Shown here: positions 1 through 64,000 of the stretch, piece after piece
How the letters are laid out: each line of letters begins with the position of its first letter
Numbering within the stretch: position 1 is the stretch's first letter
Sequence record: PP456877.1
Length of the DNA stretch: 64,000 bases
Strand: one strand, 5' to 3'
Program-made: the position numbers and the translations under genes
Notes under the pieces: model-generated
The model's input: the letters and a program-made list of their open reading frames with translations, nothing else
Told to the model about the DNA's origin: nothing
Database searches by the model: none

Positions 1-20
1 CCATTTAAGGAGTAGCGGTA

Positions 21-5351
<5,331 letters not shown>

Positions 5352-5355
5352 ATAT

Positions 5356-5387
5356 AAAGCCCCCTAGGTGGTTCCTAGGGGGCTTTA
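5356..5387 (+). terminator. Intrinsic terminator
   Basis: AAAGCCCCCTAG-gtggttc-CTAGGGGGCTTT hairpin. Confidence 0.85.
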
Positions 5388-5490
5388 TAACGTCTTTTAA
5401 CACATTATCCATATGAGACTATACTTTACAATTGCCGTTCAATACGGCTTTATTATGGCACATTAAAATAAGTACCTTAAAGGGCAGTGT

Positions 5491-7644
5491 ATGGACGTTA
5501 TACTTTTCAATAGTGATTGGGATAAATACTACAGCGCTAGTGTTGATCTTACTACTAAAAATAAATCTTTTATAAAGTTAGCCTTGACTTATAAAAAGAT
5601 GGGTATTAAAAATTACAAATTTATACTAGCTATATTGGACCAAGGTTTAATTGGGGTGGATCCATATGACCCTAATCTTAGCGAAGAAATGAAGTTTCGT
5701 ATTAACATGGAATGCAAATATAATCCTTGGTATTTTTTTAGGGAAGTGGCAAGAATCCCCCCTAACTCGGGTAATAACCCAATTCCATTCCAAGCTAACC
5801 GTGGTAATATTGCTTTATTCTGGTGTTATTTCAATCACGTAGATTTTGGTTTATTACAGCCTCGTCAGACAGGTAAGTCCGTATCAACTGACGTGCTCAA
5901 TACAGGCATGATGTATATCTGGGGTGAGAACACTAAGATTAACCTTATTACTAAAGATAACAAACTACGCAATGCTAACATCGAGCGTCTAAAAGTAATG
6001 CGTGATTTGTTACCAGAGTATATCCACTATACTGATCCATTAGATGCGGATAACTCCGAATTGATGACATGTATTAGATTAGGTAATAGGTATCTAACAG
6101 CTGTTGGTCGAAATGATGTTAACGCAGCTGATAAATTAGGTCGTGGTCTTACAGTACCAAATATGCACTTTGACGAACTTGCATATATTAATTTAATTGG
6201 TGTTTCACTACCTGTTGCACTTGCGTCAGGTTCAGCAGCTCGTGATGAAGCTCGCCGTGAGAACCAGCCTTATGGTAACATCTATACAACTACAGCTGGT
6301 AACATCACTACCCGTGATGGTGAATTTGCATATCACTTCTTAACAGGTGGCTGCCCATGGTCAGAGGAATTCTTTGATCTACCAGATCAGAAAACTCTAC
6401 ATCGTGTTGTAGAAAAAGGCACTACTGGAAAGAAACCTCTAGTTTATGGTGCATTTAACCACCGTCAATTAGGACGTACCGATAAGTGGTTATATAACAC
6501 ACTTCGTGAATCAGGTTCATTCGGTGAAATTGCCGATAGGGACTTCTTCAATATTTGGACAGTTGGTGGTGAAGGTTCACCCTTATCATCAGATGAGAAA
6601 GATAAACTTAAAAACAATATGCGTGAGCCAAGCTGGACAGAAATCACGGATGATGGTTATACACTTCGTTGGTATATACCAAAAGATGAAGTAGCCTCAC
6701 GGATGATGAAGGGTAGGTTCGTTATGGGTACCGACCCATCTGAACTTCTTGGTGAAGATAATGACGCCACTGGCACAGTTGTAGTTGACGTAGAAACACA
6801 TGAGGTTATGTGTGTTGGTAGATACAATGAATCATCAGTGCCATCAATGGGTAATTTCTTTGCAACAATGCTATTGAGATATCCTAATATTCTTTGGATA
6901 CCAGAACGTAAATCAATAGGTATATCGTTAATTGACCATGTTATCTTGATTCTACATACTAAAGGAGTAGATCCATTCCGGCGTATCTTTAACAGAATTG
7001 TCAATGAATCATCAGAAAGAGAAAATGATTTCAGAGACATTCAAACTCCGTTATCAACAAGACAACCATCGTTCTATGATAGGTTTAAACGTTATTTTGG
7101 CTATGCAACGTCAGGTACTGGCGAGTATTCTCGTGATAATCTATTTAAGGTGGCATTACCATCAGCAATGCATTATGGGGTAAGGACCATCTATGATAAA
7201 CCACTTAGCACGGAGTTATTAGCACTTACTATCCGTAATGGTAGAATTGACCATGCTAAGGGGAACCATGATGACTTAGTGGTATCATTATTATTAGCTC
7301 ATTGGTTATTAATACAAGGTAAGAATTTATCTTATTATGGTATCAATGTTCCCATCTTAGGTAAATCAAAATTACGTGATAAAGAACCAAGTCAACTTGA
7401 AAAATATCATGAAGAGAAAGAACAGCAAGGTCGCAAAGAATTTGAAGAGATAATTGAACAGCTTCGCGGTGAAAAGAACCCGATGATTGCAGCTAAATTA
7501 GAAATGCGTTTGAAACAATTGTCTAAACGTGTTAATATTGATGATAGCAGTGGTGTAGGTATTGATGCCATGTTAAATCAAGCTCGTACAGAGCGTACAC
7601 GTAGAGTGCGTATTAACAGATATTCTAGAAATAGTTGGTATTAA
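5491..7644 (+). CDS. terL: Terminase large subunit (phiKZ gp25-like)
   Basis: Walker A PRQTGKS, Walker B MHFDE, nuclease motifs MGTDPS and HDDLVVS; TATG motif ~5411 upstream. Confidence 0.93.
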   Translation: MDVILFNSDWDKYYSASVDLTTKNKSFIKLALTYKKMGIKNYKFILAILDQGLIGVDPYDPNLSEEMKFRINMECKYNPWYFFREVARIPPNSGNNPIPFQANRGNIALFWCYFNHVDFGLLQPRQTGKSVSTDVLNTGMMYIWGENTKINLITKDNKLRNANIERLKVMRDLLPEYIHYTDPLDADNSELMTCIRLGNRYLTAVGRNDVNAADKLGRGLTVPNMHFDELAYINLIGVSLPVALASGSAARDEARRENQPYGNIYTTTAGNITTRDGEFAYHFLTGGCPWSEEFFDLPDQKTLHRVVEKGTTGKKPLVYGAFNHRQLGRTDKWLYNTLRESGSFGEIADRDFFNIWTVGGEGSPLSSDEKDKLKNNMREPSWTEITDDGYTLRWYIPKDEVASRMMKGRFVMGTDPSELLGEDNDATGTVVVDVETHEVMCVGRYNESSVPSMGNFFATMLLRYPNILWIPERKSIGISLIDHVILILHTKGVDPFRRIFNRIVNESSERENDFRDIQTPLSTRQPSFYDRFKRYFGYATSGTGEYSRDNLFKVALPSAMHYGVRTIYDKPLSTELLALTIRNGRIDHAKGNHDDLVVSLLLAHWLLIQGKNLSYYGINVPILGKSKLRDKEPSQLEKYHEEKEQQGRKEFEEIIEQLRGEKNPMIAAKLEMRLKQLSKRVNIDDSSGVGIDAMLNQARTERTRRVRINRYSRNSWY

Positions 7645-7666
7645 ACAAAAAAAAATAATAATACGT

Positions 7667-7691
7667 TACCCTCTTCGCAATGAAGAGGGTA
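7667..7691. terminator. Bidirectional terminator between convergent genes
   Basis: TACCCTCTTC-gcaat-GAAGAGGGTA. Confidence 0.8.
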
Positions 7692-7698
7692 TTTGAAG

Positions 7699-7983
7699 TT
7701 AAGCAACTCTAGCGAACAAAAGATTACTGGAGTTAGAATTAATATGATAGTTAGACGATCCGTCAATCCATTTAGCATCGGAAATCTTGTTTACAAGCTG
7801 ACCATCGCCAATGTAACCTAGGAAAGTTTTATTATCATATACAGCAATTTTGATTAGCTCATTTCGTCCGTAGACTAGTGGCTTACCATTGAATGCTGTT
7901 ACTTCTAAACCAGACATGTATCCATAAATTGGATCAGGTCTGGAACTTGTTTCAAAGACTTTCATTCGAAGTCTCCTCTGCAA
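7699..7983 (-). CDS. Hypothetical protein (start probably at MKVFETSS)
   Basis: ORF track; GAGGAG RBS precedes the internal ATG. Confidence 0.7.
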   Translation of the reverse strand: MQRRLRMKVFETSSRPDPIYGYMSGLEVTAFNGKPLVYGRNELIKIAVYDNKTFLGYIGDGQLVNKISDAKWIDGSSNYHINSNSSNLLFARVA

Positions 7984-8088
7984 GAAAGCCCATTTTGGGC
8001 AAAAATGTCAAGCTTAAACTTGACGACATATAGCCCTCCTGGTGCAACAGGAGGGCTAATCTTTTCAGAACGTACGGTGTTGTTATAA

Positions 8089-8222
8089 TATTACTAGCGA
8101 AAATACCCATGATGGGTAAGTAGCTAATCCGCAGTTCTCTTGGATGATACCTACTGACAGTGTAGTCGCGAATGCGCTGTTTGGAACCCCACTGGTTTAG
8201 CGGCCAGTGGGAATTCCTTTTA
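8089..8222 (+). ncRNA. Candidate small RNA
   Basis: ORF-free interval between two hairpins; TGTTATAAT upstream; ends in CCCACTGG/CCAGTGGG hairpin plus T-run. Confidence 0.3.
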
Positions 8223-8248
8223 TGCCGTCTCGACCTTCTTTACTGAGT

Positions 8249-8464
8249 TTAGGAAAAATTGAAAACGATTTCATTATCATGCCATTCCCAGGTGGCCACA
8301 ATGATAGATTCATCACTCCGCTTCAACAGCTTACCCTGACCAAGTACATGTTGGTCGATCCACGTCAGTGGTCGACCTTCTTGTTCGGCCAATGCATTTA
8401 ATACGGCTCCATAAGTACCAGCCTTATAATTACCATAAGGACCATTATACATTTTCATTGACAT
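8249..8464 (-). CDS. Hypothetical protein
   Basis: ORF track; fits minus-strand operon. Confidence 0.7.
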   Translation of the reverse strand: MSMKMYNGPYGNYKAGTYGAVLNALAEQEGRPLTWIDQHVLGQGKLLKRSDESIIVATWEWHDNEIVFNFS

Positions 8465-8541
8465 GAGTTAATTTCCTTTAACAGCTACAAATGGTCTTGT
8501 TACTGAACTCGAAGATTGAATGCATCTTGTCCATGATGACC

Positions 8542-8877
8542 TCAGATATTTACCATGTTCATGAATTCGGCGTAGTTATAGCCAGTATTCATGTCGAGGT
8601 AGTCTTGTTCGACCATGTCGTCATTCAGGTACTTGACGTAAGCCTCGGCGTGAGCAGTGGCTACCGACTTGGTGAAGAAGTAACGAGCGTGTTGACGGTT
8701 CTGTTCGAATCGACGCAGATTAGTAGTGGCCTGACCGCCGAAACCATTGACCTCCATTACCCCGTAAACAGTACGATCATCCAAAGTAGTGATCTGTGCA
8801 ATCACTACACGAGAAGCATTTTCCGAATGGTCGATGAACGTCATACTGTAAATCTCGATTTCTTTGAAGTCTTCCAT
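8542..8877 (-). CDS. Hypothetical protein
   Basis: ORF track; AGGA RBS. Confidence 0.75.
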   Translation of the reverse strand: MEDFKEIEIYSMTFIDHSENASRVVIAQITTLDDRTVYGVMEVNGFGGQATTNLRRFEQNRQHARYFFTKSVATAHAEAYVKYLNDDMVEQDYLDMNTGYNYAEFMNMVNI

Positions 8878-9023
8878 TAGAATTTCCTGTTAAGAAATGA
8901 ATAGACAATCCCTACCCGAAGGGAGGGGCCTTATATCGTTACTTGCTGTGAAGATTTTTCTCGCGTACAGCGTCTGTTAACTGACGTGGCGGGTTGAGTT
9001 GATCTGACAGGAGCTTCCGGAGG

Positions 9024-9281
9024 TTATCCAGACCGATTACTTTCTTCTTGGATATTGAGATTATTCTCTTTAAGTAATTTGTTGAGGTGGTATTTAACCT
9101 CCACCCATTCTAACCTACCCACGTCAATCCACTTCCGATAACCAGGAGCAGCAGGTTTGAGGACCTGGGTTTTCCAGCGCTGAAATCGGAAGTTGCCGAC
9201 ACGGATATCGGTGCTCTCAACAAAGCGAGGTGGGAGTATACCGAGGTCAGTCAGTATCCCTCGTAGCTTGTTAGAGTTCAT
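9024..9281 (-). CDS. Hypothetical protein
   Basis: ORF track; coupled to upstream ORF. Confidence 0.7.
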   Translation of the reverse strand: MNSNKLRGILTDLGILPPRFVESTDIRVGNFRFQRWKTQVLKPAAPGYRKWIDVGRLEWVEVKYHLNKLLKENNLNIQEESNRSG

Positions 9282-9496
9282 CAGTAAGAACGCCTTGAGT
9301 TTCGAACACCGAAATGATCGATCATTCGTTGGAACAACTTGCCAAACGAGAACTTTTCATACTCGCAGTCGATATGGAGGACATCAACGGTGTCCACCGG
9401 TGGATTATAACTACTGCTCATTGGCCATCTCCTTACGTTTGTTTTTGGCCCAGTTCTTTTCATAATCGGAACGGATGAACTTAGCGCCGGCGGCAT
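9281..9496 (-). CDS. Hypothetical protein (true start likely MSSSYNPP near 9421)
   Basis: ORF track; N-terminal part overlaps upstream gene. Confidence 0.55.
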   Translation of the reverse strand: MPPALSSSVPIMKRTGPKTNVRRWPMSSSYNPPVDTVDVLHIDCEYEKFSFGKLFQRMIDHFGVRNSRRSY

Positions 9497-9749
9497 TTAG
9501 CCAGTAACGCTCCCCTTTGAAATAACGTTCTCGTTTAGCACGGGTCAAGCGAAGAGGATCGAACATATCTTGTTCCTGACACATGAATCGATTACGCAAG
9601 AAGCAGTTATCATTCAGGATTCGAACCGAGTACAGTTGACCAAGCCGGCAGTTAGCCAACTCAGCTTTCTCGGTACGTAGCCGAGTTTCGTATTTCTTTG
9701 CATCTTCGTGATGATTGCGAGGATGTTTCTTTCCAAGTTTCCTAGACAT
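9411..9749 (-). CDS. Basic hypothetical protein
   Basis: ORF track; K/R-rich. Confidence 0.7.
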   Translation of the reverse strand: MSRKLGKKHPRNHHEDAKKYETRLRTEKAELANCRLGQLYSVRILNDNCFLRNRFMCQEQDMFDPLRLTRAKRERYFKGERYWLNAAGAKFIRSDYEKNWAKNKRKEMANEQ

Positions 9750-9760
9750 TATGTTTTTTC

Positions 9761-10066
9761 CTATTCTGTTGTTTTACGAAAAATCTTATCATGGAACGTC
9801 ATTGCCAACACGACGCCTATCGAACCACCTAGACCGCTGGATATGATAGCAGGAAGACCCACTATTACAAATAGTCCAATGGTGGTCAACTCAAGGGTAC
9901 TGATACCCCATGAGGTGAAGAAAGCAGCTTTTTTGTACCCATGAAAGATGTTTCTTTGTTGAAAGGTTTTTACAAAGGCATAGATGAATGATGTAGCTGT
10001 ACTTAACAGTAGTAATATCCAGATAGGTAGATCATGATTAATGTTAATCACTTCTCTTGTTCCCAC
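9761..10066 (-). CDS. Small multi-pass membrane protein
   Basis: Hydrophobic helices; FQQRN and GLGGSIG motifs. Confidence 0.7.
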   Translation of the reverse strand: MGTREVININHDLPIWILLLLSTATSFIYAFVKTFQQRNIFHGYKKAAFFTSWGISTLELTTIGLFVIVGLPAIISSGLGGSIGVVLAMTFHDKIFRKTTE

Positions 10067-10116
10067 ACGGTGGGCTCACATTTAGTATGTTGGACATTAT
10101 GATTATCTTCCAGTTG

Positions 10117-10404
10117 TTAGATATTGTGTTCCTTCGTATCGATGGCCGCCAGTGCCAAGATTTCGACATGATAAGGATGATCCACATTATGGCTGATACA
10201 TGCCTCGCATTTGAAGATACGCCACATTCCATACGAAGGCAGCTCGCGGTTTTTCACATAAACGTAGTCGTGCGCTGCCACGAGGTATTTTTGTTGAATC
10301 GAGAATTCACAAGTGATGTAACCTTTTTCACGGATGAATTCTTGAGTCATCTGATCAAAAGTCTGTTTGAGTTCATCAGTAAGAGCGACTTGGGTTTCGA
10401 ACAT
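10117..10404 (-). CDS. Hypothetical protein
   Basis: ORF track; AAGGA RBS. Confidence 0.7.
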   Translation of the reverse strand: MFETQVALTDELKQTFDQMTQEFIREKGYITCEFSIQQKYLVAAHDYVYVKNRELPSYGMWRIFKCEACISHNVDHPYHVEILALAAIDTKEHNI

Positions 10405-10461
10405 TGAAATATTCCTTTTGATATATTAAATAGTTTTGATTATTTCGGAGTTATTGAATAT

Positions 10462-10680
10462 TTAGGTTACCATCTGCTCTATATAGACTCGGCTGATTTC
10501 ATTTAAGTAAGCGAGTGCCAATAGAATACCAGCCCAAATAACAATTTTTCGAGTAGTCTGTTTTTCTATTACACCTGGGTGTGATTCACGAATACTACGG
10601 TGACAAAATACATAAAACAGACATAGACTCATTGTAACAAAGATAATGGTAAACCATCCCAGATAGATCATTTTCTTCAC
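10462..10680 (-). CDS. Small two-TM membrane protein
   Basis: Two hydrophobic segments. Confidence 0.7.
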   Translation of the reverse strand: MKKMIYLGWFTIIFVTMSLCLFYVFCHRSIRESHPGVIEKQTTRKIVIWAGILLALAYLNEISRVYIEQMVT

Positions 10681-10700
10681 CTATTTTTTATAAATAGAGT

Positions 10701-11030
10701 TTATAGTTTAGTTAGGCGGATGATTTCTTCTAAAGCTGCATCAACTTGATAATACGGCCATGAATCAACACGAGGTTCGTTATCAAAGTATGTCCAAAGT
10801 TGAATACCTTGGAGTTTATTGTAGAATACATTGATTCTGATTCCTTCATGGCCAACAAGACCTTCAATGTAAGCTGCACCATGCACATACGTAACATGTA
10901 GTGCGTACTCGCTATCTTCACCAGCGTATTGCATAGGTCTGGAGTAGATGAAGGAATAAGGATTAAATGGATCAGCCTGAGTGATATGTTCGAAGAATTC
11001 TTTCAAACTAGATTTTTTCATATTGGACAT
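10701..11030 (-). CDS. Hypothetical protein
   Basis: ORF track. Confidence 0.7.
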   Translation of the reverse strand: MSNMKKSSLKEFFEHITQADPFNPYSFIYSRPMQYAGEDSEYALHVTYVHGAAYIEGLVGHEGIRINVFYNKLQGIQLWTYFDNEPRVDSWPYYQVDAALEEIIRLTKL

Positions 11031-11092
11031 TATATTTTCCTCATGATTTATTAAGTATACCTCCTAGAAGATAGACTTAATACTATTCGATG

Positions 11093-11485
11093 TTATTTTA
11101 AGACACCTGCCTTGTAACCTTTAACAACAGTTCTAGCTTCTAATGCACTGATTTCGCCAATGTGTTTACGCAGTGCTTTAATAGCGTTGATGGTAGGTTC
11201 ATTATCCGCGATATGTCGCCAGTTTCCCTTACCCTTAATGAGTTCAACATCCTGGACATATAGACCATCTTTAACTAGATCCATTGTTTCTACCAACTTT
11301 TCGACTTCTTTAGTTAGATGCGTATGAAGACTGGCGAGGGACATGTCAGTCATTTGATGCACATTATAGAGAAAATCCCTATTATCAGAAGACGATAAAA
11401 TTTCTTTGGTGAGTTTATTTACAGTGTCAATGTTTGCTGCAATTGAAACTAGCAGTGCGGCATATTTCTCTGCATTATAATTCAT
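11093..11485 (-). CDS. Hypothetical protein (C-terminus resembles a ribosomal L7/L12-type helical motif)
   Basis: INAIKALRKHIGEISALEARTVV pattern; weak. Confidence 0.6.
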   Translation of the reverse strand: MNYNAEKYAALLVSIAANIDTVNKLTKEILSSSDNRDFLYNVHQMTDMSLASLHTHLTKEVEKLVETMDLVKDGLYVQDVELIKGKGNWRHIADNEPTINAIKALRKHIGEISALEARTVVKGYKAGVLK

Positions 11486-11513
11486 TAATACGTATTCCTA
11501 TTTAAAATTGGAT

Positions 11514-11657
11514 TTAGTGTAATGCGGTAATACTGCGAATATCTAATTCATGTAAATCATATTTCTTTAGGAACTCATTCACCGCTTGCTGAATGGTGTA
11601 CCCACTCGGAGATTCCCACTGAGTACCATTAAAAGCAATAATACGATAACCTACCAT
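11514..11657 (-). CDS. Small ORF missing from track (47 aa, MVGYRIIAFNG...)
   Basis: Translated by hand; GAGGA RBS; fills gap in operon. Confidence 0.6.
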   Translation of the reverse strand: MVGYRIIAFNGTQWESPSGYTIQQAVNEFLKKYDLHELDIRSITALH

Positions 11658-11713
11658 TTTTTATTCCTCTAATCACAAAATAAATACCCTCCCGAAGGAG
11701 GGTATTTATATCG

Positions 11714-12193
11714 TTACCAATTGATTACAGCGACAAACTCAAATACCCGACACAATTCTTTATCACGATGGGCATGATGAAAAGATTTACCTTCAATACC
11801 GCAATACGGATAAAACAATTTTCGGTGTTCCGTGTCGCCGAACCAGAAGGTGGTGTTATTGGAATCAACCACACCATGGATAGCCACATCACGAATGTAC
11901 TGAAATACATGAACTGCCTTATCAGTGATCACTCGCAGTTCTACACCGTGTTCCTTCATCATAGCCAGGATGTCTTCCTTGGTGTAATCTGCTTGTTCAG
12001 CATTGGTCATGATCTTGTGAGTCAGAGAACGCTTTTCCTTGTCACCGAAACAGATACAGACCAATTGCACCAACTGACCTTCTACCTTGAGACCACTGGT
12101 CGGTTTTAGTAGAACGAACTCATCATATTTGTAATCATTGGTGACAATCAGTGCCGACTTATTGCGAGTGACAATACCTAAGCTATACGACAT
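11714..12193 (-). CDS. Hypothetical protein
   Basis: ORF track. Confidence 0.7.
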   Translation of the reverse strand: MSYSLGIVTRNKSALIVTNDYKYDEFVLLKPTSGLKVEGQLVQLVCICFGDKEKRSLTHKIMTNAEQADYTKEDILAMMKEHGVELRVITDKAVHVFQYIRDVAIHGVVDSNNTTFWFGDTEHRKLFYPYCGIEGKSFHHAHRDKELCRVFEFVAVINW

Positions 12194-12277
12194 AATTAAT
12201 TTTCCTCATTTTAGAATATGTTGAACCTTGTGGATGTCTTACAGATTACTGTTAAGGCCAGAAGCTATGTCATAGTG

Positions 12278-12724
12278 CTACTGATTTACACGTTTTTGGT
12301 ATCCCACCATGTAACTTTTATTGAGGTAGCCCTTGATATTACAATCTACCTCCAGTTCATCTGCTGGGAAACCACTACGGATACGTCTACGAATAGCCAG
12401 TAAGATGGATTCAGATTCTTCTGGATCGAACAGATCTACGCCAAAGGTAGTCCAACTATTACCTATTTTGTGCTGATATTCCAGACGTACGGTAGTGCCA
12501 TCCGGTGCGATGAACCAACGTTCGTACTCAGATACGACCATATGACAACCACACTGCCACAAAGTACCTAGTGGATCTTTAGAAGCAAGGATACGTTTGG
12601 TATCATTCTCATCTTGCGATTTCGAATCAGGGCTGGAACAGAGATGGGATAGTAGAAACAGAAGCGATGCTTCGGTGCTATGAGTACACAGCATTGCGCG
12701 GGTGAGGTTTGCATTGATGATCAT
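12278..12724 (-). CDS. Hypothetical protein
   Basis: ORF track; AAAAAGGAAAATACAAATG initiation region. Confidence 0.75.
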   Translation of the reverse strand: MIINANLTRAMLCTHSTEASLLFLLSHLCSSPDSKSQDENDTKRILASKDPLGTLWQCGCHMVVSEYERWFIAPDGTTVRLEYQHKIGNSWTTFGVDLFDPEESESILLAIRRRIRSGFPADELEVDCNIKGYLNKSYMVGYQKRVNQ

Positions 12725-12824
12725 TTGTATTTTCCTTTTTACAGTTTATGAATCTATTGCTAAATAAAAAAATAAGATACAGAAAATAAAAGGGAGTCCG
12801 AAGACTCCCATTATTGCGTGTAAT

Positions 12825-13937
12825 CTATTTGACAATAACCGCTTTAGAAAGAGTTTCCATACTTCCAATAACTAATTTGGATTTCTCTTCTTCAGGGTTC
12901 TCCATAGCTTCATGCAGGAGTTCACCGATGGTTTTGGGTTGAATGTCATCACTGATTTCACGCGAGCAGGCCGCGTCGTCATACATGTCAAACATATTCA
13001 GATCATCATCGTCCAGTGGTGTGCTGTCATTCCATGAATAGCTTGATTCATCTGAGATATAATCAGACCCACTATACTGTTCACGGAGGTCACGGTCCAG
13101 TTCCTCCTCATACATCTTATCCATTTCTTTTTCCTCCATTTCTTGTGCTTTACGGCGTGAAGTTTTGTAAAACGGTAGTAGACGTTGCAGGACTTTATGG
13201 AACTTCTTCTTGCTGATCAACCAACTGATGGAGTAATGGGTTAATTGTACTTCAGCAGCCTTAATGGTCGGATCAGAATACATCGCCGCAATCAGTTTCT
13301 CTAGGTCATAAAGATGGTCTTTTACTGGATCAGCATAAGCTGGATGTTCTTGAAGTGCGAACATTACGAATGTACGCATATCAGTAATAAAGTACTGGTT
13401 GTGATGTTTGTTAATTTCAGCGTAATTTATATCAGTGTAATGATAGTAGACAGATTCTTCCTCACGGGTCAAACTACGGATTTTGGTAGGGCGCGGTCCT
13501 TCCATCCAGTATACAGACGGATGTTTCACACGGGTATTCCAACCATGGGCATGATCGCACGTGGTGGATTCTTCTTTGAACCAAGTGAAGTTACCTTTAC
13601 CACGTTCGAGGATCTTTTTACACCAGCTAATATTGATTGACTTGTTACGATCTTCAGTCAGATCACAGGGTTGATCCAGAACAGCGACATAGCTGTCATG
13701 ACCATTAGCCACGATACCAAGAACGGTAGCTTCGAATGTCTCGTAGCGCTGACCGGGATACACACGTTCATTTTCGTTCAGGAAACGAAGAGAGCAGGAC
13801 TCGAAGATTGCACGGGTGCCAGCAGGGAAATGAGCGCGACCGAAGGGGCTCTCGGCTTTACGTTCCTTGCGACGTTCAATGACCCATTCCAGTTTTTCTT
13901 TGGTCAGACGGGTGACGGGTTCGCGATATTGTTTCAT
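12825..13937 (-). CDS. Early protein with acidic tail; probable phiKZ gp14 homologue (ribosome-associating factor)
   Basis: 370 aa from MKQYREP with strong RBS; assigned by counting genes between DHFR (gp4) and terminase (gp25). Confidence 0.5.
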   Translation of the reverse strand: MKQYREPVTRLTKEKLEWVIERRKERKAESPFGRAHFPAGTRAIFESCSLRFLNENERVYPGQRYETFEATVLGIVANGHDSYVAVLDQPCDLTEDRNKSINISWCKKILERGKGNFTWFKEESTTCDHAHGWNTRVKHPSVYWMEGPRPTKIRSLTREEESVYYHYTDINYAEINKHHNQYFITDMRTFVMFALQEHPAYADPVKDHLYDLEKLIAAMYSDPTIKAAEVQLTHYSISWLISKKKFHKVLQRLLPFYKTSRRKAQEMEEKEMDKMYEEELDRDLREQYSGSDYISDESSYSWNDSTPLDDDDLNMFDMYDDAACSREISDDIQPKTIGELLHEAMENPEEEKSKLVIGSMETLSKAVIVK

Positions 13938-14034
13938 TTGTATTTTCCTTTTTACATTTGGGTTTAATTGAGTACATCTCAATGCATCCTTTTCAAGACA
14001 CATTGAGATGGGGTCTCTTCGGAGACCCCATCTA

Positions 14035-14637
14035 TTATTCCTGGGTCAATTCCCCAAGACGACCTTCAGCTTTCATACGACGGATCTCTGAAATGGACTT
14101 ACCATACTTTGCCGCAAGTTCCTTGACAGTACCTTCCGGAGCAGGTTTACCCATGTCGCGGAAGTTTTGCTTAGCGATGTCGTAGCGTTGTGCCTGAAGA
14201 GTCTTCAACTCAGAACGAACCAAAGCATTACCAAGGAATTGAGAGAGAATTGGCATCACGAAAGATTTCATCTTATCGCGGTACATGTTGACCCATGCAC
14301 AGTATTCATCTACGTGAATGGATGCGTACTCAGCTACTTTAGTATATTCTAAAAAGCCAACAGCATACGGGCCTTGATCAACATAGACCATCTTGTTGAA
14401 AAGAGCTATGCCAATGATCGAGGAGCGCTCTGCTTTTATGAAGGCTAGAGTATCTTCGATGATAATCTTTTCCAGGTCCTTGTACTTAACAGGGTCGTTA
14501 TTGATCAATGCCAACATGGCATCAACCTTTACAGTCAACTTCATGTCTTCATTACGACAATAGACCAGTTTATTGGTCTGTTCTTGGGTGAACACATGGT
14601 CCACGTTTTGGAAGACTTTCGACAGACGACTATCCAT
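14035..14637 (-). CDS. Protein with C-terminal helix-turn-helix
   Basis: TVKELAAKYGKSISEIRRMKAEG at C-terminus. Confidence 0.6.
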   Translation of the reverse strand: MDSRLSKVFQNVDHVFTQEQTNKLVYCRNEDMKLTVKVDAMLALINNDPVKYKDLEKIIIEDTLAFIKAERSSIIGIALFNKMVYVDQGPYAVGFLEYTKVAEYASIHVDEYCAWVNMYRDKMKSFVMPILSQFLGNALVRSELKTLQAQRYDIAKQNFRDMGKPAPEGTVKELAAKYGKSISEIRRMKAEGRLGELTQE

Positions 14638-14814
14638 TTATTTATCCTCATTTACAGTGAATGCAAACATAGTACATTTCGGCTTAGCGGGATGCTGACA
14701 CCATTTCTCTGAAACTTTACCTTCAGGCTTAGTGAGTCCGTAATAGAACTCACCAACTGCCATCGAGAAGCCGATCAGAATTGCAAGAAAACCTACCACT
14801 ATTTTGGTTTTCAC
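14638..14814 (-). CDS. Small membrane-anchored protein missing from track (58 aa)
   Basis: GTG start overlapping upstream stop; MKTKIVVGFLAILIGFSMAVG...WCQHPAKPKC. Confidence 0.6.
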   Translation of the reverse strand: MKTKIVVGFLAILIGFSMAVGEFYYGLTKPEGKVSEKWCQHPAKPKCTMFAFTVNEDK

Positions 14815-15209
14815 TTAGCGATGATCCGTTGTACGAAATGTTGGAGATTTGCAACCAGCCGATTGAACTCTTCCTCGGTCAGCTGATCACGATGAGATTC
14901 CAGAAGTACTTCTACCTCTGGAATGACGTTGAGTGAGATATCCAATTGGATCTGCGAGATGAATTCTGCGACATCCAATCCGATATCACGCCTGAGCCGA
15001 TTCACCAGCTCGCGATGTTGCTCACTGTTACGGTATTCGGTGATCTTATCGATCAGGATGTCCGAGATACTGTTTTCGATCTGTTGTACTTCGGTCGGGC
15101 CTTCCTCTTTGTAAGTTGCCTTTACTGCCAGAATAGCTGCTACTGCGGTAGAGGTAACAGCAACTACAATGAGACCGAGTCCCAGTGCATTTTCTTTAAT
15201 GAAGTTCAT
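14811..15209 (-). CDS. Membrane-anchored helical protein
   Basis: N-terminal hydrophobic segment. Confidence 0.75.
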   Translation of the reverse strand: MNFIKENALGLGLIVVAVTSTAVAAILAVKATYKEEGPTEVQQIENSISDILIDKITEYRNSEQHRELVNRLRRDIGLDVAEFISQIQLDISLNVIPEVEVLLESHRDQLTEEEFNRLVANLQHFVQRIIAK

Positions 15210-15214
15210 GATTA

Positions 15215-15556
15215 TTACCCTTTCAGAGTAGCATCCGAATTGAAGACATCGGGACCAACCGAGAGACTTCCCAGAAGATCCGGAGCAAGGTAAACGGAGT
15301 TGAGGGTTTCGTATACACCGGTAACAGTATCTACGTTAACCAGACTAGAACTACGCAGGGGTACCCATTCACCGTTAAGGAAGGTTTCGCCGACCAGTAC
15401 ACGAACACCATCTACGTCAGTGCGGTTCGGCCATAGATCCTTACCTTCTACTATTTCTACGTTACGAGCATGGTAGACTAGTTTACCATTCATGCGAGCA
15501 ACGATATTCGGACGGCGCAAGTCGTCGACTACTTTAATTGCTACGGACTCTTCCAT
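15215..15556 (-). CDS. Hypothetical protein
   Basis: ORF track. Confidence 0.7.
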   Translation of the reverse strand: MEESVAIKVVDDLRRPNIVARMNGKLVYHARNVEIVEGKDLWPNRTDVDGVRVLVGETFLNGEWVPLRSSSLVNVDTVTGVYETLNSVYLAPDLLGSLSVGPDVFNSDATLKG

Positions 15557-15570
15557 TTTTATACCCTTAT

Positions 15571-15921
15571 TTACACTAAATAATTTACAACACGCAGATT
15601 ATCTTCAGAAGAATAGTTCCAAAGAATTTTACCATAGGTAATTCCATCTAACCATATTTCAATATGTTCTTTCTTAAGATCTGGAATACCCTGATTTATT
15701 TCTTCACCAATAATATCTCTATCGGCAGTAAGGTGATATAATGGTGTGCCGTCGCAATCACGTCCATACCCAAAAACATAAAGACGGGCGCCTGAATGTA
15801 CATCTTCTACCAACTCACCAATAGCGATATTATGGTTTTTAGCCAAATTATTCTCACGTACAGTTTTGCCATTTTCTTCAACAAGATCGCAGACGAGGAT
15901 GACTACATTATCTTTAAGCAT
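15571..15921 (-). CDS. Hypothetical protein
   Basis: ORF track. Confidence 0.75.
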   Translation of the reverse strand: MLKDNVVILVCDLVEENGKTVRENNLAKNHNIAIGELVEDVHSGARLYVFGYGRDCDGTPLYHLTADRDIIGEEINQGIPDLKKEHIEIWLDGITYGKILWNYSSEDNLRVVNYLV

Positions 15922-15947
15922 AATTATTCTCCATTTAATAGCGGTGA

Positions 15948-16103
15948 TTATTTGGTAACGAGAATTTCAACGCCATTAGGGGCGATGCGATGACCCAGTA
16001 CAACTTCTTCTTGAGCAGTAGTCTTAGAACCATTGTCATAGTTGGCATTGATGAACAGACCACCGAATACCATACCAACGACAACCAGGGCAATTGCTTT
16101 CAT
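15948..16103 (-). CDS. Small exported/membrane protein missing from track (51 aa)
   Basis: MKAIALVVVGMVFGGLFINA...; AAGGA RBS. Confidence 0.65.
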   Translation of the reverse strand: MKAIALVVVGMVFGGLFINANYDNGSKTTAQEEVVLGHRIAPNGVEILVTK

Positions 16104-16156
16104 GATGATTTCCTTTGATTAGACTGCTTCGAGGTTATTGAGATAAGCTATCGGTA

Positions 16157-16417
16157 TTACATATCGTGCAGATAGGTCTCATCAACGATGGCACGGGCCA
16201 GCTCAATGAGGCTATCTTCATCAACAACAATGTTACCATCTTTCCAAGTAGCACTATGGGACAACCAGTTACGGTAATCTTGACCTCGTACAGGATTGAT
16301 GCATACCTGACGAGTAGCTGCATCACGGTCACCACGGAAACCCATGATAGCACGTGCACGGCGGATTGCTTCTTTCTCCAAGTCTTCGTCAGATTTGAAA
16401 GTCAGGAAAGTTGCCAT
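16157..16417 (-). CDS. Hypothetical early protein
   Basis: First gene after early promoter at 16463. Confidence 0.75.
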   Translation of the reverse strand: MATFLTFKSDEDLEKEAIRRARAIMGFRGDRDAATRQVCINPVRGQDYRNWLSHSATWKDGNIVVDEDSLIELARAIVDETYLHDM

Positions 16418-16452
16418 GGTTTGATTCCTTTTTACTAATTTAATAGGTTTAA

Positions 16453-16492
16453 TTACACTTTTGTAATATACTGTTTAAATAGGTTTGAATGT
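16453..16492 (-). promoter_or_regulatory. phiKZ-type early (virion RNAP) promoter
   Basis: Minus strand TTCAAACCTATTTAAACAGTATATTACAAAAGTG. Confidence 0.85.
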
Positions 16493-16497
16493 ATTTT

Positions 16498-16842
16498 TTA
16501 TTTCCATATCCGACAATAGTCATCTACATGTCGAGTGATTTCAGCAACAGCACGTAGTCGCCTACGACCTGTCAATTTAGAACAATGTTTATTAATTAGT
16601 GAATCAACAGCCTTGCGCAGTTTAACACAACGTTCTTCATTGGGTATATCTTGTTCGATAAACGTGCTGGTTAGTTTTTGAATCTCTACATGTATTTTTT
16701 TACATGCATCTGTAGCAGCTCTTTCTTCACTTAACTTGTCATATGCCTCTACTAATTTAATTATAGCAGTGGTAACAGTGGTGGCGGTTACAAGAATTTG
16801 AATACCATTGATAAAGTTCTTATTAAACATTATAAACTCCAA
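16498..16842 (-). CDS. Membrane-anchored helical protein
   Basis: ORF track; N-terminal hydrophobic stretch. Confidence 0.7.
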   Translation of the reverse strand: MEFIMFNKNFINGIQILVTATTVTTAIIKLVEAYDKLSEERAATDACKKIHVEIQKLTSTFIEQDIPNEERCVKLRKAVDSLINKHCSKLTGRRRLRAVAEITRHVDDYCRIWK

Positions 16843-16908
16843 TTACTATATTAAAAAAATATGTGCGTATTAATAATAAAGCCCTCCCCGAAGGGAGGGT
16901 GTATTTCA

Positions 16909-17118
16909 TTAGGCGGAACCATACATTCTTTCAAAGTTGTTTACATCACAACCTGAGTAGTGTGTTGCTGAACCACCTGAGTTATTATCTATAATCTTGA
17001 CTATCACCTCATCAGATTCGACATAAACGTGCATCGTATCACGAATGGAACAAACATGATCGCCCCGAGAACGTATAAATGCAGATACAGCTTCACTACT
17101 AATCTTTTGCTCAGTCAT
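16909..17118 (-). CDS. Hypothetical protein
   Basis: ORF track. Confidence 0.7.
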   Translation of the reverse strand: MTEQKISSEAVSAFIRSRGDHVCSIRDTMHVYVESDEVIVKIIDNNSGGSATHYSGCDVNNFERMYGSA

Positions 17119-17120
17119 TA

Positions 17121-17378
17121 TTATTTACTCGATTTATTCCAGTTAAAATTATCTTTTGCATTTTTAGTGAAGAACCCGTCACCCCAACCAAACGAGTATC
17201 TAAAGTCCTTGACTACACCAGCATCTGAATCGATAACTTTATATTCGATGACTTTATCGCTATTTTCCAGAATGACTAAGATTGCGATAAGATCTTTAGG
17301 ATTACCTACAGTCAGTTCATGTCTTTCAGACTCGTCTCTGTGGATAACTATATACATGGTATTTAATTCTCCATTCAT
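17121..17378 (-). CDS. Hypothetical protein
   Basis: ORF track; ATGA overlap. Confidence 0.7.
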   Translation of the reverse strand: MNGELNTMYIVIHRDESERHELTVGNPKDLIAILVILENSDKVIEYKVIDSDAGVVKDFRYSFGWGDGFFTKNAKDNFNWNKSSK

Positions 17379-17890
17379 TCCCAGCTAGTTACAGGGAGTT
17401 CGAAGGTTTCACACAAGTCGAGTACCTTCCGATGTTCTAGGTTATTTTCAGGATAGAAGGTAATAAGTGTAGTCGGACTACCCCAATTAACACGACATCC
17501 AGTTTCTTTATGGATTTCACCAAGTGCAACATACGCACCTGCCCCATCTGCATAACCCATTTGATTAGGGTTAATGCAGATTTGAGTAAAGCGCTCCACC
17601 AATACTCGATTAATAGTGACGGTCAAGAGACGAACGAACTCACGGGTCTTTTCGATATCATCTACCCAGAATTCCAGAAGGATCCATTTCCCATGAGGGT
17701 TATCATGTCCACCCTGGAAGAATACACTGAAACCTTCTTTTGCTTTATAAAACTCGTGATTGGTGATGTTGCATTCAACCATTTGTTTCACTGCATGCCA
17801 TACACGCTCGGTGACATAATCACCATAAAGTTCGATGCAGTGACCACGGCCAGGAAATTGTTCTTTTTTAGCAAATTTAATTTCGAACAT
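17375..17890 (-). CDS. Hypothetical early protein
   Basis: Follows early promoter at 17937. Confidence 0.75.
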   Translation of the reverse strand: MFEIKFAKKEQFPGRGHCIELYGDYVTERVWHAVKQMVECNITNHEFYKAKEGFSVFFQGGHDNPHGKWILLEFWVDDIEKTREFVRLLTVTINRVLVERFTQICINPNQMGYADGAGAYVALGEIHKETGCRVNWGSPTTLITFYPENNLEHRKVLDLCETFELPVTSWE

Positions 17891-17929
17891 GGTATAGATT
17901 CCTTTTTACATTAATTAAAGGTTTAATAT

Positions 17930-17967
17930 CAAGTTTGTAATATACGCTTTAAAATGGTTTGAATGTA
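17930..17967 (-). promoter_or_regulatory. Early promoter
   Basis: TATATTAC core with upstream TTCAAACCATTTTAAA. Confidence 0.85.
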
Positions 17968-17984
17968 TTATCAGTAGGGAAGGG

Positions 17985-18389
17985 TTACCCTTTTAACTTT
18001 TTAATACTATTGGATAAGTACATGACACTACGGAAAATTTTGAATCTTGAAAAGTATTCACGTACTTCTTTTTTAGTCAATACAAGTCTTCCATCTTTGT
18101 TTACATTATCACCAAAGACAATTTCCTGAGTATTTTTCCATAAAGATCTATAAAGATAACATCCGTGTGGTGCATCATACCAATCATAGATCTTAAGTTC
18201 AAATTCAACTTTGTCGACAATATCGTTATCAAATAAAATAATATTTCCTTTACTATTTAATTCCATTAACTCATTTGCACAACTTATTGCAAACTCAACC
18301 GCTGCCCAGGTCCTACTACCACTGAACATATCTTTATTTAATTTACTTAGATCGATAGCATTATAAGTTGTTTTCTTAGGTTTCTTCAT
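17985..18389 (-). CDS. Hypothetical early protein
   Basis: Follows early promoter at 18442. Confidence 0.75.
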   Translation of the reverse strand: MKKPKKTTYNAIDLSKLNKDMFSGSRTWAAVEFAISCANELMELNSKGNIILFDNDIVDKVEFELKIYDWYDAPHGCYLYRSLWKNTQEIVFGDNVNKDGRLVLTKKEVREYFSRFKIFRSVMYLSNSIKKLKG

Positions 18390-18431
18390 GGACTGTACTC
18401 TCCAATAATAAATAGAATAATCTATATTTAA

Positions 18432-18470
18432 TTACACTTTTGTAATATACCCTTTAAATAGGTTTGAATA
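18432..18470 (-). promoter_or_regulatory. Early promoter
   Basis: TATTCAAACCTATTTAAAGGGTATATTACAAAAGTG. Confidence 0.85.
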
Positions 18471-18506
18471 CATGACATAAAGCCTTCCCATTAGGGAAGG
18501 CTATTA

Positions 18507-19031
18507 TTATGTTTTAATCCAACGTGTATATTTACACAAATCTGTTTCTTTAATAATGGTTGATTTCCATTTATCCCATTTAATGATTTCTTTAGGGAAA
18601 TAAACACAACTACTATTATCGATTTCCATCTTGACAGTAGTAATGTACATTTCGTCTAAAATATCCTTTTTAATGGCTTCTTTATAAAGTTGAGAACCAC
18701 CAATGGCCCATACATCCTTTTTAGTTTCTTTACTAAAATGATCAGCATATACAAGAGCCGCATCTAGATTAGGGAGTACACCTAATTTATTATCACAGGA
18801 TACTGGGTAATTACCGTTACGATATAAACTTGATGATACAACAATGTTATTACGATTAGGTAACGGTTTACTACCTAAGGATAAGAAAGTATTTTTACCC
18901 ATGATAACACAGCAACCAGTTGTCATTTCTTTAAAGAAAGCTAAATCCTCAGGTATATGCCAAGGTAATAGATTATTATATCCAATGACACCATTTAGGT
19001 CATGGGCAACGATTAATTTAATAGCCATCAA
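18507..19031 (-). CDS. dfr: Dihydrofolate reductase
   Basis: LIVAHDLNGVIG, LPWHIPEDLAFFK, IMGKNT, LPNRNNIVVS, IGGSQLY. Confidence 0.96.
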   Translation of the reverse strand: MMAIKLIVAHDLNGVIGYNNLLPWHIPEDLAFFKEMTTGCCVIMGKNTFLSLGSKPLPNRNNIVVSSSLYRNGNYPVSCDNKLGVLPNLDAALVYADHFSKETKKDVWAIGGSQLYKEAIKKDILDEMYITTVKMEIDNSSCVYFPKEIIKWDKWKSTIIKETDLCKYTRWIKT

Positions 19032-19534
19032 TTTTCCTTAGGCCAGAATTTACAAGATACTTCATTATCTTTAAATTCAATAGCCCAACTACAGCAAGTG
19101 AAATTAGTTTTAAACTTAAATGTAGACGCTAATAGGTAATTAATTTGAGCCATTTGTAATAGCGTTAATTCACCATATACTTTCTCATCAATTAATACAC
19201 CAGGTCTTTTATGTTTAATAACTAATTCATTCAACTTAATATCTTGTTCAATATAGAGGTATTCCACTTCGCCTTTTTCTAGTATGGGCATGTCCCAAAG
19301 AATCAGACTAATCTGCTGTGTGAATTCCTCAATATTAGTTGTAATATCTAGTCCTTCATAACCTATCAATAGATTTATAAGTACTTGTAGGCTAATCAGA
19401 TTAACAGGTAAGTCTTTTAAATCGTCTTCTTTAATAGTTGTTCTAAAATAAACAGTGCCATCTAAGTTTTTAACTAATAATCTATTTAATAGATGATTGA
19501 CTTCTGATTTAATCTGATAATCCAGTTTGATCAT
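19028..19534 (-). CDS. Hypothetical protein
   Basis: ORF track; overlaps DHFR start. Confidence 0.7.
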   Translation of the reverse strand: MIKLDYQIKSEVNHLLNRLLVKNLDGTVYFRTTIKEDDLKDLPVNLISLQVLINLLIGYEGLDITTNIEEFTQQISLILWDMPILEKGEVEYLYIEQDIKLNELVIKHKRPGVLIDEKVYGELTLLQMAQINYLLASTFKFKTNFTCCSWAIEFKDNEVSCKFWPKEN

Positions 19535-20093
19535 TAGCTAACTCCTTGAGTCTAGTCATGCCATTACTAACTTCAATAATGTAACTAAAGTCAAAACTAT
19601 ATTTCATCATTTTGAATTCTTCTTTAAAGTTAGCGATATTTCCAGACAGAGCAATTTGTTCAAATCGACTAAAATCAGTAATAGTTTCATCGAACATTAG
19701 TTCTCTTGCGGTAATATCTGGATCATAGTTAGGATGATCAATTACAGTACCTTCGTGATTTAAAGTACCTTGAAAATTCAAAGTCTTTTTAACATGGTCT
19801 ACAGTTATTTTCCAACTAGTTGCAATATACCGAGCTTTAACTAAATTAGGAGCATACCTGTAAATACACCATTGTAATGGAGTGCCAACAGTTTGCGTAT
19901 CATGCGTGGCTTTTATAACTTTAATAAAATTCTCAAGTTGATCAAATGTAACATTCCTAGTTACACCATCATTAGTGGTTATATTAAGAGATGGTCGAAG
20001 ACCAGTACCAAGATCATTGGTGATGATTATATCCTCAACTAAAGCTTCATATAACTTTAGTCCTTCTTTTCTGGATCCAACATCATTACCCAT
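19509..20093 (-). CDS. Hypothetical protein
   Basis: ORF track. Confidence 0.7.
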   Translation of the reverse strand: MGNDVGSRKEGLKLYEALVEDIIITNDLGTGLRPSLNITTNDGVTRNVTFDQLENFIKVIKATHDTQTVGTPLQWCIYRYAPNLVKARYIATSWKITVDHVKKTLNFQGTLNHEGTVIDHPNYDPDITARELMFDETITDFSRFEQIALSGNIANFKEEFKMMKYSFDFSYIIEVSNGMTRLKELANDQTGLSD

Positions 20094-20446
20094 TGTTTAG
20101 CTTCCTCTTTTGTTACCAGTTGATAAAGTTTATTAAATTCACGTTGACGCATTAATTTGTAATCTAGTATACGCCCATTATTTTTACGAATTAAAATAAT
20201 AAAATCACCCGGACAGACAATTTTATCTTTATCTGGGCCTACACGTAAAATACCATGACTAGATTCAGTTAGATTACATAATGGGCAAATCGCATTACTA
20301 AGAGTAGACTCTTTAGTAGGTATAGCATAACCAACAATAGCACCTTGGTTGATATTATTGATAACGCCATCACCAGGTATATCACCGTTCTTTTTCCATT
20401 CGATTGCTTCAATTGGATCGGTGTATTTCGGTAGATAAAAAGACAT
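20057..20446 (-). CDS. Hypothetical protein with CxxC...H (possible Zn site)
   Basis: ICPLCNLTESSH; GGAG RBS. Confidence 0.7.
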   Translation of the reverse strand: MSFYLPKYTDPIEAIEWKKNGDIPGDGVINNINQGAIVGYAIPTKESTLSNAICPLCNLTESSHGILRVGPDKDKIVCPGDFIILIRKNNGRILDYKLMRQREFNKLYQLVTKEEAKQWVMMLDPEKKD

Positions 20447-20790
20447 TCTTAATTAACTCCGATAAATAATAGTAGTATAGTAAAAAGCACTTAGGTATAT
20501 TTCTATTTTAAGCTATATTGTTGATAAAATAAAACCTAAGGGTACATAGTGGGTTATTATTTAAAGCTCTTAAATAGCATGGTAGAACGATATTGGACTA
20601 TATAGCTGTAACCCTTAAGGCACTAAGGCTACAGAGGTTTTTAAGATAAAGATATCCAATGTACCATAATATGCTTTTACAATAGATCAACTAAATTCAT
20701 TTAAAATGGGTCGTAAAAATACTTAGTTGATCTAAAGATATGTTGAATACTTTTTCACATGAACTTACGACTCACAATTGGAAATTAACA

Positions 20791-23079
20791 ATGTTAAAAA
20801 CTATCATTAAACTAGACGGTACTGAAGAAGCATACTCACCTGCTAAGATTAATGGTTGGGGTGAATGGGCAGCCCAACATCTTGGCGATAAGGTGGATTG
20901 GAGTAGTGTTGTGATGGATGCTGTTCAAGCTCTTGGTGATAAAACTTCATCACAAGAACTACAATTACAACTTATTGAAGAATGTTTAAATCGTAAGACA
21001 TGGTCTTATTATCTAATGGCTGGTAGACTATATGCGATTTATCTTCGTAAGAAGTTCTATGGTCTAAATGGCATCCCAACTGTTAAAGCGCTTCAAACCA
21101 GGATGCGTAAAGATGGTATCATTGTTAAATTAGATTATAGTAGTAAAGAATACGCTCAGATTGAAAAGATCATTGATCACGATCTTGACCTACTTTGTCC
21201 GCATTTTTCACTTCATCACATTCGTGGAAAGTATGCTCTACGTAATCGTAAAACTGGTCAAGAATATGAGACTGCCCAGTTTGTATATATGCGAATGGCA
21301 ATGGCTCTAGCTGAAAAAGAGCCAGCTGAAACTCGCATGACTCATGTGGAGAATTACTATAAACTACTTTCTAATAAAATTCTTAGTGCGCCAACACCTA
21401 ACTACGTTAACCTAGGTACTAAGCTTCGTGGTTTTGCATCATGTTGCCTATTTGCTTCTGGTGATAATGGTGTATCACTGGCAATGGGTGATTATATTGC
21501 TAACATCATGACCCAATCATCAGCAGGCATTGGTGTTAACTTAATGACTAGGTCAATTGGTGATCCTATCCGTAATGGCCTAATCATTCACCAAGGTAAG
21601 AAACCATACATCGATGTAATTGGTAAAGCAGTAAGGGCTAACCTACAAAATGGTCGAGGTGGTGCTGTTACGTGTTACTACAGTGCTTTCGATCCTGAAG
21701 CAGATATGATTACTCAGCTACGTAATCCACGTTCTACTGAGGATAGGAAGAACCGTGATCTTCACTATGCATTCCTAAGTAATAAGTTCTTTGCTAAGAA
21801 AGCGGCTCAGAAAGATGGCATGATCTTTGTATTCAATCCATTTACTGCTCCAGATCTACATGATGCTTTCTATAGTGGTGATATTGATAAGTTTATTAAG
21901 CTTTATGAAAAATATGAAGCGGATCCTAAATTTGAGAAAACTTATGTAAATGCTCGGGATCTTCTCAAATCAATGCTAGTTGAAGCATATGAGACTGGAA
22001 CCATCTATTCAGCTCAAATTGATGAACTCAATCATCATACACCATTTAAAGAACCTATTTACAGTTCTAACCTATGCCTTGAAATCGCAGAACCCACTAA
22101 GCCTTACTATCGAATGGAAGATCTTTATTCTAGTGAGGATCACGGGCGCGGTGAGATTGCTACTTGTTCACTGGCTGCTATTGCAGTGGATAACGTTCCT
22201 GATAAGCAAACTTATGAAATGGCGGCTTACTACGCACTTAAGATGATTGACTATTGTATCCTTAATGCAGAGTATGCTTTCCCACACCTTGCACTAACCG
22301 CTAAGAATCGAATGAGTGCTGGTGTTGGTATCATGGGTCTAGCCACACATATGGCACGTGCTGGCCTTAAATATAGCAGCGATGCTGGTAAAGCTGAAAT
22401 CCACTTCATTGCTGAACGGCATATGTACTTCCTTATCAAGGCGTCACTTAAGATTTCTAAAGAACGCGGGAATGCGCCTTGGATTCATAAGACTAAATGG
22501 CCAGAGGGATGGACTCCACGTAAGACTTATAATAAGTCAGTGGATACTATCATTGAAGGTGGCTTTGAAGAACTTTATCCATGGGATGAGCTAGAGAAAG
22601 AAATTAAGGAGAATGGTGGTATTGCACACTCCGTACTAGCTGCATACATGCCTGGTGAAGCATCATCTAAGGCACTAGGGTCAACTAATGGTCCATACCC
22701 GGTACGTCGCCTAATTCTTAATAAGACTGATAATGGTGCACGTGTGCTATGGGCTGCTCCATATGGAGATGATGACTCCTATGTGTATGAATCAGCTTAT
22801 GATATCCCCACTAAAGATCTTATTGATTGCTATGCCATTATTCAAAAGTGGACTGATCAAACAATCAGTGCGGACCTCTACCGACGCATTGTAGGTTCTG
22901 AAAAGATCTCTTCTAATGAAATGCTAGGTAATCACTTCTACATGGTGAAACGTGGAATGAAAACCCGGTATTATGTAAATCTAGAAACAGCAGCAGGACT
23001 TGATATTAAATCACTTGAACGTGCTGTTGAGGTAACTAATACTGAAGTTGGGTGTGCAGGCGGTTCGTGCACTCTTTAA
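20791..23079 (+). CDS. nrdA: Ribonucleotide reductase class Ia alpha subunit
   Basis: ATP-cone-like MLKTIIKLDG start, FASCCL, SNLCLEI, C-terminal CAGGSC; uninterrupted. Confidence 0.96.
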   Translation: MLKTIIKLDGTEEAYSPAKINGWGEWAAQHLGDKVDWSSVVMDAVQALGDKTSSQELQLQLIEECLNRKTWSYYLMAGRLYAIYLRKKFYGLNGIPTVKALQTRMRKDGIIVKLDYSSKEYAQIEKIIDHDLDLLCPHFSLHHIRGKYALRNRKTGQEYETAQFVYMRMAMALAEKEPAETRMTHVENYYKLLSNKILSAPTPNYVNLGTKLRGFASCCLFASGDNGVSLAMGDYIANIMTQSSAGIGVNLMTRSIGDPIRNGLIIHQGKKPYIDVIGKAVRANLQNGRGGAVTCYYSAFDPEADMITQLRNPRSTEDRKNRDLHYAFLSNKFFAKKAAQKDGMIFVFNPFTAPDLHDAFYSGDIDKFIKLYEKYEADPKFEKTYVNARDLLKSMLVEAYETGTIYSAQIDELNHHTPFKEPIYSSNLCLEIAEPTKPYYRMEDLYSSEDHGRGEIATCSLAAIAVDNVPDKQTYEMAAYYALKMIDYCILNAEYAFPHLALTAKNRMSAGVGIMGLATHMARAGLKYSSDAGKAEIHFIAERHMYFLIKASLKISKERGNAPWIHKTKWPEGWTPRKTYNKSVDTIIEGGFEELYPWDELEKEIKENGGIAHSVLAAYMPGEASSKALGSTNGPYPVRRLILNKTDNGARVLWAAPYGDDDSYVYESAYDIPTKDLIDCYAIIQKWTDQTISADLYRRIVGSEKISSNEMLGNHFYMVKRGMKTRYYVNLETAAGLDIKSLERAVEVTNTEVGCAGGSCTL

Positions 23080-23087
23080 GTGTATAC

Positions 23088-23113
23088 ACCCTCCCTTAAT
23101 TGGGAGGGTGTTA
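23088..23113 (+). terminator. Intrinsic terminator
   Basis: ACACCCTCCC-ttaatt-GGGAGGGTGT. Confidence 0.75.
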
Positions 23114-23179
23114 TTCCCAATTTATACTAACCTCTATTATTTATTGTAAGAAATATTTTTAAATTGTAAAGGAACTGAT

Positions 23180-24343
23180 ATGTCTACTAAATCTCAACTA
23201 CCAAAGAAAATCTTCAATGTTGCTAAGAGTGATTATCATCTACCGGAAATTATTCTTGGAGATGATCCAGGTCTACTAGATTCAATCCACACTCATTATC
23301 CTAAAATGTGGGAGCTATATAAGCGTCTAAAGATGCTTGATTGGGATGAGCTAGAATTTGACTTTTCCACTTGTCTAGTAGAATTTGAAACGTGTGATAA
23401 ATCAACTTATGACATGATGATTAAGACACTGGCCTGGCAATGGGAAGCTGACTCTGTAGCCAGTCGTTCCATTGTTAATATTCTATCACCTGTCATGACA
23501 GATTCACGAGTATGGGCGGGATATGTACGTATTAATGATAATGAAGACGTACATGCTTTAACTTATTCTGAAATTGTACGTAATAGCTTTAAAGATCCTA
23601 AAGTTATTCTAGACGAAATTCTTAGGGTAGAAGAAGCACAAGAACGAATGGTTGCAGTAGCCCGCACTATGGGTGAAGCACATGACGCAGTTCATGCGTA
23701 TGCTCTTAATCAGGTACCCAATGATCAAGAACTTTACAATAAAGTATTCATGTTCTTCATCGCTCTATATTTCCTAGAACGTATCCAGTTCATGGCATCC
23801 TTTGCAGTAACCTTTGCTATTGGTCGTACTGGTGCATTCCAGCAAATTGCAGCCGCTGTTAAGAAAATTGCCCAAGACGAATTCGAAATCCATGCACAAT
23901 ATGGACAAGAAGTTATTCGTGCACTACTGGCAACTGAACGCGGTAAACTCGCTTACAGTCAATGTAAAGATAAAATCATTGAACTACTATGGGAAATTGT
24001 AAAGACTGAAGTTACCTGGATTAATTATCTATTCTCTGAAGGTCGTGAACTAACTGGTGTTAATGCGACTAAACTTATTAACTGGGTACTTTTCAATGCT
24101 AATGCCGCAGCAACATTCCTAAGTATTGAAAATGATGTTGTAGAACAGTATCAAGTGGAGTTTAAAGAATCAGCTGGATTTGATTTTGTTTGGCCAGAGA
24201 AGAACCCACTTCTTTATATGGAAGACTACCTAGATATTTCATCAACCCAAGCATCTCCTCAGGAAGAAGAGAAGCCTGATTACATGGTCAACGTTGTAAA
24301 TGATGTTGGTGAAGAAGAAGAATTTGAGGTTGACTTCTTATGA
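23180..24343 (+). CDS. nrdB: Ribonucleotide reductase class I beta subunit
   Basis: Diiron ExxH motifs (NEDVH, DEFEIH), FLERIQFMASF, C-terminal PDY tyrosine. Confidence 0.95.
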   Translation: MSTKSQLPKKIFNVAKSDYHLPEIILGDDPGLLDSIHTHYPKMWELYKRLKMLDWDELEFDFSTCLVEFETCDKSTYDMMIKTLAWQWEADSVASRSIVNILSPVMTDSRVWAGYVRINDNEDVHALTYSEIVRNSFKDPKVILDEILRVEEAQERMVAVARTMGEAHDAVHAYALNQVPNDQELYNKVFMFFIALYFLERIQFMASFAVTFAIGRTGAFQQIAAAVKKIAQDEFEIHAQYGQEVIRALLATERGKLAYSQCKDKIIELLWEIVKTEVTWINYLFSEGRELTGVNATKLINWVLFNANAAATFLSIENDVVEQYQVEFKESAGFDFVWPEKNPLLYMEDYLDISSTQASPQEEEKPDYMVNVVNDVGEEEEFEVDFL

Positions 24344-24753
24344 TTAAGATTATCGCATTCGTAGTTTTAATGTGGTCCACTGTCCTATTTGCAGCAACTG
24401 AAGTAAAATCAACTACAGATGGTATTATTGCACATTCAGAATGTCAGCTAGTTGCTAAAGATAGTAGTGTTGTCGGCACTACTGTTGGAGGTGCGGTTGG
24501 AGCCACCGCAGGCGCTGTATTAGGTCGAGCAATCTTTGGTAAATCTGGAGGTTGGGTAGGTGGTTTAATCGGTGGTGCCGCAGGCGGCGCAGTCGGTAAT
24601 AATGTTAGTGCTACTGAAACATTTCAATGTAAACTGATTGTTAATACAGATGGCAAGCAGTACATGGTTCAAACAGTTACCAATGAAAAACCAAAGGTTG
24701 GTGATAAAGTCACTGTTGTTGAAATGAATGATGGTACACGAGATATAATGTAG
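24340..24753 (+). CDS. Exported glycine-zipper protein
   Basis: Signal peptide; GGAVGATAGAVLG...GGLIGGAAGGAVG; SlyB/YcfJ-like. Confidence 0.8.
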   Translation: MIKIIAFVVLMWSTVLFAATEVKSTTDGIIAHSECQLVAKDSSVVGTTVGGAVGATAGAVLGRAIFGKSGGWVGGLIGGAAGGAVGNNVSATETFQCKLIVNTDGKQYMVQTVTNEKPKVGDKVTVVEMNDGTRDIM

Positions 24754-24838
24754 ACATAATGACCCTCCCTTAATTGGGAGGGTTTATGCTAACAATTCTA
24801 TAGCACTCTTATTAACAGTCATCAACGAGAGAGTAGAC

Positions 24839-26779
24839 ATGAATAAAATGCTAAACTTCCTAAACCGTACGCTATATAGCGGTACTGAAAAAGTATCTTC
24901 AAAAGCTACACCAAGTCTAGAACACTTTAAAACAAATGTTGAACAAGTAGATAAAAAGATTCTACAACCCTTTAGTACTAAATTTAAAACCATTCTAAAA
25001 GAATGTTACAGTAATGAGGAGTGGGTTGAAGAACAATCATTTATTGAAGAACCTATTGATCTTGGTTCAGCTGCACGCGGTCTTACCGAGCGCGGTATTA
25101 TGCGTGGTGATTGGGGACGCTTAGCGCATTCCACTATTAAAGAAGCAGAAGGTATGATGCGTACTTATAGTGGTCGTCTAAATGAAGATATGGAGGCATC
25201 TGAAATTAATGAAGTAATTCAAGATATGCCTTATAACTTCACAGCTGGCTCAGCTAATACTAGCCGTTTAGAAGAAGATGACTCTATTTTTGTTGAAGCA
25301 GATACAACTGTAGTTGAACCTCTGTCTAAGCAGACTCTGCCAAAAGTAGCAGAGCTTACTAATCAATTAGTGGAAGTCTATAACCGAATTACTGAAGAAT
25401 TTACAGAAACTGGTATTGCTAAAGTTGAACAAGTTGAACAGCCAGCAGTTCTTGTAGCACTTGGTGAGATCATTAGTAGTTTTAATAAACTAATTGATTT
25501 ATCTTGCGGTGCTCTACCAGTGGAAGAAACTGTTATTGTAGAGGAGGATCCGTTACCTGCCATTGTCACTGGTCCAACTACTGAACCCATTGATGGTGAA
25601 ATTCTACCGGTTGATGCTATTAATAATTCTGCGGCATTAGAAGAATTCATTGAAGAAGTATTAAGTACTAATCCAGAATTCATTAAATATCAAAGTATGA
25701 ATGATAGTAATATTGATTCATATCTAACTGGGGATGACTGGATTATACTGAAATTCAAAGATGGTTCTTATTATTTATACAATGCCCAAAGTGCCGGTGA
25801 AACGAATATAGAAATCATGAAAGATATGGCCGAAACTGGTAGTGGTCTTAATGGTTTTATAAATCGGGTTATTCGTGGCGGGTATGTAGAGAAGTCCATC
25901 ATTAATACTCCCGGTTTTATACAAGTCTCAAATGAAGGTCTTATCGATTCAATCAAAAAAGTTCTTGGCATTTCTAATCGAGGTGATCAGAAACGTATCT
26001 GGCGTTCATCGTCCAGTGCAAGAGGATTTCTGGAACAACTAGAATCTACATTTGGCAATCCACAATGGCTTAATAAGCAGGTATTCGTTACTGGCGATAT
26101 CAATAGTAATGGTATAGCTAACGTACTGAGTATTAATGGTAAAGTCAGTATCGAGGATGCCATTCGTGCAGTAGAACCATTCTTCAAACTCGAAGAAAAG
26201 TCTAATCGCGAAATGGAGTCTTACAGGCAGAAGACTAAACCTGCATTGGATCTACTCATTAAGAATGCACATAACCTAGACGCTAACGTATACAAAGAAG
26301 CAAAGGCTATCGTAGACAAGGCACGTGCTGGATTCAAGACTAGTGTTAAATGGCCTGCCGGTACTATTACAGGTAAGGGTACCTATAATTCACCTCGCAC
26401 CGTGGTCGCGAAATATCCATCTACTGATAGTAAACTCAAAGCTCTTACTGAAGAAGAAGCAGCTAAGGCCATGAACTTAATTATATCGGCATTGGAACGT
26501 CAGATAACTCTTAGCTTCAAGTTCCCTGATTTACCAGATCCACTGGAAGGACTAATCTACGATATGTTGGATAACCCTAGTCCAATAGCTGGTATCGATT
26601 ACTATGATTGGAATGATTTGTTATTCGCATGCTTTGGCCCTGGGATTGATGATGATGTGATGGAAGTTAATAAAATGCGGCAATACCACTCATTCATTGA
26701 TATCATGGAGGCCGCCGCAAAATGGGTAGATCGGTCTATAAAAGGTAGGTTAGCAATGGGTAATGAAAACTACCAGTAA
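24839..26779 (+). CDS. Virion head protein (phiKZ gp303-like) with acidic propeptide and KTSC-like domain
   Basis: 646 aa; acidic N-half; SNEGL motif; IILKFKDGSYYLY...GSGLNGFINR. Confidence 0.65.
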   Translation: MNKMLNFLNRTLYSGTEKVSSKATPSLEHFKTNVEQVDKKILQPFSTKFKTILKECYSNEEWVEEQSFIEEPIDLGSAARGLTERGIMRGDWGRLAHSTIKEAEGMMRTYSGRLNEDMEASEINEVIQDMPYNFTAGSANTSRLEEDDSIFVEADTTVVEPLSKQTLPKVAELTNQLVEVYNRITEEFTETGIAKVEQVEQPAVLVALGEIISSFNKLIDLSCGALPVEETVIVEEDPLPAIVTGPTTEPIDGEILPVDAINNSAALEEFIEEVLSTNPEFIKYQSMNDSNIDSYLTGDDWIILKFKDGSYYLYNAQSAGETNIEIMKDMAETGSGLNGFINRVIRGGYVEKSIINTPGFIQVSNEGLIDSIKKVLGISNRGDQKRIWRSSSSARGFLEQLESTFGNPQWLNKQVFVTGDINSNGIANVLSINGKVSIEDAIRAVEPFFKLEEKSNREMESYRQKTKPALDLLIKNAHNLDANVYKEAKAIVDKARAGFKTSVKWPAGTITGKGTYNSPRTVVAKYPSTDSKLKALTEEEAAKAMNLIISALERQITLSFKFPDLPDPLEGLIYDMLDNPSPIAGIDYYDWNDLLFACFGPGIDDDVMEVNKMRQYHSFIDIMEAAAKWVDRSIKGRLAMGNENYQ

Positions 26780-26794
26780 TGTATCTAATATTAT

Positions 26795-26935
26795 GTAGAA
26801 ATAATCCCTCCCCCTTGTTTCTACATTAGTCATAATAGATCGGAGCCAGTCCCCCTTCCAACTGGCTCCCAGAGAGTAAAACTCTTTGCTGGGCATTAAT
26901 GACGATATATCGCCTCCCTTCGGGGAGGCTTTATA
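26795..26935 (+). ncRNA. Candidate sRNA with two C-rich loops
   Basis: TATGTA start, three hairpins, UUCG terminator, no ORF. Confidence 0.6.
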
Positions 26936-26992
26936 TTTTGTTTTTACGTATGTATATTAAAATATGTATAAACAACATAGAGTAATTATAAA

Positions 26993-27445
26993 ATGATCAA
27001 AAATGAACTTTTACCAGGGCTAATCTATGCCCAAAAAGAATTTGATAAAATTGCAGCTAATGTAAAAGACTATGATAAGTATAAAAGACGCGAAGCTGGT
27101 AGGGCAAGTGCCGTTTTAAGAAGTCTAGTGAGCAATATTGTAAATCAGAATAAACCATCCTCACTTGAACATGAAGGCAAAGTTAGTACTACTAATACTA
27201 ATGAATATTTAGAAGAAGTTAATAATTACTTCTTTAACATTAATAATATTAAATTAATTTCTCCTAAACTCATAAAAGAGAAATTAACAATTGATCTAAT
27301 GAATATTTATGTTAAATGGAATATGATTGGAGTGGCTGGCCGAAATGATGTTCCAATTATTGAACACAGAATTAATGATTGGTGCGAAGTGACCGATGTC
27401 TACATTAATGGTAATAAGATAACTTCTTTACAATGGCCACGTTGA
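26993..27445 (+). CDS. Hypothetical protein
   Basis: ORF track. Confidence 0.7.
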   Translation: MIKNELLPGLIYAQKEFDKIAANVKDYDKYKRREAGRASAVLRSLVSNIVNQNKPSSLEHEGKVSTTNTNEYLEEVNNYFFNINNIKLISPKLIKEKLTIDLMNIYVKWNMIGVAGRNDVPIIEHRINDWCEVTDVYINGNKITSLQWPR

Positions 27446-27503
27446 ATTTAAAATAAGTTGTAATAAAATACCTAGCAATACATGTTATGTATTGAAGCAC
27501 AAT

Positions 27504-27588
27504 GCCCGAATGGTGAAATTGGTAAACACAGAAGACTTAAAATCTTCCGGCTACGGTCTTGTCGGTTCGAATCCGACTTCGGGCACCA
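27504..27588 (+). tRNA. tRNA-Leu(TAA)
   Basis: Cloverleaf with long variable arm; GAAGA-CTTAAAA-TCTTC; encoded CCA. Confidence 0.96.
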
Positions 27589-27597
27589 ATTTAAATA

Positions 27598-27673
27598 CGG
27601 AGTGTAGCGCAGTTGGTAGCGCGCCTGCTTTGGGAGCAGGATGTCGGGAGTTCGAGTCTCCCCACTCCGACCA
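27598..27673 (+). tRNA. tRNA-Pro(TGG)
   Basis: CCTGC-TTTGGGA-GCAGG anticodon arm; CCA. Confidence 0.96.
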
Positions 27674-27694
27674 TTTTAATAATAGGTAAATAGG

Positions 27695-27988
27695 ATGGAT
27701 AATAAATGGATATCATGGGAACATCAAATTATAGGAACAGCTCTTTACGCTATTCTTAGTGACCCTGAATTAACTAATATTCAATTAGCTCAAGGCTTAC
27801 ACTATCTAACAGAAGCAAAGTCTTCTGTATTACATGTTTGTAATAACCATATTACATTCACTGTAACCTATCCACATGGCACATTTAGAACCAATGTAAT
27901 TAGAGAGTGCCCTGCTAGTGATACAAATACATTCAAATGGTCAGGTGTATTAGTCCGTCAAAAAGATGGAACATTCTTACCAGAATAA
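27695..27988 (+). CDS. Hypothetical protein
   Basis: ORF track; lies between tRNAs. Confidence 0.7.
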   Translation: MDNKWISWEHQIIGTALYAILSDPELTNIQLAQGLHYLTEAKSSVLHVCNNHITFTVTYPHGTFRTNVIRECPASDTNTFKWSGVLVRQKDGTFLPE

Positions 27989-27995
27989 ATAAAAA

Positions 27996-28072
27996 GGGCC
28001 TATAGCTCAGTTGGTTAGAGCAGGCGACTCATAATCGCTTGGTCGCAGGTTCAAGTCCTGCTGGGCCCACCA
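27996..28072 (+). tRNA. tRNA with CAT anticodon, Ile2-type (lysidine) rather than Met
   Basis: GCAGGCGACTCATAATCGCTTGGTCGC core closely resembles enterobacterial tRNA-Ile2; CCA. Confidence 0.85.
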
Positions 28073-28088
28073 TATACTAGCCTCCCAC

Positions 28089-28346
28089 TTGGGGGAGGTT
28101 TTATACTGTCTCATTGAGGAAAACATGAATACAGTAATAATGTTGGTATTATCTATCAAAGTTGGATTATTTGGTTTCATTTCGACTAATGAAAGTAATA
28201 TCCTATTTGAAAATAGGGAACAGTGTATTTCTCATCTGGATATTCTGGAACATAAATACAAGTCTCTTGAAGTTATTCGAAATGAGAATACTCTAAAGAT
28301 AACCGAAAGAGATAACCATTCTATTTATATTTTTAAATGTCTCTAG
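28089..28346 (+). CDS. Small exported/membrane protein (start likely MNTVIML)
   Basis: GAGGA RBS before internal ATG; hydrophobic N-terminus. Confidence 0.65.
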   Translation: MGEVLYCLIEENMNTVIMLVLSIKVGLFGFISTNESNILFENREQCISHLDILEHKYKSLEVIRNENTLKITERDNHSIYIFKCL

Positions 28347-28642
28347 GAAAATACATGGAACATCAAGAACAAAAAGAACTATTGAGACAACCATTACAAA
28401 CACTTTATAATCTTACTTTTAGTCCCCGTTTACGTAATGGAGCGAAGGCTCCCGATTGGATTCACCTGACCGATGAAGTAACCCTATTCCCAAACGGATT
28501 AGATATTACAATCAACGCTGTTACACGTTGCATCAAATGGGAACTTATCGGCGAGGATGTAAGTAACATTACTTATGTTGAAGCTATGTTCTTTAATAAA
28601 GGTCTTAAAGCAGTTAAAGCCTATCTCAAACATACGGAGTAA
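28337..28642 (+). CDS. Hypothetical protein
   Basis: ORF track. Confidence 0.7.
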   Translation: MSLGKYMEHQEQKELLRQPLQTLYNLTFSPRLRNGAKAPDWIHLTDEVTLFPNGLDITINAVTRCIKWELIGEDVSNITYVEAMFFNKGLKAVKAYLKHTE

Positions 28643-28644
28643 AT

Positions 28645-28992
28645 ATGGATCATCTAACCCCAACGCAGAGCGCTGTATATTTCACATTTATTAGCCCTGA
28701 GTTTATAAAGCTAACTCTTGTTGAATCTTTTGTAGCGATCCACAAGAAACATCCAGAAGTAAAGCATTGCGTTAAGAAAAAGATTAGTGCTAATGAAACG
28801 CAGTTTATCTTTATCTTCAAAGATGGGACTGATAATTTAATCATTACACGTAAAACTGAACCTTGCCCTGAACTGGATAGCCCAGTAGGCGATAGTATTA
28901 AGTTGTCCGGCGAAGAACTTAAAAATATTCTTGCTAAGTACGATCGTCCCAAGGATGGTAACTATTTCAAGCACTGGACTGATCGCCCGTAA
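28645..28992 (+). CDS. Hypothetical protein
   Basis: ORF track; GGAG RBS. Confidence 0.75.
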   Translation: MDHLTPTQSAVYFTFISPEFIKLTLVESFVAIHKKHPEVKHCVKKKISANETQFIFIFKDGTDNLIITRKTEPCPELDSPVGDSIKLSGEELKNILAKYDRPKDGNYFKHWTDRP

Positions 28993-29044
28993 TAAAATAT
29001 TACTGGTTATGTAATACTATGTAGGAAGTCATGTCCATACGTTT

Positions 29045-29121
29045 GCGCTCATAGTTCAGTTGGTTAGAATACCCGCCTGTCACGCGGGTGGTCAGGGGTT
29101 CGAGTCCCCTTGGGCGCGCCA
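29045..29121 (+). tRNA. tRNA-Asp(GTC)
   Basis: CCCGC-CTGTCAC-GCGGG; CCA. Confidence 0.96.
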
Positions 29122-29127
29122 TTTAAT

Positions 29128-29203
<76 letters not shown>

Positions 29204-29287
29204 TATTCTAAAGAGTAGCTTCGGCTACTCTTTTATGTTGCCATGGGTTATCTTATGAATTAAAATGATTTACTTGAGAGCACACTC

Positions 29288-30301
29288 ATGTTTGAATTAC
29301 TATTAGCAACTAGTGGTAAAATAAAGCCAGTTGAATTAGTACAATATATCGGTTATGAAAAAATAGCTGACCTGGATATTCCGTTACATGGTTCTATCCC
29401 TTATATTTGGAACGATAAACTATTCGTTAAGGGTGGCGGTACAGATGTTAGTTCTAGTGATCCAGGATTACGCAGGTTTAAATTAGATGGTACGTTTGAG
29501 AATAATAAGAATTTAAGCAACTACATCTATCATACGAATCCAGCGCAAGACTCACGAACTGGTAGAGTTTATTTAATCAACGGTAGGTCTAATGGTAGCT
29601 GGAGTTCTAGCGTGGTCCATGCCATAGATGCTTCTGCGGAGACTATAACTAATCTTGGTTGGAGCACTCCTCGTGGGAACTATGGTAACTCCACGGTATT
29701 TGACGAAGATAACAACAGAATTTACGTCCAATTCCACGATAGTAATCAGTTCGGTTATTACACAACCGATGGCGTCTATCATAACAGCCCGAAAGGCTTT
29801 CCTGCTGCTAGTCTAAGTGGTGCTTTTATATTCAAACATAAAGGCTACATTTACGTGATGGGTGGATGGGGATCCAGTGTTGCATCAAATCCGGATCACC
29901 TGGCGAAATTCGATGCTGGGACAGCAATGACGACAATCATGAGAATGTCGATTTATACACAATTGTGGGAAGTGTACGATATATTACCTACCGAATACCA
30001 TGGTGGTAACCAGGGCGCCGGTAACTACCATGAAGGTATCTTCAGCTATATTAGCTGGAGTGGTAGTAAACTCGGTGCGGTTCGCTATGATGTGTCTGGT
30101 AAAAGATTTATTCGTTTTGATACGGGTATTAGCTATCGCAACGCGACCGGTGTGGTTGGTAATAAAGGAGAGCTGTATCTGGTTGGTGGATGTTCAATTC
30201 CGTTGGGCTCGACTAACCCACCGTTCGGTAGAAAGGCAGAAACGAAGACAGAAATATACAAGTTCATCCTTCCTGCTCCACTACCACCAAGTGATAAGTA
30301 G
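29288..30301 (+). CDS. Kelch-repeat beta-propeller protein 1
   Basis: LFVKGG, YIYVMGGW, LYLVGG repeats; MFELLL N-terminus. Confidence 0.8.
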   Translation: MFELLLATSGKIKPVELVQYIGYEKIADLDIPLHGSIPYIWNDKLFVKGGGTDVSSSDPGLRRFKLDGTFENNKNLSNYIYHTNPAQDSRTGRVYLINGRSNGSWSSSVVHAIDASAETITNLGWSTPRGNYGNSTVFDEDNNRIYVQFHDSNQFGYYTTDGVYHNSPKGFPAASLSGAFIFKHKGYIYVMGGWGSSVASNPDHLAKFDAGTAMTTIMRMSIYTQLWEVYDILPTEYHGGNQGAGNYHEGIFSYISWSGSKLGAVRYDVSGKRFIRFDTGISYRNATGVVGNKGELYLVGGCSIPLGSTNPPFGRKAETKTEIYKFILPAPLPPSDK

Positions 30302-30453
30302 GTGTTACGTACACCAATGCTAGAACCTCACAGAGGGGCAGGGTACCTTAGTATTGGTAACAGTCTTTACACCTTATAAAGGCAGCCATTTGGCTGCCTT
30401 TATGCCGTTACCGTTTATCTTATGACTTAACTGTATTACTTGAGAATATACTC

Positions 30454-31461
30454 ATGTTTGAATTACTATTATCGCCAGATATAGGCGAAGAGTTACCCTT
30501 GGTTGGATTTAATGAAATTATTAAATTAGGTGATCTACCTGTAGCGTTAGCTGGTACAATGTCATATGTGGATGGAAATACACTGTATGTTGGATCTGGT
30601 CATCATACTGAAGGACAAACAGCTGCAACTGTGTTCAGACGTTTTACCATATCGCCATTTGCCGATATAGGTGCAACTGCTTCTGGAACATTCTTACCAG
30701 GGGTATCTTTAGGATTTGGGACATTACATAAGAATAACTTTATTGTTTATGGCGGTATTACTGGATGGAACTCGGCTGGTAATGGTGGTACGGGAACATC
30801 TAACTTTATACAACATTTTGATATAGCTACAGGCAATAGGGTTGAGCGATATAGTGGTCCCGTACCACTTTGGGGCACAGCCTCCGCATCAGATGGTAAT
30901 GATCTTATTATGTGTGTTAACCCAGTTGGGGTAAATGCAATGCGGTTAAAACCATCGGGTAAGACATGGCTTAGTGGGCAAGATTATTCAGGTGGTGCTC
31001 GTTCAGGTCAACAGTTATTCTTTTATAATGGTTACTTTTACCATTTTGGTGGTTGGGATAATACAAAGAACATACCTAATCTTGAAGTTTATCGATATAA
31101 TGCAACTACCTTAATATGGGAGCAAACACCTTGGATGATTATACCTGCTGATAAAGGAACAATCTGGCAAGGTAATGGTTATGTAGATGGGGACTATTTT
31201 AATTACCTTAACGCTGTTGATGTCGGCGGTGTAACTAAAATGTTTGCACAACGTTTTAATATTAGGCGCCGGAAATGGGCTGAACCATTTGAACTAGGTA
31301 TCGGATTCCTTAATATTTCATCTATAGCTAAAGGTCCGGATAATAGCATGATCATTGTAGGTGGATCTAAAATGCCAGTTGGTGGTGGAGCATATATGTT
31401 GAAAAGCCAATTGTTATCAGGTATCTATCAGGTAAAACTAGCGCCATTAATCATTGATTAA
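30454..31461 (+). CDS. Kelch-repeat beta-propeller protein 2
   Basis: FIVYGG, FYHFGGW, MIIVGG repeats; MFELLL N-terminus. Confidence 0.8.
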   Translation: MFELLLSPDIGEELPLVGFNEIIKLGDLPVALAGTMSYVDGNTLYVGSGHHTEGQTAATVFRRFTISPFADIGATASGTFLPGVSLGFGTLHKNNFIVYGGITGWNSAGNGGTGTSNFIQHFDIATGNRVERYSGPVPLWGTASASDGNDLIMCVNPVGVNAMRLKPSGKTWLSGQDYSGGARSGQQLFFYNGYFYHFGGWDNTKNIPNLEVYRYNATTLIWEQTPWMIIPADKGTIWQGNGYVDGDYFNYLNAVDVGGVTKMFAQRFNIRRRKWAEPFELGIGFLNISSIAKGPDNSMIIVGGSKMPVGGGAYMLKSQLLSGIYQVKLAPLIID

Positions 31462-31513
31462 AATAATAATATTTATAACTATTTAGATAATTATACTGGC
31501 ACGATGATATTAT

Positions 31514-31625
31514 GTAAGAGTACTATAATAAAGTATTCTTAAATCTATCCACTAAACACACTCGGTGGTAGAACTTATTATAGAGTGTGTCTAAATGCCA
31601 GGGGTTTGCCACCCCTGGTTATATT
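31514..31625 (+). ncRNA. Candidate compact structured RNA (kissing loop plus pseudoknot)
   Basis: TATGTA start; complementary loops ATAATAA / TTATTAT; terminal CCAGGGG/CCCCTGG hairpin. Confidence 0.55.
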
Positions 31626-31745
31626 CATTGTTACTATTATAAATTCATTTATAGATGAGAAAAGGTTTTATCACCTTTTCAAAATCGGCATTTAATTCCA
31701 GTTAAAAAACTGAATCTATGCTACATTGTAATAAAGGAGTCTATT

Positions 31746-32258
31746 ATGACTAACTCTAATCCGTTTGTAAGAACTATTGTAAAGTACCAAGATATCCTAG
31801 ATGCTTTAATTCAAAAAACGAATGAGAACTGGGTTAATTATCGATCTAATTCTATTGGTCATATTGTTATTCGTGAATACAGGACTGTTGGATTATTTGT
31901 AGGTCGGCAATGTGGTAGTACAACTGCATTGATTGAGTTTGCTAATCGTCACCCTGGCGAATGTCTAGCTGTATTTGTAGAAGATAAAATTAAACAGGCT
32001 GTACTGGCTAAGTTCCAGAATGCTAAAGATAATATTGTTTCTTGTTTAATTACACACCAACTCCGCAAATATATTCATCAACCTGAAGAATCATCTATTC
32101 AAAAAGATATTAAAGAAGAATTAATATCGTCTGTAAAATATATTCTTGTTGACAATGCCTCATTTAATCTGAACCTACGCGGTATCACTGATAAAGAATT
32201 TAACCAGTGGGTTGCAGATACTTTTGGTACAGAGGTAATGGTGGTTCGTTTTAGTTAG
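31746..32258 (+). CDS. Hypothetical protein with degenerate P-loop-like motif
   Basis: LFVGRQCGSTT ... ILVDN. Confidence 0.65.
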   Translation: MTNSNPFVRTIVKYQDILDALIQKTNENWVNYRSNSIGHIVIREYRTVGLFVGRQCGSTTALIEFANRHPGECLAVFVEDKIKQAVLAKFQNAKDNIVSCLITHQLRKYIHQPEESSIQKDIKEELISSVKYILVDNASFNLNLRGITDKEFNQWVADTFGTEVMVVRFS

Positions 32259-32419
32259 AATTAGTAACTTTGATAGTTTCTAATAAGATTAACTACACGT
32301 TATTTACATAATGTCATAACAAGAAATAAATAATACTCAGATTGTAATAATATGTAGTTATTACATATCTATATTAGGTTGTCAGTAACTCATCTCTAAT
32401 ATAAAATCGCCATAATTCT

Positions 32420-32495
<76 letters not shown>

Positions 32496-32626
32496 ATTCA
32501 TAGTTTTAGATTTAGTTATATTTCACTACTATGTAAACTATAAAGGCAGCATTAGCTGCCTTTATGTCGTCTTGTAAAAGTACCCAGTAGTTGAATCTTA
32601 TAGCTGAATACAAATAGGGTAAAGAC

Positions 32627-32812
32627 ATGTCACTTAAAGCATTGCAAGATATAGTTAGTAGTGTTCCTACAAATGAACAAAAGGAACGATTAGTTAAAGT
32701 TCGGAAAACGATGGAAGAGCTAAATGAGTCTATTAAGAATCAGATTCGTAATAAACGACCTAGTCAAGCTCTTCTCGACAAAACGATAAACTGGGGTACC
32801 AAGTATGGCTAA
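32627..32812 (+). CDS. Small coiled-coil protein
   Basis: ORF track. Confidence 0.65.
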   Translation: MSLKALQDIVSSVPTNEQKERLVKVRKTMEELNESIKNQIRNKRPSQALLDKTINWGTKYG

Positions 32813-33095
32813 GACATTAGTTCGTGCAAAGCTGATTACCGAAGCTGGTCAATGGATGTCGTCTGACTGGGAATGTGGTTTCCGTGCATGTCGATTCGTG
32901 AAACTTGGTAATGATCATGTAAACATAAAAGACTTTGAGGCTATGATCACGGCATTCGAAGTTGGTGACATGTTAGTGATTTGGCCAAATGGGCTTAGAA
33001 CTTCGTATAGTGTGGATAATTTCAATAAGTACTTTTCCCATATCAAAGATGAATACCATGAGACTGATCTCCGTCCACTCTTTTACCCCAAGTAG
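32805..33095 (+). CDS. Hypothetical protein
   Basis: ORF track; overlaps upstream stop. Confidence 0.7.
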   Translation: MAKTLVRAKLITEAGQWMSSDWECGFRACRFVKLGNDHVNIKDFEAMITAFEVGDMLVIWPNGLRTSYSVDNFNKYFSHIKDEYHETDLRPLFYPK

Positions 33096-33566
33096 TTGAG
33101 CTTATGATAACTATATTCGTGTATAAATACATTACATTCGTTATACCCTTTAATTGATTGAAATCAAGCTACATAAAAGTGATTGAATGGTCCATGTAGG
33201 TGATAATTTTAATAAAGGTAAAGGATTTATCAGAGAATATCTCAGTGCATTTAGGTATTTTATCACTCGCCTATCTAAATCACATAAAGCCCTTTACCGA
33301 GGAATGTGAGAATGTTGGTTGCGATTGATAATACTGGGACATAATATGATGTCGACCCAACTGATGAAGTAGACGTAATGTTTGTATTTAGACCCACACT
33401 AAAATAACTTTATATGACTTAATACCCCTCTATATAGAGTGGTCTATTTATAAGTAAAATTATACATAGAGTTAATATTATTTGTAGATTAGTTCTACAC
33501 ATAACTCAACTTGAAACCGGGTGTTAATAAAATTTAACACTACGGAAAACATAAAGGTGTATAAAA

Positions 33567-34196
33567 ATGGCTTTTCATTTTACTGAAGTAGATTTAAATG
33601 ATTTTATCAATGAATCAGGTAAAGACTTAAAAATAAATGTTGGTAAACAAACACTAGCAGTTTATGATATCGATAGGCTAAATATTGTTAATTCAACTAT
33701 TAATAAACTAGTTTATAATGAACCTATAAGTGAAGAACACATAGATGCATCACTTACAGATAATTCATTAAAAGAGCTTAATGATTATTTACTAAATGTT
33801 GGTGTTACTGAAAGCGCTAAAATGATGATTGATGCTGTGTTAGAATTAAGCGATTATCATAAAAGTGATGAATACTTTAACCCAATGATGTATAAATTAA
33901 AAAGTATGCACACTAAAAATACAGATGGTGTTTATTTGATATTTTTACCAACGCCTACTATCGATGATCAAATTAACACCATGCAAGGGTATATTATCAA
34001 TAAATCCGGTAATCTCATTAGGACTACTGTACAGTCATGGCGATTTGAGAAAATTGAATTCAAAGACTTAGCCAAACATGATAGACGTTGGTTATTTATT
34101 GAATATTACATTAATGTTAAACAAACGAAAAATAATATAATCAAAGAGCAACAAGATGAATTAACTAAATTTATTTATTATAGTACTCTAAGTTAA
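33567..34196 (+). CDS. Hypothetical protein
   Basis: ORF track. Confidence 0.7.
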   Translation: MAFHFTEVDLNDFINESGKDLKINVGKQTLAVYDIDRLNIVNSTINKLVYNEPISEEHIDASLTDNSLKELNDYLLNVGVTESAKMMIDAVLELSDYHKSDEYFNPMMYKLKSMHTKNTDGVYLIFLPTPTIDDQINTMQGYIINKSGNLIRTTVQSWRFEKIEFKDLAKHDRRWLFIEYYINVKQTKNNIIKEQQDELTKFIYYSTLS

Positions 34197-34252
34197 AACA
34201 AATAAAAAATAAATATAAGAGCTAGCCCCTAATGGGCTAGCTTTATGTTATC

Positions 34253-34390
34253 TTACTCTGCTACATCTTTTACATCAGGTTTATTATTCCAACGTACTGC
34301 TCTCGCAATACCATACGTAAGAATAAGAGCACCCACGGTGCCAATAGTGGTGCTAATAATAATGCCAAGAGTTTTTGGATCAATATTCAT
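34253..34390 (-). CDS. Small single-TM early protein missing from track (45 aa)
   Basis: MNIDPKTLGIIISTTIGTVGALILTYGIAR...; AGGA RBS; own early promoter; hairpin downstream. Confidence 0.65.
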   Translation of the reverse strand: MNIDPKTLGIIISTTIGTVGALILTYGIARAVRWNNKPDVKDVAE

Positions 34391-34437
34391 ATTTAGTATC
34401 CTATTTACAATTAATAGAAAATATTACTTTTAGTAAT

Positions 34438-34476
34438 ATCACATTTGTAATATACCTTTTAAATAGGTTTGAATAT
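34438..34476 (-). promoter_or_regulatory. Early promoter
   Basis: TATTCAAACCTATTTAAAAGGTATATTACAAATGTG. Confidence 0.85.
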
Positions 34477-34538
34477 AACTTTATTTATTATAATAAATTA
34501 AAATAATACTTTCATATACACTATATGTAGAAGATTAC

Positions 34539-34615
34539 GCCGCTATAGCTCAGCTAGGTAGAGCAACGCACTTGTAATGCGTAGGTCCTCCGTTCGATTC
34601 GGAGTGGCGGCACCA
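34539..34615 (+). tRNA. tRNA-Thr(TGT)
   Basis: ACGCA-CTTGTAA-TGCGT; CCA. Confidence 0.96.
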
Positions 34616-34744
34616 AATTTACTGAGGTTTAAACTATTCTTAAATATATTAGTTAGGATGGGATTGAACGTGAAAGACTCAGTAAATCATATTGCCCCTC
34701 CATATGGAGGGGCTTATGTTTGTCATTAATCAGGAAAATATAAA

Positions 34745-34921
34745 ATGAGTCATCTATTATTTATCATCCAAGAATATATTACTAATAAATTTGAGATAAC
34801 ACGAATTGACATGAAGACAGGCAATAGAATGTTACGTGTATGTGTATACGGTCAACATGATGGAAAAGGTTTCGTCCGTGTAGATTTATGGTCAGTTGGT
34901 TATCGTATTACAAAGAAATAA
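34745..34921 (+). CDS. Small ORF missing from track (58 aa, MSHLLFIIQEY...)
   Basis: Hand translation; AGGA RBS. Confidence 0.6.
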   Translation: MSHLLFIIQEYITNKFEITRIDMKTGNRMLRVCVYGQHDGKGFVRVDLWSVGYRITKK

Positions 34922-34963
34922 TACTCCAGATTATTTAATATGTATTGATCAAAGGAGTTTATA

Positions 34964-35374
34964 ATGAGTAATGAAACTAACTATCTAGGTTATGAATGGA
35001 AAACAGATATAACTACTTCAAATCTTAATAGAGTAGTTGATTTATATACACTTGAATTAGCATGGCTAAAAGAAGATTTTAATGATACTCTTTTTATAAA
35101 GTCTTATAAAGTGCTAGAGGGTCTATTAGAGGAACCGTCTAGGGCAATCCATGATGATACAGTACCCATTCAAGATCAATTAGATGAATTAAATACTGTT
35201 TTTAAATTAGTATTTGGGAAAGATAATGATGTAGAGTTATCAATTAATAATGATTCAATTATTGTAATCGGCACCACAGATGCAACTAAAGAAAAGTTAG
35301 AGGTAGAGGTGCGTGAGTTTGCATATAGAAAATCATTAATTGATGAACGTTATCCAGACATTGTAACGGATTAA
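34964..35374 (+). CDS. Hypothetical protein
   Basis: ORF track; AGGAG RBS. Confidence 0.75.
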   Translation: MSNETNYLGYEWKTDITTSNLNRVVDLYTLELAWLKEDFNDTLFIKSYKVLEGLLEEPSRAIHDDTVPIQDQLDELNTVFKLVFGKDNDVELSINNDSIIVIGTTDATKEKLEVEVREFAYRKSLIDERYPDIVTD

Positions 35375-35454
35375 AATACTTACAGCTATCTAGTATGTAA
35401 CTAGGCGGATTGCCATTTGTAAATTATCTATTTAATCGAACTGAGGAAATACTA

Positions 35455-35844
35455 ATGAAACAATTCTTTCAACTACTTCTAAGCCTACTTTTCAAACTAC
35501 CGGTTCTATCATATTTTGCTGAGAAGAAACGATTAGAGAAAGAGAAAAAGGAAGAAGAAAAGCGTCAGCAAGAACAACGTCAAAAAGAACTACTTGATGA
35601 ACAACGTCGCGAACTAGAAGATCATTATCGAAAGACGGCTTACGATCGCCTAGCAAAACTTATTCATACTCGGTGGTATGATGAGTTTAATGCATACGAA
35701 AAGAAACTAGTTGATCTTGCTGTATCGAGTGGTAAAGCAGTTAGTGTTAAGTATGGTAAAGTTACTAAGATGCAGCACCCTCATCAATTTAAACTACTTA
35801 ATGATTGGCTGGATGATATTCCAGTAGAAGATTATTCTAAGTGA
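35455..35844 (+). CDS. Membrane-anchored coiled-coil protein
   Basis: MKQFFQLLLSLLF start with GAGGA RBS; TATGTA motif upstream. Confidence 0.7.
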   Translation: MKQFFQLLLSLLFKLPVLSYFAEKKRLEKEKKEEEKRQQEQRQKELLDEQRRELEDHYRKTAYDRLAKLIHTRWYDEFNAYEKKLVDLAVSSGKAVSVKYGKVTKMQHPHQFKLLNDWLDDIPVEDYSK

Positions 35845-35906
35845 GTTTAAATAAAAGAAAATAAAGACATAGCCCCTCTCCATGTGGAGAGGGGTTTATG
35901 CCGTAA

Positions 35907-36587
35907 TTATACACTTACTTTGATAAGATTTTTAATATCAGTAAAATGGGTATATGTTGCCTTTTTATCTTTGTGAACCAGTAAGCAACAGGTACCTTCA
36001 TTTACTGTATTGGTTTGTTTTAATGGGATATTTAAAGCATATTCAAACAGATCATCCATCCAGTTAAATACCATGAACTTATTGATAAGGACATGATCGA
36101 AATCAATTAATCCAATAAACGAATCGATCTCAGATTGATAATACTCTACAACCATTTTAGACCATTCTTTGTTTATCGCCTCAATGACATTAGGATTATT
36201 TATTTTATTAAATAACTCAATACGTTCCTGAGTAGGTAAACTGAGGTAATAATTAATATTACTCCTAACGATATCTGGATTAGTGATATCCATTTTTTCT
36301 GGTAAGTTATATTTACTATCTACATAATTCTTAGTTTCTGGTGTCATTCTCCAGCAACCATAATCAGCAGTAGTACTTGATGGATCTATTTTAGTCTCCA
36401 CTACTTTAGAAAATACATCTACATATAAATTAACAGATTCGTATACATCAGGTCTGATTGGATTAAAGTTTAAACTTTTAATAAGACCCCTAACTGGCCG
36501 AGTACCAATTAGACAATGCAATTCAAGCTTAACATTTTCCTCTTTAGCCATCTTAAATATATCAGCAAAACTGAGCTTTTCTGCCAT
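35907..36587 (-). CDS. Hypothetical protein
   Basis: ORF track. Confidence 0.7.
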   Translation of the reverse strand: MAEKLSFADIFKMAKEENVKLELHCLIGTRPVRGLIKSLNFNPIRPDVYESVNLYVDVFSKVVETKIDPSSTTADYGCWRMTPETKNYVDSKYNLPEKMDITNPDIVRSNINYYLSLPTQERIELFNKINNPNVIEAINKEWSKMVVEYYQSEIDSFIGLIDFDHVLINKFMVFNWMDDLFEYALNIPLKQTNTVNEGTCCLLVHKDKKATYTHFTDIKNLIKVSV

Positions 36588-36737
36588 TTAGAATATACCT
36601 TTTATTAATTGGACAAATAGATTAGATACACATAGCAATAGAATAAACCATAAACCTAGTCTTTGTAATTTATCTATACGCTTAGCTTTTTGTTTCCTCT
36701 TTAATCTAACTAATAATGTATTTTTAATATCATTCAT
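36588..36737 (-). CDS. Small basic single-TM protein missing from track (49 aa)
   Basis: MNDIKNTLLVRLKRKQKAKR...LGLWFILLLCVSNLF; stop abuts next start. Confidence 0.55.
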   Translation of the reverse strand: MNDIKNTLLVRLKRKQKAKRIDKLQRLGLWFILLLCVSNLFVQLIKGIF

Positions 36738-36755
36738 TAAATTATCTCAGATTTT

Positions 36756-37286
36756 TTAGACGGTGTATAAACCCTCAGTATTACATGTTGTTATGATATT
36801 GTAAAGACGATGCCAATAGCGATCATACGTATTTTTACGTTTGTAGCTATTGGTGCGGATGACTAGATTGGCGACCCAGTGATTCTGATCAATGGTCTCA
36901 TGTAGATGCCCGAAATAAGCCCCCAGTTCAATTTCGAATGGGATCTTACACTCACGCCCCTTACACATTGCTACACGCAATAAACGCATTGCAGAATTCT
37001 CTGCATTGGTATCTTTAAATAAAAGACTAATGTATCCAGGGCTACCACCAGTTTCTTCATCAACATGGCCTGAACAGCAATAAATAGTTGCAACATTGGT
37101 AAATTGATTAAACCATTTAATTAATGGCCTACATGCTTCATCAATAAGATCTTCATATTCAGGTTTATACATTACTTTAACAGTATCATCTGCACGTTGT
37201 TTCACATGATGAAAATATTGCTCCCAATTTACATTAGTGTAATATAGCATATCCATATTAGAATTACTCATACAAATCAACCCCAT
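36756..37286 (-). CDS. Tyw3-like protein
   Basis: IDEACRPLIKWFNQF..VATIYCCSGH..GYISL resembles the TYW3 TxSSCSGR region. Confidence 0.5.
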   Translation of the reverse strand: MGLICMSNSNMDMLYYTNVNWEQYFHHVKQRADDTVKVMYKPEYEDLIDEACRPLIKWFNQFTNVATIYCCSGHVDEETGGSPGYISLLFKDTNAENSAMRLLRVAMCKGRECKIPFEIELGAYFGHLHETIDQNHWVANLVIRTNSYKRKNTYDRYWHRLYNIITTCNTEGLYTV

Positions 37287-38008
37287 ATGTTATTGGCATA
37301 TTCGCGGTCATTGAAAATGCGGGTAAGATCCATCCGCTTTTGAATGCGCGCTAGTATCCATTTTAGTTGTTTAGTTGATAGTTCTTGATTTTGCTTGTAT
37401 TCACCTGTAGCATGGATGTAATAATCAAATTTACGACTTACAGTAGTAGTATGTGCACATGCAATAGCAAATGCTTCAAGTGCAGTTAGTTTGGTTGATC
37501 CATTATCATTACAATTAGGGATAAACTCAAGTACACTATTAACTGCATCTACACCACTACCCAAATGAGCCCAATCTTTCTTGGTGATGTTGATACCCAT
37601 GTCTTTAAGAATAACTGTATATATGTCACCATTCTCCATAGTGAACATCATAGAAGTATTACCATTAAACAACCTGCGTTCTATGACTGGCAAGATATTT
37701 ACTTCAACTTTAAACCAATCAGCTAAATCAACACCTGCGGTAAGGGCATTCAATAGATCATAAACATTATCTATAGTTCCAGCAAAAGCCATAGTTTTAA
37801 CACGTTTACCTTGCCAAGTAACTGTCGGATGAAAAATTATCTTGTGGCAATCATTGTAATATACATCTACACCTTCAGCTTTAGCAGTTAGATCAATATA
37901 ACCGTTATCTAATACTGGAAGTCGCCCAATGCTATCAGTTGCATTATTCCGCTCAATTAATAGGCAGTCTGCAATCATGACTTTACCATCATTTACGATA
38001 TATGTCAT
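37277..38008 (-). CDS. Ntn-hydrolase (HslV/proteasome-beta-like) protein
   Basis: M-TYIVNDGKVMIAD start after GGAG RBS; FAG, LGSG, ALEAFAIA motifs. Confidence 0.65.
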   Translation of the reverse strand: MTYIVNDGKVMIADCLLIERNNATDSIGRLPVLDNGYIDLTAKAEGVDVYYNDCHKIIFHPTVTWQGKRVKTMAFAGTIDNVYDLLNALTAGVDLADWFKVEVNILPVIERRLFNGNTSMMFTMENGDIYTVILKDMGINITKKDWAHLGSGVDAVNSVLEFIPNCNDNGSTKLTALEAFAIACAHTTTVSRKFDYYIHATGEYKQNQELSTKQLKWILARIQKRMDLTRIFNDREYANNIWG

Positions 38009-38046
38009 TTTCACTCCTTATAATAAAATAAATAGGCTTAAGCGAA

Positions 38047-38447
38047 ATAAAGCCCTCCCGAAGGAGGGCAGGGGTTTAATAGATGGGCATCCCAAAGTCG
38101 GCCAACTTGGAACATACTCGATAATACTGGATCACCAGTATGATCGCCTCCGTCCCTATGGGATAGTTCCACGCCTTACTGCTAAAGGACTAAAGTCTCA
38201 ATAACAAGTCTGACTTATCTTAACTGTGGCACCACCCAACTTGTTAAGATCATCCGGTTTGTGCAGTTTGGTTTTCTACACAGCTAGCGTTTTCACACGC
38301 CGATGTACCCTCAATACGGATACACCACTATTAACACCGTAAGCTCATTAGTATTCAGAATAAGTGGGATCTCGGCGGCACCTTCATTTGCGGACGGGAA
38401 CGCTGAAGGGAGATAGTCCGGGAGATCCCGATTTGGGTATTCTTTAC
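38047..38447 (-). ncRNA. Candidate large (~400 nt) multi-domain structured RNA
   Basis: TATGTA start, paired 5'/3' ends, at least 8 helices including an H-type pseudoknot, UUCG terminator, no credible ORF. Confidence 0.65.
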
Positions 38448-38455
38448 ATATGGTA

Positions 38456-38836
38456 TTACTGCAAGTATTTGTTCCCCGCAGTATAATCACCATTGATCCA
38501 ATTTTTGATTACAACACTGATCCCTTCATTTTCTTTAACGGTAACCCCCAACTCAAGATCGATTGATTGATAAGCTACAGCAGCCAGTGTTAACCGAAGA
38601 TAAACGGATCCATCTTTTTCGATATCGTAGGATACTACGAACCCGTCTTGTAGATTTTGTAGCTGGAATGTATTAGCATGTTGTGGGTGGAGACGATCCA
38701 TATTGTACTCGACGACATCTAGTAGATATTGCCGAGCATCAGCAGCATTATCAAATCCGAGATCGCACAGACCGATCGGATAGCGAGCTTGCGTGCATGT
38801 AACTTTCATAGATACTACACGATGTTGTTTGCACAT
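38456..38836 (-). CDS. Hypothetical protein
   Basis: ORF track; GAGGA RBS. Confidence 0.7.
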   Translation of the reverse strand: MCKQHRVVSMKVTCTQARYPIGLCDLGFDNAADARQYLLDVVEYNMDRLHPQHANTFQLQNLQDGFVVSYDIEKDGSVYLRLTLAAVAYQSIDLELGVTVKENEGISVVIKNWINGDYTAGNKYLQ

Positions 38837-38977
38837 TATATTTTCCTCTTAGATGTCAAAAACCCTCCCCGATCAGGGGAGGGTATCTCATTGGTACTTC
38901 TTCAGCAAAACTGAAACTAAGATAAAAGAGCAATCGTAAAGGAACTACATAGAATAGTGTATTTCTTTTACTATTTT

Positions 38978-39391
38978 TTACACAACCTCTTTAGATGGGG
39001 GTTCTTTATGAATCCAGTCTAAAGTTGTTGGTAAACTATTATCTGATCTGAAGGTACACACCGTCCGGAACCGAGAGTGATCAACTACAGATAATTGCCC
39101 GTTAATCGCAGCCTCATATTGCCTACACAACTTCACACACCTTTTCTCTAGATCAGTTGGTTCGTAACCTTCTTCTCTTGGTTCAGTGTATGGTCCATCC
39201 CAAAAGAATATTAATCTAAGATCAATCCCAGATTTATACTCCGCTTGGTATGAATATTGATGAACATCAAAATCATCTAATTCTTCAACTAGATGTGATG
39301 TTATTGTTCTAGGATGTTCATGAGTTAATTCACTGTATATATGTTTATTTCTAGGGTTTTGTAAATCAACTACGATAAGTTGACTAGTCAT
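38978..39391 (-). CDS. Hypothetical protein (start MTSQLIVV)
   Basis: Start coupled to upstream stop. Confidence 0.65.
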   Translation of the reverse strand: MTSQLIVVDLQNPRNKHIYSELTHEHPRTITSHLVEELDDFDVHQYSYQAEYKSGIDLRLIFFWDGPYTEPREEGYEPTDLEKRCVKLCRQYEAAINGQLSVVDHSRFRTVCTFRSDNSLPTTLDWIHKEPPSKEVV

Positions 39392-39392
39392 T

Positions 39393-40046
39393 TTAACTTT
39401 TATCCAGATGTCTATTACGAGTGCGTTCCACTGCTGTAGGTTCGACAGTGGCTCGCGGTAGATAAGTAATCTCCGGGAAAGTCTTATTAAGAGCATCTTC
39501 AATTAGCTCTTTAGCAATCTCTGCATCGATGTAATGGTTTAGAATAATACCACGATGATACAGGAAGAAGCTGTATTCATCATAACCATGGCGAAGACTT
39601 ACTTTACCACGATACCCACCATAGGTTAGAGTATCTTCGTTAATTTCATTCCGATAAATATCAAGTTGGATATTATTTTGAAGATGCATTTGAATGAAGT
39701 CATTACTATCACCGCCGAATAGGGTTGGTCGTTTCCGACCAGTAACAACATCTTGGATGGAATCCATTAGTCGGTTAATGTCTGTTTCTAATCGTTGGAT
39801 ATCACATTGAGAATTCATTGCTTCATGGAAACGAGTTACAACTGCATTGAATTCTTCTTCAGTCCAACCACTGGTACGTTTTTCATAATCAACAATGATA
39901 ATACCGAACCAGGCATAACCGTTAGAATGTTTTACTTTAACACATAGATGAGGTACATTATCAGCACCTGACTGATGGTTAACAGTGTAATTATTATTAC
40001 GGCTGATTACTAGTTTGATAAAAGGTAGACTAATGATTGACGCCAT
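39393..40046 (-). CDS. Hypothetical protein
   Basis: ORF track; AAGGA RBS. Confidence 0.75.
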   Translation of the reverse strand: MASIISLPFIKLVISRNNNYTVNHQSGADNVPHLCVKVKHSNGYAWFGIIIVDYEKRTSGWTEEEFNAVVTRFHEAMNSQCDIQRLETDINRLMDSIQDVVTGRKRPTLFGGDSNDFIQMHLQNNIQLDIYRNEINEDTLTYGGYRGKVSLRHGYDEYSFFLYHRGIILNHYIDAEIAKELIEDALNKTFPEITYLPRATVEPTAVERTRNRHLDKS

Positions 40047-40194
40047 GGAAATATTCCTTTTGTATTTTTTAAATTAAAGTAGGAGTTATTATTGAGTTTC
40101 AACTCAATACATCAATAACTCCAGTATGTTTTCAAAATTAAATACATGTATTTACAGTTACATTGTAACCAGTTAGTTTTGCCAACAATACAAA

Positions 40195-40383
40195 TTAGCG
40201 AACCTGTTCGATTTTTTCAGAAACAATGAAAATATGTGCAATACGATCCTCATCAACATACCGATATCGAAATGAGGTATAACTAGATGACACATCCGTA
40301 TCGTTTAAATAGGTGATATTAAAATCATCTACTTCCCTACCATTAGCAGCCGCAACGGTATTTAGAATGTTGAGTAGACTCAT
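40195..40383 (-). CDS. Hypothetical protein
   Basis: ORF track. Confidence 0.65.
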   Translation of the reverse strand: MSLLNILNTVAAANGREVDDFNITYLNDTDVSSSYTSFRYRYVDEDRIAHIFIVSEKIEQVR

Positions 40384-40406
40384 TTTACAGATTCCTTTTT
40401 AGTATA

Positions 40407-41933
40407 TTAATATTTCAATAGACTATTGATAAAAGCATTAGGGTCATAACGGTTATTTGAAAAAGCCGCCATTACATCACACCCTGGCTGATCTTTAAAT
40501 CTGATATCTTCAGGAATATCGAAGTCAGGGAACATTAGTTTAATATACTCCCTAACTTCTTGATCTCGTAGATATGGAATCTCCACCATGTAATCAACGC
40601 GACCTTTCCTTAGAAGTGCTTTATCAATATTCTCAGGATGGTTTGTAGTTAGAATGGTCATAGTCTCATCTAGTGGAACAATGCCATCTAGCCCATTTAA
40701 TAGAGCTGACAAAGTTAATCCGCTAGCTGGTTGTTCATACGTGATTCCATTCTTCATGCACTTCTTTAATTTCCACCATCGGCGAATTGTAGTAAATAAT
40801 GGATCTTTTTCATCGGCCCATTTTGAAACACCCAGTTCAGCCATAGCATAAGCACTTATCCCAAAACCTTGATCATCGCTATTTTCATCAAAGATATAGA
40901 TGGTGTCATTAAACCCAACTACAGAGTATCCTTCATAGTCATCTTTAAGATCAACCCATGCAGACGGATATTTTTCAATTAAATCAATAAAAGAATATTT
41001 CCTCTCTAATTCCTTTATCTCTTTATCTAGTTTTACAGGATCATTTAAAACACGATCTTTAACTGCCGGGGTATCATCGAAATCTTCAATTAGAAGAATA
41101 TTACCTTTAGGTAGTGTAGTAAATGCCCGCCTAAGACTATCATTGGTCATAGAGGCTAATGACAGTGCACTAACATTTTTATTAAAATGTGAGGCAATCG
41201 CTTTACTGATTGAGGTTTTACCAGTACCAGGAGGACCTGTTAGAACACAAGTGAATTTATAGGGTAGTCCACGATCATCGTACCATTTCCGATCAGAATA
41301 GAATTCTTCAATCTTATTAAGGAATTCTTCTTTGATCTCTTTACGCAAAATCACCGTGTTGATATCGCGTTTAGTAACTTCAATCTCATTGCCCCAACGG
41401 TTACCATCCCAATGTGAAATAGTCAGACCCCTTTCATTTGGGCGCCAATGGTAAGCATCTACTAAATCAATAATTAGTTTACTACTCCTAGATAATCCAC
41501 GGATAGTAATATCCATTTGATCTCGACTGGCATTTTGACTATCCCGGCGTGCTTTTACAAACCAGAATAACCTACCTTTAAACAGAAAGAAATGTAAGCC
41601 AAAACCAACACCAATTTTCTGTTTAGTTGCACTATAACTTTGCTCATCAACATTAGTTGAAAAACGTCGATTAAATCCAGCTAATGGCTGCTTAATATAC
41701 CATTCCATGAAACAATCAAAGTTCTTCTCGTTCAGCCCATTACCCATGTTGGTAATATGTAGACTAACTGTAAACTGATTTAATGCGAACCTAGCTAGTT
41801 TACTTGGTAAGCCTCTTAGAGTGGTCCAGAATAAACCACCAATTGCCATTCCGATAGCTCCACCCATAACCATATTCTTCTGAGAGATATCGATGAACAT
41901 GGCGTAATATTGCAATAAGGTTTCTATAATCAT
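40407..41933 (-). CDS. Membrane-anchored BCS1-like AAA+ ATPase
   Basis: N-terminal TM; GPPGTGKT; LLIEDFD; LTLSALLNGLDG; TTNHPENIDKALLRKGRVD; RGLPYK. Confidence 0.88.
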   Translation of the reverse strand: MIIETLLQYYAMFIDISQKNMVMGGAIGMAIGGLFWTTLRGLPSKLARFALNQFTVSLHITNMGNGLNEKNFDCFMEWYIKQPLAGFNRRFSTNVDEQSYSATKQKIGVGFGLHFFLFKGRLFWFVKARRDSQNASRDQMDITIRGLSRSSKLIIDLVDAYHWRPNERGLTISHWDGNRWGNEIEVTKRDINTVILRKEIKEEFLNKIEEFYSDRKWYDDRGLPYKFTCVLTGPPGTGKTSISKAIASHFNKNVSALSLASMTNDSLRRAFTTLPKGNILLIEDFDDTPAVKDRVLNDPVKLDKEIKELERKYSFIDLIEKYPSAWVDLKDDYEGYSVVGFNDTIYIFDENSDDQGFGISAYAMAELGVSKWADEKDPLFTTIRRWWKLKKCMKNGITYEQPASGLTLSALLNGLDGIVPLDETMTILTTNHPENIDKALLRKGRVDYMVEIPYLRDQEVREYIKLMFPDFDIPEDIRFKDQPGCDVMAAFSNNRYDPNAFINSLLKY

Positions 41934-42715
41934 ACTAGCATCCCTCTGGATAGCTTAGGAAAATATTGTCCACAGATCATGTATTCACGTTCTAGAAAAT
42001 CTAGAGTATGACTTTCAAATATTTCACCTACATCTTTACCATAGATTTCCGTATACCCATTTTTGAATACGGCCATTACATAAACATCAGACATAGTCAT
42101 GCCGTAGTTATAAATTTGATTGTCTCTGTATTTTGGATGAAATAGGTCATATAAAAAACGAGTCATTGAACTATTGGCAACAGTTGTCACCCCTTTCTGC
42201 TTTAAGGCATAACGTACTTGTTTAACCACATAGTTAACTTTAGAGCGCTCGCCAAATACCGTCAGTTTATCTACATTGCAATTACGATATCCCATAACAT
42301 CAGGATTAGCTATCACGGTGTGTTTTGGAACACGTACATCAAAGATAATGCCATTAGGGGATAGAATAATCTTTTCATGGTTAAATAGAACATGAAATAA
42401 ATGTCGTTCTGGTTTAGTGATTTTGATACTTAACCCAATCACTCCACTAATCTTTCTTTCTAGATCTTCTAGTGACTGCATCACCATGTGATATTGATTG
42501 AAGAAAGCATTGTTCTTATATTGATCTAATTCAAAGTATTTCCAACTTCCACGAAAATGAATAGCATGGCTTTTGGTATAACCTTTAGTTAATCGACACT
42601 TGAGTTTGTCAAACCAGCTTTCAAGATAACTCTCGACTGTAAAACCAAGTGGGTTATTATTAATAAGTTTATTGGAATATGATAAGCTAAATCTGTACAT
42701 AGTTCGACGATGCAT
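41930..42715 (-). CDS. Hypothetical protein (start MHRRTMY)
   Basis: AGGA RBS; downstream of terminator at ~42745. Confidence 0.65.
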   Translation of the reverse strand: MHRRTMYRFSLSYSNKLINNNPLGFTVESYLESWFDKLKCRLTKGYTKSHAIHFRGSWKYFELDQYKNNAFFNQYHMVMQSLEDLERKISGVIGLSIKITKPERHLFHVLFNHEKIILSPNGIIFDVRVPKHTVIANPDVMGYRNCNVDKLTVFGERSKVNYVVKQVRYALKQKGVTTVANSSMTRFLYDLFHPKYRDNQIYNYGMTMSDVYVMAVFKNGYTEIYGKDVGEIFESHTLDFLEREYMICGQYFPKLSRGMLV

Positions 42716-42771
42716 TTTATATTCCTGCCAAATAAAGAAAAAATAAAGGGCTCCGAAGAGCCCTTTATGTA

Positions 42772-43644
42772 TTAGATTTTTACAGACCAACTTTGCTCGA
42801 ATTCCTGATATAGGAAATTGTCTGACGCATTATCCCAATTTTCTCGATCAGTTACACCATAATAATGGAATTCTAGTTCAGTAGGTCCACCAACAAAACC
42901 ATTCTTAGCATAGCTATAAACTTTGCCATTGGTTAGCTTAATCAGTGTATCCACATAGAAACTATTACGGTTCCATATTTCATTGTGGATGTACTTAAAT
43001 ACCACACTGTGGATATACTTAAATTGCGCACTTGGTTTTCCGAGTACACTCCAATAGAATTTACGGATACCTATTTCGGTCTTGAAATTAAACTCTCCGT
43101 TGCGAATGTTGTTAGAAACAATACGTGCCAGTTTATTAACCCGATTTTCTTCACCGATTAGATAGATCCCGGAAACACTACATCCATCTCCTATTGATCC
43201 ATTATTAACTAGTGGATCAACACCATATTCATCAGTGAAAATGGTTTTGATAACCTCTTTACCTTCTCGACGCACTAACATATTCAGGTGACCATCTTCG
43301 ATATATGACATATGGCTAGGCTGAATATATTCACTTGTATCGACGATAACATCATTCGCCATTACATTAAACTGTAGATGGTTTACCAGATCACTAATAC
43401 CTTTAAAACGAATGGCTTGGTTCGCTGTATTTAGATCGACATACACCACGACATCAATAATGCCTTGTTTTAGTGATTTGTCATCTTTGTCAGTAGTTGT
43501 ATCAATTTTTACGTAATTTTGATATAGTTCACTAAAACAAGATATGATGTCATCATGTAGTTTAATTACATCAGATCCATTTCGTTCAAGCGCTTTAAGC
43601 GATACGTTAAAACCAATACGAATTTTATTAGAACGACGTGCCAT
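42772..43644 (-). CDS. Hypothetical protein, distant paralogue of neighbour
   Basis: Shared CxVxxL/IxxxGExxxVN segment. Confidence 0.65.
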   Translation of the reverse strand: MARRSNKIRIGFNVSLKALERNGSDVIKLHDDIISCFSELYQNYVKIDTTTDKDDKSLKQGIIDVVVYVDLNTANQAIRFKGISDLVNHLQFNVMANDVIVDTSEYIQPSHMSYIEDGHLNMLVRREGKEVIKTIFTDEYGVDPLVNNGSIGDGCSVSGIYLIGEENRVNKLARIVSNNIRNGEFNFKTEIGIRKFYWSVLGKPSAQFKYIHSVVFKYIHNEIWNRNSFYVDTLIKLTNGKVYSYAKNGFVGGPTELEFHYYGVTDRENWDNASDNFLYQEFEQSWSVKI

Positions 43645-43685
43645 GGTTATATCACCTATGTTAAATTAATGAATTATTTATTCAA

Positions 43686-44048
43686 TTACCGTACTACATC
43701 TGTGATTAGAATAAGTTCACCATCACTATTGATAACACTATAGCTTTTTACAATTTCGATGCGCTTACTAATAATCTTATTCTCTAGATCTACTTTTACG
43801 ATATTAACACGAATTACCTTATTCGATTGATCATGCATTTCTTTAAAAATGCATTCGATATTTTTACCAATGACAGCTTTTAATTTTTCAATGCTGTCAA
43901 TGGATGAATATTTAAAACTATATGCTTCTGCCAGGGTTTTTGCATTACCCACAACCGTAGTTAGGGTACCCCAATAATCATAAACATACAACGCAGTATC
44001 ACTATTGGGATTATCGATAATTTCAATTATAAAATCCACTTGTATCAC
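43686..44048 (-). CDS. Hypothetical early protein
   Basis: GGAG RBS; follows early promoter. Confidence 0.7.
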   Translation of the reverse strand: MIQVDFIIEIIDNPNSDTALYVYDYWGTLTTVVGNAKTLAEAYSFKYSSIDSIEKLKAVIGKNIECIFKEMHDQSNKVIRVNIVKVDLENKIISKRIEIVKSYSVINSDGELILITDVVR

Positions 44049-44067
44049 TCCTATTAGTTTATTGATA

Positions 44068-44100
44068 GTACACTTGTAATATAGATCTTAAATAAATTAT
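44068..44100 (-). promoter_or_regulatory. Early promoter
   Basis: ATTTAAGATCTATATTACAAGTG. Confidence 0.75.
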
Positions 44101-44103
44101 GAT

Positions 44104-44568
44104 CTAACCATTTAAAATAGATAAAGCCTCTATATGCCAATGGTGTATTAGTTCTTCTTTACTAATAATATTATTGAAGTAGTTTAACCGATGTGATACC
44201 ATTAATTTAGAATACATATCGACTTCACTACTTACCTTAATCACCCCAGTCTCTAATAATTGCAGAGAGCCAACATACGCAAATAAAGTTGGTTTTAAAT
44301 ACCAGTGTTCCCTATATTGTTTTTGATCAGGTACATTTCCTATAATGTAGTCAGTAGAATTACTTCGGTATGCGTAAATAGTTGATTTAGAACCAAGTAA
44401 ATTAAGATCGATATCATAACTCCCGCTTTTAGCTGCAATACATTCAATAACTGATGGGGCCACACATATACGGTTGGTTACACTGTCTTCGCCATCAGCT
44501 CTATTACTTGGAATATATGGCCTTAATAAAACATAATCCCCAAGGTATACTGTCGATATGTGATACAT
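44104..44568 (-). CDS. Putative ADP-ribosyltransferase-fold protein
   Basis: YHIS...RICVAPS...IYAY...EHW pattern. Confidence 0.45.
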   Translation of the reverse strand: MYHISTVYLGDYVLLRPYIPSNRADGEDSVTNRICVAPSVIECIAAKSGSYDIDLNLLGSKSTIYAYRSNSTDYIIGNVPDQKQYREHWYLKPTLFAYVGSLQLLETGVIKVSSEVDMYSKLMVSHRLNYFNNIISKEELIHHWHIEALSILNG

Positions 44569-44583
44569 AATTAACCTATTTAA

Positions 44584-45111
44584 TTAAAACAGATAACGCT
44601 CTGTTACTGAACGATATTGTGACATGATGTTTAATGGATCAACATCCACTGGTGCTTTAGTGACAGTTAAGCGAGCACCTTTTAAAAATTCACCAATATC
44701 TAATTTCCTTACAGTAACATCATGGATAGTGTTTTTCGTAATCCACTCAGTATCAATGCTATTGTGAGGATTATTATTCTTAATCCATTTGTCAGAGTCC
44801 CTAAATGGAATGGTATAAACATACACAACCATTTTTAAAATATCACTTTTATCGATATTATTTTGACAATAGATTGTAATATCCCTATCAACAGTAGCAT
44901 ATCTATCACTATCAAATAACTTTTCGATAGCGCTACCAATACCTAAATAAGATGCATCTTTTTCAGATGACGTTGCATATAGGTATTGGTTAGACTCAAT
45001 ACCATCCCACATAACAAGTTCACCAGATCTTTTAAATCCTGGCATTAATTCATCTTGTTTATAAAGAGAACCATGGTAAAGTAATTCTGGTTTATTCATA
45101 ATAAAATCCAC
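44584..45111 (-). CDS. Putative ADP-ribosyltransferase-fold protein (Arr-like H-Y-E type)
   Basis: LLYHGS...YLYATS...VYVY...TEW. Confidence 0.55.
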   Translation of the reverse strand: MDFIMNKPELLYHGSLYKQDELMPGFKRSGELVMWDGIESNQYLYATSSEKDASYLGIGSAIEKLFDSDRYATVDRDITIYCQNNIDKSDILKMVVYVYTIPFRDSDKWIKNNNPHNSIDTEWITKNTIHDVTVRKLDIGEFLKGARLTVTKAPVDVDPLNIMSQYRSVTERYLF

Positions 45112-45145
45112 TATGCTTTATAAGAGTTATGGTTATCAATTAACT

Positions 45146-45502
45146 TCAAGGTAGTAGTGTGGCAGTATTGAAGTGATTGGTTACTGCTTCGATCAGCATT
45201 TGCTCGATGTTGATTTTGTAGTATTCTGGTTCTTCGTTCAATTCCCAAATAATAGTCGCACGTAATAGTGCAGGTGCTATGAATCTAACTACCTTACCAT
45301 GTGTGTCAAACTCTACATTGAACATTGCATATTGTTCAGTAGTATGATTTTTATAGAAAATGAAATTACCAGCGTAACTGCGAACCTCTATTTCACCATG
45401 AATACTGGAGTAGGTTTCCTGGTGGAATACTTTACCTTTAAGGCGTGTATTCTCTTCAATGATATTTACCAATTCTTTCAATTTGTCTTTATCTAGTTGC
45501 AT
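45146..45502 (-). CDS. Hypothetical protein
   Basis: ORF track. Confidence 0.7.
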   Translation of the reverse strand: MQLDKDKLKELVNIIEENTRLKGKVFHQETYSSIHGEIEVRSYAGNFIFYKNHTTEQYAMFNVEFDTHGKVVRFIAPALLRATIIWELNEEPEYYKINIEQMLIEAVTNHFNTATLLP

Positions 45503-45542
45503 TTGTAGGTTCCTATTAATAAATGTATACGATGGATATCTT

Positions 45543-45908
45543 TTACGATTTCCGGTGCTTATCCATATCTAGTTTTATATCAGTATATATCTTGAATCTA
45601 TTAGATAGGCTATCCATATCTACGCGCAATGCCCGAATATGCATATCAGTATCTTTTGGTTTACCTTCAGACTCCCATACGGCCTTTGCGATATCAAATG
45701 CTACATTGTTCAAATAGTATTCGACTTCATGTTCATCAAGCAAAAGAGCATCATGGAAACCAATACGTGATAGAATGGCGTAATCACGCTGATTAACATC
45801 TCTCCAATCTTTACGCACTAAGTAACTTTTACCAATTCCATCTTTTTTACAACTTTTACTAATAATTTCTATAATGAACTTATCATGCCATTTATAATCC
45901 ATAATCAT
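45543..45908 (-). CDS. Hypothetical protein
   Basis: ORF track; AGGAG RBS. Confidence 0.7.
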   Translation of the reverse strand: MIMDYKWHDKFIIEIISKSCKKDGIGKSYLVRKDWRDVNQRDYAILSRIGFHDALLLDEHEVEYYLNNVAFDIAKAVWESEGKPKDTDMHIRALRVDMDSLSNRFKIYTDIKLDMDKHRKS

Positions 45909-45915
45909 TACTCCT

Positions 45916-46428
45916 TTATTTAATCAGCTTCATTACTAGAGGAACAGATAGACTTATGCCATTAGCCATTTTAGCTAGAATATGATAGACATCGTCTGCT
46001 TCTTGATTATTGGTACAAGGTATAGAAATGGCATCACCATAGTAAGGACTGTAGTTAATACGGTCGCCATACACACCACTCACAAAACTATAATCTAATC
46101 CATCCGTGGTAGTCATAATAACTACAACATGATCATCCCCAACTATACCGGATTCTAAATCCTCACATAGTTCTAGTTTTTGTTGCACACCTCGTTGACA
46201 GATCCATACTTCACGGTATTGATGATGAGGATATGGATTACATGCTACATCATTTTCACTAACGAAGTACATAGTCCCCCAGTTGTAAGACTGGAATTGG
46301 GTTGTTTGTTTGTGGGCTTCCCATACCTCTTCCATACAAAAGGTATGTTTGTTAACCCATAGACCATCGTTATTAAGACTATCAACGATCCCATCACGGA
46401 CACGTACTACACGGAGTGTTTTTGCCAT
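45916..46428 (-). CDS. Hypothetical protein
   Basis: ORF track. Confidence 0.7.
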   Translation of the reverse strand: MAKTLRVVRVRDGIVDSLNNDGLWVNKHTFCMEEVWEAHKQTTQFQSYNWGTMYFVSENDVACNPYPHHQYREVWICQRGVQQKLELCEDLESGIVGDDHVVVIMTTTDGLDYSFVSGVYGDRINYSPYYGDAISIPCTNNQEADDVYHILAKMANGISLSVPLVMKLIK

Positions 46429-46460
46429 TTTTAATTATCCTAAATACATAAAGGAATCAC

Positions 46461-46922
46461 TTAGTAAACACCATTGACAATAGCATCGCGGAAACGAGAC
46501 CATTCCGTTTGACCAACTACGAATACTCGTTCTTTAGGACGCCATAGATGATCACCGCAGTCAAGACCCAAGTAAAGCATATTGGTTTTCCAATGATTGC
46601 GATGAACACGTAGTTTAGCTGATACACTGAACTCACACATTACTTCATTTACATCAAGATGTGTTAGTGTATCACTAATCATACCTGACATACTGATACC
46701 AATTGATTTACGAACTCGGATTAGATCCTCAGTCATCACCCGCCAAGTTACCAGATGCTCGTAATACTCATCTGGTGTCATGTTGTTTTTATAATTCAGT
46801 GCACCTGGAGTCATTGACATCCAGTTAGTGAACTGGGAAGTCATGTAATACATCCAATCACTATTATGACGGAGTTCTTTAAGCTTCTCTTGTATTACGA
46901 TATTAGTAGTTGCTTTAGTCAT
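46461..46922 (-). CDS. Hypothetical protein
   Basis: ORF track. Confidence 0.7.
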   Translation of the reverse strand: MTKATTNIVIQEKLKELRHNSDWMYYMTSQFTNWMSMTPGALNYKNNMTPDEYYEHLVTWRVMTEDLIRVRKSIGISMSGMISDTLTHLDVNEVMCEFSVSAKLRVHRNHWKTNMLYLGLDCGDHLWRPKERVFVVGQTEWSRFRDAIVNGVY

Positions 46923-47355
46923 CTACGTAACCCTCATCAGATACATAAGTACGTTCAGGGCTGAACACATATTTGATGTTATTAATTACAGCTGTGATAT
47001 AAACCTGATATTCTTTTGAAATAGATTCCATCAGTTCAATAGATACGGAATTTGAACTCTGAATAAGTTTATTTACTTTCTTTAGTTCATCAAATTCTAA
47101 CCGACCGTAGATTACACCAACATCTCTGAAACTGATAACTGGATAGTGTTTCCAAATATAACAATTCAGTTTACCAAGATGAATTACTTGAATTGTTTCA
47201 TCGCACCATTGTTTCTTTTTCTTATTGTAGTATTCAACACGACGTTCGATGAAGACGCGAGTACCAGAAACAGAGGTGTATGCATTCAGTTCATAACCAT
47301 ACTTATGGTCAACGTTATTTGGGTCTTGGCGCCATTTTGGGATGAACGCTTTCAT
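46915..47355 (-). CDS. Hypothetical protein
   Basis: ORF track; AAAAAGGAAAATACAAATG initiation region. Confidence 0.75.
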   Translation of the reverse strand: MKAFIPKWRQDPNNVDHKYGYELNAYTSVSGTRVFIERRVEYYNKKKKQWCDETIQVIHLGKLNCYIWKHYPVISFRDVGVIYGRLEFDELKKVNKLIQSSNSVSIELMESISKEYQVYITAVINNIKYVFSPERTYVSDEGYVDD

Positions 47356-47413
47356 TTGTATTTTCCTTTTTACGAAATAGAAGCCCTCCCGAAGGAGGGC
47401 AATTATACCATTA

Positions 47414-47713
47414 TTAAATTACGAGTCTATATACTTCTTTTAATTTCTCACCAGGGGTAGCTAGATAATCGACATTATATTTAATAGCAATTACACCCAC
47501 AAGTTCTTTTCTCAGTAGTAGTTCTACCTGATCGCATAATTTATCGATAGCTTCATCTTCTACATCCTCGTATAATGGATATTGACTATAAATATTATCA
47601 GGTGTAAGTACAGACAGTTTCAATTCCCCATCTTTACCAATGACTGGGTGATATGTCTGTTTAAGACCTTTACAATGATAGTGATAGGTAATGCGCTGTT
47701 GTTTAGTGGTCAT
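47414..47713 (-). CDS. Hypothetical protein
   Basis: ORF track. Confidence 0.7.
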   Translation of the reverse strand: MTTKQQRITYHYHCKGLKQTYHPVIGKDGELKLSVLTPDNIYSQYPLYEDVEDEAIDKLCDQVELLLRKELVGVIAIKYNVDYLATPGEKLKEVYRLVI

Positions 47714-47724
47714 GTAAAGATACC

Positions 47725-48246
47725 TTAAATAAACCGTTGGGTAGTTCCGTCTTTAAAGACAGTTAGTTGATTAACATCTTTCAATGAATTATCTGCAATA
47801 TTCTTAGCCAATAACAATAGATCATCGTGATATGTTTTAATGAGAACTTTAAGCCTCTCCCTTTGTTTATATCGGAAACCTTTATTAATCACAGTAACTC
47901 CATCTGGATTATTTTTATAATTCAGTACAGTGATTGGTGTATTCGGTACAAAGACGGCTAGTTCGTCATCGAATACAATGTAAACCATCACTTTATAATT
48001 ATTAACCGATTCTTGGAATTGTTGTGTGATTACATTATAGTCTTTTGTGCGATGGCTAAGAAACAGCTCACTATTAGCTCGGCAGAAACTATGTCGCGCT
48101 TCTTTATCAGCACTCATAACAGCAATACCACGGATAATGAATTTATTATCTAAGGTATATTTTCTTTGAGACATCGCATAGTCGACTACATCAACATCGC
48201 CACCAAATAGCACGGCATTTTCACCATATCCACAAATAAGAGCCAT
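47725..48246 (-). CDS. Hypothetical protein
   Basis: ORF track. Confidence 0.7.
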   Translation of the reverse strand: MALICGYGENAVLFGGDVDVVDYAMSQRKYTLDNKFIIRGIAVMSADKEARHSFCRANSELFLSHRTKDYNVITQQFQESVNNYKVMVYIVFDDELAVFVPNTPITVLNYKNNPDGVTVINKGFRYKQRERLKVLIKTYHDDLLLLAKNIADNSLKDVNQLTVFKDGTTQRFI

Positions 48247-48260
48247 TTATAATTACCTAT

Positions 48261-48620
48261 TTAAAAATTATATTCAATAAATTGAAGAGTGAATAGTTCA
48301 CTACATTCCCATGTACGACTTGCTAATTTATATTTACCTTTAACAGGTAAGTCAAAATAACGTAATGCTTTTTCTACTGAACCAGCCTCATGATTAACCA
48401 ATAGAACATCCCTAGCCTTCAGAATATTTGAACAATTTACAAGTTCATAATCATCTCGCTTAGGTGTCAACATAGCTACATTAGTGCCTGGTTTTCTAGC
48501 ATACCAGAGCACCTCATGGCCCTCTGGATTAATAATAGAGATATATAGCTGACGTTCAGCGGGCAACCACAAGTTACGTGGATCATACTCTCCATTAACA
48601 TCAAAGAATTTAAATATCAT
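48261..48620 (-). CDS. Hypothetical protein
   Basis: ORF track; ATGA overlap. Confidence 0.7.
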   Translation of the reverse strand: MIFKFFDVNGEYDPRNLWLPAERQLYISIINPEGHEVLWYARKPGTNVAMLTPKRDDYELVNCSNILKARDVLLVNHEAGSVEKALRYFDLPVKGKYKLASRTWECSELFTLQFIEYNF

Positions 48621-48856
48621 AGAGTTGGAACCGGTTTTGATGGATCAGCAATTAGTGCAGATTCGTCTACATAAACCATTGCAAAGTTTTCACCTTCTTT
48701 ACGAATACCAGTAGAAGGTGTTTTCGATGGATCATAAACGATAATTTGGCACTGCTGTCCAGCTGTTAAATAAGTTGGGCCAGTTAATGCATTGGGTTTT
48801 GGATGAGGAATATCAATTTTAGTAATACAATATTGACCAGTACGAAACTCACGCAT
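48617..48856 (-). CDS. Small beta-rich (SH3-like) protein
   Basis: ORF track; GAGG RBS. Confidence 0.65.
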   Translation of the reverse strand: MREFRTGQYCITKIDIPHPKPNALTGPTYLTAGQQCQIIVYDPSKTPSTGIRKEGENFAMVYVDESALIADPSKPVPTL

Positions 48857-48868
48857 TATATTAACCTC

Positions 48869-49555
48869 TTAATGAATAACTGTTGCAGAAGGACGACATT
48901 TCATAGTTTTAAAAATGTCAGTAGGATAGATATTACCAGCTTGTCCGAAAGGTTTATCGGCTAGAAGAAACTGCGGACAAACTGTTTGTAGATAACCACT
49001 ATCAGTGGGTAGGAATCCTTCAATATCACTGATGAGAATTTGCCAGATGGGCAATTGGTTATAATAGTCATCCATATTGTAGTATGCGTGGAGTTTACCA
49101 CCAAAACCATATACAAATTGACGAGTATCAATTAGGCGAATACCAAATTTAGGTTGGCGTCCCATCCGTTGATCTTCTTCAAATGCACTCAGTAAATCTG
49201 CAATCTCTACGCCACCCGTGATCTGTTTCACTTCTTTTAATTTTTCAAAAATGGCGTAAAAGGTATTTACTGCCGATTCCTTAGTAATGCAGGCAGTGAT
49301 CACCAGTTCAGGAAAGAGTGGATCTTCTTTATTACATCCACACGTGTAATAAACAACATTGGAACCAATATCACCTTCTCGTTCAACCACGGCAAAAGGT
49401 TTTTTGGATAGTTTCATTTGCTTTTCAATTAACTGTCTGCTATTCTCACGAATAGATTCATATTCGTGACTGGCCTTAAAAATAGGTGCTTTGTAATCTA
49501 TCTCTTTTGGTTCTACTAGATCACTTGCCGATTTGATAACTAATGGATTACTCAT
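48869..49555 (-). CDS. DUF4262-like protein
   Basis: YYTCG...PELVI N-half and WQILISDIEGFLPTDSGY...QFLL C-terminus. Confidence 0.55.
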   Translation of the reverse strand: MSNPLVIKSASDLVEPKEIDYKAPIFKASHEYESIRENSRQLIEKQMKLSKKPFAVVEREGDIGSNVVYYTCGCNKEDPLFPELVITACITKESAVNTFYAIFEKLKEVKQITGGVEIADLLSAFEEDQRMGRQPKFGIRLIDTRQFVYGFGGKLHAYYNMDDYYNQLPIWQILISDIEGFLPTDSGYLQTVCPQFLLADKPFGQAGNIYPTDIFKTMKCRPSATVIH

Positions 49556-49601
49556 TGTATATTTCCTTTTCTTATATAAGAAAAGGGAGGTATTACCCTC
49601 C

Positions 49602-49937
49602 CTAATTAAGCATTAAATATTTAGGTTCAGTAGTGGCTCGGATCTTAGCAATAAGTGCTTTTTGATCACTAACCTTACTAATGGGATATTCTAATAAACG
49701 TAAATCCATGTCCCGATGTACTAAACCTAACATTGCCTTATTTTGATGACTATTATTACGTAATGCAGCGATATGTTTATCAACTTCATTACTAACAGTC
49801 TTTGAAAGCCCTACCAAATACTTCCCAGTTGCAATGTGTTCAATAACATAAACACCTGCTCCAACTATTTCGCTTCTTTTCCCACGACCGTGCGAAGTAC
49901 TTGACCAACTATAACACTTATCATCAACTATAAACAT
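49602..49937 (-). CDS. Stand-alone GIY-YIG-like domain, degenerate
   Basis: AGVYVIEHIATGKYLVGLS...H...L....H.N. Confidence 0.6.
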   Translation of the reverse strand: MFIVDDKCYSWSSTSHGRGKRSEIVGAGVYVIEHIATGKYLVGLSKTVSNEVDKHIAALRNNSHQNKAMLGLVHRDMDLRLLEYPISKVSDQKALIAKIRATTEPKYLMLN

Positions 49938-49980
49938 GGTTAATTCCCGTCCTATAACTATCTAATTGGACGGTCAAGTA

Positions 49981-50343
49981 TTAGCTACCAGTCCATGAAT
50001 ACTTATCATAAACTAACCACATTGAATGGATCTTATTGATGATATTGAAAATAGGTTCTTGGACCTCTTCAAAATCACCTAGGTTAGCTGCCAGATTGGC
50101 CATGTATTGGAATAGCCACTCAATTGACACATCCACTAGATTGGTAAATGGGATACTGGCATATGGGATTTGCTTTGACATACCAAACTGATAAACCTTA
50201 GCAAACCATGCATCCAACATTGCAACATCTGCTTTAAGCATCCAATTAATTTCAGCAGGATGTGCGCCATAGGTGATGTTAAATAAATCACCAGTAACTG
50301 TTTTAACAAGCATTTCCACTTCAGTCGCATTAAATTCAATCAT
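49981..50343 (-). CDS. Hypothetical protein
   Basis: ORF track. Confidence 0.7.
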   Translation of the reverse strand: MIEFNATEVEMLVKTVTGDLFNITYGAHPAEINWMLKADVAMLDAWFAKVYQFGMSKQIPYASIPFTNLVDVSIEWLFQYMANLAANLGDFEEVQEPIFNIINKIHSMWLVYDKYSWTGS

Positions 50344-50344
50344 C

Positions 50345-50722
50345 TCAACCCACCTTTAGTTTACTGCAATATAGTCTAAACTTAAGAATATCCTCTACTA
50401 AGTTAGACCACAGGGTATACCTATTTCGTGATGCATTTACTTCTTCAATCTTAGCATTTATATTTTGGCGAAGAACTTTGTAATGCTGATACGCATTAGT
50501 CGCATGTTTAGAGAACATGATGATAATATCATCAGGACTTTTATTTAGCACATCAGCTAGTGAATCATCATCATATATTTCAATAAGTGTATTAACGATA
50601 CGATGATGAAGATGGGTTAGTAATTGGTAAATATGATATTCGCTACCAATATAATCACCTTTTATAAAAGCTCTTTTACTGTAGAAGATCTGTGCAGTAT
50701 CTCTTATGCATTCAAGTTTCAT
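50345..50722 (-). CDS. Hypothetical protein
   Basis: ORF track. Confidence 0.7.
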   Translation of the reverse strand: MKLECIRDTAQIFYSKRAFIKGDYIGSEYHIYQLLTHLHHRIVNTLIEIYDDDSLADVLNKSPDDIIIMFSKHATNAYQHYKVLRQNINAKIEEVNASRNRYTLWSNLVEDILKFRLYCSKLKVG

Positions 50723-50931
50723 TGTGCATTAACCTGATGTAGATGAACATAAAATCCATTACTAGGACCACTATTAGATGGATAAACTAACAGATGGTCT
50801 CCATTAACAGATTCGATTATAACTACAGTACCAGCTTTACATAGTGTAAGATCATAACCGCATTCACCGGTGCTATTAATAATATCTGTATTGACTACAA
50901 CTTTGTCACCGGCTTTAAATGAATTTGACAT
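50719..50931 (-). CDS. Small SH3/KOW-like protein
   Basis: FKAGDKVVV...GTVVII. Confidence 0.65.
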   Translation of the reverse strand: MSNSFKAGDKVVVNTDIINSTGECGYDLTLCKAGTVVIIESVNGDHLLVYPSNSGPSNGFYVHLHQVNAQ

Positions 50932-50939
50932 ATACCACC

Positions 50940-51242
50940 TCAGTTATATGCGTGAAGAATATCATCCATATCTGTACATTGTACAGTTTCAATTTGATTA
51001 TAATTGTCGGCATTTAAAACTCTAAAGCCGCCTTCGGGATTACCCTCATCAACGCCTAATACGGTTAGGTCATCTCCTTCATCGGCAAACTTCCATTCTA
51101 GATAACCATTCTTTTTACAAGTACGCATGATCCAAATATCCTGTGTTGCTTGTAGAATCATACCAACTTGAACTTTATTCTTAGCGATAAGACTAATACC
51201 ATTAGCTAGCGCGTTTGCTAGACAGCTCACTGTTGAACTCAT
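50940..51242 (-). CDS. Hypothetical protein
   Basis: ORF track. Confidence 0.7.
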   Translation of the reverse strand: MSSTVSCLANALANGISLIAKNKVQVGMILQATQDIWIMRTCKKNGYLEWKFADEGDDLTVLGVDEGNPEGGFRVLNADNYNQIETVQCTDMDDILHAYN

Positions 51243-51298
51243 TTCTTTTTACCTCTTTACAACTCTTCTCTTCAGTCAGCCATGACTTGTTAAAGATG

Positions 51299-51451
51299 CT
51301 ATTTATGATAGGATTGAATTTCGGTGATTCTTTCTTTTTCTGATCGGTATCCATCGATATCACCTATATTGATAATTTTATTAATACCAATTAGCGTACT
51401 ACCTAAAACCGCTATAACTAAAAACAATGCTACATATTTCATTCCTTCCAT
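51299..51451 (-). CDS. Small single-TM protein missing from track (50 aa)
   Basis: MEGMKYVALFLVIAVLGSTLIGI...; GAGG RBS. Confidence 0.6.
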   Translation of the reverse strand: MEGMKYVALFLVIAVLGSTLIGINKIINIGDIDGYRSEKERITEIQSYHK

Positions 51452-51536
51452 TTGTGATACCTCAGATAATATTTATTTTATTTGGCATGGTTGTTATATA
51501 ACTTTAAATTTTATTATAATAAACTATTACCCCGTA

Positions 51537-51839
51537 TTAAGGTAATAGTTTATTATATTTATTATAGTTATCGATAACCCATTGGCATGACATATGTTTA
51601 GGAGTATCACCTAGTAATTTGGTGTACGTTAGAAAATATATTACTTGGGCTTTGTTAAAGTCCAATCCAGCTTCTTCCCAGATATAACGATACTGTTCAG
51701 TTTTATCCCCATGTGCAGCAACCAGACCAGCGCATGCATCAATGTATCGATCCTCACCAGAGAAAACAGCACTTATGAATTTATCAGTATTATCCAACAT
51801 ATACTGAGTCGATTTGATTACCTTATCATTCATTTTCAT
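51537..51839 (-). CDS. Hypothetical protein
   Basis: ORF track. Confidence 0.7.
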   Translation of the reverse strand: MKMNDKVIKSTQYMLDNTDKFISAVFSGEDRYIDACAGLVAAHGDKTEQYRYIWEEAGLDFNKAQVIYFLTYTKLLGDTPKHMSCQWVIDNYNKYNKLLP

Positions 51840-51901
51840 TTGAATATACCTGTTTATATAAAAGGATATAAAAGCCTCCCCGAAGGGAGGCCATTATGAC
51901 G

Positions 51902-52333
51902 TTACATTGTGAAACGAATTGACACACCACAAATAGGACTATTGTCATCTGTCCAAATTTTTGCAGTACCATCATTTTTAATAGTTAAACAATAACCCCA
52001 ACGGAGATTATTTATTTTAGTGGTATAACCACTTTTGAATACAGCCATGTCTTTATAAAGCTGAGGGATAGTTGGCACTACCTTTGACTGCATTTTACCA
52101 GATAAATCACGATAGTAGAGTTTATCTACAATCACATTATCAAATTTTTTGTAATCACCAAAGACTTCAGATAGATTAAACTCTACCCCATCTGTTTTCA
52201 GTGGGGCTGTCATAAAACTACCTTGCTCAGTTGTAACCATACTGATAGCAACATCATGGTCTAATAGAAATCGAGTTTCACCAATAGTTTTCTTATATAC
52301 TGGGAAACTTCCTAGCGGTTGTAGAACACTCAT
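51902..52333 (-). CDS. Hypothetical protein
   Basis: ORF track; AGGAG RBS. Confidence 0.75.
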   Translation of the reverse strand: MSVLQPLGSFPVYKKTIGETRFLLDHDVAISMVTTEQGSFMTAPLKTDGVEFNLSEVFGDYKKFDNVIVDKLYYRDLSGKMQSKVVPTIPQLYKDMAVFKSGYTTKINNLRWGYCLTIKNDGTAKIWTDDNSPICGVSIRFTM

Positions 52334-52369
52334 TATTAACTCCTGATTGATGGTCTATAAAATTGACCA

Positions 52370-52816
52370 TTATAAACCTTTATAGCATTCTACGCTAATT
52401 TTCTTTATGGTCATATCAAACTCACTATCAACATACTCATTGTCATGATAGTATTCATCTGAATAACCTATGAGTTTTTTCTGGTTATGATAATTTAAAA
52501 AGAAAATAACACGCATCACAATACAAGCATGTTCGGGATGATTAAGGTATAATTCTTTCTTATTTAGGTCTAAATAAAGTGTTTTTATTTGAACTGGTTC
52601 ATTAGTGAAAACTAGTTTTACAGGGTTATCCAGCTGTATTACTTTGGGTTCACTATTAAAAAATGTATCACCGGGTTCACCTAAGTAATACGTAATTGAT
52701 TTAACATAATAGGCTATATCTTCGGTTTTCTCTAACCGGGTTATACAATAGCCGGTTATGACTGAAAGAACAAACAATGATAAAATAACTAATATTATCT
52801 CAGTCACATTGACCAC
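52370..52816 (-). CDS. Membrane-anchored protein
   Basis: N-terminal TM helix. Confidence 0.7.
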   Translation of the reverse strand: MVNVTEIILVILSLFVLSVITGYCITRLEKTEDIAYYVKSITYYLGEPGDTFFNSEPKVIQLDNPVKLVFTNEPVQIKTLYLDLNKKELYLNHPEHACIVMRVIFFLNYHNQKKLIGYSDEYYHDNEYVDSEFDMTIKKISVECYKGL

Positions 52817-53096
52817 CCATATAAAGTGTTGTTATATCGATACACTGTGAAACAGAATGTTTACGTGGAATAAATATTTCATCGATGGTTAAATCATCAT
52901 CAATGGGTTGAATACTTTCTAATCTACCAAATCCATCACAGTTAAATTTAAGTGCTGGATAACCTTCAATACCCATGCTAACCCAACTATTTTTATTTTT
53001 AGTTACATGGTTGAATTTAAAATTACGCATCTTTCCTAGAAATTCAATTGTCCATGTAGCATCCTTCTGTTTCTTCAAATGGTAATATTTATTCAT
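52800..53096 (-). CDS. Hypothetical protein
   Basis: ORF track. Confidence 0.65.
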   Translation of the reverse strand: MNKYYHLKKQKDATWTIEFLGKMRNFKFNHVTKNKNSWVSMGIEGYPALKFNCDGFGRLESIQPIDDDLTIDEIFIPRKHSVSQCIDITTLYMGGQCD

Positions 53097-53174
53097 TAGT
53101 ATTCACCATTATTAAGATTAGTTTCATTCTATTAAATAGATAGGGGGTCTTTAGACCCCCATTTTCATAATTAA

Positions 53175-53594
53175 TTAGAATGCAGAAATGGTCAACTCAT
53201 TGTACTTAACGGCAGCGAGTTTTTCCCAATCTTCTTCATGTTCCATCAAGCATTCAATTACAACATGCATGGACCATGACTCGCCATCAATATTTGCAAA
53301 TACAAAGAAACCATCATCAAGCTCAGTAATGCCACTAATCAGATTATTTTTGATCAGGTAGACCAATTGATCATTAACGATTTTAACTTCATGATCAATG
53401 AGATGGCTGACATATTTGCTAGTGATATCAAACACTTCTTTTGATGAAAGTGACCCATCCCGTTTGACAGCAGTTAGGCTCCAATTAACCAAAGATGGTG
53501 AACACCAATGAAGACCATGCACATTCATCAAAACTGGATGTTTGATATCCATAGCTTTTACAGAATGAGCCCAGTACTTTTCATCAATATACAT
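53175..53594 (-). CDS. Hypothetical protein
   Basis: ORF track; AAGGA RBS. Confidence 0.75.
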   Translation of the reverse strand: MYIDEKYWAHSVKAMDIKHPVLMNVHGLHWCSPSLVNWSLTAVKRDGSLSSKEVFDITSKYVSHLIDHEVKIVNDQLVYLIKNNLISGITELDDGFFVFANIDGESWSMHVVIECLMEHEEDWEKLAAVKYNELTISAF

Positions 53595-53620
53595 TTATAT
53601 TTCCTTTTTTTCCAGATTGA

Positions 53621-53899
53621 TTATTTTATTACAATGCCTTCAGCATTGCGTACTGCTTCTTTAGCAAATTGAACATCTCCAAATACATGTTCAATAAACT
53701 TTGATGCATCTGACCCAGCTACATCGCTTGATAGTAGTTTCACAGTCTTGGTAATCTTACCAGGATAATAGAGGATGATATCCCATCCATCACTTTCTTT
53801 AACAGAGCGAATTTTTAGAATAGGTTCTTCTTTATCAAGGTGTTCAAGACTAACGCCACTTTTGACAGCAGCTTCAAATACTACATCAGAGATAGACAT
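53621..53899 (-). CDS. Hypothetical protein
   Basis: ORF track. Confidence 0.7.
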   Translation of the reverse strand: MSISDVVFEAAVKSGVSLEHLDKEEPILKIRSVKESDGWDIILYYPGKITKTVKLLSSDVAGSDASKFIEHVFGDVQFAKEAVRNAEGIVIK

Positions 53900-53926
53900 A
53901 TTAGTTACCTTCTTGAAAGAAAGCGG

Positions 53927-54160
53927 TCATGCGACCGCATCTTTAATCAGCGAGATAATTCGCGCTGATGGTTCGCGCCAAAATTCAATACGTACATTAT
54001 TGAATTGGCTATCGTGATGCATGAAAGCTGATGATTGCTTTGCAGCATCGTGATTCATAATAGAACGTAGCTGGATAATATTTTTGTCTTTGAGTCGGAT
54101 ACCATCCAGATCAATAACTTTCAGTCCAGAGTTCATAGTTTTTACAGTTACATGTTGCAT
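53927..54160 (-). CDS. Hypothetical protein
   Basis: ORF track. Confidence 0.7.
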   Translation of the reverse strand: MQHVTVKTMNSGLKVIDLDGIRLKDKNIIQLRSIMNHDAAKQSSAFMHHDSQFNNVRIEFWREPSARIISLIKDAVA

Positions 54161-54200
54161 TTACAATTTCCTTTTAGTTGGATTAAAAAATATGAATAAA

Positions 54201-54413
54201 TTACTTCTTCTTCCACACGTTTATTTCTACGATGGAATTACGGTTCATCCGACGGCGGATAGATTTGGCAGCCTTCTCTGTTTCCTCAGTCCAACCACCA
54301 CCATAGATAGTGTGATGTTCATTGATCTGAGTATGAAGGTTATGAGTAGCCATTACGCCACCAAGACCACGTGATTTATAATACTCGATCAATAGATCAG
54401 CTTGGTCATTCAT
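54201..54413 (-). CDS. Hypothetical protein
   Basis: ORF track. Confidence 0.65.
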   Translation of the reverse strand: MNDQADLLIEYYKSRGLGGVMATHNLHTQINEHHTIYGGGWTEETEKAAKSIRRRMNRNSIVEINVWKKK

Positions 54414-54479
54414 GTGTTAACCTTATCGAACGTAGAGATATCCTCACAAGAATGGGAGTTTAGATGATGCTGTAGTTCA

Positions 54480-54618
54480 TCAACTATTCACCAGTTTGAA
54501 ATAATCGACTAATCCATCGGAAATATCGATTGCTTTTCACCGCGTCTACAAACAGATCACGTACTTCACTGAATGTGGCTGCACGCGGTTCACCAGCGCC
54601 TTCGAAATATACAGTCAT
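54480..54618 (-). pseudogene. Internally deleted, frameshifted paralogue of 56553-56927
   Basis: MTVYFEGAGEPRAATFSEVRDLFVDAV, then in another frame AIDISDGLVDYFKLVN. Confidence 0.55.
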
Positions 54619-55034
54619 GGTTTTGCGATAGCCTTGATAAGTTCCAATTCAAGTTGCGCGAGTTCATAATCTGTGATGTCGCGTGAAACACACATGCAAC
54701 GCCCTGGTCGTTTATACCAAGTAATGCAGACATCGCGCCAAATAAGTGCGCCCTCATCTTCACCTGGAATCCTGAATGTTTCAAGTTCATCAGTGTTAAG
54801 AGAAGGGCCACCAGGATGAGGATAAAACCTTTCGTAATCAGTTTCACTATATTTCATCACTAGGTCATATAGTGGTGGTGGGACCATTTTCCAATATGAA
54901 GCTAATTTAATATCCACACTTGGTATAGATGCCCAATACTCTTTTTCAGCCTCATCCATTTCTTCTGGTTTAGGAAGTCCACCAACCAGACAATAAGCAT
55001 ATTTTGCTACTTCAACTAGACGTTTATTTTTCAT
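54615..55034 (-). CDS. Hypothetical protein
   Basis: ORF track; WYKRPGR motif. Confidence 0.7.
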   Translation of the reverse strand: MKNKRLVEVAKYAYCLVGGLPKPEEMDEAEKEYWASIPSVDIKLASYWKMVPPPLYDLVMKYSETDYERFYPHPGGPSLNTDELETFRIPGEDEGALIWRDVCITWYKRPGRCMCVSRDITDYELAQLELELIKAIAKP

Positions 55035-55054
55035 AGTTTGATCCTAATTAAATT

Positions 55055-55585
55055 CTAGAACATCAAAACACCTACATCAGTATCCTTAAGTACTGGTAGG
55101 CTAGTGGTGATGACTAATTTGATATTACGTTTGGCAATTCCTTCACTGGCATTAAGGATAGCTGCCATAACACCATTACCACCTGTGCGTGTACGCACTA
55201 CGTTATCAACATCCTCGGCAATAATAACAGACCCATTTGGAAAATCTCTAATGAGATTAGCAAATTCAGGATGTTCTAAAACATCAGACCGATCAACTAA
55301 ATAAATTTTATCGTCCCAGCCTCGATGATTCAGCATTTCTCTAGTGAGGTTTGACTTACTGGTATCAGGTTTACCAAAAATAGTTAATACATTAGAACTA
55401 GATTCAGAAAATATATTCCAAAGTTCTGCTGGTGTAAAATTGAAGTAAGGATAAAACTTATGGACATCACTAACTGGTTGATATTCTAGGCATGCTTCTA
55501 CAGTTGTAGTCAGTGTACCATTTGCTGTAAGGTGAATCCTCCTAAGATATTTGGATGGTTTATTATTTAAATAATCATTAGGCAT
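55055..55585 (-). CDS. Truncated/degenerate AAA+ ATPase domain
   Basis: GKPDTSKS (broken Walker A), IIAEDVD, AAILNASEG, VITTS; ends before arginine finger. Confidence 0.65.
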   Translation of the reverse strand: MPNDYLNNKPSKYLRRIHLTANGTLTTTVEACLEYQPVSDVHKFYPYFNFTPAELWNIFSESSSNVLTIFGKPDTSKSNLTREMLNHRGWDDKIYLVDRSDVLEHPEFANLIRDFPNGSVIIAEDVDNVVRTRTGGNGVMAAILNASEGIAKRNIKLVITTSLPVLKDTDVGVLMF

Positions 55586-55630
55586 TGTATTTTCCTTTTT
55601 AAATAAATAATTAAATTAACTATAGTGTTA

Positions 55631-55990
55631 TTATTTACCAATAGATACAATTACCTCTTTTAATTTGCCATGGTCATTAATTGCCATTTGACAAGTGGGG
55701 CATGGGTATGCATCCAGTGGCCTACCATCAGCGCCGACACGTGCAACATAGATCCTATATCCTTTTCCCTTGGAGAGGATGATAGAGCGCAACTCACTAT
55801 GCATCTCACAACGTAGATCGGACAATCCTGCTTTTAGAGAATAACGTTTCTGAACAGGATGTGTTTTACCATACATATTTTGGCTTTCACTAATGATCCT
55901 ACCACGTTTATCAGTAATGACTGAATAAACACGTTGACGATGTTTTACATAAGGGATTTCACGACACTTTTCCAAAGCATAGTCCAACAT
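55631..55990 (-). CDS. Zn-dependent cytidine/dCMP-deaminase-fold protein
   Basis: HSE and PCPTC; start MLDYALEK lies downstream of the early promoter. Confidence 0.85.
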   Translation of the reverse strand: MLDYALEKCREIPYVKHRQRVYSVITDKRGRIISESQNMYGKTHPVQKRYSLKAGLSDLRCEMHSELRSIILSKGKGYRIYVARVGADGRPLDAYPCPTCQMAINDHGKLKEVIVSIGK

Positions 55991-56025
55991 AATTGATTTA
56001 CCTATTTGCAATTTAGATAGTTTTA

Positions 56026-56062
56026 TCACATTTGTAATATACTGTTTAAAATGCTTTAAATA
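56026..56062 (-). promoter_or_regulatory. Early promoter
   Basis: TATTTAAAGCATTTTAAACAGTATATTACAAATGTG. Confidence 0.85.
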
Positions 56063-56115
56063 CAAAAAAAATAAAATATAAGCCCTCCCGCAATGGGAGG
56101 GCATTATAATAACTA

Positions 56116-56550
56116 TTACAATTTATTCACCATTTTACTTGGTGTTATAACCCAGTGTAAATTACATTTTATATTTTTATTTTTAAGAGGTATTCCTGAG
56201 ATACACACATCCTCTTTAGTTATGCTAATTTTAAATAAAGCTTCCCATTTATTAGCTGTGATAATTTCATCAACAGTGTGATGGAATTTAAGTGTGTTAT
56301 CTAATACTGAAATATAAAAGTCTTTATTGGGCTGACCTTTAGTTAAATCAATTATTAACCTATTATTTAATTTAGGTGAAAAAGTTGTTAATGTACCATC
56401 TTCATTATTTTCAGATATATAAGAGCAACCAGTAACAATGAAGACATTATCATTTACACTATTGGCATAAATTATTTTTGGGTGTTTAAAAATATTAATT
56501 AGATAAACAATAATTGCTGACAGGATGAGTGCAATCACTATCTCAGTCAT
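56116..56550 (-). CDS. Membrane-anchored protein
   Basis: N-terminal TM helix. Confidence 0.7.
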   Translation of the reverse strand: MTEIVIALILSAIIVYLINIFKHPKIIYANSVNDNVFIVTGCSYISENNEDGTLTTFSPKLNNRLIIDLTKGQPNKDFYISVLDNTLKFHHTVDEIITANKWEALFKISITKEDVCISGIPLKNKNIKCNLHWVITPSKMVNKL

Positions 56551-56552
56551 TA

Positions 56553-56927
56553 TTAACCCCTATTAACAAAGATAAAATAATCTCGTAGTTCACCAGCTAA
56601 ATCTAATGGCTGATAATTATCACTGCCATCATCATAAGGAATATAATCAGCACCTGCTTCCACAGCCGCTAAATATTCTTCCTCACCAACTGCCGGAATT
56701 AAATGAAATGCTGGGCAATCGTCATTATTGCCATCTAGTATATCTAGCATACCTGTAATGACACTATCTGCTACAGCCCTGTCCCGATCAGCTGGTTCTG
56801 TAAATTGATCAAGTTTAGAGTTATTGATAGCGTTATCACGCATATTGACAACACTACTAATAAATAGTTCTTTAACTTGTTCCTGTGTTACAGGTTTAAC
56901 ATTACCATCGCCTTCAAAATAGATCAT
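56553..56927 (-). CDS. Acidic hypothetical protein (LDGN...P.F.LIP...LAG.LR family)
   Basis: Paralogous to C-half of 56972-57658. Confidence 0.75.
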   Translation of the reverse strand: MIYFEGDGNVKPVTQEQVKELFISSVVNMRDNAINNSKLDQFTEPADRDRAVADSVITGMLDILDGNNDDCPAFHLIPAVGEEEYLAAVEAGADYIPYDDGSDNYQPLDLAGELRDYFIFVNRG

Positions 56928-56971
56928 AATTACATACCTTATTATCAGTAGCTGATAAATTTATTAGTTCA

Positions 56972-57658
56972 TTAACGCATTATTCGACTGATATCGCTAG
57001 CTGTTTGTGATTGTATCTTTTCCGCTTTCTCTTTAGCTTTTTCTACTAACATAGCAAGTTGCTCTTGCGTAAAATTACCCGAGTAATACTTAACTGGTTT
57101 CTCACCTGCTAAACTAAGAAAATGGTTCAATAGTGCATGTGGTCCTTTAAAAGGTTCCGTAAATGTCTTAGAAACCTGATAACGTAGATTACCTGCTAAG
57201 TTTACTGCATCATATTGCTTACGGATCTCATCCTTAATATTCTCAGCGGGATTAACTGGCCAGTGATATTCACCAATACTCTTCAGATAATCGGCATCTT
57301 CCTTAGTTGTTGTGGGGATTAATTGGAACCCAGGTATATGACTACTATTACCATCTAACCCATCTGCAAGACTATGAATGAATTTATCAAACATATCACG
57401 AATGGATAACTTATCAGCTGTATCTTGAGATTTAATATAGCACTCTAGCCAATAGTCCCTAAGCATATGGATCCAATTTACAAAGAGAGCTGTTTGTTCA
57501 ATTTTTGTATATTCTCTCGGATCATCTACTTTTTCCCAAGCTTTTTGTTTATTAACTTTAGGAGTCCTAATCTTCTTAACTGGTTGTTCATTTGGTGAAT
57601 CTGAAACTTTCGTTTCAAAACTAATACCCACAATGGTCTTATCGTCTGTGTTGATCAT
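56972..57658 (-). CDS. Hypothetical protein of the same family
   Basis: LDGNSSHIPGFQLIP...NLAGNLR. Confidence 0.75.
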   Translation of the reverse strand: MINTDDKTIVGISFETKVSDSPNEQPVKKIRTPKVNKQKAWEKVDDPREYTKIEQTALFVNWIHMLRDYWLECYIKSQDTADKLSIRDMFDKFIHSLADGLDGNSSHIPGFQLIPTTTKEDADYLKSIGEYHWPVNPAENIKDEIRKQYDAVNLAGNLRYQVSKTFTEPFKGPHALLNHFLSLAGEKPVKYYSGNFTQEQLAMLVEKAKEKAEKIQSQTASDISRIMR

Positions 57659-57885
57659 AGAGCATGAAACCTTTGTGTATAGTTTGGTTTTATGCGTTTA
57701 GTAAACTGTACTGAATGTTCAATGTAATAAATACATTTATCATTAAGCGAATACACAGTGTAATATGGTTTAGCACATACATACCTTATTCCAATGGTAA
57801 TACAGATTTCCCAACCAATACTTGTATATACGTATCCCAGTTGATTAGGCTCTATTTCTAAACAGCGTTTATCTAATCCAACCAT
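57655..57885 (-). CDS. Hypothetical protein
   Basis: ORF track. Confidence 0.6.
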   Translation of the reverse strand: MVGLDKRCLEIEPNQLGYVYTSIGWEICITIGIRYVCAKPYYTVYSLNDKCIYYIEHSVQFTKRIKPNYTQRFHAL

Positions 57886-58325
57886 TGTGGTTTCCTAGGT
57901 ATAGTTCTCAGATATTGAACAAGTAATCGTGCAAACTCATCCATGTCATCTTCGACTAAAATCAATTCATCTAATGTGTACCAACCGTTATCAGTTGTTT
58001 CAATTAGATTGGAATCATCTTTAATTTCTCTATCTAAGATGGCATAAAGTCTGGTTGGTCCAAAATCAGGCTCCTCTATAACACCTAGATGAATTAATGA
58101 ATTCCGATTGCTAGTATTATCTAAAGTAGTTGGTTGAACACTAATATTAACTACTTCTTCTGGAAAATTATAACTATCTAAAATAGCAAAATCAGTTAAT
58201 TGTCTGATGGTCTTTCTAGTGAAGTCATAGACTTTTACGATTGGATGAATGACATAGGTTAACTTATTATTAACTAGGCGTTGTCTCAAGTTAATAAACG
58301 CACAATTATTCATCGACATATTCAT
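57873..58325 (-). CDS. Possible degenerate Nudix-fold protein
   Basis: C-terminal GWYTLDEL...MDEFARLLV; no Nudix box. Confidence 0.4.
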   Translation of the reverse strand: MNMSMNNCAFINLRQRLVNNKLTYVIHPIVKVYDFTRKTIRQLTDFAILDSYNFPEEVVNISVQPTTLDNTSNRNSLIHLGVIEEPDFGPTRLYAILDREIKDDSNLIETTDNGWYTLDELILVEDDMDEFARLLVQYLRTIPRKPQWLD

Positions 58326-58680
58326 GTACCATTTTAATAGTTTCTAAGAATAGTTCTTGGTTATTACTATCGTCTAATTTTAAAATAATCGGATGGCAAG
58401 CAAATCCATTCTCTAATGATACTCGATAATATTCATTGATAGTTTGAATAAAATCAAGAGGCGGATAAATGATAATATCTTTATCCGTTTTGACATAGTT
58501 AACCGCGTTGGGTTCATGTTTGAATTTAGATTTATTTAATTTATAAACAAAGTACTTCTTATCATTCTTATCTACTTGTGATACAAATACAACACGTTCA
58601 TACATTAGTAAATCGATATCTTTACGAATATTGATAGACAATGGCATACCAATAAACGCTCGTTTAGTATCATTATTCAT
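58306..58680 (-). CDS. Hypothetical early protein
   Basis: Follows early promoter at 58718. Confidence 0.7.
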   Translation of the reverse strand: MNNDTKRAFIGMPLSINIRKDIDLLMYERVVFVSQVDKNDKKYFVYKLNKSKFKHEPNAVNYVKTDKDIIIYPPLDFIQTINEYYRVSLENGFACHPIILKLDDSNNQELFLETIKMVHEYVDE

Positions 58681-58711
58681 TTTAGATTACCTATTAAATA
58701 TCTGATGATGT

Positions 58712-58745
58712 ATTAATGTAATATAGATTTCAAAAAAAATTTAAT
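58712..58745 (-). promoter_or_regulatory. Early promoter (variant)
   Basis: TTTGAAATCTATATTACATT. Confidence 0.65.
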
Positions 58746-58782
58746 ATAGAACCCCTCTCCCGAAGGAGAGGGTTTATATCTT

Positions 58783-58896
58783 TTATTTATTTTTCTCTTT
58801 GTAAATATAATAAATATATCCACATAGAATGCCAACTACATATGAAATTGCCATTGCACCAATATAAAAGATCTCTTTTTCAAATTGCATTATCAT
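58783..58896 (-). CDS. Tiny single-TM protein missing from track (37 aa)
   Basis: MIMQFEKEIFYIGAMAISYVVGILCGYIYYIYKEKNK; GAGGA RBS; flanked by terminators. Confidence 0.55.
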   Translation of the reverse strand: MIMQFEKEIFYIGAMAISYVVGILCGYIYYIYKEKNK

Positions 58897-58953
58897 TTCC
58901 TCGATTAATTTATATACATCACAGTATAAAAAGAGGACCCGAAGGTCCTCTAA

Positions 58954-59193
58954 TTATTTCTTGTAACTCTCAGGGCATCCCATTTTGAGTTTGCCATCCT
59001 TTGGGTCTTCGGCGAATAATACTTCATCTGGACACTTCTTAATAGGAGTGCCCTTCGCCTTATCTTCCCATTCTACAACAGGCATTTCTAATTTCTTACG
59101 AAATTGATACGTATCATAAAGAACATACGTAATCATTCCCATAAGAGAGATTACCCATACCCATGCAACAATTAGGATGATTCTAGTTATCAT
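58954..59193 (-). CDS. Membrane-anchored small protein with two Cys
   Basis: N-terminal TM; KCPD...GCP. Confidence 0.7.
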   Translation of the reverse strand: MITRIILIVAWVWVISLMGMITYVLYDTYQFRKKLEMPVVEWEDKAKGTPIKKCPDEVLFAEDPKDGKLKMGCPESYKK

Positions 59194-59560
59194 ACAACTC
59201 CTCGCCGACTATATTGAAACACCCATTACTGAGTTTTTCAGTCAGCATCTCACCAAGATCACTTCCCTCGCTCTTTGCCAAAAGCTTAAGTGCGGGATCA
59301 GTGAGATTTTGGTATATTACATCGACATTATCCAATGCGATATTAATAGCGAGTGCCTTATCACTCTGGTTTTTATCTATGGCAATGGATAGTTCATCTT
59401 GCAGTATTGCATACATCTCCAATGGCTCACCGCCATTAGTGTAGAATTGAACCATATTCTTTGCCAAGCTGTGCAGCACGTAGCAAGATGACACGGTTAC
59501 GGGTTGTGCATTAACCGACATTGCTACCATAGTGATAATGAGCGAGAAGACGTATTTCAT
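59183..59560 (-). CDS. Exported two-Cys helical protein (array member)
   Basis: Signal peptide ending VNA; VSSC ... NGCFNIVGE. Confidence 0.8.
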   Translation of the reverse strand: MKYVFSLIITMVAMSVNAQPVTVSSCYVLHSLAKNMVQFYTNGGEPLEMYAILQDELSIAIDKNQSDKALAINIALDNVDVIYQNLTDPALKLLAKSEGSDLGEMLTEKLSNGCFNIVGEELYDN

Positions 59561-59592
59561 CCTATTTTCCTTTTGAAAGTATTCGATATGAA

Positions 59593-60048
59593 TTAAATGA
59601 GTTCAACAATTACCATGTGAGTGAATTTCTCACCAATATGCTTCATGCAGTAATTGCCATAATACCCGCTGATAAAAGCTGCCAGATTAGGAGTAGTCAC
59701 ATTGTAACCTTGACTACGGATATAATCATGGATCTCTTTACTGTTAAGGTCATTATTGATTTTATTAAGACTATTGAATACGAATGTTAACGCAATCCAA
59801 TTATTGGTATCCAACTCATCTTTGAGTTTAGCAGAGTTGTTGAGCATAAGCACACCAACTTCATCTGCGCTATGACCTTCACTCATTCGAAATACAGCTT
59901 GTTTAGTAATGGTTTCAACCATTGCACACGACTGCACAGTGAGTTGAGCATCTTTTTTACCAATCTTGATTTCAGCCATTGCGGTATTGAACATGATACC
60001 GGTAATGGCAATGAGACCAGCGAAAGCTGCTGCAATTACATTTTTCAT
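59593..60048 (-). CDS. Exported two-Cys helical protein (array member)
   Basis: Signal peptide ending AMA; LTVQSC ... NYCMKHIGEKF. Confidence 0.8.
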   Translation of the reverse strand: MKNVIAAAFAGLIAITGIMFNTAMAEIKIGKKDAQLTVQSCAMVETITKQAVFRMSEGHSADEVGVLMLNNSAKLKDELDTNNWIALTFVFNSLNKINNDLNSKEIHDYIRSQGYNVTTPNLAAFISGYYGNYCMKHIGEKFTHMVIVELI

Positions 60049-60065
60049 TTTAAATCCTTCTTCAT

Positions 60066-60449
60066 TTATTTAATGGTAAGAATAGTAATTTTTTCAGGAT
60101 TTACTGGAACTTTAATTTTAGATTTATGTTGGAGAAACTCAACAACCACCATAGACTTATCCATTTTATACACTTCACATACTTTGACAAGCCTATCTAC
60201 TACGCAACCAATTTTACCGGCATTTTGAGAAAAGAAAGATTTTGCTTTTCTAATAGCCTCGCGTTTCTCAAGCATTTCCATACGCATATTTTCAATATGT
60301 TTATCGCGTTGAACACGATTAAACTTACGCATATGTCGTTCGATCTTACTAATTTCAGAAGAGTGTAATGAATAAGCAGCAGCTTCTTTCAGTTTCTCAT
60401 ATACTTCCACTGCCATTACCACGTGATCATCTTCAAAATTTCTTTTCAT
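60066..60449 (-). CDS. Hypothetical protein, coiled coil plus beta C-terminus
   Basis: ORF track. Confidence 0.7.
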   Translation of the reverse strand: MKRNFEDDHVVMAVEVYEKLKEAAAYSLHSSEISKIERHMRKFNRVQRDKHIENMRMEMLEKREAIRKAKSFFSQNAGKIGCVVDRLVKVCEVYKMDKSMVVVEFLQHKSKIKVPVNPEKITILTIK

Positions 60450-60462
60450 ATCTATGCCTTTT

Positions 60463-61257
60463 TCACTGTTTGATTAAATTTGACACTGCTTCTTGTTTAC
60501 ATTGAGTATTCATCCATAATGCAATGTCTTTGGGTTCTTGTCCAGTTTCCACCATATCGATAATGATACGGGTATTACGTTGTGCTTTCTCACGGGCATT
60601 TAACATATCAGGATCATTAATAATGAATTCCCTACCCATAACTGGATCTAATCCAATATAAGCTTTAGATGCAATAGTTCTCACCATTGCTTCATATTGG
60701 TCACATCCACGTTCAGTTAATACAAGGTTATCTGCATTGGCACTACCGCCAAATAGCAAACCTAGGAATCCATAGAAAAAAGTGTGACGTATTGTCTTCC
60801 AACAAATACGCATCTCTTCATTTTTTGTATAAAGCTTTTCCCAATCAAACATTAAATAGAAACTTTCTTTTTGGATAGAAGGGTGTAACCAAATAGGTTT
60901 AATACTTACTTCAAGAAGTTTACTATTTGGATTTTTACCAATAAAGATAACTTCAACAATGGCTCGTGCTAAAGCATCTTTTTCTTTACCATTCCATCCA
61001 AATTTTATTTCATCAGCCGTGATATAAAGACGTATTCCGTCACCCACGTATTTGGGTAACCAAACAGCTTTACCTAGTTGCATTGGAACACTATTAGGGA
61101 TCCCCCCAACCATCCAGGTAGCATTGGTGAAATGAATAGCGACATCATCATTTAACCACTTTAGAATAGCTGGCCTTACCCAGCTATCTACCAAATTACC
61201 ACATGTCAATGCAGCTAGCATAGCCATGAGTATAATGACAATATAAATACTAACCAT
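60463..61257 (-). CDS. Membrane protein fused to an array-type two-Cys domain
   Basis: N-terminal TM; internal signal-like FLGLLFGGSANA then LTERGC ... TQC. Confidence 0.7.
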   Translation of the reverse strand: MVSIYIVIILMAMLAALTCGNLVDSWVRPAILKWLNDDVAIHFTNATWMVGGIPNSVPMQLGKAVWLPKYVGDGIRLYITADEIKFGWNGKEKDALARAIVEVIFIGKNPNSKLLEVSIKPIWLHPSIQKESFYLMFDWEKLYTKNEEMRICWKTIRHTFFYGFLGLLFGGSANADNLVLTERGCDQYEAMVRTIASKAYIGLDPVMGREFIINDPDMLNAREKAQRNTRIIIDMVETGQEPKDIALWMNTQCKQEAVSNLIKQ

Positions 61258-61260
61258 ATT

Positions 61261-61620
61261 CTACTCCAAGTTAAATTTAGTACCAATTGCTTCAACACAG
61301 TTTTCAGCTAGCCTATCTAGAATAGCTCCATTGGTAAATCCTTTTCGTTTATTTACGCGAATATCAACTAAGTTTAATTTAGCATATACGGTACCTGCAT
61401 AGAACTCTAAGTCATCCATATCCTTACGAGAGATCATATCTAACTGCATCATTATCTCAAATTGGGATAGGTTCTTATCATAAAGCTCAGTTGCTTTTTG
61501 TGAAAGATTTACTGCCACATTACATGATTTCTTAGTAATACCCACTTCTACAGCGTGGGCAGGCTGACATGCAATGGACAGGATTGGCAGGAAAAGGAAT
61601 AATAGCCAATTCTTAAGCAT
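61261..61620 (-). CDS. Exported two-Cys helical protein (array member)
   Basis: Signal peptide ending AHA; ITKKSC ... ENCVEAIGTKF. Confidence 0.8.
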   Translation of the reverse strand: MLKNWLLFLFLPILSIACQPAHAVEVGITKKSCNVAVNLSQKATELYDKNLSQFEIMMQLDMISRKDMDDLEFYAGTVYAKLNLVDIRVNKRKGFTNGAILDRLAENCVEAIGTKFNLE

Positions 61621-61632
61621 GTTGTACCTCCA

Positions 61633-62040
61633 TTATTTTAGAGTAAGTGGTTTTGCTTCAAACGCACCTGCCGCTACACAACGCTGGAAATAACCATCAA
61701 TGATGAATTTCTCAGGAGTGGTCTTATAGACTTTAGCAGCATTTGTTGCACGTGGCAAACTTGCCTCAATTGCCATTTTATCTACCTTAGACCATAGGTA
61801 AAATAGACCAGTGAGTTCTTCAACTTTAGACTGGTTGGTCTTTAGATCTTTAGTGTTATTAAGGATATAATGAATCCTTTCATAAGTCTTCATTTGCACT
61901 TCAGTTACAGATGCACCTTTTACAAACAATTCATCTGCCTGTTTTACAAACTCGATGCATGAATCACGATTAGTGTACATGACAGCCGAGTTAGCAGTGA
62001 TAGTTACAATAGACAACATAAATACAATTACATATTTCAT
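61633..62040 (-). CDS. Exported two-Cys helical protein (array member)
   Basis: Signal peptide ending ANS/A; NRDSC ... QRC. Confidence 0.75.
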   Translation of the reverse strand: MKYVIVFMLSIVTITANSAVMYTNRDSCIEFVKQADELFVKGASVTEVQMKTYERIHYILNNTKDLKTNQSKVEELTGLFYLWSKVDKMAIEASLPRATNAAKVYKTTPEKFIIDGYFQRCVAAGAFEAKPLTLK

Positions 62041-62066
62041 AATGAATTACCTCAAAATTAATTTTA

Positions 62067-62330
62067 TTAACTATTGGTTTCACCACGAGTATTGAATTCT
62101 AAATCCAATACAACTTTAGTAAATTCTTCCAGTGCACCACCCTCGTAGATGAGTGGGTCACTGTCACCCCGGTACATGCTACCTACCGGTACTTGACCAC
62201 GAAACACCATCAGCATATCGTTTTTTACTATGACATGATGTTCATCCCCGACAGCAATGTCTTGGATGTGTCTCCAGCGTTCACGCAGTAAGCTGCAAGC
62301 GCACCATACGGATTTCAAACGTTCAGTCAT
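62067..62330 (-). CDS. Hypothetical early protein
   Basis: First gene after early promoter at 62364. Confidence 0.75.
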   Translation of the reverse strand: MTERLKSVWCACSLLRERWRHIQDIAVGDEHHVIVKNDMLMVFRGQVPVGSMYRGDSDPLIYEGGALEEFTKVVLDLEFNTRGETNS

Positions 62331-62355
62331 TGTATTGCCCTCTTGGTTATTAAAT

Positions 62356-62392
62356 TCATATTTGTAATATAGCTTTTTAAATAGTTTAAATA
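62356..62392 (-). promoter_or_regulatory. Early promoter
   Basis: TATTTAAACTATTTAAAAAGCTATATTACAAATATG. Confidence 0.85.
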
Positions 62393-62448
62393 CAAAAAAA
62401 GATAAATAAAACCCTCCCCGAAGGGAGGGTGTATATTAAGTAATTATT

Positions 62449-63105
62449 TTAACATACAATTTCATTATCAGAAAATAGTTTATTATATTCTTTTAGTGCA
62501 TCCCCACCAACCATAGTACACCTGCCATAGAGAACAGATATAGCCAGATCTTTAATAGCGGGGTGACAATTATTTAACTTACTGATTAGTTGAGCTTTCT
62601 CAGTCAGATACAGTTCAGCAAAATCAGGCTTATCATTAACAATCGACCACATGTTTGAAATGGAATCTAGTAACTTAAGAGATTGACCACTCCATGAAAT
62701 GCGAGAAAGTCTTTCATGTTGTAAACTAATCCTAGTTTTACGATTACCTTCGTAAGTTACATTTGTTAGTTCAGTTACTAAATTAACAACAGGGATTGAG
62801 AATAGTTTAGTTAGATCAGAAGCAGTTACAGCAGTATCCTCAATTACATCATGTAACCATGCTGCTTTATAAGCAGCGTGAGATAGGTCGAATAATTGCG
62901 CCATCTCAGCTACTTGTAATAAATGATGCCAGTAAGGTTTTCCTGAACCATCTCGCAATTGACCAACAGCAGTATGTGCCGCAATGGCATATGATGCAGC
63001 CATTGCATTACCCGCATTGGAATATTTGCCATTACCTAGATGGTTAGTTAAGAGAATATTCTCTTTCCCTCCTTCTAGAATATCGATAATTTCATTCATT
63101 AGCAT
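62449..63105 (-). CDS. HD-domain hydrolase, RelA/SpoT-hydrolase (Mesh1/SAH)-like
   Basis: AH..Q.RDGSGKPYWHH, AAWLHDVIEDT, LKLLDSISN. Confidence 0.88.
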   Translation of the reverse strand: MLMNEIIDILEGGKENILLTNHLGNGKYSNAGNAMAASYAIAAHTAVGQLRDGSGKPYWHHLLQVAEMAQLFDLSHAAYKAAWLHDVIEDTAVTASDLTKLFSIPVVNLVTELTNVTYEGNRKTRISLQHERLSRISWSGQSLKLLDSISNMWSIVNDKPDFAELYLTEKAQLISKLNNCHPAIKDLAISVLYGRCTMVGGDALKEYNKLFSDNEIVC

Positions 63106-63135
63106 AGCTATATTCCTATTTAAATTATTGGAAAC

Positions 63136-63570
63136 CTAATATAGGTCTTCACTAAATAAATATTTAGTTACTAATCTATTTTCTAATTCAGCTCGATATA
63201 ACTGATTATTATTCTTAGCGATAATTACTGCTTCTTCCCTAGAGTGGAAGTTTTCATACTGATCAATAAAACCTTGTTCATGATCATCTCCTGCATATTC
63301 ATGCAATACCTTAAGACCACCATACATTAGCTGTTGTTGAGTCATTATGATTGATGAATGCCTCGCTGCAATGAAATAAACATCCTTCCATCTATTGCAG
63401 GCGGCAACTATCCTTAATTTCACATCGGGATGTTGTTCCCACCACCATAGACCAGTTTCCTCATTCCAATACCTTTCTTTCATTTGAGTTTTTCTAAACT
63501 CACCTTGTATGTCTAAAAGTCTAAATGCCTCTTCTTTAGACATAGCTTGTAGAATAGGATACTTATCCAT
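63136..63570 (-). CDS. Conserved phage hypothetical protein
   Basis: QGFIDQYENFHSREEA...LFSEDLY motif. Confidence 0.75.
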   Translation of the reverse strand: MDKYPILQAMSKEEAFRLLDIQGEFRKTQMKERYWNEETGLWWWEQHPDVKLRIVAACNRWKDVYFIAARHSSIIMTQQQLMYGGLKVLHEYAGDDHEQGFIDQYENFHSREEAVIIAKNNNQLYRAELENRLVTKYLFSEDLY

Positions 63571-63620
63571 TTAATACAGATACCTAATTGCGAAATAGAA
63601 AGAGCCCCGAAGGGCTCTTA

Positions 63621-63977
63621 TTATACAAGTAGCTTTTCAATAGTGAAGCTTGTCCAGACCATTGCCCTATAACCAACACTCTCTTCAGTATAAGTGATAT
63701 CATCAAACTTATTAGGTGGCATGAAACCACGTTGTGTACTAGCATCAGTCACAACAAGATTAGAATCTTTTAAAGTTTCATTTAGAGCCTTAAGTTTATC
63801 CTTACTAATTGATCCCTTAACATGGAACTTAAAATAAGCATAGCCTTTATGATTGATACGACAACTGTCAAGAACAGTTTGTTTATCATTCATTTGACTC
63901 ATCAGATCACTAATAACTGCATCATCTACAGGAGTATCATCATTGACAATATTGATTAATTCAATATAAGTTGGCAT
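63621..63977 (-). CDS. Hypothetical protein
   Basis: ORF track; AAGGA RBS. Confidence 0.75.
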   Translation of the reverse strand: MPTYIELINIVNDDTPVDDAVISDLMSQMNDKQTVLDSCRINHKGYAYFKFHVKGSISKDKLKALNETLKDSNLVVTDASTQRGFMPPNKFDDITYTEESVGYRAMVWTSFTIEKLLV

Positions 63978-64000
63978 TCTTTTTGTTTCCTTAATTAGAT

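Follow-up and report, generated by a model that had tools for sequence, protein, structure and literature searches.

A region of a jumbo phage genome in which tRNA genes lie among segments without ORFs, several of both kinds beginning with the same hexamer, TATGTA, raises the question of how such a region is transcribed and what its non-coding segments are. The 64-kb window, that is the whole stretch of DNA analysed here, comes from the start of Pseudomonas phage vB_Pae3705-KEN49 (its first 64 kb; 100% match to PP456877.1, with identical coordinates), a phiKZ-type jumbo phage of the genus Phikzvirus. A preliminary sequence-only reading had noticed TATGTA upstream of tRNA-Leu, tRNA-Asp, the second tRNA-Asn and tRNA-Thr and at the start of three structured segments devoid of ORFs, and had interpreted the region as an RNA island; positions, terminators and folding all agree with this description. 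It is very probable that the region from 26.8 to 39.0 kb is a tRNA and small-RNA island equivalent to phiKZ gp303 to gp288, with the promoter and short-RNA architecture set out below. The word island is a fair one, given that 4 of the 17 phiKZ ncRNA candidates, 9 of the 33 middle promoters and all the tRNAs fall within about 4% of the phiKZ genome (P ~0.006 for the clustering of the candidates, by our own Poisson estimate); the small-RNA/promoter units are 99-100% identical between KEN49 and phiKZ. The core finding, namely TATGTA starts, tRNAs and short structured RNAs, is real but not new, as it belongs to the phiKZ literature of 2014-2024. What is new in KEN49 is an orphan, ORF-free extra segment within one of the units (nc289), present in KEN49 alone.

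The hexamer is found on the plus strand at 26792, 27486, 29008/29018, 31511, 32351 and 34524 and on the minus strand at 38445-38450. Across the whole window it is under-represented (56 occurrences against 82.7 expected) and, at the same time, enriched between genes: 22 of the 56 lie in the intergenic 10.5% of the window, where 9.0 +/- 3.1 were expected and none of 500 shuffles reached 22. In the 3 kb of intergenic DNA of the 26.8-39.0 kb region there are 18, against 3.9 +/- 1.9 expected. The extended motif ATACT-N13-TATGTA has six exact matches (0.15 expected), all of them intergenic and in the orientation of the downstream gene, and all seven matches of TACT-N13-TATG in the window fall within 29.0-38.5 kb.

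From a functional perspective, the phiKZ non-virion RNA polymerase (nvRNAP) uses TATG(TA) as its initiator, with the G as +1 (PMC4666361), in accordance with the background that the sequence-only reading had invoked, and TATG with G as +1 is required for nvRNAP transcription in vitro (PMC4666361, PMC7618050). The middle and late nvRNAP promoters of phiKZ have been described in several works (Ceyssens 2014; Yakunina 2015, PMC4666361; Wicke 2021, PMC8244752; Putzeys 2024, PMC10914365), and its transcription start sites (TSSs) have been mapped by ONT-cappable-seq or dRNA-seq. TSS mapping had been proposed as a check of the reading; when the window motifs are mapped onto phiKZ, the TSSs P144, P141, P140, P138, P137, P134 and P130 lie within about 1 base of the cited TATGTA sites, and the reading is not refuted on this count. 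The window sites are direct homologues of P129-P144, nearly identical in sequence, and share with the phiKZ promoters both TATG with G as +1 and a TACT about 22 nt upstream, after an A-rich sequence; there is no substantive difference, TATGTA being the published four-base core in a more restrictive form. Given the 99-100% identity to phiKZ, KEN49 transcripts would be expected to have their primary 5' ends here too.

The element (A/T)TAC(T/C)-N13-TATGTA occurs at eight window sites, whose phiKZ counterparts all carry the label 'middle'. On the plus strand these are 27468..27491 (ATACC-N13-TATGTA; homologue of P141), 29000..29023 (TTACT-N13-TATGTA; P140), 31493..31516 (ATACT-N13-TATGTA; P138), 32333..32356 (P137), 34506..34529 (P134), 34921..34944 (P133, gp293 homologue) and 35376..35399 (P132, gp292 homologue); the eighth, on the minus strand at 38445..38468 (ATACT-N13-TATGTA; P130), overlaps the stop codon of the gp288 homologue. 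The TAC(T/C) element is missing from three further sites, labelled late, late and early in phiKZ: 26792..26797 (+), homologue of P144, whose G at 26795 corresponds to phiKZ position 274149, next to the published TSS 274148(-); 26963..26968 (+), homologue of P143, before the gp302 homologue (26993-27445); and 38946-38951 (-), homologue of P129. The phage's own nvRNAP would start at the G of TATGTA, and the A-rich sequence ending in ATACT 13 bases upstream of most sites, together with TATGTA, would correspond to the published 'middle' promoter class. Five middle-type promoters would serve the tRNA units, an adjacent mRNA unit and two short RNAs out of the four, while the remaining two short RNAs would begin at TATG promoters of the late and the early class. 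Thus, of the co-regulated suite proposed for this region, the common start motif stands, but not a single regulon (P144 is late, P129 early and the others middle).

Seven tRNAs were identified by both ARAGORN and Rfam between 27504 and 34615, all on the plus strand. tRNA-Leu(TAA) (27504-27588), tRNA-Pro(TGG) (27598-27673), the gp301 homologue (27695-27988) and tRNA-Met(CAT) (27996-28072) form a single unit (27504..28072), closed by a terminator at 28081-28095. They are followed by tRNA-Asp(GTC) (29045-29121), a first copy of tRNA-Asn(GTT) (29128-29203), a second, intact copy of the same sequence (32420..32495) and tRNA-Thr(TGT) (34539..34615), with a terminator at 34694-34713. Counting the G of TATG as +1, the leaders measure 15 nt for Leu, 24 nt for Asp, 66 nt for the second Asn and 12 nt for Thr.

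Four short structured RNAs share the region with these genes. On the plus strand, nc302 (26795..26937, terminator 26912-26929), which doubles as the 3' UTR of the gp303 homologue, corresponds to the 141-nt phiKZ TU237 and to the candidate 5'UTR_PHIKZ302, and nc297 (31514..31625), composed of three hairpins of which the third is the terminator (31597-31619), corresponds to 3'UTR_PHIKZ298 / 5'UTR_PHIKZ297, an RNA of ~110 nt from P138 to T126. On the minus strand, the nc289 unit (38045..38447, terminator 38069-38052) corresponds to TU198 / 5'UTR_PHIKZ289, and nc288, which the earlier reading did not include, consists of a TATGTA and a leader RNA of ~89 nt with a terminator (38859..38951 with the motif; TU196 / 5'UTR_PHIKZ288). 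The predicted KEN49 starts of the four RNAs are 26795, 31514, 38447 and 38948. Compared with shuffled sequences, folding gives z = -6.7 for nc302, -5.6 for nc297 and, for nc289, -3.2 (conserved body) or -4.4 (phiKZ form). The ORFs in the first three segments are small and run through the terminators; CDS0045, 0053, 0068 and 0069 of the GenBank record look like over-calls. Identity to phiKZ is 179/180 for nc302, 149/149 for nc297, 126/127 for the nc289 body and 131/132 for nc288.

These RNAs, regarded by the sequence-only reading as unknown non-tRNA RNAs, are indeed real, but they were already phiKZ ncRNA candidates: all four are in the published candidate table (Table S7) with agreeing coordinates (Gerovac 2021, PMC8545117; Putzeys 2024, PMC10914365). 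In phiKZ, the nc302 and nc297 homologues have been detected by northern blot, and Grad-seq places the gp298/297 RNA in light (low-molecular-weight) fractions, not with ribosomes and apart from mRNAs. Loci, starts and terminators coincide in the two phages, and three of the four RNAs are 99-100% identical in sequence; the difference lies in the PHIKZ289 leader RNA, ~403 nt in KEN49 against 120 nt in phiKZ. nc302, nc297 and nc288 each have their own start, an intrinsic terminator within 250 nt and no internal gene; in KEN49, nc289 has both a start and a terminator, but over ~403 nt.

As for the suspicion that the segments are only read-through UTRs, they are both things at once. Discrete products exist in phiKZ (TU237, 141 nt; P138-T126, 110 nt; TU198, 120 nt), and so do read-through UTRs (TU238, TU197, TU233): short and read-through units share their starts (TU196/197/198, TU233/237/238, TU212/213), and the upstream mRNAs TU238 and TU197 end at the terminators of TU237 and TU198. 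The promoter of each short RNA is proposed to follow the stop codon of the upstream gene and to precede the intrinsic, leaky terminator of the same gene, and it is because of this placement that short RNAs would be made. Polymerases leaving these promoters would mostly stop after 90-140 nt, yielding a stable, structured small RNA, and a fraction would continue past the terminator into the next gene or tRNA unit. Publications on phiKZ document the starts and terminators, both the short and the read-through transcripts, and how abundant two of the RNAs are; for KEN49 they are carried over through sequence identity and so remain predictions.

The extra segment of nc289, ~0.28 kb long, separates the conserved 5' body from the terminator, and its presence is the reason why the unit is longer than in phiKZ. 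It was found in KEN49 only, among 46 phiKZ-type genomes; its ORFs, none of them convincing, are singletons among ~15 billion proteins. It is richer in G+C than the phage, as the tRNAs are, and folds into a closed multi-branch domain (z = -2.9). These features could suggest a self-splicing intron lacking an ORF, or a mobile structured RNA of another type, lodged in a transcribed non-coding gene, the more so as the junctions allow a U as the last base of the upstream flank and a G as that of the segment, and a short hairpin can form between this flank and the segment's first bases. Such an origin is nevertheless very improbable: the 451 bases of the nc289 unit give no credible match (E <= 10) to Rfam models, including group I/II introns and small ribozymes, no match to a group I intron catalytic core was obtained in the segment from the family models at the same threshold, no terminal repeats were found, the U...G boundary rule is weak with ambiguous junctions, and the search for relatives found none anywhere. 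Furthermore, differences from phiKZ extend to the terminator and the flanking linker, a pattern that agrees better with recombination of a patch than with an exact insertion. Most simply, the segment would be a patch recombined in from an unsampled relative, a guess, since no donor was found.

The sequence-only reading had also placed candidate RNA-modifying enzymes at the borders of the island. One of them finds some correspondence in the gp290 homologue (36756..37286, minus strand, 176 aa), for which a fold like that of TYW3 (tRNA-yW N-4 methyltransferase) is predicted; a scan of 30 proteins gave no ART-like and no deaminase domain. Its match to Pfam PF02676 scores 18.3 bits (E = 0.0016), below the cutoff of 27, and three of eight family members match weakly. 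In its AlphaFold model (mean pLDDT 84.8), the nine best Foldseek matches in the PDB are all of the TYW3 family (PH1069, AF_2059, SSO0622), with probabilities of 0.97-1.0 but TM of only 0.40-0.49, and a profile search retrieves PH1069 at E = 0.014 over a Thr/Cys/Gly motif invariant in the family. The host is not known to have a wybutosine pathway.

Among known systems, the short RNAs resemble the Type I 3'UTR-derived small RNAs of bacteria, which act in trans by base pairing, as a rule aided by a chaperone. In this class (reviewed in PMC9438474), as here, transcription starts from a promoter situated at the end of the upstream ORF or beyond it and stops at a terminator shared with the upstream mRNA, and the product is a discrete, stable small RNA. 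The phiKZ-type RNAs differ in using a phage polymerase with an initiator-type promoter and in doubling as the leader of the downstream unit, and no Hfq dependence or target is known for them. Abundant, structured non-tRNA RNAs also adjoin the tRNA region of phage PAK_P3 (ncRNA1 and ncRNA2); these have no sequence similarity to the RNAs described here and, unlike them, arise by processing, having no TSS of their own. The tRNA cluster of T4 likewise encodes two stable RNAs, which are abundant, structured and next to phage tRNA genes, again without sequence similarity.

Conservation bears on whether the short RNAs do anything on their own. nc302 has three variable positions between variable, unrelated flanks, with one A-U to G-C compensatory pair, and in nc297 all sequences preserve 31 of the 32 predicted pairs, with two compensatory pairs, both in helix 1, across lineages that are only ~84% identical and have flanks too diverged to align well; 4-5 sequences underlie the covariation. 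In phage U1B the nc289 body has three changes in ~88 nt, the flanking genes being 83% identical, and its terminator has changed by compensation. It is possible to see the segments as functionless by-products, that is plain 3' UTRs and terminators of gp303, gp298 and gp288 upstream of which the promoter of the next unit has come to lie by chance: upstream mRNAs share these terminators (TU238, TU197), the same promoters read into downstream genes (TU233, TU212), and the four RNAs, compared with each other, have no common sequence or structure except the terminators. This remains doubtful, as the bodies are far better conserved than the flanks, helices are kept through compensatory changes, folding is much better than in shuffled sequence even upstream of the terminator, and the phiKZ candidates cluster as described above. 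Part of the near-invariance could, however, be due to recent shared ancestry of the blocks rather than to selection.

At the other extreme, the RNAs might be trans-acting regulators that base-pair with mRNAs of the host or the phage, or bind and titrate a host RNA-binding protein, in translation takeover or counter-defence. In agreement with this, they are abundant and discrete, the gp298/297 RNA sediments separately from mRNAs, conservation exceeds what a terminator needs and extends to unpaired stretches, and the RNAs adjoin tRNAs and the protein with the TYW3-like fold. Still, such a role appears unlikely. When duplexes were computed with 75 translation-initiation regions and with the phage tRNAs, all from the window, their energies did not surpass those of shuffled controls; the RNAs are unlike one another, only the seven tRNAs pass in Rfam (nothing else credible at E <= 5 over 12.7 kb), and the publications consulted describe no partner or phenotype; the action on translation or counter-defence put forward by the sequence-only reading found no evidence here. 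In the reading preferred here, the near-invariance of the RNAs between variable flanks would imply that they do something beyond spacing, most likely setting the read-through ratio into the downstream genes and tRNA units and/or acting in trans.

The window is the opening 64 kb of the genome of Pseudomonas phage vB_Pae3705-KEN49 (PP456877.1; genus Phikzvirus), as judged from a 6-kb stretch (26700-32700) that is 100% identical to this record with unchanged coordinates. The region studied runs from the homologue of phiKZ gp303 down to that of gp288, on the opposite strand relative to the phiKZ record, and contains seven tRNA genes on which ARAGORN and Rfam agree: Leu-TAA, Pro-TGG, Met-CAT, Asp-GTC, two Asn-GTT and Thr-TGT. 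As the sequence-only reading had proposed, four of the five groups of tRNA genes have the hexamer TATGTA just ahead of them, namely those of tRNA-Leu (27486), tRNA-Asp (29018, with another copy at 29008), tRNA-Asn2 (32351) and tRNA-Thr (34524). The hexamer also heads three stretches with no credible ORF, at 26792, 31511 and, on the minus strand, 38445-38450, each of which is closed by an intrinsic-terminator hairpin. All three fold much more stably than shuffled sequences (z = -6.7 for the small RNA nc302, -5.6 for nc297 and, for nc289, -3.2 for the conserved body and -4.4 for the phiKZ form).

Placement, not frequency, sets TATGTA apart. Over the window as a whole the hexamer is rarer than chance (56 observed vs. 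82.7 expected), while 22 of the 56 copies fall in the intergenic 10.5% of the window (9.0 ± 3.1 expected; no shuffle reaches 22). Between 26.8 and 39.0 kb, 18 copies lie in 3 kb of intergenic DNA (3.9 ± 1.9 expected; again, no shuffle reaches the observed count). The copies are oriented along the direction of transcription, and most possess a second element giving the pattern ATACT-N13-TATGTA, whose six exact matches (0.15 expected) all lie in intergenic DNA and share the orientation of the downstream gene; the looser TACT-N13-TATG has seven matches, all within 29.0-38.5 kb. Sigma-70-type promoters are below shuffled counts, as expected for a phage that makes no use of the host polymerase. At 32530-32565 (plus strand) a copy of TATGTA lies only a few bases ahead of a terminator-like hairpin homologous to phiKZ T125; no phiKZ start is listed at the homologue of this copy, and thus an intergenic TATGTA is not always a start site.

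The phiKZ non-virion RNA polymerase initiates at the G of TATG, all four bases of which are required for transcription in vitro (Yakunina et al., PMC4666361; also PMC7618050). The "middle" motif was described as a TACT some 22 nt ahead of the start, with A-rich sequence before it, and two transcription starts were assigned to phage tRNAs (Wicke et al., PMC8244752). The motifs of the window were mapped to phiKZ coordinates and compared with the table of transcription starts of Putzeys et al. (bioRxiv 10.1101/2023.10.13.562163, supplement; PMC10914365), and all the TATGTA sites compared lie at most one base from a listed start. Two of these are late, at 26792 (P144, ahead of nc302) and 26963 (P143, ahead of the gp302 homologue), and one is early, at 38946 on the minus strand (P129, ahead of the small RNA nc288). 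The middle starts precede tRNA-Leu (27486, P141), tRNA-Asp (29018, P140), nc297 (31511, P138), tRNA-Asn2 (32351, P137), tRNA-Thr (34524, P134), the gp293 homologue (34939, P133), the gp292 homologue (35394, P132) and nc289 (38445, minus strand, P130). The extended pattern fits eight sites, the same eight that are labelled "middle" in phiKZ. TATGTA had rightly been taken for the promoter of the non-virion polymerase. The sequence-only reading was to be abandoned if transcription starts failed to map to these motifs; since the starts match and the units of this region are 99-100% identical to those of phiKZ, the mapping has already been done in phiKZ and does not refute it.

Depending on the strain, the nc302 start is preceded by one of two unrelated versions of the adjoining DNA (26770-26795). 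The version of PA7, SL2, GUMS and Wadjak1 shows the middle-type pattern TTACT-N13-TATG, which is missing from that of KEN49 and phiKZ, where the promoter is classed as late; with two such versions, nc302 may be timed differently in different strains.

The structured RNAs predicted from the sequence are real. They are not unknown, as had been supposed, since all three are published phiKZ ncRNA candidates (Table S7). In particular, nc302 is the 141-nt candidate upstream of PHIKZ302 (TU237), nc297 is the RNA of about 110 nt between PHIKZ298 and PHIKZ297, first detected by Grad-seq (PMC8545117), and nc289 is the 120-nt candidate upstream of PHIKZ289 (TU198); nc302 and nc297 have been confirmed by northern blot in phiKZ. 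The sequence-only reading did not include a fourth such unit, nc288, the 89-nt PHIKZ288 leader (TU196), whose TATGTA lies at 38946-38951 on the minus strand. According to the phiKZ tables, upstream mRNAs share their terminators with the small RNAs (TU238, gp304-303; TU197, gp288), and long read-through units start from the small-RNA promoters (TU233 extends over gp302 and the tRNAs, TU212/213 over gp297 and further). These shared terminators and read-through units place the small-RNA promoter between the stop codon and the terminator of the upstream gene, and it is from a promoter so sited that each small RNA originates. The same RNA is 3' UTR, leader and free RNA in one, an architecture like that of the bacterial "type I" 3' UTR-derived small RNAs, the class to which we presume that these RNAs belong. 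The possibility that they form one family was rejected, as only the terminators are in common. Four GenBank "hypothetical protein" CDS overlie the small RNAs, at 26750-26896 (minus), 31585-31695 (plus), 38038-38172 (minus) and 38311-38493 (minus); they traverse the terminator hairpins and are probably over-calls.

The description of the region as an RNA island is a fair one. In phiKZ, four of the 17 ncRNA candidates and nine of the 33 middle promoters are gathered, together with every tRNA, in some 4% of the genome (about 11.6 kb); Poisson estimates for the clustering are P ~0.006 (candidates) and P ~1e-5 (middle promoters). Within this island, rich in middle promoters, the small RNAs appear to be under constraint. 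In fact, nc302 has only three variable positions across five lineages, whereas its two flanks are substituted by other DNA or contain indels; one of the changes is a compensatory A-U to G-C pair in its first hairpin. Similarly, nc297 is about 84% identical in lineages in which its flanks have become hard to align; all the sequences preserve 31 of the 32 predicted pairs, and two compensatory pairs occur. In phage U1B, where the genes neighboring nc289 are 83% identical, the nc289 body shows three changes in about 88 nt, all at predicted unpaired positions, and the terminator stem is altered by compensation. Given a small sample of closely related phages, these patterns are suggestive, short of proof, that the RNAs are more than by-products.

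The strain-specific novelty lies in nc289, which in KEN49 measures about 403 nt, more than three times the 120 nt of phiKZ, due to an extra segment of about 0.28 kb that separates the terminator from the conserved 5' body. This segment is missing from the other 45 phiKZ-type genomes matching the locus, has a G+C content above that of the phage and folds alone as a closed multi-branch domain (z = -2.9). It contains no convincing ORF, and such ORFs as it has are singletons. No relative was found by blastn in 50,697 phage records or in plasmids, nor with exact probes of IMG/VR (five, of 19-29 nt) and of metagenome and GTDB contigs (one each); the probes are exact words, which relatives below about 90% identity would escape, and the sole matches obtained extend for 19-27 nt and were dismissed as chance.

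As for its origin, the adjoining linker and terminator differ slightly from those of phiKZ, for which a putative recombination patch from an unsampled relative accounts better than a precise insertion. An intron or other mobile RNA is improbable, with no test in its favor, and terminal or inverted repeats of note were not found in the segment. There is a hint, from a colinear gapped alignment with the nc289 body (43.4 vs. 34.3 ± 4.6 in shuffles, 38 of 1000 of which reach it), that the segment could be a diverged and expanded copy of that body; a stricter local alignment of the two was not significant.

A further difference from phiKZ concerns the second tRNA-Asn(GTT) (32420-32495), which in KEN49 is intact and matches the first copy exactly. 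Its homologue in phiKZ and the relatives 6B, 9Ps-7B and 9-Ps-8B is split by a single insertion, on which lie the HNH endonuclease PHIKZ296 and another, distinct tRNA of 87 nt with a long variable arm and likewise a GTT anticodon (Rfam, 53.7 bits). The insertion matches no intron model, and the RefSeq annotation reports only the inner tRNA.

Among the neighbors proposed as RNA-modifying enzymes, only one has support, the gp290 homologue (36756-37286, minus). Its Pfam match to TYW3 is sub-threshold (E = 0.0016; 18.3 bits vs. a cutoff of 27), and a profile of its few relatives matches the Pyrococcus TYW3-family structure PH1069 (E = 0.014) across a motif with family-wide invariant Thr, Cys and Gly. 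Furthermore, the nine best PDB matches of its AlphaFold model (mean pLDDT 84.8) in Foldseek are all TYW3-family, with probabilities of 0.97-1.0 and TM scores of only 0.40-0.49. Together, these data support a TYW3-like fold; membership of the TYW3 family and any tRNA substrate are not supported. The host bacterium is not known to make wybutosine, and such a fold in one of its phages is unexpected. The ART-like and deaminase domains also proposed had no Pfam match in 30 scanned proteins of the window. PHROGs assigned the neighbors to families without an ascribed function, apart from a weak match of the gp289 homologue (37277-38008, minus), downstream of the enlarged nc289 unit, to the HslV-family peptidases (E = 5e-5); this homologue has no Pfam or PDB sequence match. 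The gp286 homologue (40407-41933, minus) is a BCS1-like AAA+ ATPase (BCS1_N 3e-11, AAA 1.5e-16). The virion structural protein gp298 (30454-31461) has a divergent paralogue (24% identity, E = 2e-10; one PHROG family) in the adjoining ORF of 337 aa (29288-30301, plus), which is missing from phiKZ and common to phages pPA-N1803-4At.2 and Wadjak 2.

A role of the small RNAs in translation or counter-defence, as first suggested, has no support yet: the RNAs are unrelated to one another, Rfam at both gathering and permissive thresholds recovered only the tRNAs and gave the small RNAs no family, and the duplexes predicted with 75 translation-initiation regions and with six tRNAs did not exceed shuffled controls. 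Weak Rfam matches were discarded, with Plastid-ycf2, SpF41 and YrlA overlapping tRNAs, mostly read on the opposite strand, and rnk_pseudo covering a terminator only.

A real jumbo-phage promoter class and real small RNAs are thus recoverable from sequence alone; both are already described in the phiKZ literature, to which little is added. What is of interest is the occurrence, among the phage tRNAs, of four near-invariant small RNAs, two of which have been shown to be abundant in phiKZ, beside a protein of TYW3-like fold. We consider it improbable that the four, the KEN49 form included, act in trans with the tRNAs and this protein, reprogramming translation or blunting tRNA- or RNA-directed defence, and that the KEN49 segment is at the same time a newly acquired structured RNA module; were this true, the module would be of a kind not yet described. 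The KEN49 nc289 is a natural variant and offers a ready comparison with the phiKZ form for studies of expression and structure.

Follow-up and report, generated by a model that had tools for sequence, protein, structure and literature searches.

An independently transcribed, structured late small RNA with an invariant pyrimidine-rich loop in phiKZ-like jumbo phages

Chromosomal small RNAs of Firmicutes such as RNAIII and RsaE (RoxS) of Staphylococcus aureus and LhrC of Listeria carry UCCC or CCCC motifs in their loops, and C-rich-loop sRNAs of this class pair with G-rich ribosome-binding sites without the need for long seeds. The phage RNA described here resembles them in having several unpaired C-rich motifs in hairpin loops that are complementary to G-rich ribosome-binding sites and are conserved among relatives, but it differs from them in that its gene belongs to a virulent phage infecting a Gram-negative host, and RNAIII, RsaE and LhrC have no sequence or Rfam relationship to it. 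The alphaproteobacterial ar14/'cuckoo' CcsR RNAs (Rfam RF02344) likewise consist of two hairpins with CCUCC-type loops, and ar14 provides the best Rfam alignment of the phage RNA, at 19.7 bits (E = 0.16), which falls well short of the gathering score of 58.8. As ar14 comes from a different taxon, and homologues of the phage RNA in other genera give no ar14 match, the likeness is one of analogy, not of family membership.

Abundant structured RNAs are also found beside phage tRNA genes, the species 1 and 2 RNAs of T4 among them. Similarly, ncRNA2 of PAK_P3, in the tRNA region, and the sRNA of 201phi2-1, upstream of a tRNA, are structured and abundant RNAs of roughly 100-200 nt situated next to tRNA genes. 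We detected no sequence similarity between any of these and the phiKZ RNA, and the PAK_P3 RNAs, unlike the phiKZ RNA, lack a transcription start site (TSS) of their own and are derived by processing.

The closest described system is phiKZ TU237, which is the same molecule as the RNA examined here and was reported without a function, an analysis of its structure, a loop motif or relatives from other genera (Putzeys et al. 2024; PMC10914365). The small RNA is thus not new as a transcript, and we found no functional study of it in the literature, including work that has appeared since Putzeys et al. (2024). The molecule itself was already a published candidate; novelty appears to lie in the family to which it belongs, in the structure, in the invariant loop and in the independence from the gene PHIKZ302.

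The 141-nt late transcript and its locus

The window analyzed here is a 64,000-nucleotide stretch of sequence record PP456877.1, and its source is a phiKZ-type Pseudomonas phage. In blastn searches, the 801 bases around the RNA matched Pseudomonas phage vB_Pae3705-KEN49 with 100% identity at the same coordinates and the minus strand of phiKZ (NC_004629) with 99.9% identity; from the phiKZ match, phiKZ coordinates are obtained as 300944 minus the window position. On the window's + strand, the RNA is preceded by PHIKZ303 (24839..26779), which is annotated as a virion structural protein and whose mRNA also ends at the terminator T131, and is followed by PHIKZ302 (26993..27445), which encodes 150 amino acids and lies outside the RNA. 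A cluster of seven tRNA genes is located downstream. Within the tRNA region, tRNA-Asn(GUU) is present in two identical copies 3.3 kb apart (29128-29203 and 32420-32495).

The preliminary description had proposed a discrete transcript of about 140 nt at 26795-26935, and a non-coding transcript of this kind, which has a promoter and a terminator to itself, is indeed on record. Putzeys et al. (2024, microLife, PMC10914365) mapped a 141-nt RNA by ONT-cappable-seq and confirmed it by northern blot with probe JVO-21409, on which it is abundant; their Figure 6B presents a 141-nt intergenic transcript located upstream of PHIKZ302 with its 3' end at T131. The supplement of that paper lists the transcript as TU237 (TSS 274148(-), termination site (TTS) 274007(-)), running from late promoter P144 to T131 with no gene inside. 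After coordinate conversion, TU237 spans 26796..26937 on the + strand, within two bases of both ends first proposed from the window, and the sequences that the supplement gives for promoter and terminator equal the window's + strand, with the same coordinates, strand and length.

P144, a late promoter of the non-virion RNA polymerase type, occupies 26776..26795 (+) according to the supplementary table, and a TATG at 26792-26795 adjoins the TU237 start site. The late (non-virion) RNA polymerase starts at TATG, and the RNA therefore begins flush with a stable 5' hairpin. The block TATGTAATGWTATGTAGA upstream of the RNA is kept in Pawinskivirus and in PhiPA3, consistent with a conserved late promoter. 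At the other end, T131 agrees in sequence with the phage-wide terminator consensus and also terminates the PHIKZ304-303 transcript (TU238; PMC10914365). Most transcripts end at this standard phage terminator, which gives rise to the abundant 141-nt species. A second late promoter, P143 (26948..26967, +; TSS 273977(-), window 26967), drives PHIKZ302 and the tRNA cluster (TU229-232) independently of the small RNA, and read-through units TU233-236 extend into PHIKZ302 and the tRNAs (PMC10914365). Putzeys et al. (PMC10914365) classed the RNA as a 5'UTR-derived ncRNA with conditional termination, a label that comes from the neighboring PHIKZ302, and proposed only 'a regulatory function' for it. Earlier dRNA-seq and Grad-seq data from 10 min did not detect the 141-nt RNA, as would be expected because its promoter is late.

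Two features of the published and genomic sequence at this locus deserve mention in their own right. In Table S7 of Putzeys et al. (bioRxiv 10.1101/2023.10.13.562163 supplement), the ncRNA is printed as the + strand of the phiKZ record, the reverse complement of the transcript, and the printed sequence starts with aataataagcctcccc; the loops are thus G-rich instead of C-rich, and the fold energy given (-48.7) belongs to the wrong strand. The C-rich loops may have been overlooked earlier because this table prints the complementary strand. In addition, another late start (ATATGT, TSS 26967) lies less than 30 nt beyond the terminator tail TTTATATTTTG (26930-26967), and the consensus of the phage terminators finishes with TTAT(G), which resembles the late-promoter core TATG.

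The gp184-gp304 arm of phiKZ was found to be non-essential on PAO1 in a transposon study, which proposed anti-defence functions for the arm; the failure of an orf302::Tn mutant on strain Env201 led its authors to propose that gp302 inhibits defence (PMC12676376). Since the RNA lies within this arm, it sits in an accessory, host-interaction neighborhood, leaving room for a decoy or counter-defence role.

Mosaic boundaries are found on both sides of the RNA (26300-26781 and 26993-27445). In most Phikzvirus genomes no alignment is possible over the final ~140 residues of gp303, homology restarts exactly at 26781, and gp303 and gp302 both look fast-evolving. Beside the unalignable 3' end of gp303 the RNA is still 96-98% identical within Phikzvirus, and in the T2P/U5 group (T2P/U1B/U5) the gp302 protein is 68% identical whereas the RNA is 99% identical.

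Fold and relatives in three genera

Bases 26795-26937 of the + strand have a minimum free energy (MFE) of -55.8 kcal/mol (z = -5.85), and none of 200 shuffles was equally stable; the opposite strand folds less stably, and a terminator with a U-rich tail is present on the + strand only. The hairpins, closing helix and UUCG terminator listed in the preliminary description all occur at that place on the + strand and in the MFE fold, with one correction. Hairpin 1, at the 5' extremity (26795..26824), had been drawn with too short a stem and a 14-nt loop and is better represented by a 10-bp stem (26795-26804/26815-26824) carrying the 10-nt loop UCCCUCCCCC (26805-26814), as the MFE structure and covariation both support the two extra A-U pairs. 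A GUCAU/AUGAC helix (26829-33/26899-903) closes a multibranch domain (26829..26903) around hairpins 2 and 3. Hairpin 2 (26842..26869) has a 9-bp stem and reads GGAGCCAGU-CCCCCUUCCA-ACUGGCUCC, with its loop CCCCCUUCCA at 26851-26860, and hairpin 3 (26870..26888) reads CAGAGAGU-AAA-ACUCUUUG in the MFE fold. According to the terminator scan and the published TTS, T131, including an AU-helix extension and the U-rich tail, spans 26904..26939; its stem-loop, GCCUCCC-UUCG-GGGAGGC (26912-26929), is followed by UUUAUAUUUU. In the phiKZ-type ensemble, the loops of hairpins 1 and 2 have an unpaired probability of 1.0.

The body of the RNA matched 47 Phikzvirus records by blastn, at 92-100% identity and with one copy per genome, and the same search returned no matches beyond these records. 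Members in Pawinskivirus and Miltoncavirus were found through synteny behind homologues of gp303: an unannotated syntenic spacer homologous to the RNA is present in Pawinskivirus phages PS119XW, PA1C, HPP-Temi and phiHQ and in Miltoncavirus PhiPA3, with PS119XW matching a Phikzvirus member at E = 1e-9 (blastn). In all three genera the RNA is single-copy and lies between the gp303 homologue and the tRNA cluster, whether or not gp302 is present. With a covariance model of nine sequences, the members scored 132-165 bits and nothing else in 1.05 Mb exceeded 27 bits, the weak matches being mostly phage terminators. The sequence searched included the complete KEN49 genome, 80 unrelated viral contigs and, from 201phi2-1 and Phabio, the syntenic loci. 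Neither inspection by eye nor the covariance model revealed a homologue in the syntenic spacers of 201phi2-1 and Phabio.

The gene that follows the RNA is not constant among these phages: Phikzvirus has gp302 at this place, Pawinskivirus has tRNA-Leu immediately next to the RNA, and PhiPA3 has two other small genes, including gp374. A protein anchor search of IMG/VR and phage genomes found PHIKZ302 to be restricted to Phikzvirus, so the published tie of TU237 to PHIKZ302 fails in the other genera, and this variation of the downstream gene shows that the RNA is not an appendage of PHIKZ302.

Searches further afield were largely negative. A strict two-loop pattern gave no matches in metagenomes, and a loose two-loop DNA pattern gave about 120 chance matches in IMG/VR, which are uninformative. 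A hairpin-2 pattern matched PA7 and PhiPA3 only in IMG/VR, gave a single chance match, within a GC-rich coding region, in JGI metagenomes and was absent from 185,579 bacterial and archaeal genomes, the last result arguing that hairpin 2 is without a host-encoded counterpart. Rfam searches with the window and the homologues, at gathering and permissive thresholds (E up to 10), returned tRNAs and chance-level matches only, with no match to a riboswitch family.

In a model-guided alignment of nine distinct sequences, 97.8% of pair cells hold standard pairs. Compensatory changes on both sides were seen in seven pairs, distributed over three hairpins, as compared with 3.7 +/- 1.1 in column shuffles (2 of 500 as high) and 0-3 pairs in slid controls, and the covariation score was 0.252 vs 0.148 for shuffles. 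An independent MAFFT/RNAalifold run found eight compensatory pairs. This support is moderate, since there are only nine distinct sequences, in three clusters. Compensatory changes affect four of the nine modelled pairs of hairpin 1, whose top pair changes from A-U to G-C within Phikzvirus; the loop-closing pair of hairpin 2 occurs as U-A, U-G or C-G and the next pair as G-C, A-U or C-G, with seven of its nine pairs invariant in sequence; and one pair of hairpin 3 occurs as A-U, G-C and U-A. In Pawinskivirus the closing helix differs in sequence (ACCACAG/CUGUUGUGGU), and comparison of three phages shows two compensatory changes in it.

Sequence comparison identifies hairpin 2 as the most conserved element. 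Its loop octamer CCCUUCCA is invariant in all nine distinct sequences, accounting for eight of the ten loop columns, as against two of 17 columns in the linker and four of 66 in the segment before the terminator, the least conserved part. That the loops would not vary freely among relatives was therefore borne out for loop 2, over three genera and with compensatory changes in its stem. Loop 1 varies in length and sequence and keeps a CUCC core (UCCCUCCCCC; UCACUCCU in Pawinskivirus; CCUACUCCU in PhiPA3). The heptamer CCCCCUU, to which the preliminary description drew attention in both loops, is indeed common to the two in Phikzvirus, but it is not kept in the other genera.

Pawinskivirus members carry additional motifs of this kind. 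Loop 1 there reads GUCACUCCUC, and an insert of ~50 nt between the multibranch domain and the terminator (L135:4681-4730 in PS119XW, and the same place in L138-L140) contains two CU-rich motifs, in CCCCUCCUUUC and UCUUUCUCCUUG, one of them being CCUCCUU, the exact anti-Shine-Dalgarno (SD) core; PhiPA3 retains the second insert motif only, as UUCUCCUUG. The number of C/U-rich, anti-SD-like motifs (CUCC, CCCUUCCA, CCUCCUU) thus ranges from two in phiKZ to as many as four in Pawinskivirus. These motifs are mostly unpaired, with an unpaired probability of 0.99-1.0 for the two apical loops and 0.44-0.71 for the extra motifs. All of them are complementary to sequences of the GGAG/AAGGAG/GGAAGG type, and several are similar to the tail of 16S rRNA.

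C-rich tracts and possible pairing partners

Across both strands of the whole 280-kb genome there are 21 pyrimidine 9-mers with at least seven C, of which 19 are arms of terminator hairpins and the remaining two are the loops of this RNA, 36 nt apart; the C-rich loops are not a chance feature. The intrinsic terminators of the phage have near-identical arms, CCYCCC...GGGRGG, followed by YTTAT, in a genome of 37% GC. They are found, for example, at window positions 8920, 16896, 23094, 24768, 28084, 38877, 58764 and 62426, and they cover all other C-rich tracts.

With the antisense of the locus itself excepted, the strongest complements of both loops genome-wide are the G-rich 3' arms of phage terminators, which are SD-like and held in tight hairpins. 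Antitermination in trans through these arms was considered and rejected, as the cis 5' arm, 4 nt away, would win. Pairing with the phage's own tRNAs is predicted to be modest only, and stems would have to open.

Among 314 long phage ORFs, the words enriched at ribosome-binding sites (AGGA, AAGGA, GAGG, AGGAG) are short and A-rich, with GGGG present at 1.9% of sites, GGAGG at 1.3% and GGGGG at none, and the predicted pairing of phage SD sequences with the 16S tail averages -5.6 kcal/mol. Duplex energies between the loops and phage ribosome-binding-site windows average -5 kcal/mol, and ~1% reach -12 kcal/mol or lower, as in intragenic controls. We found no convincing phage mRNA target either by searching for loop complements or from these energies. 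The best phage site belongs to a thymidylate-kinase-like gene (KEN49 genome position 101504 (-), L009:37504), whose ribosome-binding site GAUGAGGGAUUAGUAAUG holds a perfect 8-nt complement of loop 1 (AAUCCCUC; -15.9 kcal/mol), within chance expectation.

Given the weak pairing of the loops with phage ribosome-binding sites, the translation starts of the phage itself are predicted to be spared in phiKZ. This agrees in part with the proposal that the RNA spares phage genes with A-rich starts, as phiKZ sites are A-rich and pair weakly; however, the CCUCCUU and CUCCUU motifs of the relatives fit the AAGGAG-type SD sequences that the phages use, which weakens the argument. Sparing of phage starts is, moreover, no evidence for host targeting.

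Readings of the function

Taken at its core, the RNA is an independently transcribed, structured, late small non-coding RNA of Pseudomonas aeruginosa phiKZ-like jumbo phages, and we put the probability that it is a functional structured ncRNA at roughly 85%. More tentatively, and at somewhat less than even odds, we favor an action in trans, in which the RNA pairs through its loops with purine-rich RNA. The C/U-rich motifs would then be the working surface, carried on a scaffold of covarying stems, and would base-pair with purine-rich GGAG/GGAAGG-type stretches of other RNAs. The G-C-rich pairing of the loops would not need a long seed, and pairing at a ribosome-binding site would block translation. 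Hfq is probably not needed, since the 3' tail is UUUAUAU and not a U-run.

Which RNAs might be bound in this way is suggested by the energies given above. Given that phage ribosome-binding sites match poorly, the partner is more likely to be found among host RNAs or in a small set of phage RNAs, although the finding that phage sites do no better than intragenic controls also counts against trans pairing itself, as does the locking of the best phage complements, the terminator 3' arms, in hairpins. The repression of host mRNAs envisaged in the preliminary description fits poorly with a late promoter, which argues against a role in host shut-off. Conservation of the hairpin 2 stem in sequence fits recognition by a protein as well as base-pairing, and the RNA may alternatively act as a decoy. 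As read-through transcripts exist, trans pairing may also be accompanied by a secondary effect in cis.

Action in cis as the main role, which we consider unlikely, would make the structure and T131 a leader or attenuator that sets read-through from P144 and PHIKZ304-303 into the tRNAs and gp302, with the short RNA merely an aborted product. The classification as 5'UTR-derived with conditional termination and the read-through units TU233-236 (PMC10914365) speak for this, as does the presence of a tRNA-Leu gene downstream in all three genera, 37 nt past the terminator in Pawinskivirus. Several observations are difficult to reconcile with it, though. The segment adjacent to the terminator, where an antiterminator would be expected, is the least conserved of the RNA, and inspection and folding revealed no conserved alternative pairing with the 5' arm of the terminator. 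In phiKZ the separate late promoter P143 lies 30 nt beyond the terminator, the first downstream gene is not constant among genera, and no riboswitch family was matched. The apical loop bases are, furthermore, the most conserved positions, which is unusual for an attenuator.

We give a similarly low weight to a protein-binding role, in which the loops would imitate the 3' end of 16S rRNA (GAUCACCUCCUUA) and titrate its recognizer or another pyrimidine-binding protein. Candidates for such a protein are a host defence factor or toxin nuclease directed at the anti-SD, the GTPase Era, which acts in 30S maturation, ribosomal protein S1 and a phage RNA-binding protein. Loop 1 of Pawinskivirus and the single-stranded insert with its exact anti-SD core are in line with such mimicry, as are the retention of the hairpin 2 stem in sequence as well as pairing and the location of the RNA in a non-essential region of proposed anti-defence function, next to a proposed defence inhibitor (PMC12676376). 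The case is built purely on resemblance, however, and loop 1 of phiKZ is a poorer mimic of 16S rRNA than that of Pawinskivirus.

A more specific and distinctly less probable version of this idea is that the RNA is a counter-defence or translation-reprogramming device that mimics the anti-SD tail of 16S rRNA and is housed in the accessory arm beside the tRNA genes. If so, the RNA could draw away a host factor or toxin that binds the 16S rRNA 3' end or attacks it; alternatively, strong SD sites would be masked globally and late phage mRNAs with weak SD sequences would win ribosomes.

It is improbable, to a slightly greater degree still, that the RNA has no dedicated function and is transcriptional noise from the 3' UTR and terminator of PHIKZ303 preceded by a fortuitous TATG. 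The sharing of T131 with the PHIKZ304-303 transcript and the brevity of the TATG promoter core would allow it, and the region is dispensable on PAO1, judging by the neighboring genes (PMC12676376). Noise would not be expected, however, to show nucleotide conservation over three genera next to flanking genes that diverge or give way to others, compensatory changes in three hairpins together with an invariant loop, a conserved upstream promoter block and abundance on northern blots.

Finally, the antisense ORF KEN49_CDS0045 (26750-26896, - strand; 48-aa hypothetical protein), although annotated in several records and 40-48 aa long in all Phikzvirus variants, is almost certainly a false gene call, as it is absent from the Pawinskivirus and PhiPA3 homologues, its 3' end enters the non-homologous part of gp303, substitutions track RNA pairing instead of codons, the mapped TSS and TTS, like the polarity of the terminator, belong to the + strand, and the entries covered from the supplement of Putzeys et al. 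include no minus-strand transcript at the locus. Small + strand ORFs were discarded together with it, there being no conserved ORF on either strand among the homologues.

These comparisons correct two annotations, in that the RNA is independent of PHIKZ302 and the strand printed in the published table is the wrong one. Phage therapy work makes use of phiKZ and its relatives. To our knowledge, a function is established for very few small RNAs of virulent phages and for none in nucleus-forming jumbo phages. With a candidate working surface that is clear and mutable, published abundance and comparative support from three genera, the RNA described here is one of the better-defined candidates for a late regulatory RNA role in a lytic jumbo phage.

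Follow-up and report, generated by a model that had tools for sequence, protein, structure and literature searches.

A conserved promoter-RNA module with a predicted pseudoknot-capable core between genes 298 and 297 of a phiKZ-type jumbo phage

Results and Discussion

The gene 298-gene 297 interval and its published RNA

The sequence analysed here, a stretch of 64,000 nt from record PP456877.1 (hereafter the window), belongs to a phiKZ-type Pseudomonas aeruginosa jumbo phage. Over 601 bases around the RNA considered in this study, the window is 100% identical to the minus strand of phiKZ (AF399011, 270210-270810), coordinates that are shared with phage vB_Pae3705-KEN49; throughout these 601 bases, a window position x translates to 302110 - x in phiKZ. 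The RNA sits in the 284-nt gap that leads from gene 298 to gene 297 (Table 1), inside a region of tRNA and accessory genes with seven tRNA genes between window positions 27504 and 34615. It is held in the 3' UTR of gene 298, and the terminator is common to both. In a transposon study published in 2025, gene 298 stands out as a conditionally essential, host-specific adsorption factor among non-essential genes. The product of gene 297 shares 63% amino-acid identity with its homologue in phage KTN4.

Table 1. Features of the gene 298-gene 297 interval (window coordinates)
Feature	Position	Strand	Basis or remark
Gene 298, virion/tail-associated Kelch/NanM-like protein	30454..31461	+	ORF list, annotation, weak Pfam Kelch/NANM matches, PHROG 19623
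Promoter P138, "middle promoter", ends TATTATG; TATG at 31511-31514	31485..31514	+	Putzeys et al. Table S3, exact upstream sequence
Non-coding RNA, 111 nt, 3'UTR_PHIKZ298 / 5'UTR_PHIKZ297, TU214	31515..31625	+	Published ends mapped via coordinate conversion
Hairpin A, 10 pairs (one G-U), loop AUAAUAA 31525-31531	31515..31541	+	MFE fold; stems 31515-31524 / 31532-31541
Linker, 14 nt	31542..31555	+	Sequence and fold
Linker strand UCUAUCCACU, 5' strand of possible H-type pseudoknot	31544..31553	+	Complementary to 31564-31572
Hairpin B, 8-bp stem, 19-nt loop 31564-31582	31556..31590	+	MFE fold; stems 31556-31563 / 31583-31590
Loop B 5' half GGUGGUAGA, 3' strand of possible pseudoknot, invariant	31564..31572	+	Homologue alignment
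Loop B 3' half UUAUUAU; only in phiKZ and SL2 complementary to loop A 31525-31531	31575..31581	+	Homologue alignment
Terminator T126, 9-bp G+C-rich hairpin 31597-31619 and tail UAUAUU	31597..31625	+	Terminator scan, fold, TTS 270485
Remaining gene-297 5' UTR, entered by read-through TU212 and TU213	31626..31745	+	TU table
Two further hairpins in gene-297 5' UTR	31659-31680, 31687-31722	+	Both also in KTN4 clade, with different sequences
Gene 297, 170 aa, PHROG 2586, function unknown; first gene past leader	31746..32258	+	ORF list

The RNA is an already published phiKZ non-coding RNA, listed as 3'UTR_PHIKZ298 and as 5'UTR_PHIKZ297. Using Grad-seq, Gerovac et al. (2021) detected an abundant RNA of ~100 nt from the PHIKZ298/PHIKZ297 intergenic space, found in light (low-molecular-weight) fractions 3-4 of the gradient, apart from the ribosomes; an RNA of ~100-110 nt in infected cells was confirmed on northern blots with two probes, and two stem-loops were described, the second of which is the likely terminator of gene 298 (10.1101/2020.12.06.403469). 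Putzeys et al. (2023) re-annotated the RNA by ONT-cappable-seq to 270595-270485 on the minus strand, assigned it its own start site and named it as deriving from PHIKZ297's 5' UTR. In their tables it forms the 110-nt geneless transcription unit TU214, which has a common start at promoter P138 with TU212 and TU213, the two read-through units that extend over gene 297, a tRNA and genes 296-294; in their Table S7 the RNA sequence begins taagagtactataataaag (10.1101/2023.10.13.562163). A published Shine-Dalgarno ORF screen classed the RNA as non-coding. Seventeen candidates are listed for phiKZ, many of whose 5' UTRs yield similar short terminated RNAs.

Converted to window coordinates, the published TSS (270595) and TTS (270485, both on the minus strand) fall at 31515 and 31625, respectively. 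The RNAfold energy given in the published tables (-40.30) equals the value computed here, and the published RNA and that of the window are identical in sequence, strand, ends and RNAfold energy. An initial annotation made from the letters alone had proposed a compact structured RNA at 31514-31625, and a discrete RNA on the + strand is supported: the proposed 3' end is exact and the 5' end lies one base off the published TSS, so that both ends match the mapped ones within one base. The elements it named, namely a TATG sequence, hairpin A, a linker, hairpin B and an end hairpin, are all present where it had placed them.

The RNA has a promoter and a terminator of its own. P138 is listed with TSS 270595(-) and a sequence ending ...GATGATATTATGT (10.1101/2023.10.13.562163), and the nearby middle promoters P137, P140 and P141 likewise end in TATG or TATGT. 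Its -30 to +1 region is conserved. Putzeys et al. assign it to the middle promoters, a class described by an A/T-rich upstream part with TATG(T) at the start site. At the other end, T126 contains six G-C pairs among its 9 bp, a 5-nt loop and the tail TATATTCATT (-16.5 kcal/mol), and the published TTS lies 6 nt past the stem, an arrangement that has the layout of an intrinsic terminator; the U tract is interrupted, and the authors' predictor does not attach the label "intrinsic" to it. Among the homologues T126 varies only in its basal pair: phiKZ has G-U there, the other five distinct sequences have G-C.

Distribution and conservation of the module

Copies of the RNA were found only in phiKZ-like P. 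aeruginosa phages (genus Phikzvirus), most of the records being near-identical to the window. IMG/VR held one PA7 copy, a scan of GTDB genomes for the RNA returned none, and all 19 matches of a metagenome pattern scan were unrelated sequences hit by chance. A second, more divergent clade comprises KTN4, fnug, T2P, U1B, OMKO1, FBPa36 and others. When the window is compared with this clade by blastn, the alignment covers exactly 31485-31625, that is, the promoter and the RNA, at 84-85% identity, with the flanks left unaligned. The profile of identity along the locus is uneven: gene 298 is 91-97% identical between the window and the KTN4 clade, the 23 nt past its stop codon are not alignable, promoter P138 is 79-83% identical and the RNA matches at 95 of 112 positions (85%), after which identity falls to 56-61% in the rest of the gene-297 5' UTR and stands at 68-70% (nucleotides) in gene 297. 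As the identity of promoter and RNA (~85%) exceeds that of both the flanking UTR and gene 297, the module is under stronger constraint than its surroundings.

Variation is likewise uneven within the RNA. Few changes fall in the linker, in hairpin B or in the terminator; the sequence of hairpin A is hypervariable. In the conserved core only ~7 of 84 positions differ, as against roughly 40% in the flanks. Judged from these alignments, the core formed by the linker and hairpin B is under strong purifying selection.

Beyond these two clades, searches with gp298 (tblastn) reach PA1C, BRkr, phiHQ, LBG22 and PhiPA3. A covariance model (R1) of the six distinct sequences found no copy of the RNA in the PA1C, BRkr, phiHQ and PhiPA3 loci, and no paralogue or second copy in the 64-kb window. 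In PA1C, similarity is lost after ~15 nt of the RNA and regained at the last codons of gene 297, so that a single deletion took the RNA together with most of that gene. The matches to phiHQ and LBG22 also end early, and in BRkr and phiHQ a tRNA-Asn lies close behind gene 298. Since PA1C-like phages are without the RNA and the neighbourhood is reported to be non-essential, any role of the RNA would be an accessory one.

Three conserved hairpins

The nested minimum free energy of the whole RNA is -40.3 kcal/mol (z = -5.8 against dinucleotide shuffles, none of 200 of which folds as well). The isolated helices have energies of -9.1 (hairpin A), -10.6 (stem B) and -16.5 kcal/mol (terminator), and stem B reaches -14.7 kcal/mol with a weak, G-U-rich extension inside its loop.

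Hairpin A, which starts at the first transcribed base, differs between the clades at ~10 of its 28 positions, and 8 of its 10 pairs are nevertheless kept in all homologues. Two of the changes are compensatory: in one, an A-U pair gives way to G-C, T2P having the intermediate G-U, and in the other a G-U pair gives way to U-A. The alignments thus show hairpin A as conserved in shape and free in sequence. Stem B is fully (100%) paired in every homologue, and its sole changes are C to U substitutions that give U-G pairs. On the opposite strand these same changes would be mismatches, which fits an RNA on the + strand; the G-U pairs, present in all three hairpins, are compatible with that strand only. 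Read from substitutions of this kind, all three hairpins are conserved in the relatives through compensatory or G-U-compatible changes.

A plausible pseudoknot between the linker and loop B

The initial annotation had also paired loop B with the linker. The linker, UCUA-U-CCACU, can form nine pairs with loop B (GGUGGUAGA) around a 1-nt bulge (RNAduplex -10.3 kcal/mol), and such complementarity is rare among shuffles of the window sequence (p ~0.007). The energy is unusual in each of the six distinct sequences, with p values of 0.004-0.034 that are non-independent, the sequences being related. Eight of the nine pairs never vary among these six, and no pair is changed on both sides. The linker carries two substitutions: T2P has C for the bulged U, and the KTN4 clade has G for the terminal U, where a U-A pair becomes G/A. 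In loop B, the two variable positions that adjoin the helix are the ones left unpaired in the pseudoknot model. The complementarity, its invariant core and its rarity in shuffles all speak for the pairing proposed at first; covariation, for which six distinct sequences from two clades were available, offers no support because both strands are invariant.

Simulated co-transcriptional folding is consistent with an early formation of this helix. As a hairpin on its own it is worth -8.0 kcal/mol, and it is the minimum free energy structure of growing transcripts of 59 to 69 nt, which still lack the 3' strand of stem B. Stem B can then be added without displacing it; the resulting H-type pseudoknot has connectors of 2, 0 and 10 nt. 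A rough sum in the style of Dirks and Pierce yields -18.5 kcal/mol for the pseudoknot versus -14.7 kcal/mol for the nested fold, ignoring that the 2-nt connector, which has to span the 8-bp stem, is sterically tight. On this modelling, the linker/loop-B pseudoknot is plausible.

Two side observations concern the same strands. GGUGG of loop B has alternative partners, both in the weak G-U-rich intraloop helix predicted by RNAalifold and in CCACC of the terminator. Furthermore, invariance of the two strands would be equally expected if each of them were a separate binding site.

Loop A and loop B

A second long-range contact, a kissing interaction between loop A and loop B, had been proposed in addition. 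In the window sequence, AUAAUAA of loop A and UUAUUAU of loop B form seven of seven possible pairs (shuffle p about 0.005); the nine-pair version put forward in the initial annotation takes two of its bases from positions already engaged in stems A and B. Composition-preserving shuffles of the loops produced each of the two complementarities, linker/loop B and loop A/loop B, in ~0.5-0.8% of trials and both jointly in 0 of 5000, so that for this single sequence the observed pairing potential is genuine and goes beyond simple chance. Both complementarities were picked post hoc from 64 kb, and the homologues back only part of them.

The part that they do not back is the kiss. In Churi, fMGyn, PA7-Y12 and HUST_1, C replaces A in the middle of loop A and creates a central C/U mismatch, with loop B unchanged. 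Of the seven pairs, four are kept in KTN4, five in OMKO1 and six in T2P, two of the latter being wobbles. Accordingly, the shuffle p value of the loop-loop energy, 0.007 in phiKZ and SL2, is 0.10 in Churi, 0.26 in KTN4, 0.20 in OMKO1 and 0.74 in T2P. One loop A/loop B pair is changed on both sides, from A-U to U-A. Loop A itself falls in the fastest-evolving portion of the RNA. With an uncompensated mismatch in Churi and fMGyn and chance-level pairing in KTN4, T2P and OMKO1, the kissing loop as a conserved feature is not supported by the homologous sequences; a weak contact between the two loops is possible. A 10-nt connector that crossed the groove of the pseudoknot helix while also making a 7-bp helix with loop A would probably be strained. 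The suggestion that TTATTATA is a common genomic word, and that the loop complementarity follows from this, was rejected (16 occurrences vs ~13 expected).

Comparison with known RNA families

At the gathering thresholds of Rfam 15, only tRNAs pass in the window, with no ribozyme or riboswitch among the hits. For the interval 31440-31760, searched with E values up to 10, the best match is rliF (22.8 bits vs a threshold of 60), and no ribozyme or riboswitch model is matched. The lack, by eye, of a match to hammerhead, pistol, twister or HDV, as noted initially, is borne out by the covariance models, no family of which scores above threshold at this RNA. The further step to a new ribozyme finds no support: the intact RNA of ~100-110 nt is the abundant species, its 5' end is a primary one and its 3' end is that of a terminator. 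The other roles suggested at the outset, a protein decoy and an RNA of high stability, are possible.

Two further readings were discarded. An origin from a tRNA, suggested by the D-arm-like CUCGGUGGUAGA seen by eye and by the tRNA neighbourhood, receives no ARAGORN call and no RF00005 match at E up to 10. Nor do CTCGGTGGTAGA and CTATCCACTAAA behave as a repeated regulatory motif, their recurrence in the window being not above chance.

A probable prematurely terminated leader RNA

The RNA has been known since 2021 and was re-annotated in 2023 with identical ends. In the available portions of the published account it is described by nested stem-loops only and no function is given, and a literature search for later functional papers on this RNA found none that assigns one. 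What the present analysis adds to that account is the comparison with the KTN4 clade, the loop-loop complementarity and the pseudoknot: the promoter and the RNA make up a conserved module (~85%) within a much more divergent block, the 5' hairpin is conserved by shape alone, the kissing loop is not conserved, and the core is predicted to be able to form a pseudoknot beyond the folds published so far.

We consider it probable that the RNA is a stable, prematurely terminated leader which does not cleave itself and whose core has a regulatory or docking role. According to the published transcription data, the phage non-virion RNA polymerase starts at P138, between the stop codon of gene 298 and its terminator, and halts 111 nt on at T126, giving rise to the abundant short RNA; alternatively, it reads through into gene 297, tRNA-Asn and genes 296-294. 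Hairpin A and the terminator hairpin may shield the two ends from attack by RNase E-type enzymes and 3' exonucleases, which would explain the abundance of the RNA; 5' stem-loops stabilise RNA against RNase E-dependent decay. The core, in which CUA-CCACU of the linker and GGUGGUAG of loop B probably form an H-type pseudoknot stacked on stem B, would be the functional part, either setting the level of read-through past T126 into the accessory operon or docking a partner. The loop A/loop B "kiss" would then be a lineage-specific coincidence outside the conserved design.

Unlikely, though deserving serious consideration, is a trans-acting regulatory RNA or protein-binding decoy in which the single-stranded linker and loop B act as seed or binding sites. 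The main difference from the leader explanation is what the core does. The abundance of the RNA in light fractions 3-4, away from ribosomes, its own promoter and the strong conservation of its core, with so few changes compared with the flanks, would all suit such a role, as would a perfect 16-nt antisense match (34174-34189) of the RNA's 5' part to the 3' end of the homologue of phiKZ-294, a gene of the same operon; this match is statistically odd. As a trans target, however, this match was rejected, for it is not conserved (13 of 16 positions in fMGyn and 10 of 16 in KTN4) and shows no compensating change. A trans-acting RNA or decoy has, moreover, no known partner here, the conserved motifs are not repeated in the rest of the window above chance level, and the mutual complementarity of linker and loop B exceeds chance, something that independent binding sites do not require. 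Concerning the phiKZ-294 site itself, the mapped 3' end T124 lies 5 nt past 34174-34189; an A-rich tract follows, and this end could reflect internal oligo-dT priming.

That the RNA is instead a functionless by-product, conserved only for the sake of its promoter and terminator, is improbable. The promoter lies inside a 3' UTR, gene 298 needs a terminator anyway, phages of the PA1C, BRkr and phiHQ type live without the RNA, and similar short terminated RNAs come from many phiKZ 5' UTRs (the 17 candidates mentioned above), all of which a by-product would lead one to expect. However, the 54 nt that separate hairpin A from the terminator are the best conserved of all and belong to neither promoter nor terminator, and the pairing of hairpin A has been kept through compensatory changes.

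Much the same low probability attaches to a specific version of the leader explanation, in which the core pseudoknot is a sensor and a bound small molecule or protein decides between a stop at T126 and read-through into the accessory operon. If true, this reading would describe a riboswitch-like attenuator whose target is the unusual non-virion RNA polymerase of phiKZ, within the phage nucleus. The conserved, pseudoknot-capable core offers a specific target for mutagenesis, in a phage now open to engineering, toward the function of a small RNA of a lytic phage.

The model from which the analysis started, a kissing complex plus a pseudoknot that together form a new self-cleaving ribozyme or a nuclease-resistant knot, seems very hard to sustain. 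It would account for the joint rarity of the two complementarities in shuffles of one sequence and for the one kissing pair that changed on both sides, and the lack of a match to any known ribozyme class would simply make it new. Yet the kissing helix is broken centrally in Churi and fMGyn and stands at chance level in the clade of KTN4, T2P and OMKO1, loop A lies in the fastest-evolving part, the 3' half of loop B would have to cross the pseudoknot groove while forming a 7-bp helix, and the abundant species is the intact 110-nt RNA with a primary 5' end. Least credible of all is a small protein from the 36-codon GTG ORF at 31585-31695, annotated as a hypothetical protein in one record (PP456877), since a stop in KTN4 and T2P cuts the frame to 16 codons, the ORF runs through the terminator hairpin and the published Shine-Dalgarno screen had classed the RNA as non-coding.

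Likeness to known systems

Parallels to the leader explanation are found in phiKZ itself. Short leader RNAs such as the 71-nt one upstream of PHIKZ221 and the 141-nt one upstream of PHIKZ302, like those of other Pseudomonas phages, have the same origin by premature termination: a promoter closely precedes a terminator, and either a short abundant RNA or a read-through mRNA results, as here. No relation in sequence or structure between these leaders and the RNA of the window was found.

Small H-type pseudoknots also precede the terminators in preQ1-I/II, SAM-II and fluoride riboswitches. In these 5' leaders a hairpin loop pairs with an adjacent single strand before an intrinsic terminator, with termination or read-through as the two outcomes, and the RNA studied here resembles them in layout only, which does not amount to membership. 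Unlike them, it has no Rfam match, evident antiterminator, covariation or ligand, and it is the 5' flank that pairs with the loop.

Loop-loop kissing complexes are known from ColE1 RNA I/RNA II, the HIV-1 DIS and the L2-L3 contact of purine riboswitches. The sequence of phiKZ and SL2 shares with them a fully complementary 7-nt hairpin loop, but the conserved pairing that defines such complexes is missing in the relatives.

Finally, the tRNA cluster of phage T4 encodes rnaC and rnaD ("species 1 and 2"), abundant stable RNAs of unknown function. The likeness consists in an abundant phage RNA situated among phage tRNA genes. There is no sequence relation between the T4 RNAs and that of the window, and their biogenesis differs: rnaC and rnaD are processed from a tRNA precursor, whereas the RNA between genes 298 and 297 has a promoter and a terminator of its own and is a primary transcript.

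Sequence elements between the RNA and gene 297

Downstream of the terminator of the intergenic RNA, the 5' UTR of gene 297 contains two further hairpins (see table). Both are present, with altered sequence (for example, GAAAAGGU/ACCUUUUC versus GAAAAUGG/UCAUUUUC), in KTN4, T2P and OMKO1, members of a second phiKZ-like clade, and recur there despite a UTR identity of only 56-61%. Immediately 5' of the gene 297 start codon lies ACATTGTAATAAAGGA, which is kept in all clades and is similar to the end of promoter P137 (...CAGATTGTAATAATATG), described in the phiKZ transcriptome study as the middle promoter of the tRNA-Asn unit (Putzeys et al., 10.1101/2023.10.13.562163). ACATTGTAATAAAGGA may represent an additional promoter-like element that overlaps with the ribosome-binding site of gene 297. 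The motif also has a counterpart in PA1C (locus L005), upstream of tRNA-Asn.

The small GTG-initiated ORF annotated at 31585-31695 spans the terminator hairpin of the RNA, and in KTN4 and T2P it is cut off after 16 codons; its annotation as a gene is therefore probably spurious.

Features surrounding the RNA in the window
Feature	Coordinates	Strand	Remarks
Distant gene 298 paralogue	29288-30301	+	PHROG 19623
Gene 298	30454-31461	+	PHROG 19623
tRNA-Asn(GTT), two copies	29128-29203, 32420-32495	+	Rfam, 70.3 bits each
RNA stretch, antisense match	31517-31532	+	16 nt
GTG ORF	31585-31695	+	36 codons; hypothetical protein in PP456877 annotation
Further hairpins, gene 297 5' UTR	31659-31680, 31687-31722	+
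Possible promoter-like motif	31725-31745	+
phiKZ-294 homologue	33567-34196	+
Antisense site	34174-34189	+

Complementarity to the phiKZ-294 homologue

The 16 nt located just past the 5' end of the RNA (AGAGUACUAUAAUAAA) are perfectly complementary to the final codons of the phiKZ-294 homologue, an ORF carried on the same read-through transcript as the RNA itself. Compared with shuffles, exact and near matches are rarer, and the complementarity is not conserved, being reduced to 13/16 positions in fMGyn and 10/16 in KTN4. T124, reported for phiKZ as a non-intrinsic 3' end in the above study, maps to approximately position 34194 (phiKZ offset 301336), 5 nt past the antisense site; the A-rich tract that follows T124 could be a source of oligo-dT mispriming.

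Variation of the flanking genes

Directly upstream of gene 298, recently reported as an adsorption factor required on certain wild strains of P. aeruginosa, lies its distant paralogue (24% identity over the full length). Genes 298 and 297 are flanked, one on each side, by two tRNA-Asn genes situated 3.2 kb apart and scoring identically. Within 31900-34100 the offset between window and phiKZ coordinates shifts from 302110 to 301336; the stretch that separates gene 297 from the phiKZ-294 homologue is therefore ~774 bp shorter in the phage studied here than in phiKZ. Since the genes downstream of gene 297 differ in Churi, T2P, OMKO1 and FBPa36, this region is a mosaic accessory one.

In PA1C (L005 2523-2929), the promoter and ~15 nt of the RNA are kept and are followed directly by the final codons of gene 297, of which the peptide ...GITDKEFNQWV...VRFS is still legible; a single deletion has therefore taken away the RNA together with most of gene 297. 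BRkr and phiHQ resemble PA1C in layout, with tRNA-Asn close 3' of gene 298.

Follow-up and report, generated by a model that had tools for sequence, protein, structure and literature searches.

A long variant of a candidate phage leader RNA in Pseudomonas phage vB_Pae3705-KEN49, three quarters of it an orphan insertion

The KEN49 locus described here is a long variant of a published candidate phage leader RNA, and three quarters of it consist of an orphan insertion found in one genome. Its first ~90 nt form a real structured motif that is conserved across phiKZ-like Pseudomonas jumbo phages, and the locus as a whole is probably a strain-specific long allele of the small leader RNA that these phages share. 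A 120-nt ncRNA candidate was already known from phiKZ; what is new is the recognition of its core as a covarying motif that lacks an Rfam match.

The locus and its predicted transcript

The DNA analysed here, a stretch of 64,000 nt referred to as the window, comes from Pseudomonas phage vB_Pae3705-KEN49 (PP456877.1, genus Phikzvirus), and its coordinates are those of the record. The phage was obtained on the host strain MRSN 3705. The region in question, to which the original prediction, made from the sequence by itself, had assigned a single structured RNA of ~400 nt, lies on the minus strand and fills the non-coding interval that separates the PHIKZ288 homologue from that of PHIKZ289. This gap measures 447 nt in KEN49 and 166 nt in phiKZ, so that KEN49 carries 281 extra nt. 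The main elements of the locus are the following:

38456-38836, minus strand: PHIKZ288 homologue, the upstream gene, 126 aa, function unknown; the phiKZ transcripts of this gene end at terminator T119
38447-38496, minus strand: promoter region, identical in the phiKZ alignment to middle promoter P130 (...CAGTAATACCATATGT), itself mapped by ONT-cappable-seq
38045-38446, minus strand: predicted 402-nt transcript, from the homologue of the phiKZ transcription start site (TSS) to the U-tract of the terminator, with coordinates transferred from phiKZ TU198 (263172-263292), TU195 and TU197
38045-38069, minus strand: intrinsic terminator GCCCUCC-UUCG-GGAGGGC followed by UUUAUUU, homologue of phiKZ T119, with its hairpin at 38069-38052 and a stem 1 bp shorter than in phiKZ
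37277-38008, minus strand: PHIKZ289 homologue, the downstream gene, 243 aa, with a weak match to the HslV-family peptidases (phrog_1040, E = 5e-5)

Thanks to an ONT-cappable-seq study of phiKZ, the TSS of middle promoter P130 is placed at 263172 and the termination site (TTS) of intrinsic terminator T119 at 263292 (Putzeys et al., bioRxiv 10.1101/2023.10.13.562163; microLife 2024, PMC10914365). The 120-nt unit running from P130 to T119, TU198, is listed there as a "5'UTR-derived ncRNA candidate" of PHIKZ289, in an entry that gives its boundaries and fold energy only and holds no conserved structure, relatives or Northern blot (PMC10914365). Read-through past T119 runs into PHIKZ289, short terminated and read-through transcripts both being seen, and the same terminator also ends the PHIKZ288 transcripts TU195 and TU197 (PMC10914365).

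The KEN49 locus resembles that of TU198 in its promoter and the initial 92 nt of its RNA, which are identical to phiKZ in the alignment, in its homologous terminator and in its flanking genes; it differs in the 281 nt added between the motif and the terminator, in a duplicated tail block, and in an altered spacer and terminator stem. By transfer from phiKZ, an RNA of 402 nt running from 38446 to 38045 is predicted for KEN49, in good agreement with the discrete non-coding transcript of ~400 nt that had been proposed at 38447-38047, and this RNA would double as the 3'UTR of the gp288 mRNAs and the 5' leader of gp289. Both proposed ends are likewise borne out: the start had been set at TATGTA, where the TATGT is identical to that of P130, whose TSS corresponds to window position 38446, and the UUCG terminator at the other end is the GCCCTCC-TTCG-GGAGGGC hairpin with its U-tract at 38069-38045.

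In phiKZ-like jumbo phages a conserved UUUAUGCCG(U), which takes the form UUUAUUUCG in the phiKZ group, comes after the terminator hairpins. Such sites are found in the window at 38042-38051 (minus strand), in the homologous sequences L017, L018, L019, L024, L025, L027 and L029, and at phiKZ T120; their presence even at an unrelated terminator suggests that they may be a phage-specific termination signal. A further observation concerns the stretch at 38858-38947 (minus strand), which is the homologue of a second phiKZ "5'UTR-derived ncRNA candidate", namely the 89-nt leader of PHIKZ288 with its TSS at 262671, terminator T118 and final hairpin CCCTCCCCTGATCGGGGAGGG.

No credible ORF was found in the 447-nt gap, where all frames are interrupted and none stays open across the insert. 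GenBank annotates two small CDS over the RNA, KEN49_CDS0068 (38038-38172, minus strand) and KEN49_CDS0069 (38311-38493, minus strand), both of which are singletons in an exact look-up among ~15 billion proteins and are probably not real genes. Given the lack of an open frame through the insert and the singleton status of the two annotated mini-CDS, the coding explanation was dropped, in line with the earlier description of the region as non-coding. As for base composition, the GC content is 0.44-0.46 in the region, 0.34-0.40 in the downstream gene and 0.41-0.45 in the upstream gene; the claim that the region is GC-richer than its flanks is thus right with respect to the downstream side, whereas the upstream gene is about equal.

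When the whole window was searched against Rfam (4227 models) at gathering score, no match was obtained at the locus, and a cmscan of 37950-38550 on both strands at E<=10 returned only a terminator-like match to rnk_pseudo. No family of Rfam 15 (RNase P, tmRNA, 6S, GOLLD, ROOL, HEARO, OLE, small ribozymes and riboswitches) was recognised, and ARAGORN reported no tRNA or tmRNA in the region. These searches agree with the original description of an RNA of unrecognised class, devoid of a tRNA-like end, an RNase P P4 or a complete group I core. With GOLLD, ROOL, HEARO, RNase P, tmRNA and 6S the locus has in common that it stands out from an AT-rich phage genome as a large non-coding island of raised GC content; it differs from them in that no model matches and in that the KEN49 long form occurs in one genome only.

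A covarying motif in the first ~90 nt

The 5' part of the RNA comprises two elements:

38430-38446, minus strand: single-stranded 5' tail UAAAGAAUACCCAAAUC
38366-38429, minus strand: conserved leader motif, an irregular hairpin of helices P1-P4, identified by covariation in 11 sequences and by the covariance model R1

The helices of this leader are P1 (GGGAUCUC/GAGAUCCC), P2 (CGG/CCG), P2a (UAUC/GGUG), P3 (UUCA/UGAA) and P4 (GCG/CGC), with lengths in the 11-sequence alignment of 8 bp for P1, 3 for P2, 4 for P2a, 3 for P3 and 3-4 for P4. Several blocks are invariant in the alignments, namely the unpaired AUCUCCC bulge, the UUCCCGUC loop (family form UWCCCGUC), GGUGC and the CCACCUAUU tail. The tail block reads CCCACCUAUU in the phiKZ group, and none of the 11 relatives departs from its 9-nt core, CCACCUAUU.

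The motif recurs in eight further sequence variants: T2P, RVTF4, Psa21, D6 and four contigs from IMG/VR. With gp289 as the query, tblastn led to distant homologues in RVTF4 (74% identity) and in Psa21 and D6 (39%), and the homologous element is present upstream of every distant gp289 homologue found, the motif lying ~200 nt upstream of the gene. The four IMG/VR variants, all in large contigs, were retrieved with a pattern built from the invariant blocks of the motif. The link to the downstream HslV/Ntn-like gene that had been suspected is thus seen in distant phages too. Further searches were empty: no Rfam family matched the leader motif, relaxed motif patterns returned no additional members from IMG/VR, the 17 pattern matches in GTDB genomes all looked random, and the nine matches of a motif 20-mer in metagenomes were unrelated and coding.

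Across the 11 sequences, 94.6% of the cells are paired and compensatory changes occur in 13 of the 22 pairs; the covariation score is 0.547, against at most 0.10 in controls with slid partners, and none of 500 shuffles reaches the observed value. This signal is carried by about 7 independent lineages, so that support is good, not deep. With the covariance model R1, the KEN49 motif scores 75.5 bits (E = 5e-16), and within the window R1 finds one full motif, its second match consisting of the duplicated tail and the terminator only. Each homologue folded singly gives the same hairpin together with a terminator hairpin, and KEN49 shares with the PHIKZ289-leader family the helices, the invariant AUCUCCC bulge, UWCCCGUC loop and GGUGC, a TATGT-type promoter and synteny.

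Two of the helices drawn in the original prediction are accordingly real and covary in relatives, namely the outer stem GGGAUCUC/GAGAUCCC and the CCUUCA/UGAAGG helix. The second stem of the proposed pseudoknot, CGGAC/GUCCG, fares differently: it displays zero compensatory change, equals the shuffle controls and clashes with the covarying P2 and P4.

Outside the phiKZ group, from which it is missing, a small hydrophobic ORF (56-77 aa, with a shared E(L/I)RYxL) separates the leader RNA from the gp289 homologue. It occupies 1271-1504 in L017, 1334-1504 in L018, 1286-1504 in L019 and about 2015-2185 (minus strand) in L025, an IMG/VR contig in which membrane ORFs are present and a gp289 homologue is absent. 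P1 and the ACC tail together resemble an acceptor stem with ACCA, and a weak R1 match (18 bits) at 27988-28116 (plus strand) corresponds to a tRNA and its terminator.

The KEN49-specific insert

The remaining part of the RNA, up to the spacer that precedes the terminator, is made up as follows:

38359-38368, minus strand: first copy of the tail block, CCCACUUAUU, directly 3' of P1
38088-38358, minus strand: KEN49-specific non-coding insert, 271 nt, 44.6% GC, absent in 45 other phiKZ-like records
38078-38087, minus strand: second copy of the tail block, CCCAUCUAUU, 8 nt upstream of the terminator, the native spacing being 5-9 nt

The 281 extra nt thus consist of 271 unique nt and a duplicated 10-nt CCCAYYUAUU block (copies at 38368-38359 and 38087-38078). 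The insert sits exactly inside the invariant tail block, leaving one copy by P1 and the other before the terminator; the rule in the family is a single CCACCUAUU tail with the terminator 5-9 nt further on, whereas KEN49 has two, each with one C>U change. In blastn, the 45 other phiKZ-like records, including KEN19 and KEN51, match the first 97 nt of the query only, and the same records reach 97% query coverage over 10 kb. KEN19 and KEN51 come from the same isolation effort as KEN49, judging by accession and name series. The notion of one coherent 400-nt RNA class does not survive this comparison, as only the first ~90 nt are conserved and covarying and the other 271 nt occur in one genome.

The surroundings of the insert are altered as well. 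The adjoining spacer and terminator stem differ from those of phiKZ, the stem being shorter by one compensated base pair, and the SNPs with respect to phiKZ number 4 in the 2.5 kb upstream and amount to roughly 2-3% downstream, the latter figure being an estimate from the SNP list. The changed spacer and terminator, together with this shift in SNP density, are read as the mark of an imported diverged allele and not of a fresh, clean insertion.

Searches with the insert gave only chance matches of 23-49 nt in blastn against phages at E<=10, no match in blastn against plasmids and against E. coli genomes, two chance matches of 18-19 nt among exact k-mers in IMG/VR, and nothing in a k-mer scan of one JGI metagenome. 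Its pseudo-ORFs are singletons in a protein-cluster look-up, and no paralogue of the insert occurs within the window. A second copy of the motif hidden in the insert was also considered and rejected: R1 was negative, and the local alignment was reached by 388 of 500 shuffles. Complementarity of the insert to the conserved loop or bulge of the motif was not significant either.

Relative to shuffles, the 271 nt fold with z = -2.3 in the sense and -1.6 in the antisense orientation, and a 411-nt stretch with z = -2.9; three hairpins only are robust in the ensemble of the insert (38282-38260, 38250-38217 and 38145-38120). Since the insert is known from a single genome and has no homologue, covariation cannot test its structure. 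The earlier statement that size and complexity are typical of ribozymes or RNP scaffolds goes back to the thermodynamic fold of one sequence, and several of the other helices then proposed, UACGG/CCGUA, CAUCGG/CCGGAUG and GGAAC/GUUCC, showed ensemble probabilities of at most 5% (in an ungapped check in which three helices were mis-indexed). Nothing indicates catalysis, and a role as a ribozyme or an RNP scaffold is unsupported.

A long-range pairing had also been proposed to close the whole RNA, between the following two strands:

38428-38437, minus strand: 5' strand of the closing helix, CCCAAAUCGG, overlapping P1 by two G
38091-38101, minus strand: 3' strand of the closing helix, CCGACUUUGGG, where the insert has its 3' end

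The complementarity as such stands, with 10 bp and a bulge at -13.1 kcal/mol, but the helix competes with P1, as its two shared G belong to the invariant base of that stem, and its ensemble probability is about 1%. By chance, 7.5% of shuffles give a duplex of this strength somewhere in the insert, and 0.55% do so within its last 30 nt. The closing helix is therefore a lead, not a finding; the match between the 5' tail and the 3' end hints that the insert may be functionally integrated and more than a passenger.

Origin of the insert and possible role of the leader

Several other origins have to be weighed against an imported allele. Interruption of an invariant block in a structured RNA is what would be expected of an intron, and an ORF-less self-splicing intron of 271-281 nt, either group I-like or of a new type, whose excision would restore the ~120-nt RNA, would fit the size (about 250-300 nt in ORF-less group I introns), the higher GC content and the stable, compact predicted fold; one register even gives GAGAU| ... 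GGGAUG|, with possible U and G boundaries, and excision at these would bring back the order of P1, block, spacer and terminator. Yet no model of group I or any other ribozyme matches at E<=10 on either strand, and the P3/P7/P8 pseudoknot core with its G-binding site could not be placed by hand, the CAUCGG/CCGGAUG pairing leaving no room for a P7 strand, so that no catalytic core is recognisable. The first 70 nt of the insert contain no guide for GAGAU, the only guide-like exon match of 7 bp (GAUAAGU) lies 139 nt inside the insert, where ~0.3 are expected by chance, and a flanking 10-nt duplication of the target is not a feature of intron insertion; an intron is accordingly quite unlikely. The direct repeats, which match in 8 of 10 positions, would suit a non-autonomous transposable element, either a MITE or a PATE-like element of the IS200/IS605 type, that duplicates or mimics its target CCCAYYTATT, and the element would be non-coding, 271 nt long and furnished with subterminal hairpins. 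Such an element would nevertheless lack terminal inverted repeats, its ends CTGAATAC... and ...TTTGGGATG being unrelated; neither the window nor the KEN49 record contains more than one copy, searches of phages, plasmids, E. coli genomes, IMG/VR and one JGI metagenome brought up no relatives, and no transposase is annotated over the region in a near-identical sister phage. The imperfect repeats and the altered spacer and terminator fit an imported diverged allele better, and we regard transposition as unlikely. A misassembled or chimeric KEN49 sequence, suggested by the occurrence of the insert in a single deposited genome, is the most improbable of these readings: the junctions fall in a 10-nt imperfect repeat that is too short to mislead an assembler, the compensated 1-bp change in the terminator stem is typical of a natural allele, and no vector, plasmid or E. 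coli sequence matches.

The view from which the analysis set out, that of one coherent, ancient ribozyme or RNP scaffold of ~400 nt, would turn the 120-nt forms into deletions between the direct repeats. The repeats could indeed mediate such a deletion, and two further points speak in its favour: the positionally unlikely complementarity by which the insert's 3' end matches the 5' tail, and the stability of the overall fold. However, the short form, with the same architecture, is found in all of the other ~7 lineages, including those with a gp289 identity of 39%, and is thus ancestral by parsimony; moreover, the closing helix has to compete with G-C pairs of P1 that are invariant, and for three quarters of the RNA there is no homologue and hence no covariation. 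We therefore hold an ancient 400-nt RNA to be very unlikely. A separate idea takes the insert as a previously unseen, ORF-less mobile structured RNA, self-splicing or RNA-guided, that would target CCACCUAUU and pair through its 3' end with the 5' tail of the leader. It is a long shot that keeps some plausibility owing to the exact insertion site, the positionally unlikely terminal complementarity and the lack of a match to any known family. As the insert is known from one genome, no claim of a new RNA class is made yet.

The preferred reading, a strain-specific long allele of a conserved small leader RNA, can be set out step by step. On the evidence above or by sequence identity with phiKZ, a TATGT middle promoter starts the RNA, its first ~90 nt adopt the irregular hairpin of four helices, and an intrinsic terminator comes next. 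In KEN49, the whole patch of insert, spacer and terminator may have entered through recombination with a diverged relative so far unsampled, although a donor lineage was not found; the insert would be transcribed as part of the RNA, which would thereby reach about 402 nt. Motif and terminator should still fold independently: their base-pair probabilities are at least 0.95 in the 402-nt fold, which means that on paper the insert does not disturb them. With its duplicated tail block, the long allele would keep both the P1-tail and the tail-terminator contexts, so that the insert could be tolerated as an add-on structured module, possibly a neutral one.

As to the leader itself, it would mostly terminate and thereby yield a stable small RNA of two hairpins. 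Its C-rich bulge, loop and tail form a putative binding surface for a trans-acting protein or a G-rich RNA, and such a partner might set how often transcription continues into the downstream gene, or else how stable the small RNA is. Read-through would presumably feed the downstream membrane-ORF and HslV-like genes. In its order of promoter, covarying domain with invariant unpaired nucleotides, intrinsic terminator, RBS and ORF, the locus resembles a terminating riboswitch or attenuator; it differs in that no Rfam riboswitch matches, no antiterminator is conserved, and the distance between sensor and terminator is extended by 281 nt in KEN49. A classical terminator-type riboswitch was accordingly set aside: an aptamer-like domain is present, but in nine lineages the complementarity of the terminator 5' arm to the upstream RNA is no better than in shuffles, and without a conserved antiterminator pairing a classical switch is not supported. 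A pure analogy may also be drawn with phage RNA elements whose action on RNA polymerase takes place ahead of a terminator, such as HK022 put and the EAR kind of processive-antitermination RNA, as the motif would likewise be a promoter-proximal structured phage RNA just before a terminator. One difference is that the middle genes of phiKZ are transcribed by a phage RNA polymerase.

RNA-based regulation is little known in this group of phages, and a motif spread across several genera of Pseudomonas jumbo phages is a tangible candidate for a regulatory RNA specific to phages, which might act as a leader or attenuator or, together with a protein partner, as a stable small RNA. KEN49 can be regarded as a natural "insertion mutant" of this motif, for which KEN19 and KEN51, being without the insert, offer a ready-made comparison.

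A literature search on gp288, gp289 and KEN49 gave nothing relevant besides the ONT-cappable-seq tables. Concerning the wider neighbourhood, the gene after gp289 (36756-37286, minus strand) owes its earlier "Tyw3-like" name to a sub-threshold Pfam match (18.3 bits where the cut-off is 27, E = 0.0016), on which the suggested link of the RNA to a Tyw3-like gene also depends; that link is not supported. Upstream, a gene of 508 aa (40407-41933, minus strand) encodes a BCS1-like AAA+ ATPase (E = 1.5e-16), and seven tRNA genes are clustered on the opposite strand at 27504-34612 (plus strand), a few kb from the locus. KEN49 also carries an extra gene of 337 aa at 29288-30301 (plus strand), absent in the sister phage KEN51, which is a paralogue of the adjoining 335-aa gene (30454-31461), whose counterpart in KEN51 is annotated as a virion structural protein. 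Further differences between KEN49 and KEN51 are located at 8241-8527, 12311-15562 (81% identity) and 15562-16155.

Follow-up and report, generated by a model that had tools for sequence, protein, structure and literature searches.

A probably exported family of two-cysteine domains in an early-type transcription unit of a phiKZ-type jumbo phage

In a Pseudomonas jumbo phage of the phiKZ type, one early-type transcription unit encodes five copies of a small domain that had not been described before. We hold with good confidence that the products bearing it form a paralogous family that is exported and clasped by a disulfide. For the whole, the explanation that we favour, at slightly better than an even chance, is that these one-disulfide paralogues are made from an early unit and condition the host envelope; a function in exclusion or inhibition is a more doubtful matter.

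Almost nothing is known of jumbo phage activity outside the cytoplasm, and studies of phiKZ have so far dealt mainly with the phage nucleus, the early vesicle and the take-over of the cytoplasm. The superfamily defined here, with its predicted export, combines a confidently predicted fold and a clear cysteine signature with six copies in phiKZ and an absence of cellular relatives. Five formerly separate orphan groups become one family with a testable location and architecture, and the large 'dispensable' arm of the phiKZ genome gains a candidate module directed at the envelope. Genes for interaction with the host are now being looked for in this arm, and phiKZ-type phages are in therapeutic use.

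Organisation of the transcription unit

The window, a stretch of 64,000 nucleotides from sequence record PP456877.1, belongs to a phiKZ-type Pseudomonas jumbo phage and is 100% identical to vB_Pae3705-KEN49. Eight minus-strand genes, gp246.1 to gp253, lie between two phiKZ-type terminators, with an early-promoter-like motif ahead of them (Table 1). Five of these genes had been singled out in a sequence-only reading of the window; their ORF calls and coordinates were correct, and they are annotated in phiKZ as gp247, gp248, gp249, gp251 and gp252.

Table 1. Features of the gp246.1-gp253 unit and its flanks (window coordinates; signals, sites and regulatory elements are predictions).
Feature	Coordinates	Strand	Description
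Intrinsic terminator hairpin	62411..62430	-	Closes the upstream unit, after gp246 (HD-domain phosphohydrolase)
Early-promoter-like element	62364..62395	-	AT-rich upstream part and 8-nt core (62364-62371)
gp246.1	62067..62330	-	87 aa; without export signal; first gene of the unit
gp247	61633..62040	-	135 aa; signal-like N-terminus 1-18; Cys28/Cys121; class C (probable)
gp248	61261..61620	-	119 aa; signal peptide; lipobox-type Cys18; AHA site 21-23; Cys33/Cys108; class A
gp249	60463..61257	-	264 aa; internal signal-like segment; C-terminal two-Cys domain (Cys185/Cys253)
gp249, internal signal-like segment	60733-60813	-	Residues about 149-175, ending ANA
gp249, C-terminal two-Cys domain	60466-60732	-	Residues 176-264
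gp250	60066..60449	-	127 aa; without export signal; interspersed, outside the family
gp251	59593..60048	-	151 aa; signal peptide 1-25; Cys41/Cys134; class B
gp252	59183..59560	-	125 aa; signal peptide 1-18; Cys26/Cys114; bridges classes A and B
gp253	58954..59193	-	79 aa; N-terminal membrane anchor; 2 Cys in C-terminal part; last gene of the unit
Intrinsic terminator	58932..58951	-	Directly 3' of gp253

The upstream hairpin (a G+C-rich stem of 8 bp and a T-rich tail) agrees with the conserved phiKZ terminator motif (PMC10914365). The early promoter placed at 62364 by the sequence-only reading coincides with a complete copy of an AT-rich extended motif. The 280-kb genome has 12 strict copies of it, which for the most part lie between genes, 34-80 nt ahead of a co-oriented one; here the element lies 34 nt ahead of the gp246.1 start codon. 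Both promoter motif and terminator are kept in the divergent contig L015, a 70-94% identical relative. There, gp246.1 is not present and the motif lies directly ahead of gp247.

Early promoters of phiKZ are AT-rich and centred near -10 (PMC8244752, PMC7598289). With an AT-rich motif before its first gene and a phiKZ-type terminator after its last, gp246.1-gp253 fits the pattern of phiKZ early transcription units as judged from its sequence. The early expression proposed previously is in keeping with this promoter motif and with findings in phage Churi, whose gp248 orthologue is detected 15 min post-infection (PMC11849849). Family-model and PHROG searches gave no family match for gp246.1. At the position of gp253, PS119XW and Phabio encode small two-cysteine membrane proteins without detectable similarity to it.

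Export signals, cysteines and motifs

Signal features were scored by a heuristic scan that looked for n-, h- and c-regions and required a small residue at each of positions -3 and -1. The N-terminal segments of gp247, gp248, gp251 and gp252 open with a short n-region, continue with 13-17 hydrophobic, uncharged residues in a row and end in a small-x-small site; the scan finds the Sec/SPI pattern in these four and in all relatives from five other genera. Each of the five proteins had been credited with a signal peptide ending in AxA. This holds for gp248 and gp251 (AMA), while the predicted sites of gp247 (ANS) and gp252 (VNA) are not strictly of this form, and gp249 has no cleavable N-terminal signal before its domain. 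Its N-terminal part instead consists of a first hydrophobic segment and a soluble stretch of about 125 residues, followed by the internal signal-like membrane segment; by the positive-inside rule, this would place the domain on the periplasmic side. The features of the family point to proteins that are probably exported.

The family may not be uniform in its final location. A lipobox-type cysteine is present in gp248 and in its orthologues from three other genera (in phiPA3, Phabio and PS119XW), and the UniRef cluster of gp248 is named 'Lipoprotein'. These proteins may therefore be lipid-anchored rather than free in the periplasm, where all five products had been placed as effectors. Among other gp248-family members, those of Psa21 and RVTF4 have a -1 residue atypical for a lipobox, and P0010, P0011 and P0012 have no lipobox cysteine; nor do gp247, gp251 and gp252.

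In all five proteins the first cysteine of the pair (Table 1) lies 8-16 residues past the predicted cleavage site and the second 11-17 residues from the C-terminus, the latter as originally described. The (L/I/V)TxxSC-like motif said to follow cleavage in every product is found in gp248, gp249, gp251 and gp252, whereas gp247 has a variant one residue longer. Written as [ILVY]-T-x-x-[SG]-C, it has six matches in 357 proxy proteins of the whole phage, against a shuffled mean of 1.6. Four of the six are these same proteins, where it stands 3 to 11 residues beyond the predicted cleavage, at an identical offset in gp248 and gp249 (mature residues 5-10). All three proteome matches to a second motif, C-x4-G-x-[KE]-[FEL], belong to the family (gp248, gp251 and gp252). 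A signal-like N-terminus with exactly two cysteines, one near each end, occurs in six genes genome-wide, four of which are in this run (Bonferroni P about 1e-4 for the clustering). The sequence features of the array are real and not due to chance. Beyond them the members differ widely: only both cysteines, one threonine and one glycine are invariant across classes and genera (11 sequences, six genera), isoelectric points range from 4.2 to 9.5, and no common surface signature was found among the paralogues, whose charges vary.

Relationships, distribution and selection

Pairwise BLASTP among the five proteins is almost blank. Homology searches were run on signal-free domains, and the gp248-family profile, built without gp251, retrieved gp251 as its best non-self match among the 357 genes (E 2.5e-4), followed by gp252 (E 4.6e-3); the next match had an E of 0.76. 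A profile of gp251 and its Psa21 relative matched gp248-type proteins of Phabio and phiPA3 and class-B proteins of RVTF4 and PS119XW at about 1e-3, with no false match above them. Reciprocal matches connect gp251 with Psa21 gp333, and gp252 with PS119XW gp300 (E 6e-4 to 4e-3). At the level of sequence statistics, these profiles show gp248, gp251 and gp252 to be one family.

Of the five paralogues proposed, these three are upheld, and the other two stand on different evidence. Membership of gp247 is probable, by way of a class that it forms with PS119XW gp302 and Lu11 gp305: a profile of the latter two has gp247 as its top match in the genome (E 0.0087; next 0.16), and all three have invariant C-terminal positions in common. 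With hhalign, gp247 aligns in register with classes A and B over 88 columns, albeit weakly (E 0.035), and profile links from its class to the others have E values of 0.1-0.17. For the C-terminal half of gp249, no in-register profile match to other members was found; its membership is supported by the position of its motif and by a 264-aa viral-library model equated with it by length only.

The five proteins are the full-length founders, one each, of PHROGs 15284, 22400, 26535, 27482 and 22383 (unknown function). PHROGs keep these groups separate, with a sole contact from gp251 to the group of gp248 (PHROG 15284, E 0.0026), and the superfamily link across all five is newly drawn here. Pfam, NCBIfam, PADLOC and PDB sequence searches gave no match to the family, and a set of 1.8 billion representative proteins contained no cellular homologue.

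The family extends past the array: gp229, which lies outside the window, is a sixth phiKZ member, and others occur beyond phiKZ, with one to six copies per genome and numbers varying between genera. An old, conserved member, gp248 is found in several genera of Pseudomonas jumbo phages, while gp251, gp252, gp247 and the gp249 domain are diverged copies that were seen in this form in phiKZ-type phages only. PS119XW, Psa21, RVTF4 and Lu11 have relatives of the gp251 and gp247 classes, and PS119XW has tandem arrays of the same three classes as here.

All cysteine pairs are kept in L015, and dN/dS against this relative is 0.03-0.23, with gp248 at 0.03. The orthologues are under purifying selection. 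The earlier description of a real, diversified family holds, but its orthologues are not under diversifying selection. The fastest-evolving gene in the unit is gp250 (59% amino acid identity to L015, dN/dS 0.23). In laboratory culture the region of these genes is largely non-essential and accessory, and the one transposon insertion reported for the unit, in orf252, is viable; the same study suggests that the large non-essential region holds host-interaction or anti-defence genes (bioRxiv 10.1101/2025.11.23.690004).

Predicted fold and possible roles

The AF2 model of gp248 (pLDDT 93.7, pTM 0.83) has four helices, its N- and C-terminal strands form the only sheet, and both cysteines lie at matching distances from this clasp. 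The strand pair should bring the two invariant cysteines together. Their invariance and their place beside it fit a disulfide; such a bond would need an oxidising compartment. The helical body ascribed to all five proteins is predicted with high confidence for gp248, but at low confidence only for gp247, whose four-helix model is poor (pLDDT 53).

In a viral structure library, the gp248 model matched gp248 orthologues (TM 0.81-0.94), PS119XW gp264, which is the gp229 orthologue (TM 0.80), Psa21 gp333 (TM 0.64) and a 175-aa entry taken by length as Lu11 gp305 (TM 0.65). A 151-aa entry, equated with gp251 by length only, gave TM 0.76 (prob 1.0). A0A494WC04 (264 aa) gave TM 0.72 (rmsd 1.7 over 85 columns, prob 0.97); it is equated with gp249 by length only, and the structural support for gp249 hangs on that. 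The library model of gp247 compares poorly with that of gp248 (TM 0.42).

In the explanation that we favour, five products of the unit would share one small domain of 90-130 residues and four helices, in which a short strand at the N-terminus is paired with one at the C-terminus and a disulfide would link the beginning of the first helix with the far end of the last. Four of the five would enter Sec via an N-terminal signal peptide, and the host Dsb system would oxidise the exported domains. The resulting rigid bundles might serve as binding proteins, each for a different envelope component (protein or lipid), and so condition the envelope soon after the cell is infected. The data do not distinguish between the roles first put forward for the array, namely receptor masking, superinfection exclusion, sensor inhibition and immunity, each of which would be a candidate.

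As a working analogue, Spackle (gp61.3) of T4 comes closest: this early periplasmic superinfection-exclusion protein blocks the tail lysozyme of superinfecting phage. Spackle has an early gene, a cleaved signal peptide, a small, compact helical bundle as mature protein and one disulfide from a cysteine few residues into the mature chain to one near the C-terminus (PMC7677548); we find the same combination in the promoter motif, the signal features and the gp248 model, with cleavage and the disulfide predicted. Homology to Spackle was not detected: the family profile gave chance matches only against all PDB sequences, and the 50 top-ranking PDB entries in the Foldseek comparison with the gp248 model do not include Spackle. 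Spackle is also a single-copy gene of T-even phages, unlike the expanded family here, in which one class (gp248) may be lipid-anchored. In this last respect gp248 and its lipobox-bearing orthologues would resemble Llp of T5 and Cor, small phage proteins with a lipobox signal that act on the outer membrane from the periplasmic side in receptor-blocking superinfection exclusion (bioRxiv 10.1101/2022.06.28.497910). The lipobox is however missing in several gp248-family members and in the other classes, and there was no PHROG or Pfam match to the Llp/Cor families.

An alternative that we consider unlikely is that the bundles are saposin-like lipid handlers. Their 'folded leaf' would open to bind lipid, and early in infection they would draw out, ferry or rearrange lipids of the envelope (phospholipid, lipid A or the acyl chains of lipoproteins), with a possible tie to the lipid vesicle that at first surrounds the injected genome of nucleus-forming phages. 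The nearest solved folds to the gp248 model, the top five to six matches (Foldseek, PDB; TM 0.50-0.69), are all of the saposin family: saposin A (prob 0.90, TM 0.60/0.69, rmsd 3.2), a second saposin A (TM 0.60/0.68), Na-SLP-1, saposin C and the swaposin insert of prophytepsin. Like this SAPLIP fold (saposins A-D, Na-SLP-1, plant swaposin inserts), the model has the same number and order of helices, a kinked third helix and a predicted disulfide tying the first, N-terminal helix to the last, C-terminal one. However, with E values of 0.7-1.8 none of these matches is significant, and Pfam gave no saposin B-type (SapB) match, only chance hits at E <= 1. The phage domain has two cysteines and one disulfide where saposins have six and three, it has the additional strand clasp, and four helices in an up-and-down bundle are a common arrangement. 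A member also occurs in Lu11, a phage that may not be nucleus-forming. Saposins occur in eukaryotes as lysosomal or secretory proteins, whereas the phage proteins would be periplasmic; if real, the resemblance would be unexpected for the bacterial periplasm.

A bolder form of this idea, that nucleus-forming Pseudomonas phages export a viral saposin fold early to act on lipid and to reshape or stabilise host membranes, seems improbable. The early genome vesicle presumably arises from the inner membrane, so its lumen would be topologically periplasmic and Sec-exported early proteins could reach it. These would then be the first phage proteins assigned to that compartment.

Somewhat less likely than lipid handling as such is that the proteins resemble immunity proteins or inhibitors, aimed not at superinfecting phage but at periplasm-acting weapons of the host or of competitors, such as type VI peptidoglycan hydrolase effectors, bacteriocins or envelope-located anti-phage sensors. 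The architecture of a small exported binder would suit this, as would the location in a region suggested to hold anti-defence genes, the copy number, which differs between genera from 1 to 5, and the varied charges of the paralogues. Yet no PADLOC, Pfam or NCBIfam model matched, the fold matches include no known immunity protein, and the purifying selection on orthologues gives no evident sign of an arms race.

It is very improbable that the five have no common origin and are small secreted or membrane proteins which happen to share the generic features of a signal peptide, helices and two cysteines. The blank BLASTP comparisons, the unreliable gp247 models and the gp247 and gp249 C-half profile links, which fall short of significance towards gp248, gp251 and gp252, could be read in this way. 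Against it stand the specificity of the profile matches, the invariant Thr, Cys, Cys and Gly columns, two motifs almost exclusive to these genes in the proteome, the PS119XW tandem arrays and the TM values of 0.64-0.80 for class-B and gp229-type members identified by accession. Finally, small exported helical proteins with a possible lipoprotein among them, in a phage whose lysis slows with multiplicity (PMC12894885), might suggest periplasmic antiholin-like or spanin-like factors in lysis timing, but this is hardly credible given that the phiKZ lysis cassette (gp141-144) lies 100 genes away and its spanins complement lambda Rz/Rz1, that the large domain of the phiKZ holin is cytoplasmic (PMC12894885), and that the promoter of the unit is of early rather than late type.

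Early-type signals of the operon

The 3.5-kb array stretch matches Pseudomonas phage vB_Pae3705-KEN49 with 100% identity at equal coordinates, and phiKZ with 99.9%; 47 phiKZ-type genomes carry it, and in phiKZ it lies at about 240,330-243,800. Its five flagged genes (gp247, gp248, gp249, gp251 and gp252) lie within an eight-gene unit, gp246.1 to gp253, in which no gene is broken (0/8). The hairpins at either end of the unit both match the conserved phiKZ terminator motif known from long-read transcript mapping (PMC10914365).

Coordinates of the array unit, its transcription signals and other loci discussed (window coordinates unless another record is named)
Feature	Coordinates	Strand	Remark
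gp246.1	62067-62330	-	annotated hypothetical
gp247	61633-62040	-	annotated hypothetical
gp248	61261-61620	-	annotated hypothetical
gp249	60463-61257	-	annotated hypothetical
gp249, N-terminal two thirds	60733-61257	-	
gp250	60066-60449	-	annotated hypothetical
gp251	59593-60048	-	annotated hypothetical
gp252	59183-59560	-	annotated hypothetical
gp253	58954-59193	-	annotated hypothetical
Terminator hairpin	62430-62411	-	upstream of gp246.1; G+C-rich, T tail
Terminator hairpin	58951-58932	-	directly 3' of gp253; G+C-rich, T tail
AT-rich promoter-like element, 8-nt core	62371-62364	-	between first hairpin and gp246.1
Extended-motif copies	16463, 17937, 18442, 34447, 56034, 62364	-	
Extended-motif partial copies	44076, 58718	-	
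Motif copy of next unit	58718-58725	-	opens gp254 onward
Terminator and motif	L015 1861-1994		directly 5' of gp247
gp229	KEN49 74557-74922 (L009:24557-24922)	-	outside window
85-aa protein	KEN49 71994-72251 (L009:21994-22251)	-	outside window
Lu11 gp305	L014 3420-3947		class C
PS119XW gp303	L006 5348-5518		very small membrane protein
Phabio 363	L004 4351-4506		very small membrane protein
137-aa protein	24340-24753	+	

The sequence-only reading had placed an early promoter at 62364, and we took the 8-mer at that coordinate from the window. Alone, this core occurs 14 times in the window against 7.9 expected, which is not a significant over-representation. The core and its upstream part together make up an extended motif. 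Over the 280-kb genome this motif has 12 strict sites, 10 of them intergenic, and most lie 34-80 nt 5' of a co-oriented gene. Copies of the extended motif in the window usually have a terminator hairpin just before them. The early promoters described for phiKZ are AT-rich, have their centre near -10 and carry a T-rich part further upstream, and the majority of phiKZ 5' leaders are 31-40 nt long (PMC8244752, PMC7598289); here, 34 nt separate the motif from the start of gp246.1. In L015, a divergent phiKZ-like contig (59-94% amino-acid identity) that lacks gp246.1, the same terminator and motif stand directly upstream of gp247 instead. Motif and conservation together give good support to the prediction of the 62364 element as an early promoter. 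A literature search with the 8-mer gave nothing relevant among the matches listed. Independently of the motif, proteomics of phage Churi picked up the gp248 orthologue in two experiments at 15 min after infection (PMC11849849), which fits early expression.

Export signals and cysteines

At the N-terminus of gp247, gp248, gp251 and gp252, a short n-region is followed by a 13-17-residue uncharged hydrophobic run and a small-x-small site. The first Cys follows 8-16 residues past this site, and the second lies 11-17 residues from the C-terminus. The same arrangement occupies the last 116 residues of gp249, where an Arg/Lys-rich segment leads into a hydrophobic run with a small-x-small end and then a two-Cys domain. 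The description of all five as having a signal-like segment and a cysteine near each end of the domain thus holds, with that of gp249 lying in its C-half. A scan of 357 proxy genes returned 31 signal-like N-termini and six proteins with two Cys, one at each end; four of these six fall in the array run (P about 1e-4, corrected).

Two short motifs accompany the cysteines. The proteome as a whole holds six copies of the first, [ILVY]-T-x-x-[SG]-C; gp248, gp249, gp251 and gp252 account for four, which lie 3 to 11 residues past the predicted cleavage site and, in gp248 and gp249, at identical mature positions (5-10). The second (Cys, four residues, Gly, x, Lys/Glu, Phe/Glu/Leu) has three copies, all of them in gp248, gp251 and gp252. 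Members from all sampled genera have a signal-like N-terminus, the signal segments being mutually dissimilar in sequence, and the isoelectric points of the family copies range from 4.2 to 9.5.

In gp248 and its orthologues from phiPA3, Phabio and PS119XW, the hydrophobic run closes with a lipobox-type Cys, after which come a short conserved stretch and another small-x-small site; the gp248 cluster is named 'Lipoprotein' in UniRef. Since other members lack this Cys, lipid anchoring is a possible trait of part of class A (gp248 type) and not of the family.

The positive charges of gp249 precede its internal hydrophobic segment, with none at the extreme N-terminus. By the positive-inside rule, this distribution would place the N-terminus outside, the middle in the cytoplasm and the two-Cys domain in the periplasm. 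The internal segment resembles a signal peptide that was retained, pointing to a gene fusion; the two halves occur as separate genes in no relative. An internal translation start for the C-half is unsupported, as the sole purine-rich stretch touches the ATG and leaves no spacer. The N-terminal two thirds comprise a hydrophobic segment and a soluble part of ~125 residues that matched nowhere.

Paralogy and fold

Pairwise BLASTP among the array proteins was nearly empty, and the five fall into five separate orphan PHROGs. We therefore used family profiles, built from mature domains only so that signal peptides could not drive matches. When gp248-type proteins of six genera, one from each, were combined into a profile and run against all proxy genes of the phage, gp251 (E 2.5e-4) and gp252 (E 4.6e-3) came up, the next match being at 0.76. 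The reverse profile (gp251 and Psa21 gp333) found the gp248-type proteins of Phabio, phiPA3 and Psa21 and the RVTF4 and PS119XW neighbours, all at about 1e-3, and gp252 at E 0.013, with no false match outranking family members. In PHROGs, gp251 matched gp248's group at E 0.0026. An 11-sequence alignment has three invariant columns, both Cys and one Gly; in a 10-sequence alignment one Thr is invariant as well.

Against the gp248, gp251 and gp252 classes, gp247 reached a non-significant E of 0.1, and hhalign gave E 0.035, with 88 columns and both Cys in register. With a profile of PS119XW gp302 and Lu11 gp305, gp247 was the genome's top match (E 0.0087; next 0.16), and the three share a string of invariant C-terminal positions. 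PS119XW carries the three classes in tandem (gp300-301-302). The C-half of gp249 had no profile support; hhalign of this half, alone or with its orthologue, gave only an out-of-register match of 14-15 columns to the family.

For mature gp248, AlphaFold2 run with a 10-row alignment predicted a confident four-helix clasp (pLDDT 93.7, pTM 0.83), with a strand at 2-4, helices at 7-25, 30-43, 48-59/61-69 and 74-87, and a strand at 92-94. The model has no other strands, so these two must form a pair. Cys10 follows the first strand by six residues and Cys85 precedes the second by seven; since both flank the strand pair at similar distances, they would lie side by side. We searched this model against a viral structure library.

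Matches of the gp248 model in the viral structure library
Entry	Type or length	Match to gp248 model	Identity
Psa21 gp331	gp248 type	TM 0.94	confirmed by accession
phiPA3 gp303	gp248 type	TM 0.89	confirmed by accession
201phi2-1 protein	gp248 type	TM 0.81	similarity and organism label only
PS119XW gp264	gp229 orthologue	TM 0.80, rmsd 2.3	confirmed by accession
Phabio, longer protein	157 aa	TM 0.80	not confirmed
201phi2-1, longer protein	161 aa	TM 0.76	not confirmed
151-residue entry (A0A494W8Q1)	gp251's length	TM 0.76, prob 1.0	length only
264-residue entry (A0A494WC04)	gp249's length	TM 0.72, rmsd 1.7 over 85 columns, prob 0.97	length only
175-residue entry	Lu11 gp305's length	TM 0.65	length only
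Psa21 gp333	class B (gp251 type)	TM 0.64	confirmed by accession
PS119XW gp302	class C (gp247 type)	TM 0.56	confirmed by accession

The library model of gp247 (PA7 I7DAI5, confirmed) matched poorly (TM 0.42). Our AlphaFold2 model of gp247, computed with a class-C alignment, had low confidence (pLDDT 53). Its four helices follow one another as expected, one Cys opening the first helix and the other closing the last, and its only match in a fold search was gp247's own library model. The sequence-only reading had proposed five paralogues: gp248, gp251 and gp252 stand as such by their profiles, the C-half of gp249 likely belongs with them, and gp247 is a probable member by class membership and synteny.

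The family extends beyond the array. A sixth superfamily member is phiKZ gp229, whose Cys lie 8 residues into the mature chain and 12 from its end; it is conserved in 16 other Pseudomonas jumbo-phage records (42-53% identity). We observed a signal peptide and family-like Cys placement in this protein. Lu11 gp305, a member of class C whose C-terminal tail is long and rich in Lys and Glu, takes the family beyond the phiKZ-related genera sampled here; Lu11 is a Pseudomonas putida jumbo phage whose record is unclassified within Caudoviricetes. A copy-number survey of six phages found one to five copies near the gp248 locus (phiPA3 and Phabio 1, Psa21 and RVTF4 2, PS119XW 3, phiKZ 5).

Among the array members, gp248 alone has tblastn relatives outside phiKZ-type phages (phiPA3 gp303, Phabio, PS119XW, HPP-Temi, phiHQ, BRkr, RVTF4, Psa21 and D6); gp247, gp249, gp251 and gp252 matched only phiKZ-type phages among 50,697 phage records. 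A full HMMER scan of mature gp248 against 1.84 billion representatives returned six proteins, all phage-type and including a few metagenomic forms, and no cellular homologue. A word-indexed protein search (gp251, gp248 and the family alignment) gave nothing beyond close relatives or training sequences, and a single-protein scan of IMG/VR gave one PA7-like contig. Dozens of partial 'Klebsiella pneumoniae' proteins, from contigs of about 210-410 nt, either share 90%-identity clusters with phiKZ array proteins or align directly to them at 86-91% identity (P0003, P0006-P0009, P0031-P0039, P0044, P0045, P0055). Most likely they stem from phiKZ-like reads that entered Klebsiella assemblies and are not genes of Klebsiella itself.

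Possible function and accessory setting

Probably, the array encodes an exported, disulfide-clasped paralogous family. Its proteins would be exported by Sec and their signals then cleaved, with lipidation in part of class A, and the cysteine pair would be oxidised to a disulfide in the periplasm. Perhaps each copy binds a different envelope target, protecting or conditioning the newly infected cell. Pfam, NCBIfam, PADLOC and PDB-sequence searches with the array proteins gave nothing above chance. In working terms, the nearest described protein is T4 Spackle, an early protein with a cleaved signal, a 75-residue mature helical bundle and one disulfide (precursor Cys29-Cys81) that inhibits the tail lysozyme of superinfecting phage (PMC7677548). 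Spackle is absent from the fold and sequence matches of the family, so the likeness is one of analogy, not membership. Spackle-like exclusion could serve as a working model; an exclusion or inhibitor function argued in this way is possible and rather doubtful.

Its main rival is lipid handling. The best solved-structure matches of gp248 were saposin A, Na-SLP-1, saposin C and a plant swaposin insert (TM 0.50-0.69, prob <=0.90), the saposin-family matches having non-significant E values of 0.7-1.8. Saposins are defined by a six-cysteine pattern and by sequence models, and the array domain fits neither. A role in lysis was rejected because the phiKZ lysis cassette is located elsewhere, at gp141-144 (PMC12894885).

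Against L015, dN/dS of the unit genes is 0.03-0.23 (rough figures, since dS is saturated), gp248 showing the tightest constraint, and all Cys pairs are conserved. In this comparison the unit is under purifying selection, and we rejected diversifying selection among the orthologues on the same values. The genomic setting is accessory: a whole-phage transposon study isolated a viable orf252 insertion and found orf184-orf304, thought to house host-interaction genes, largely non-essential (bioRxiv 10.1101/2025.11.23.690004). A literature search by gene number found one relevant mention, the Churi table listing gp248 (PMC11849849), and a full-text search by the unit's locus tags gave none. Exported accessory proteins encoded by phages are already known as a kind; the fold, the tandem-array expansion and the restriction to Pseudomonas jumbo phages are new.

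Several other small proteins were noted. PS119XW gp303 and Phabio 363 each have two close Cys and lie 3' of exported-protein genes; gp253, with a membrane anchor and two Cys, occupies the same position and has no detectable similarity to them. The 85-aa KEN49 protein has a signal-like N-terminus and a Cys near each end, with no detectable family similarity and no Pfam match. The 137-aa protein, unrelated to the array, is another exported or membrane protein; it combines a signal peptide with a glycine-zipper 2TM domain (PF05433, E 1.1e-7, better than the curated cut-off requires), and its gene directly follows that of the ribonucleotide reductase small subunit.
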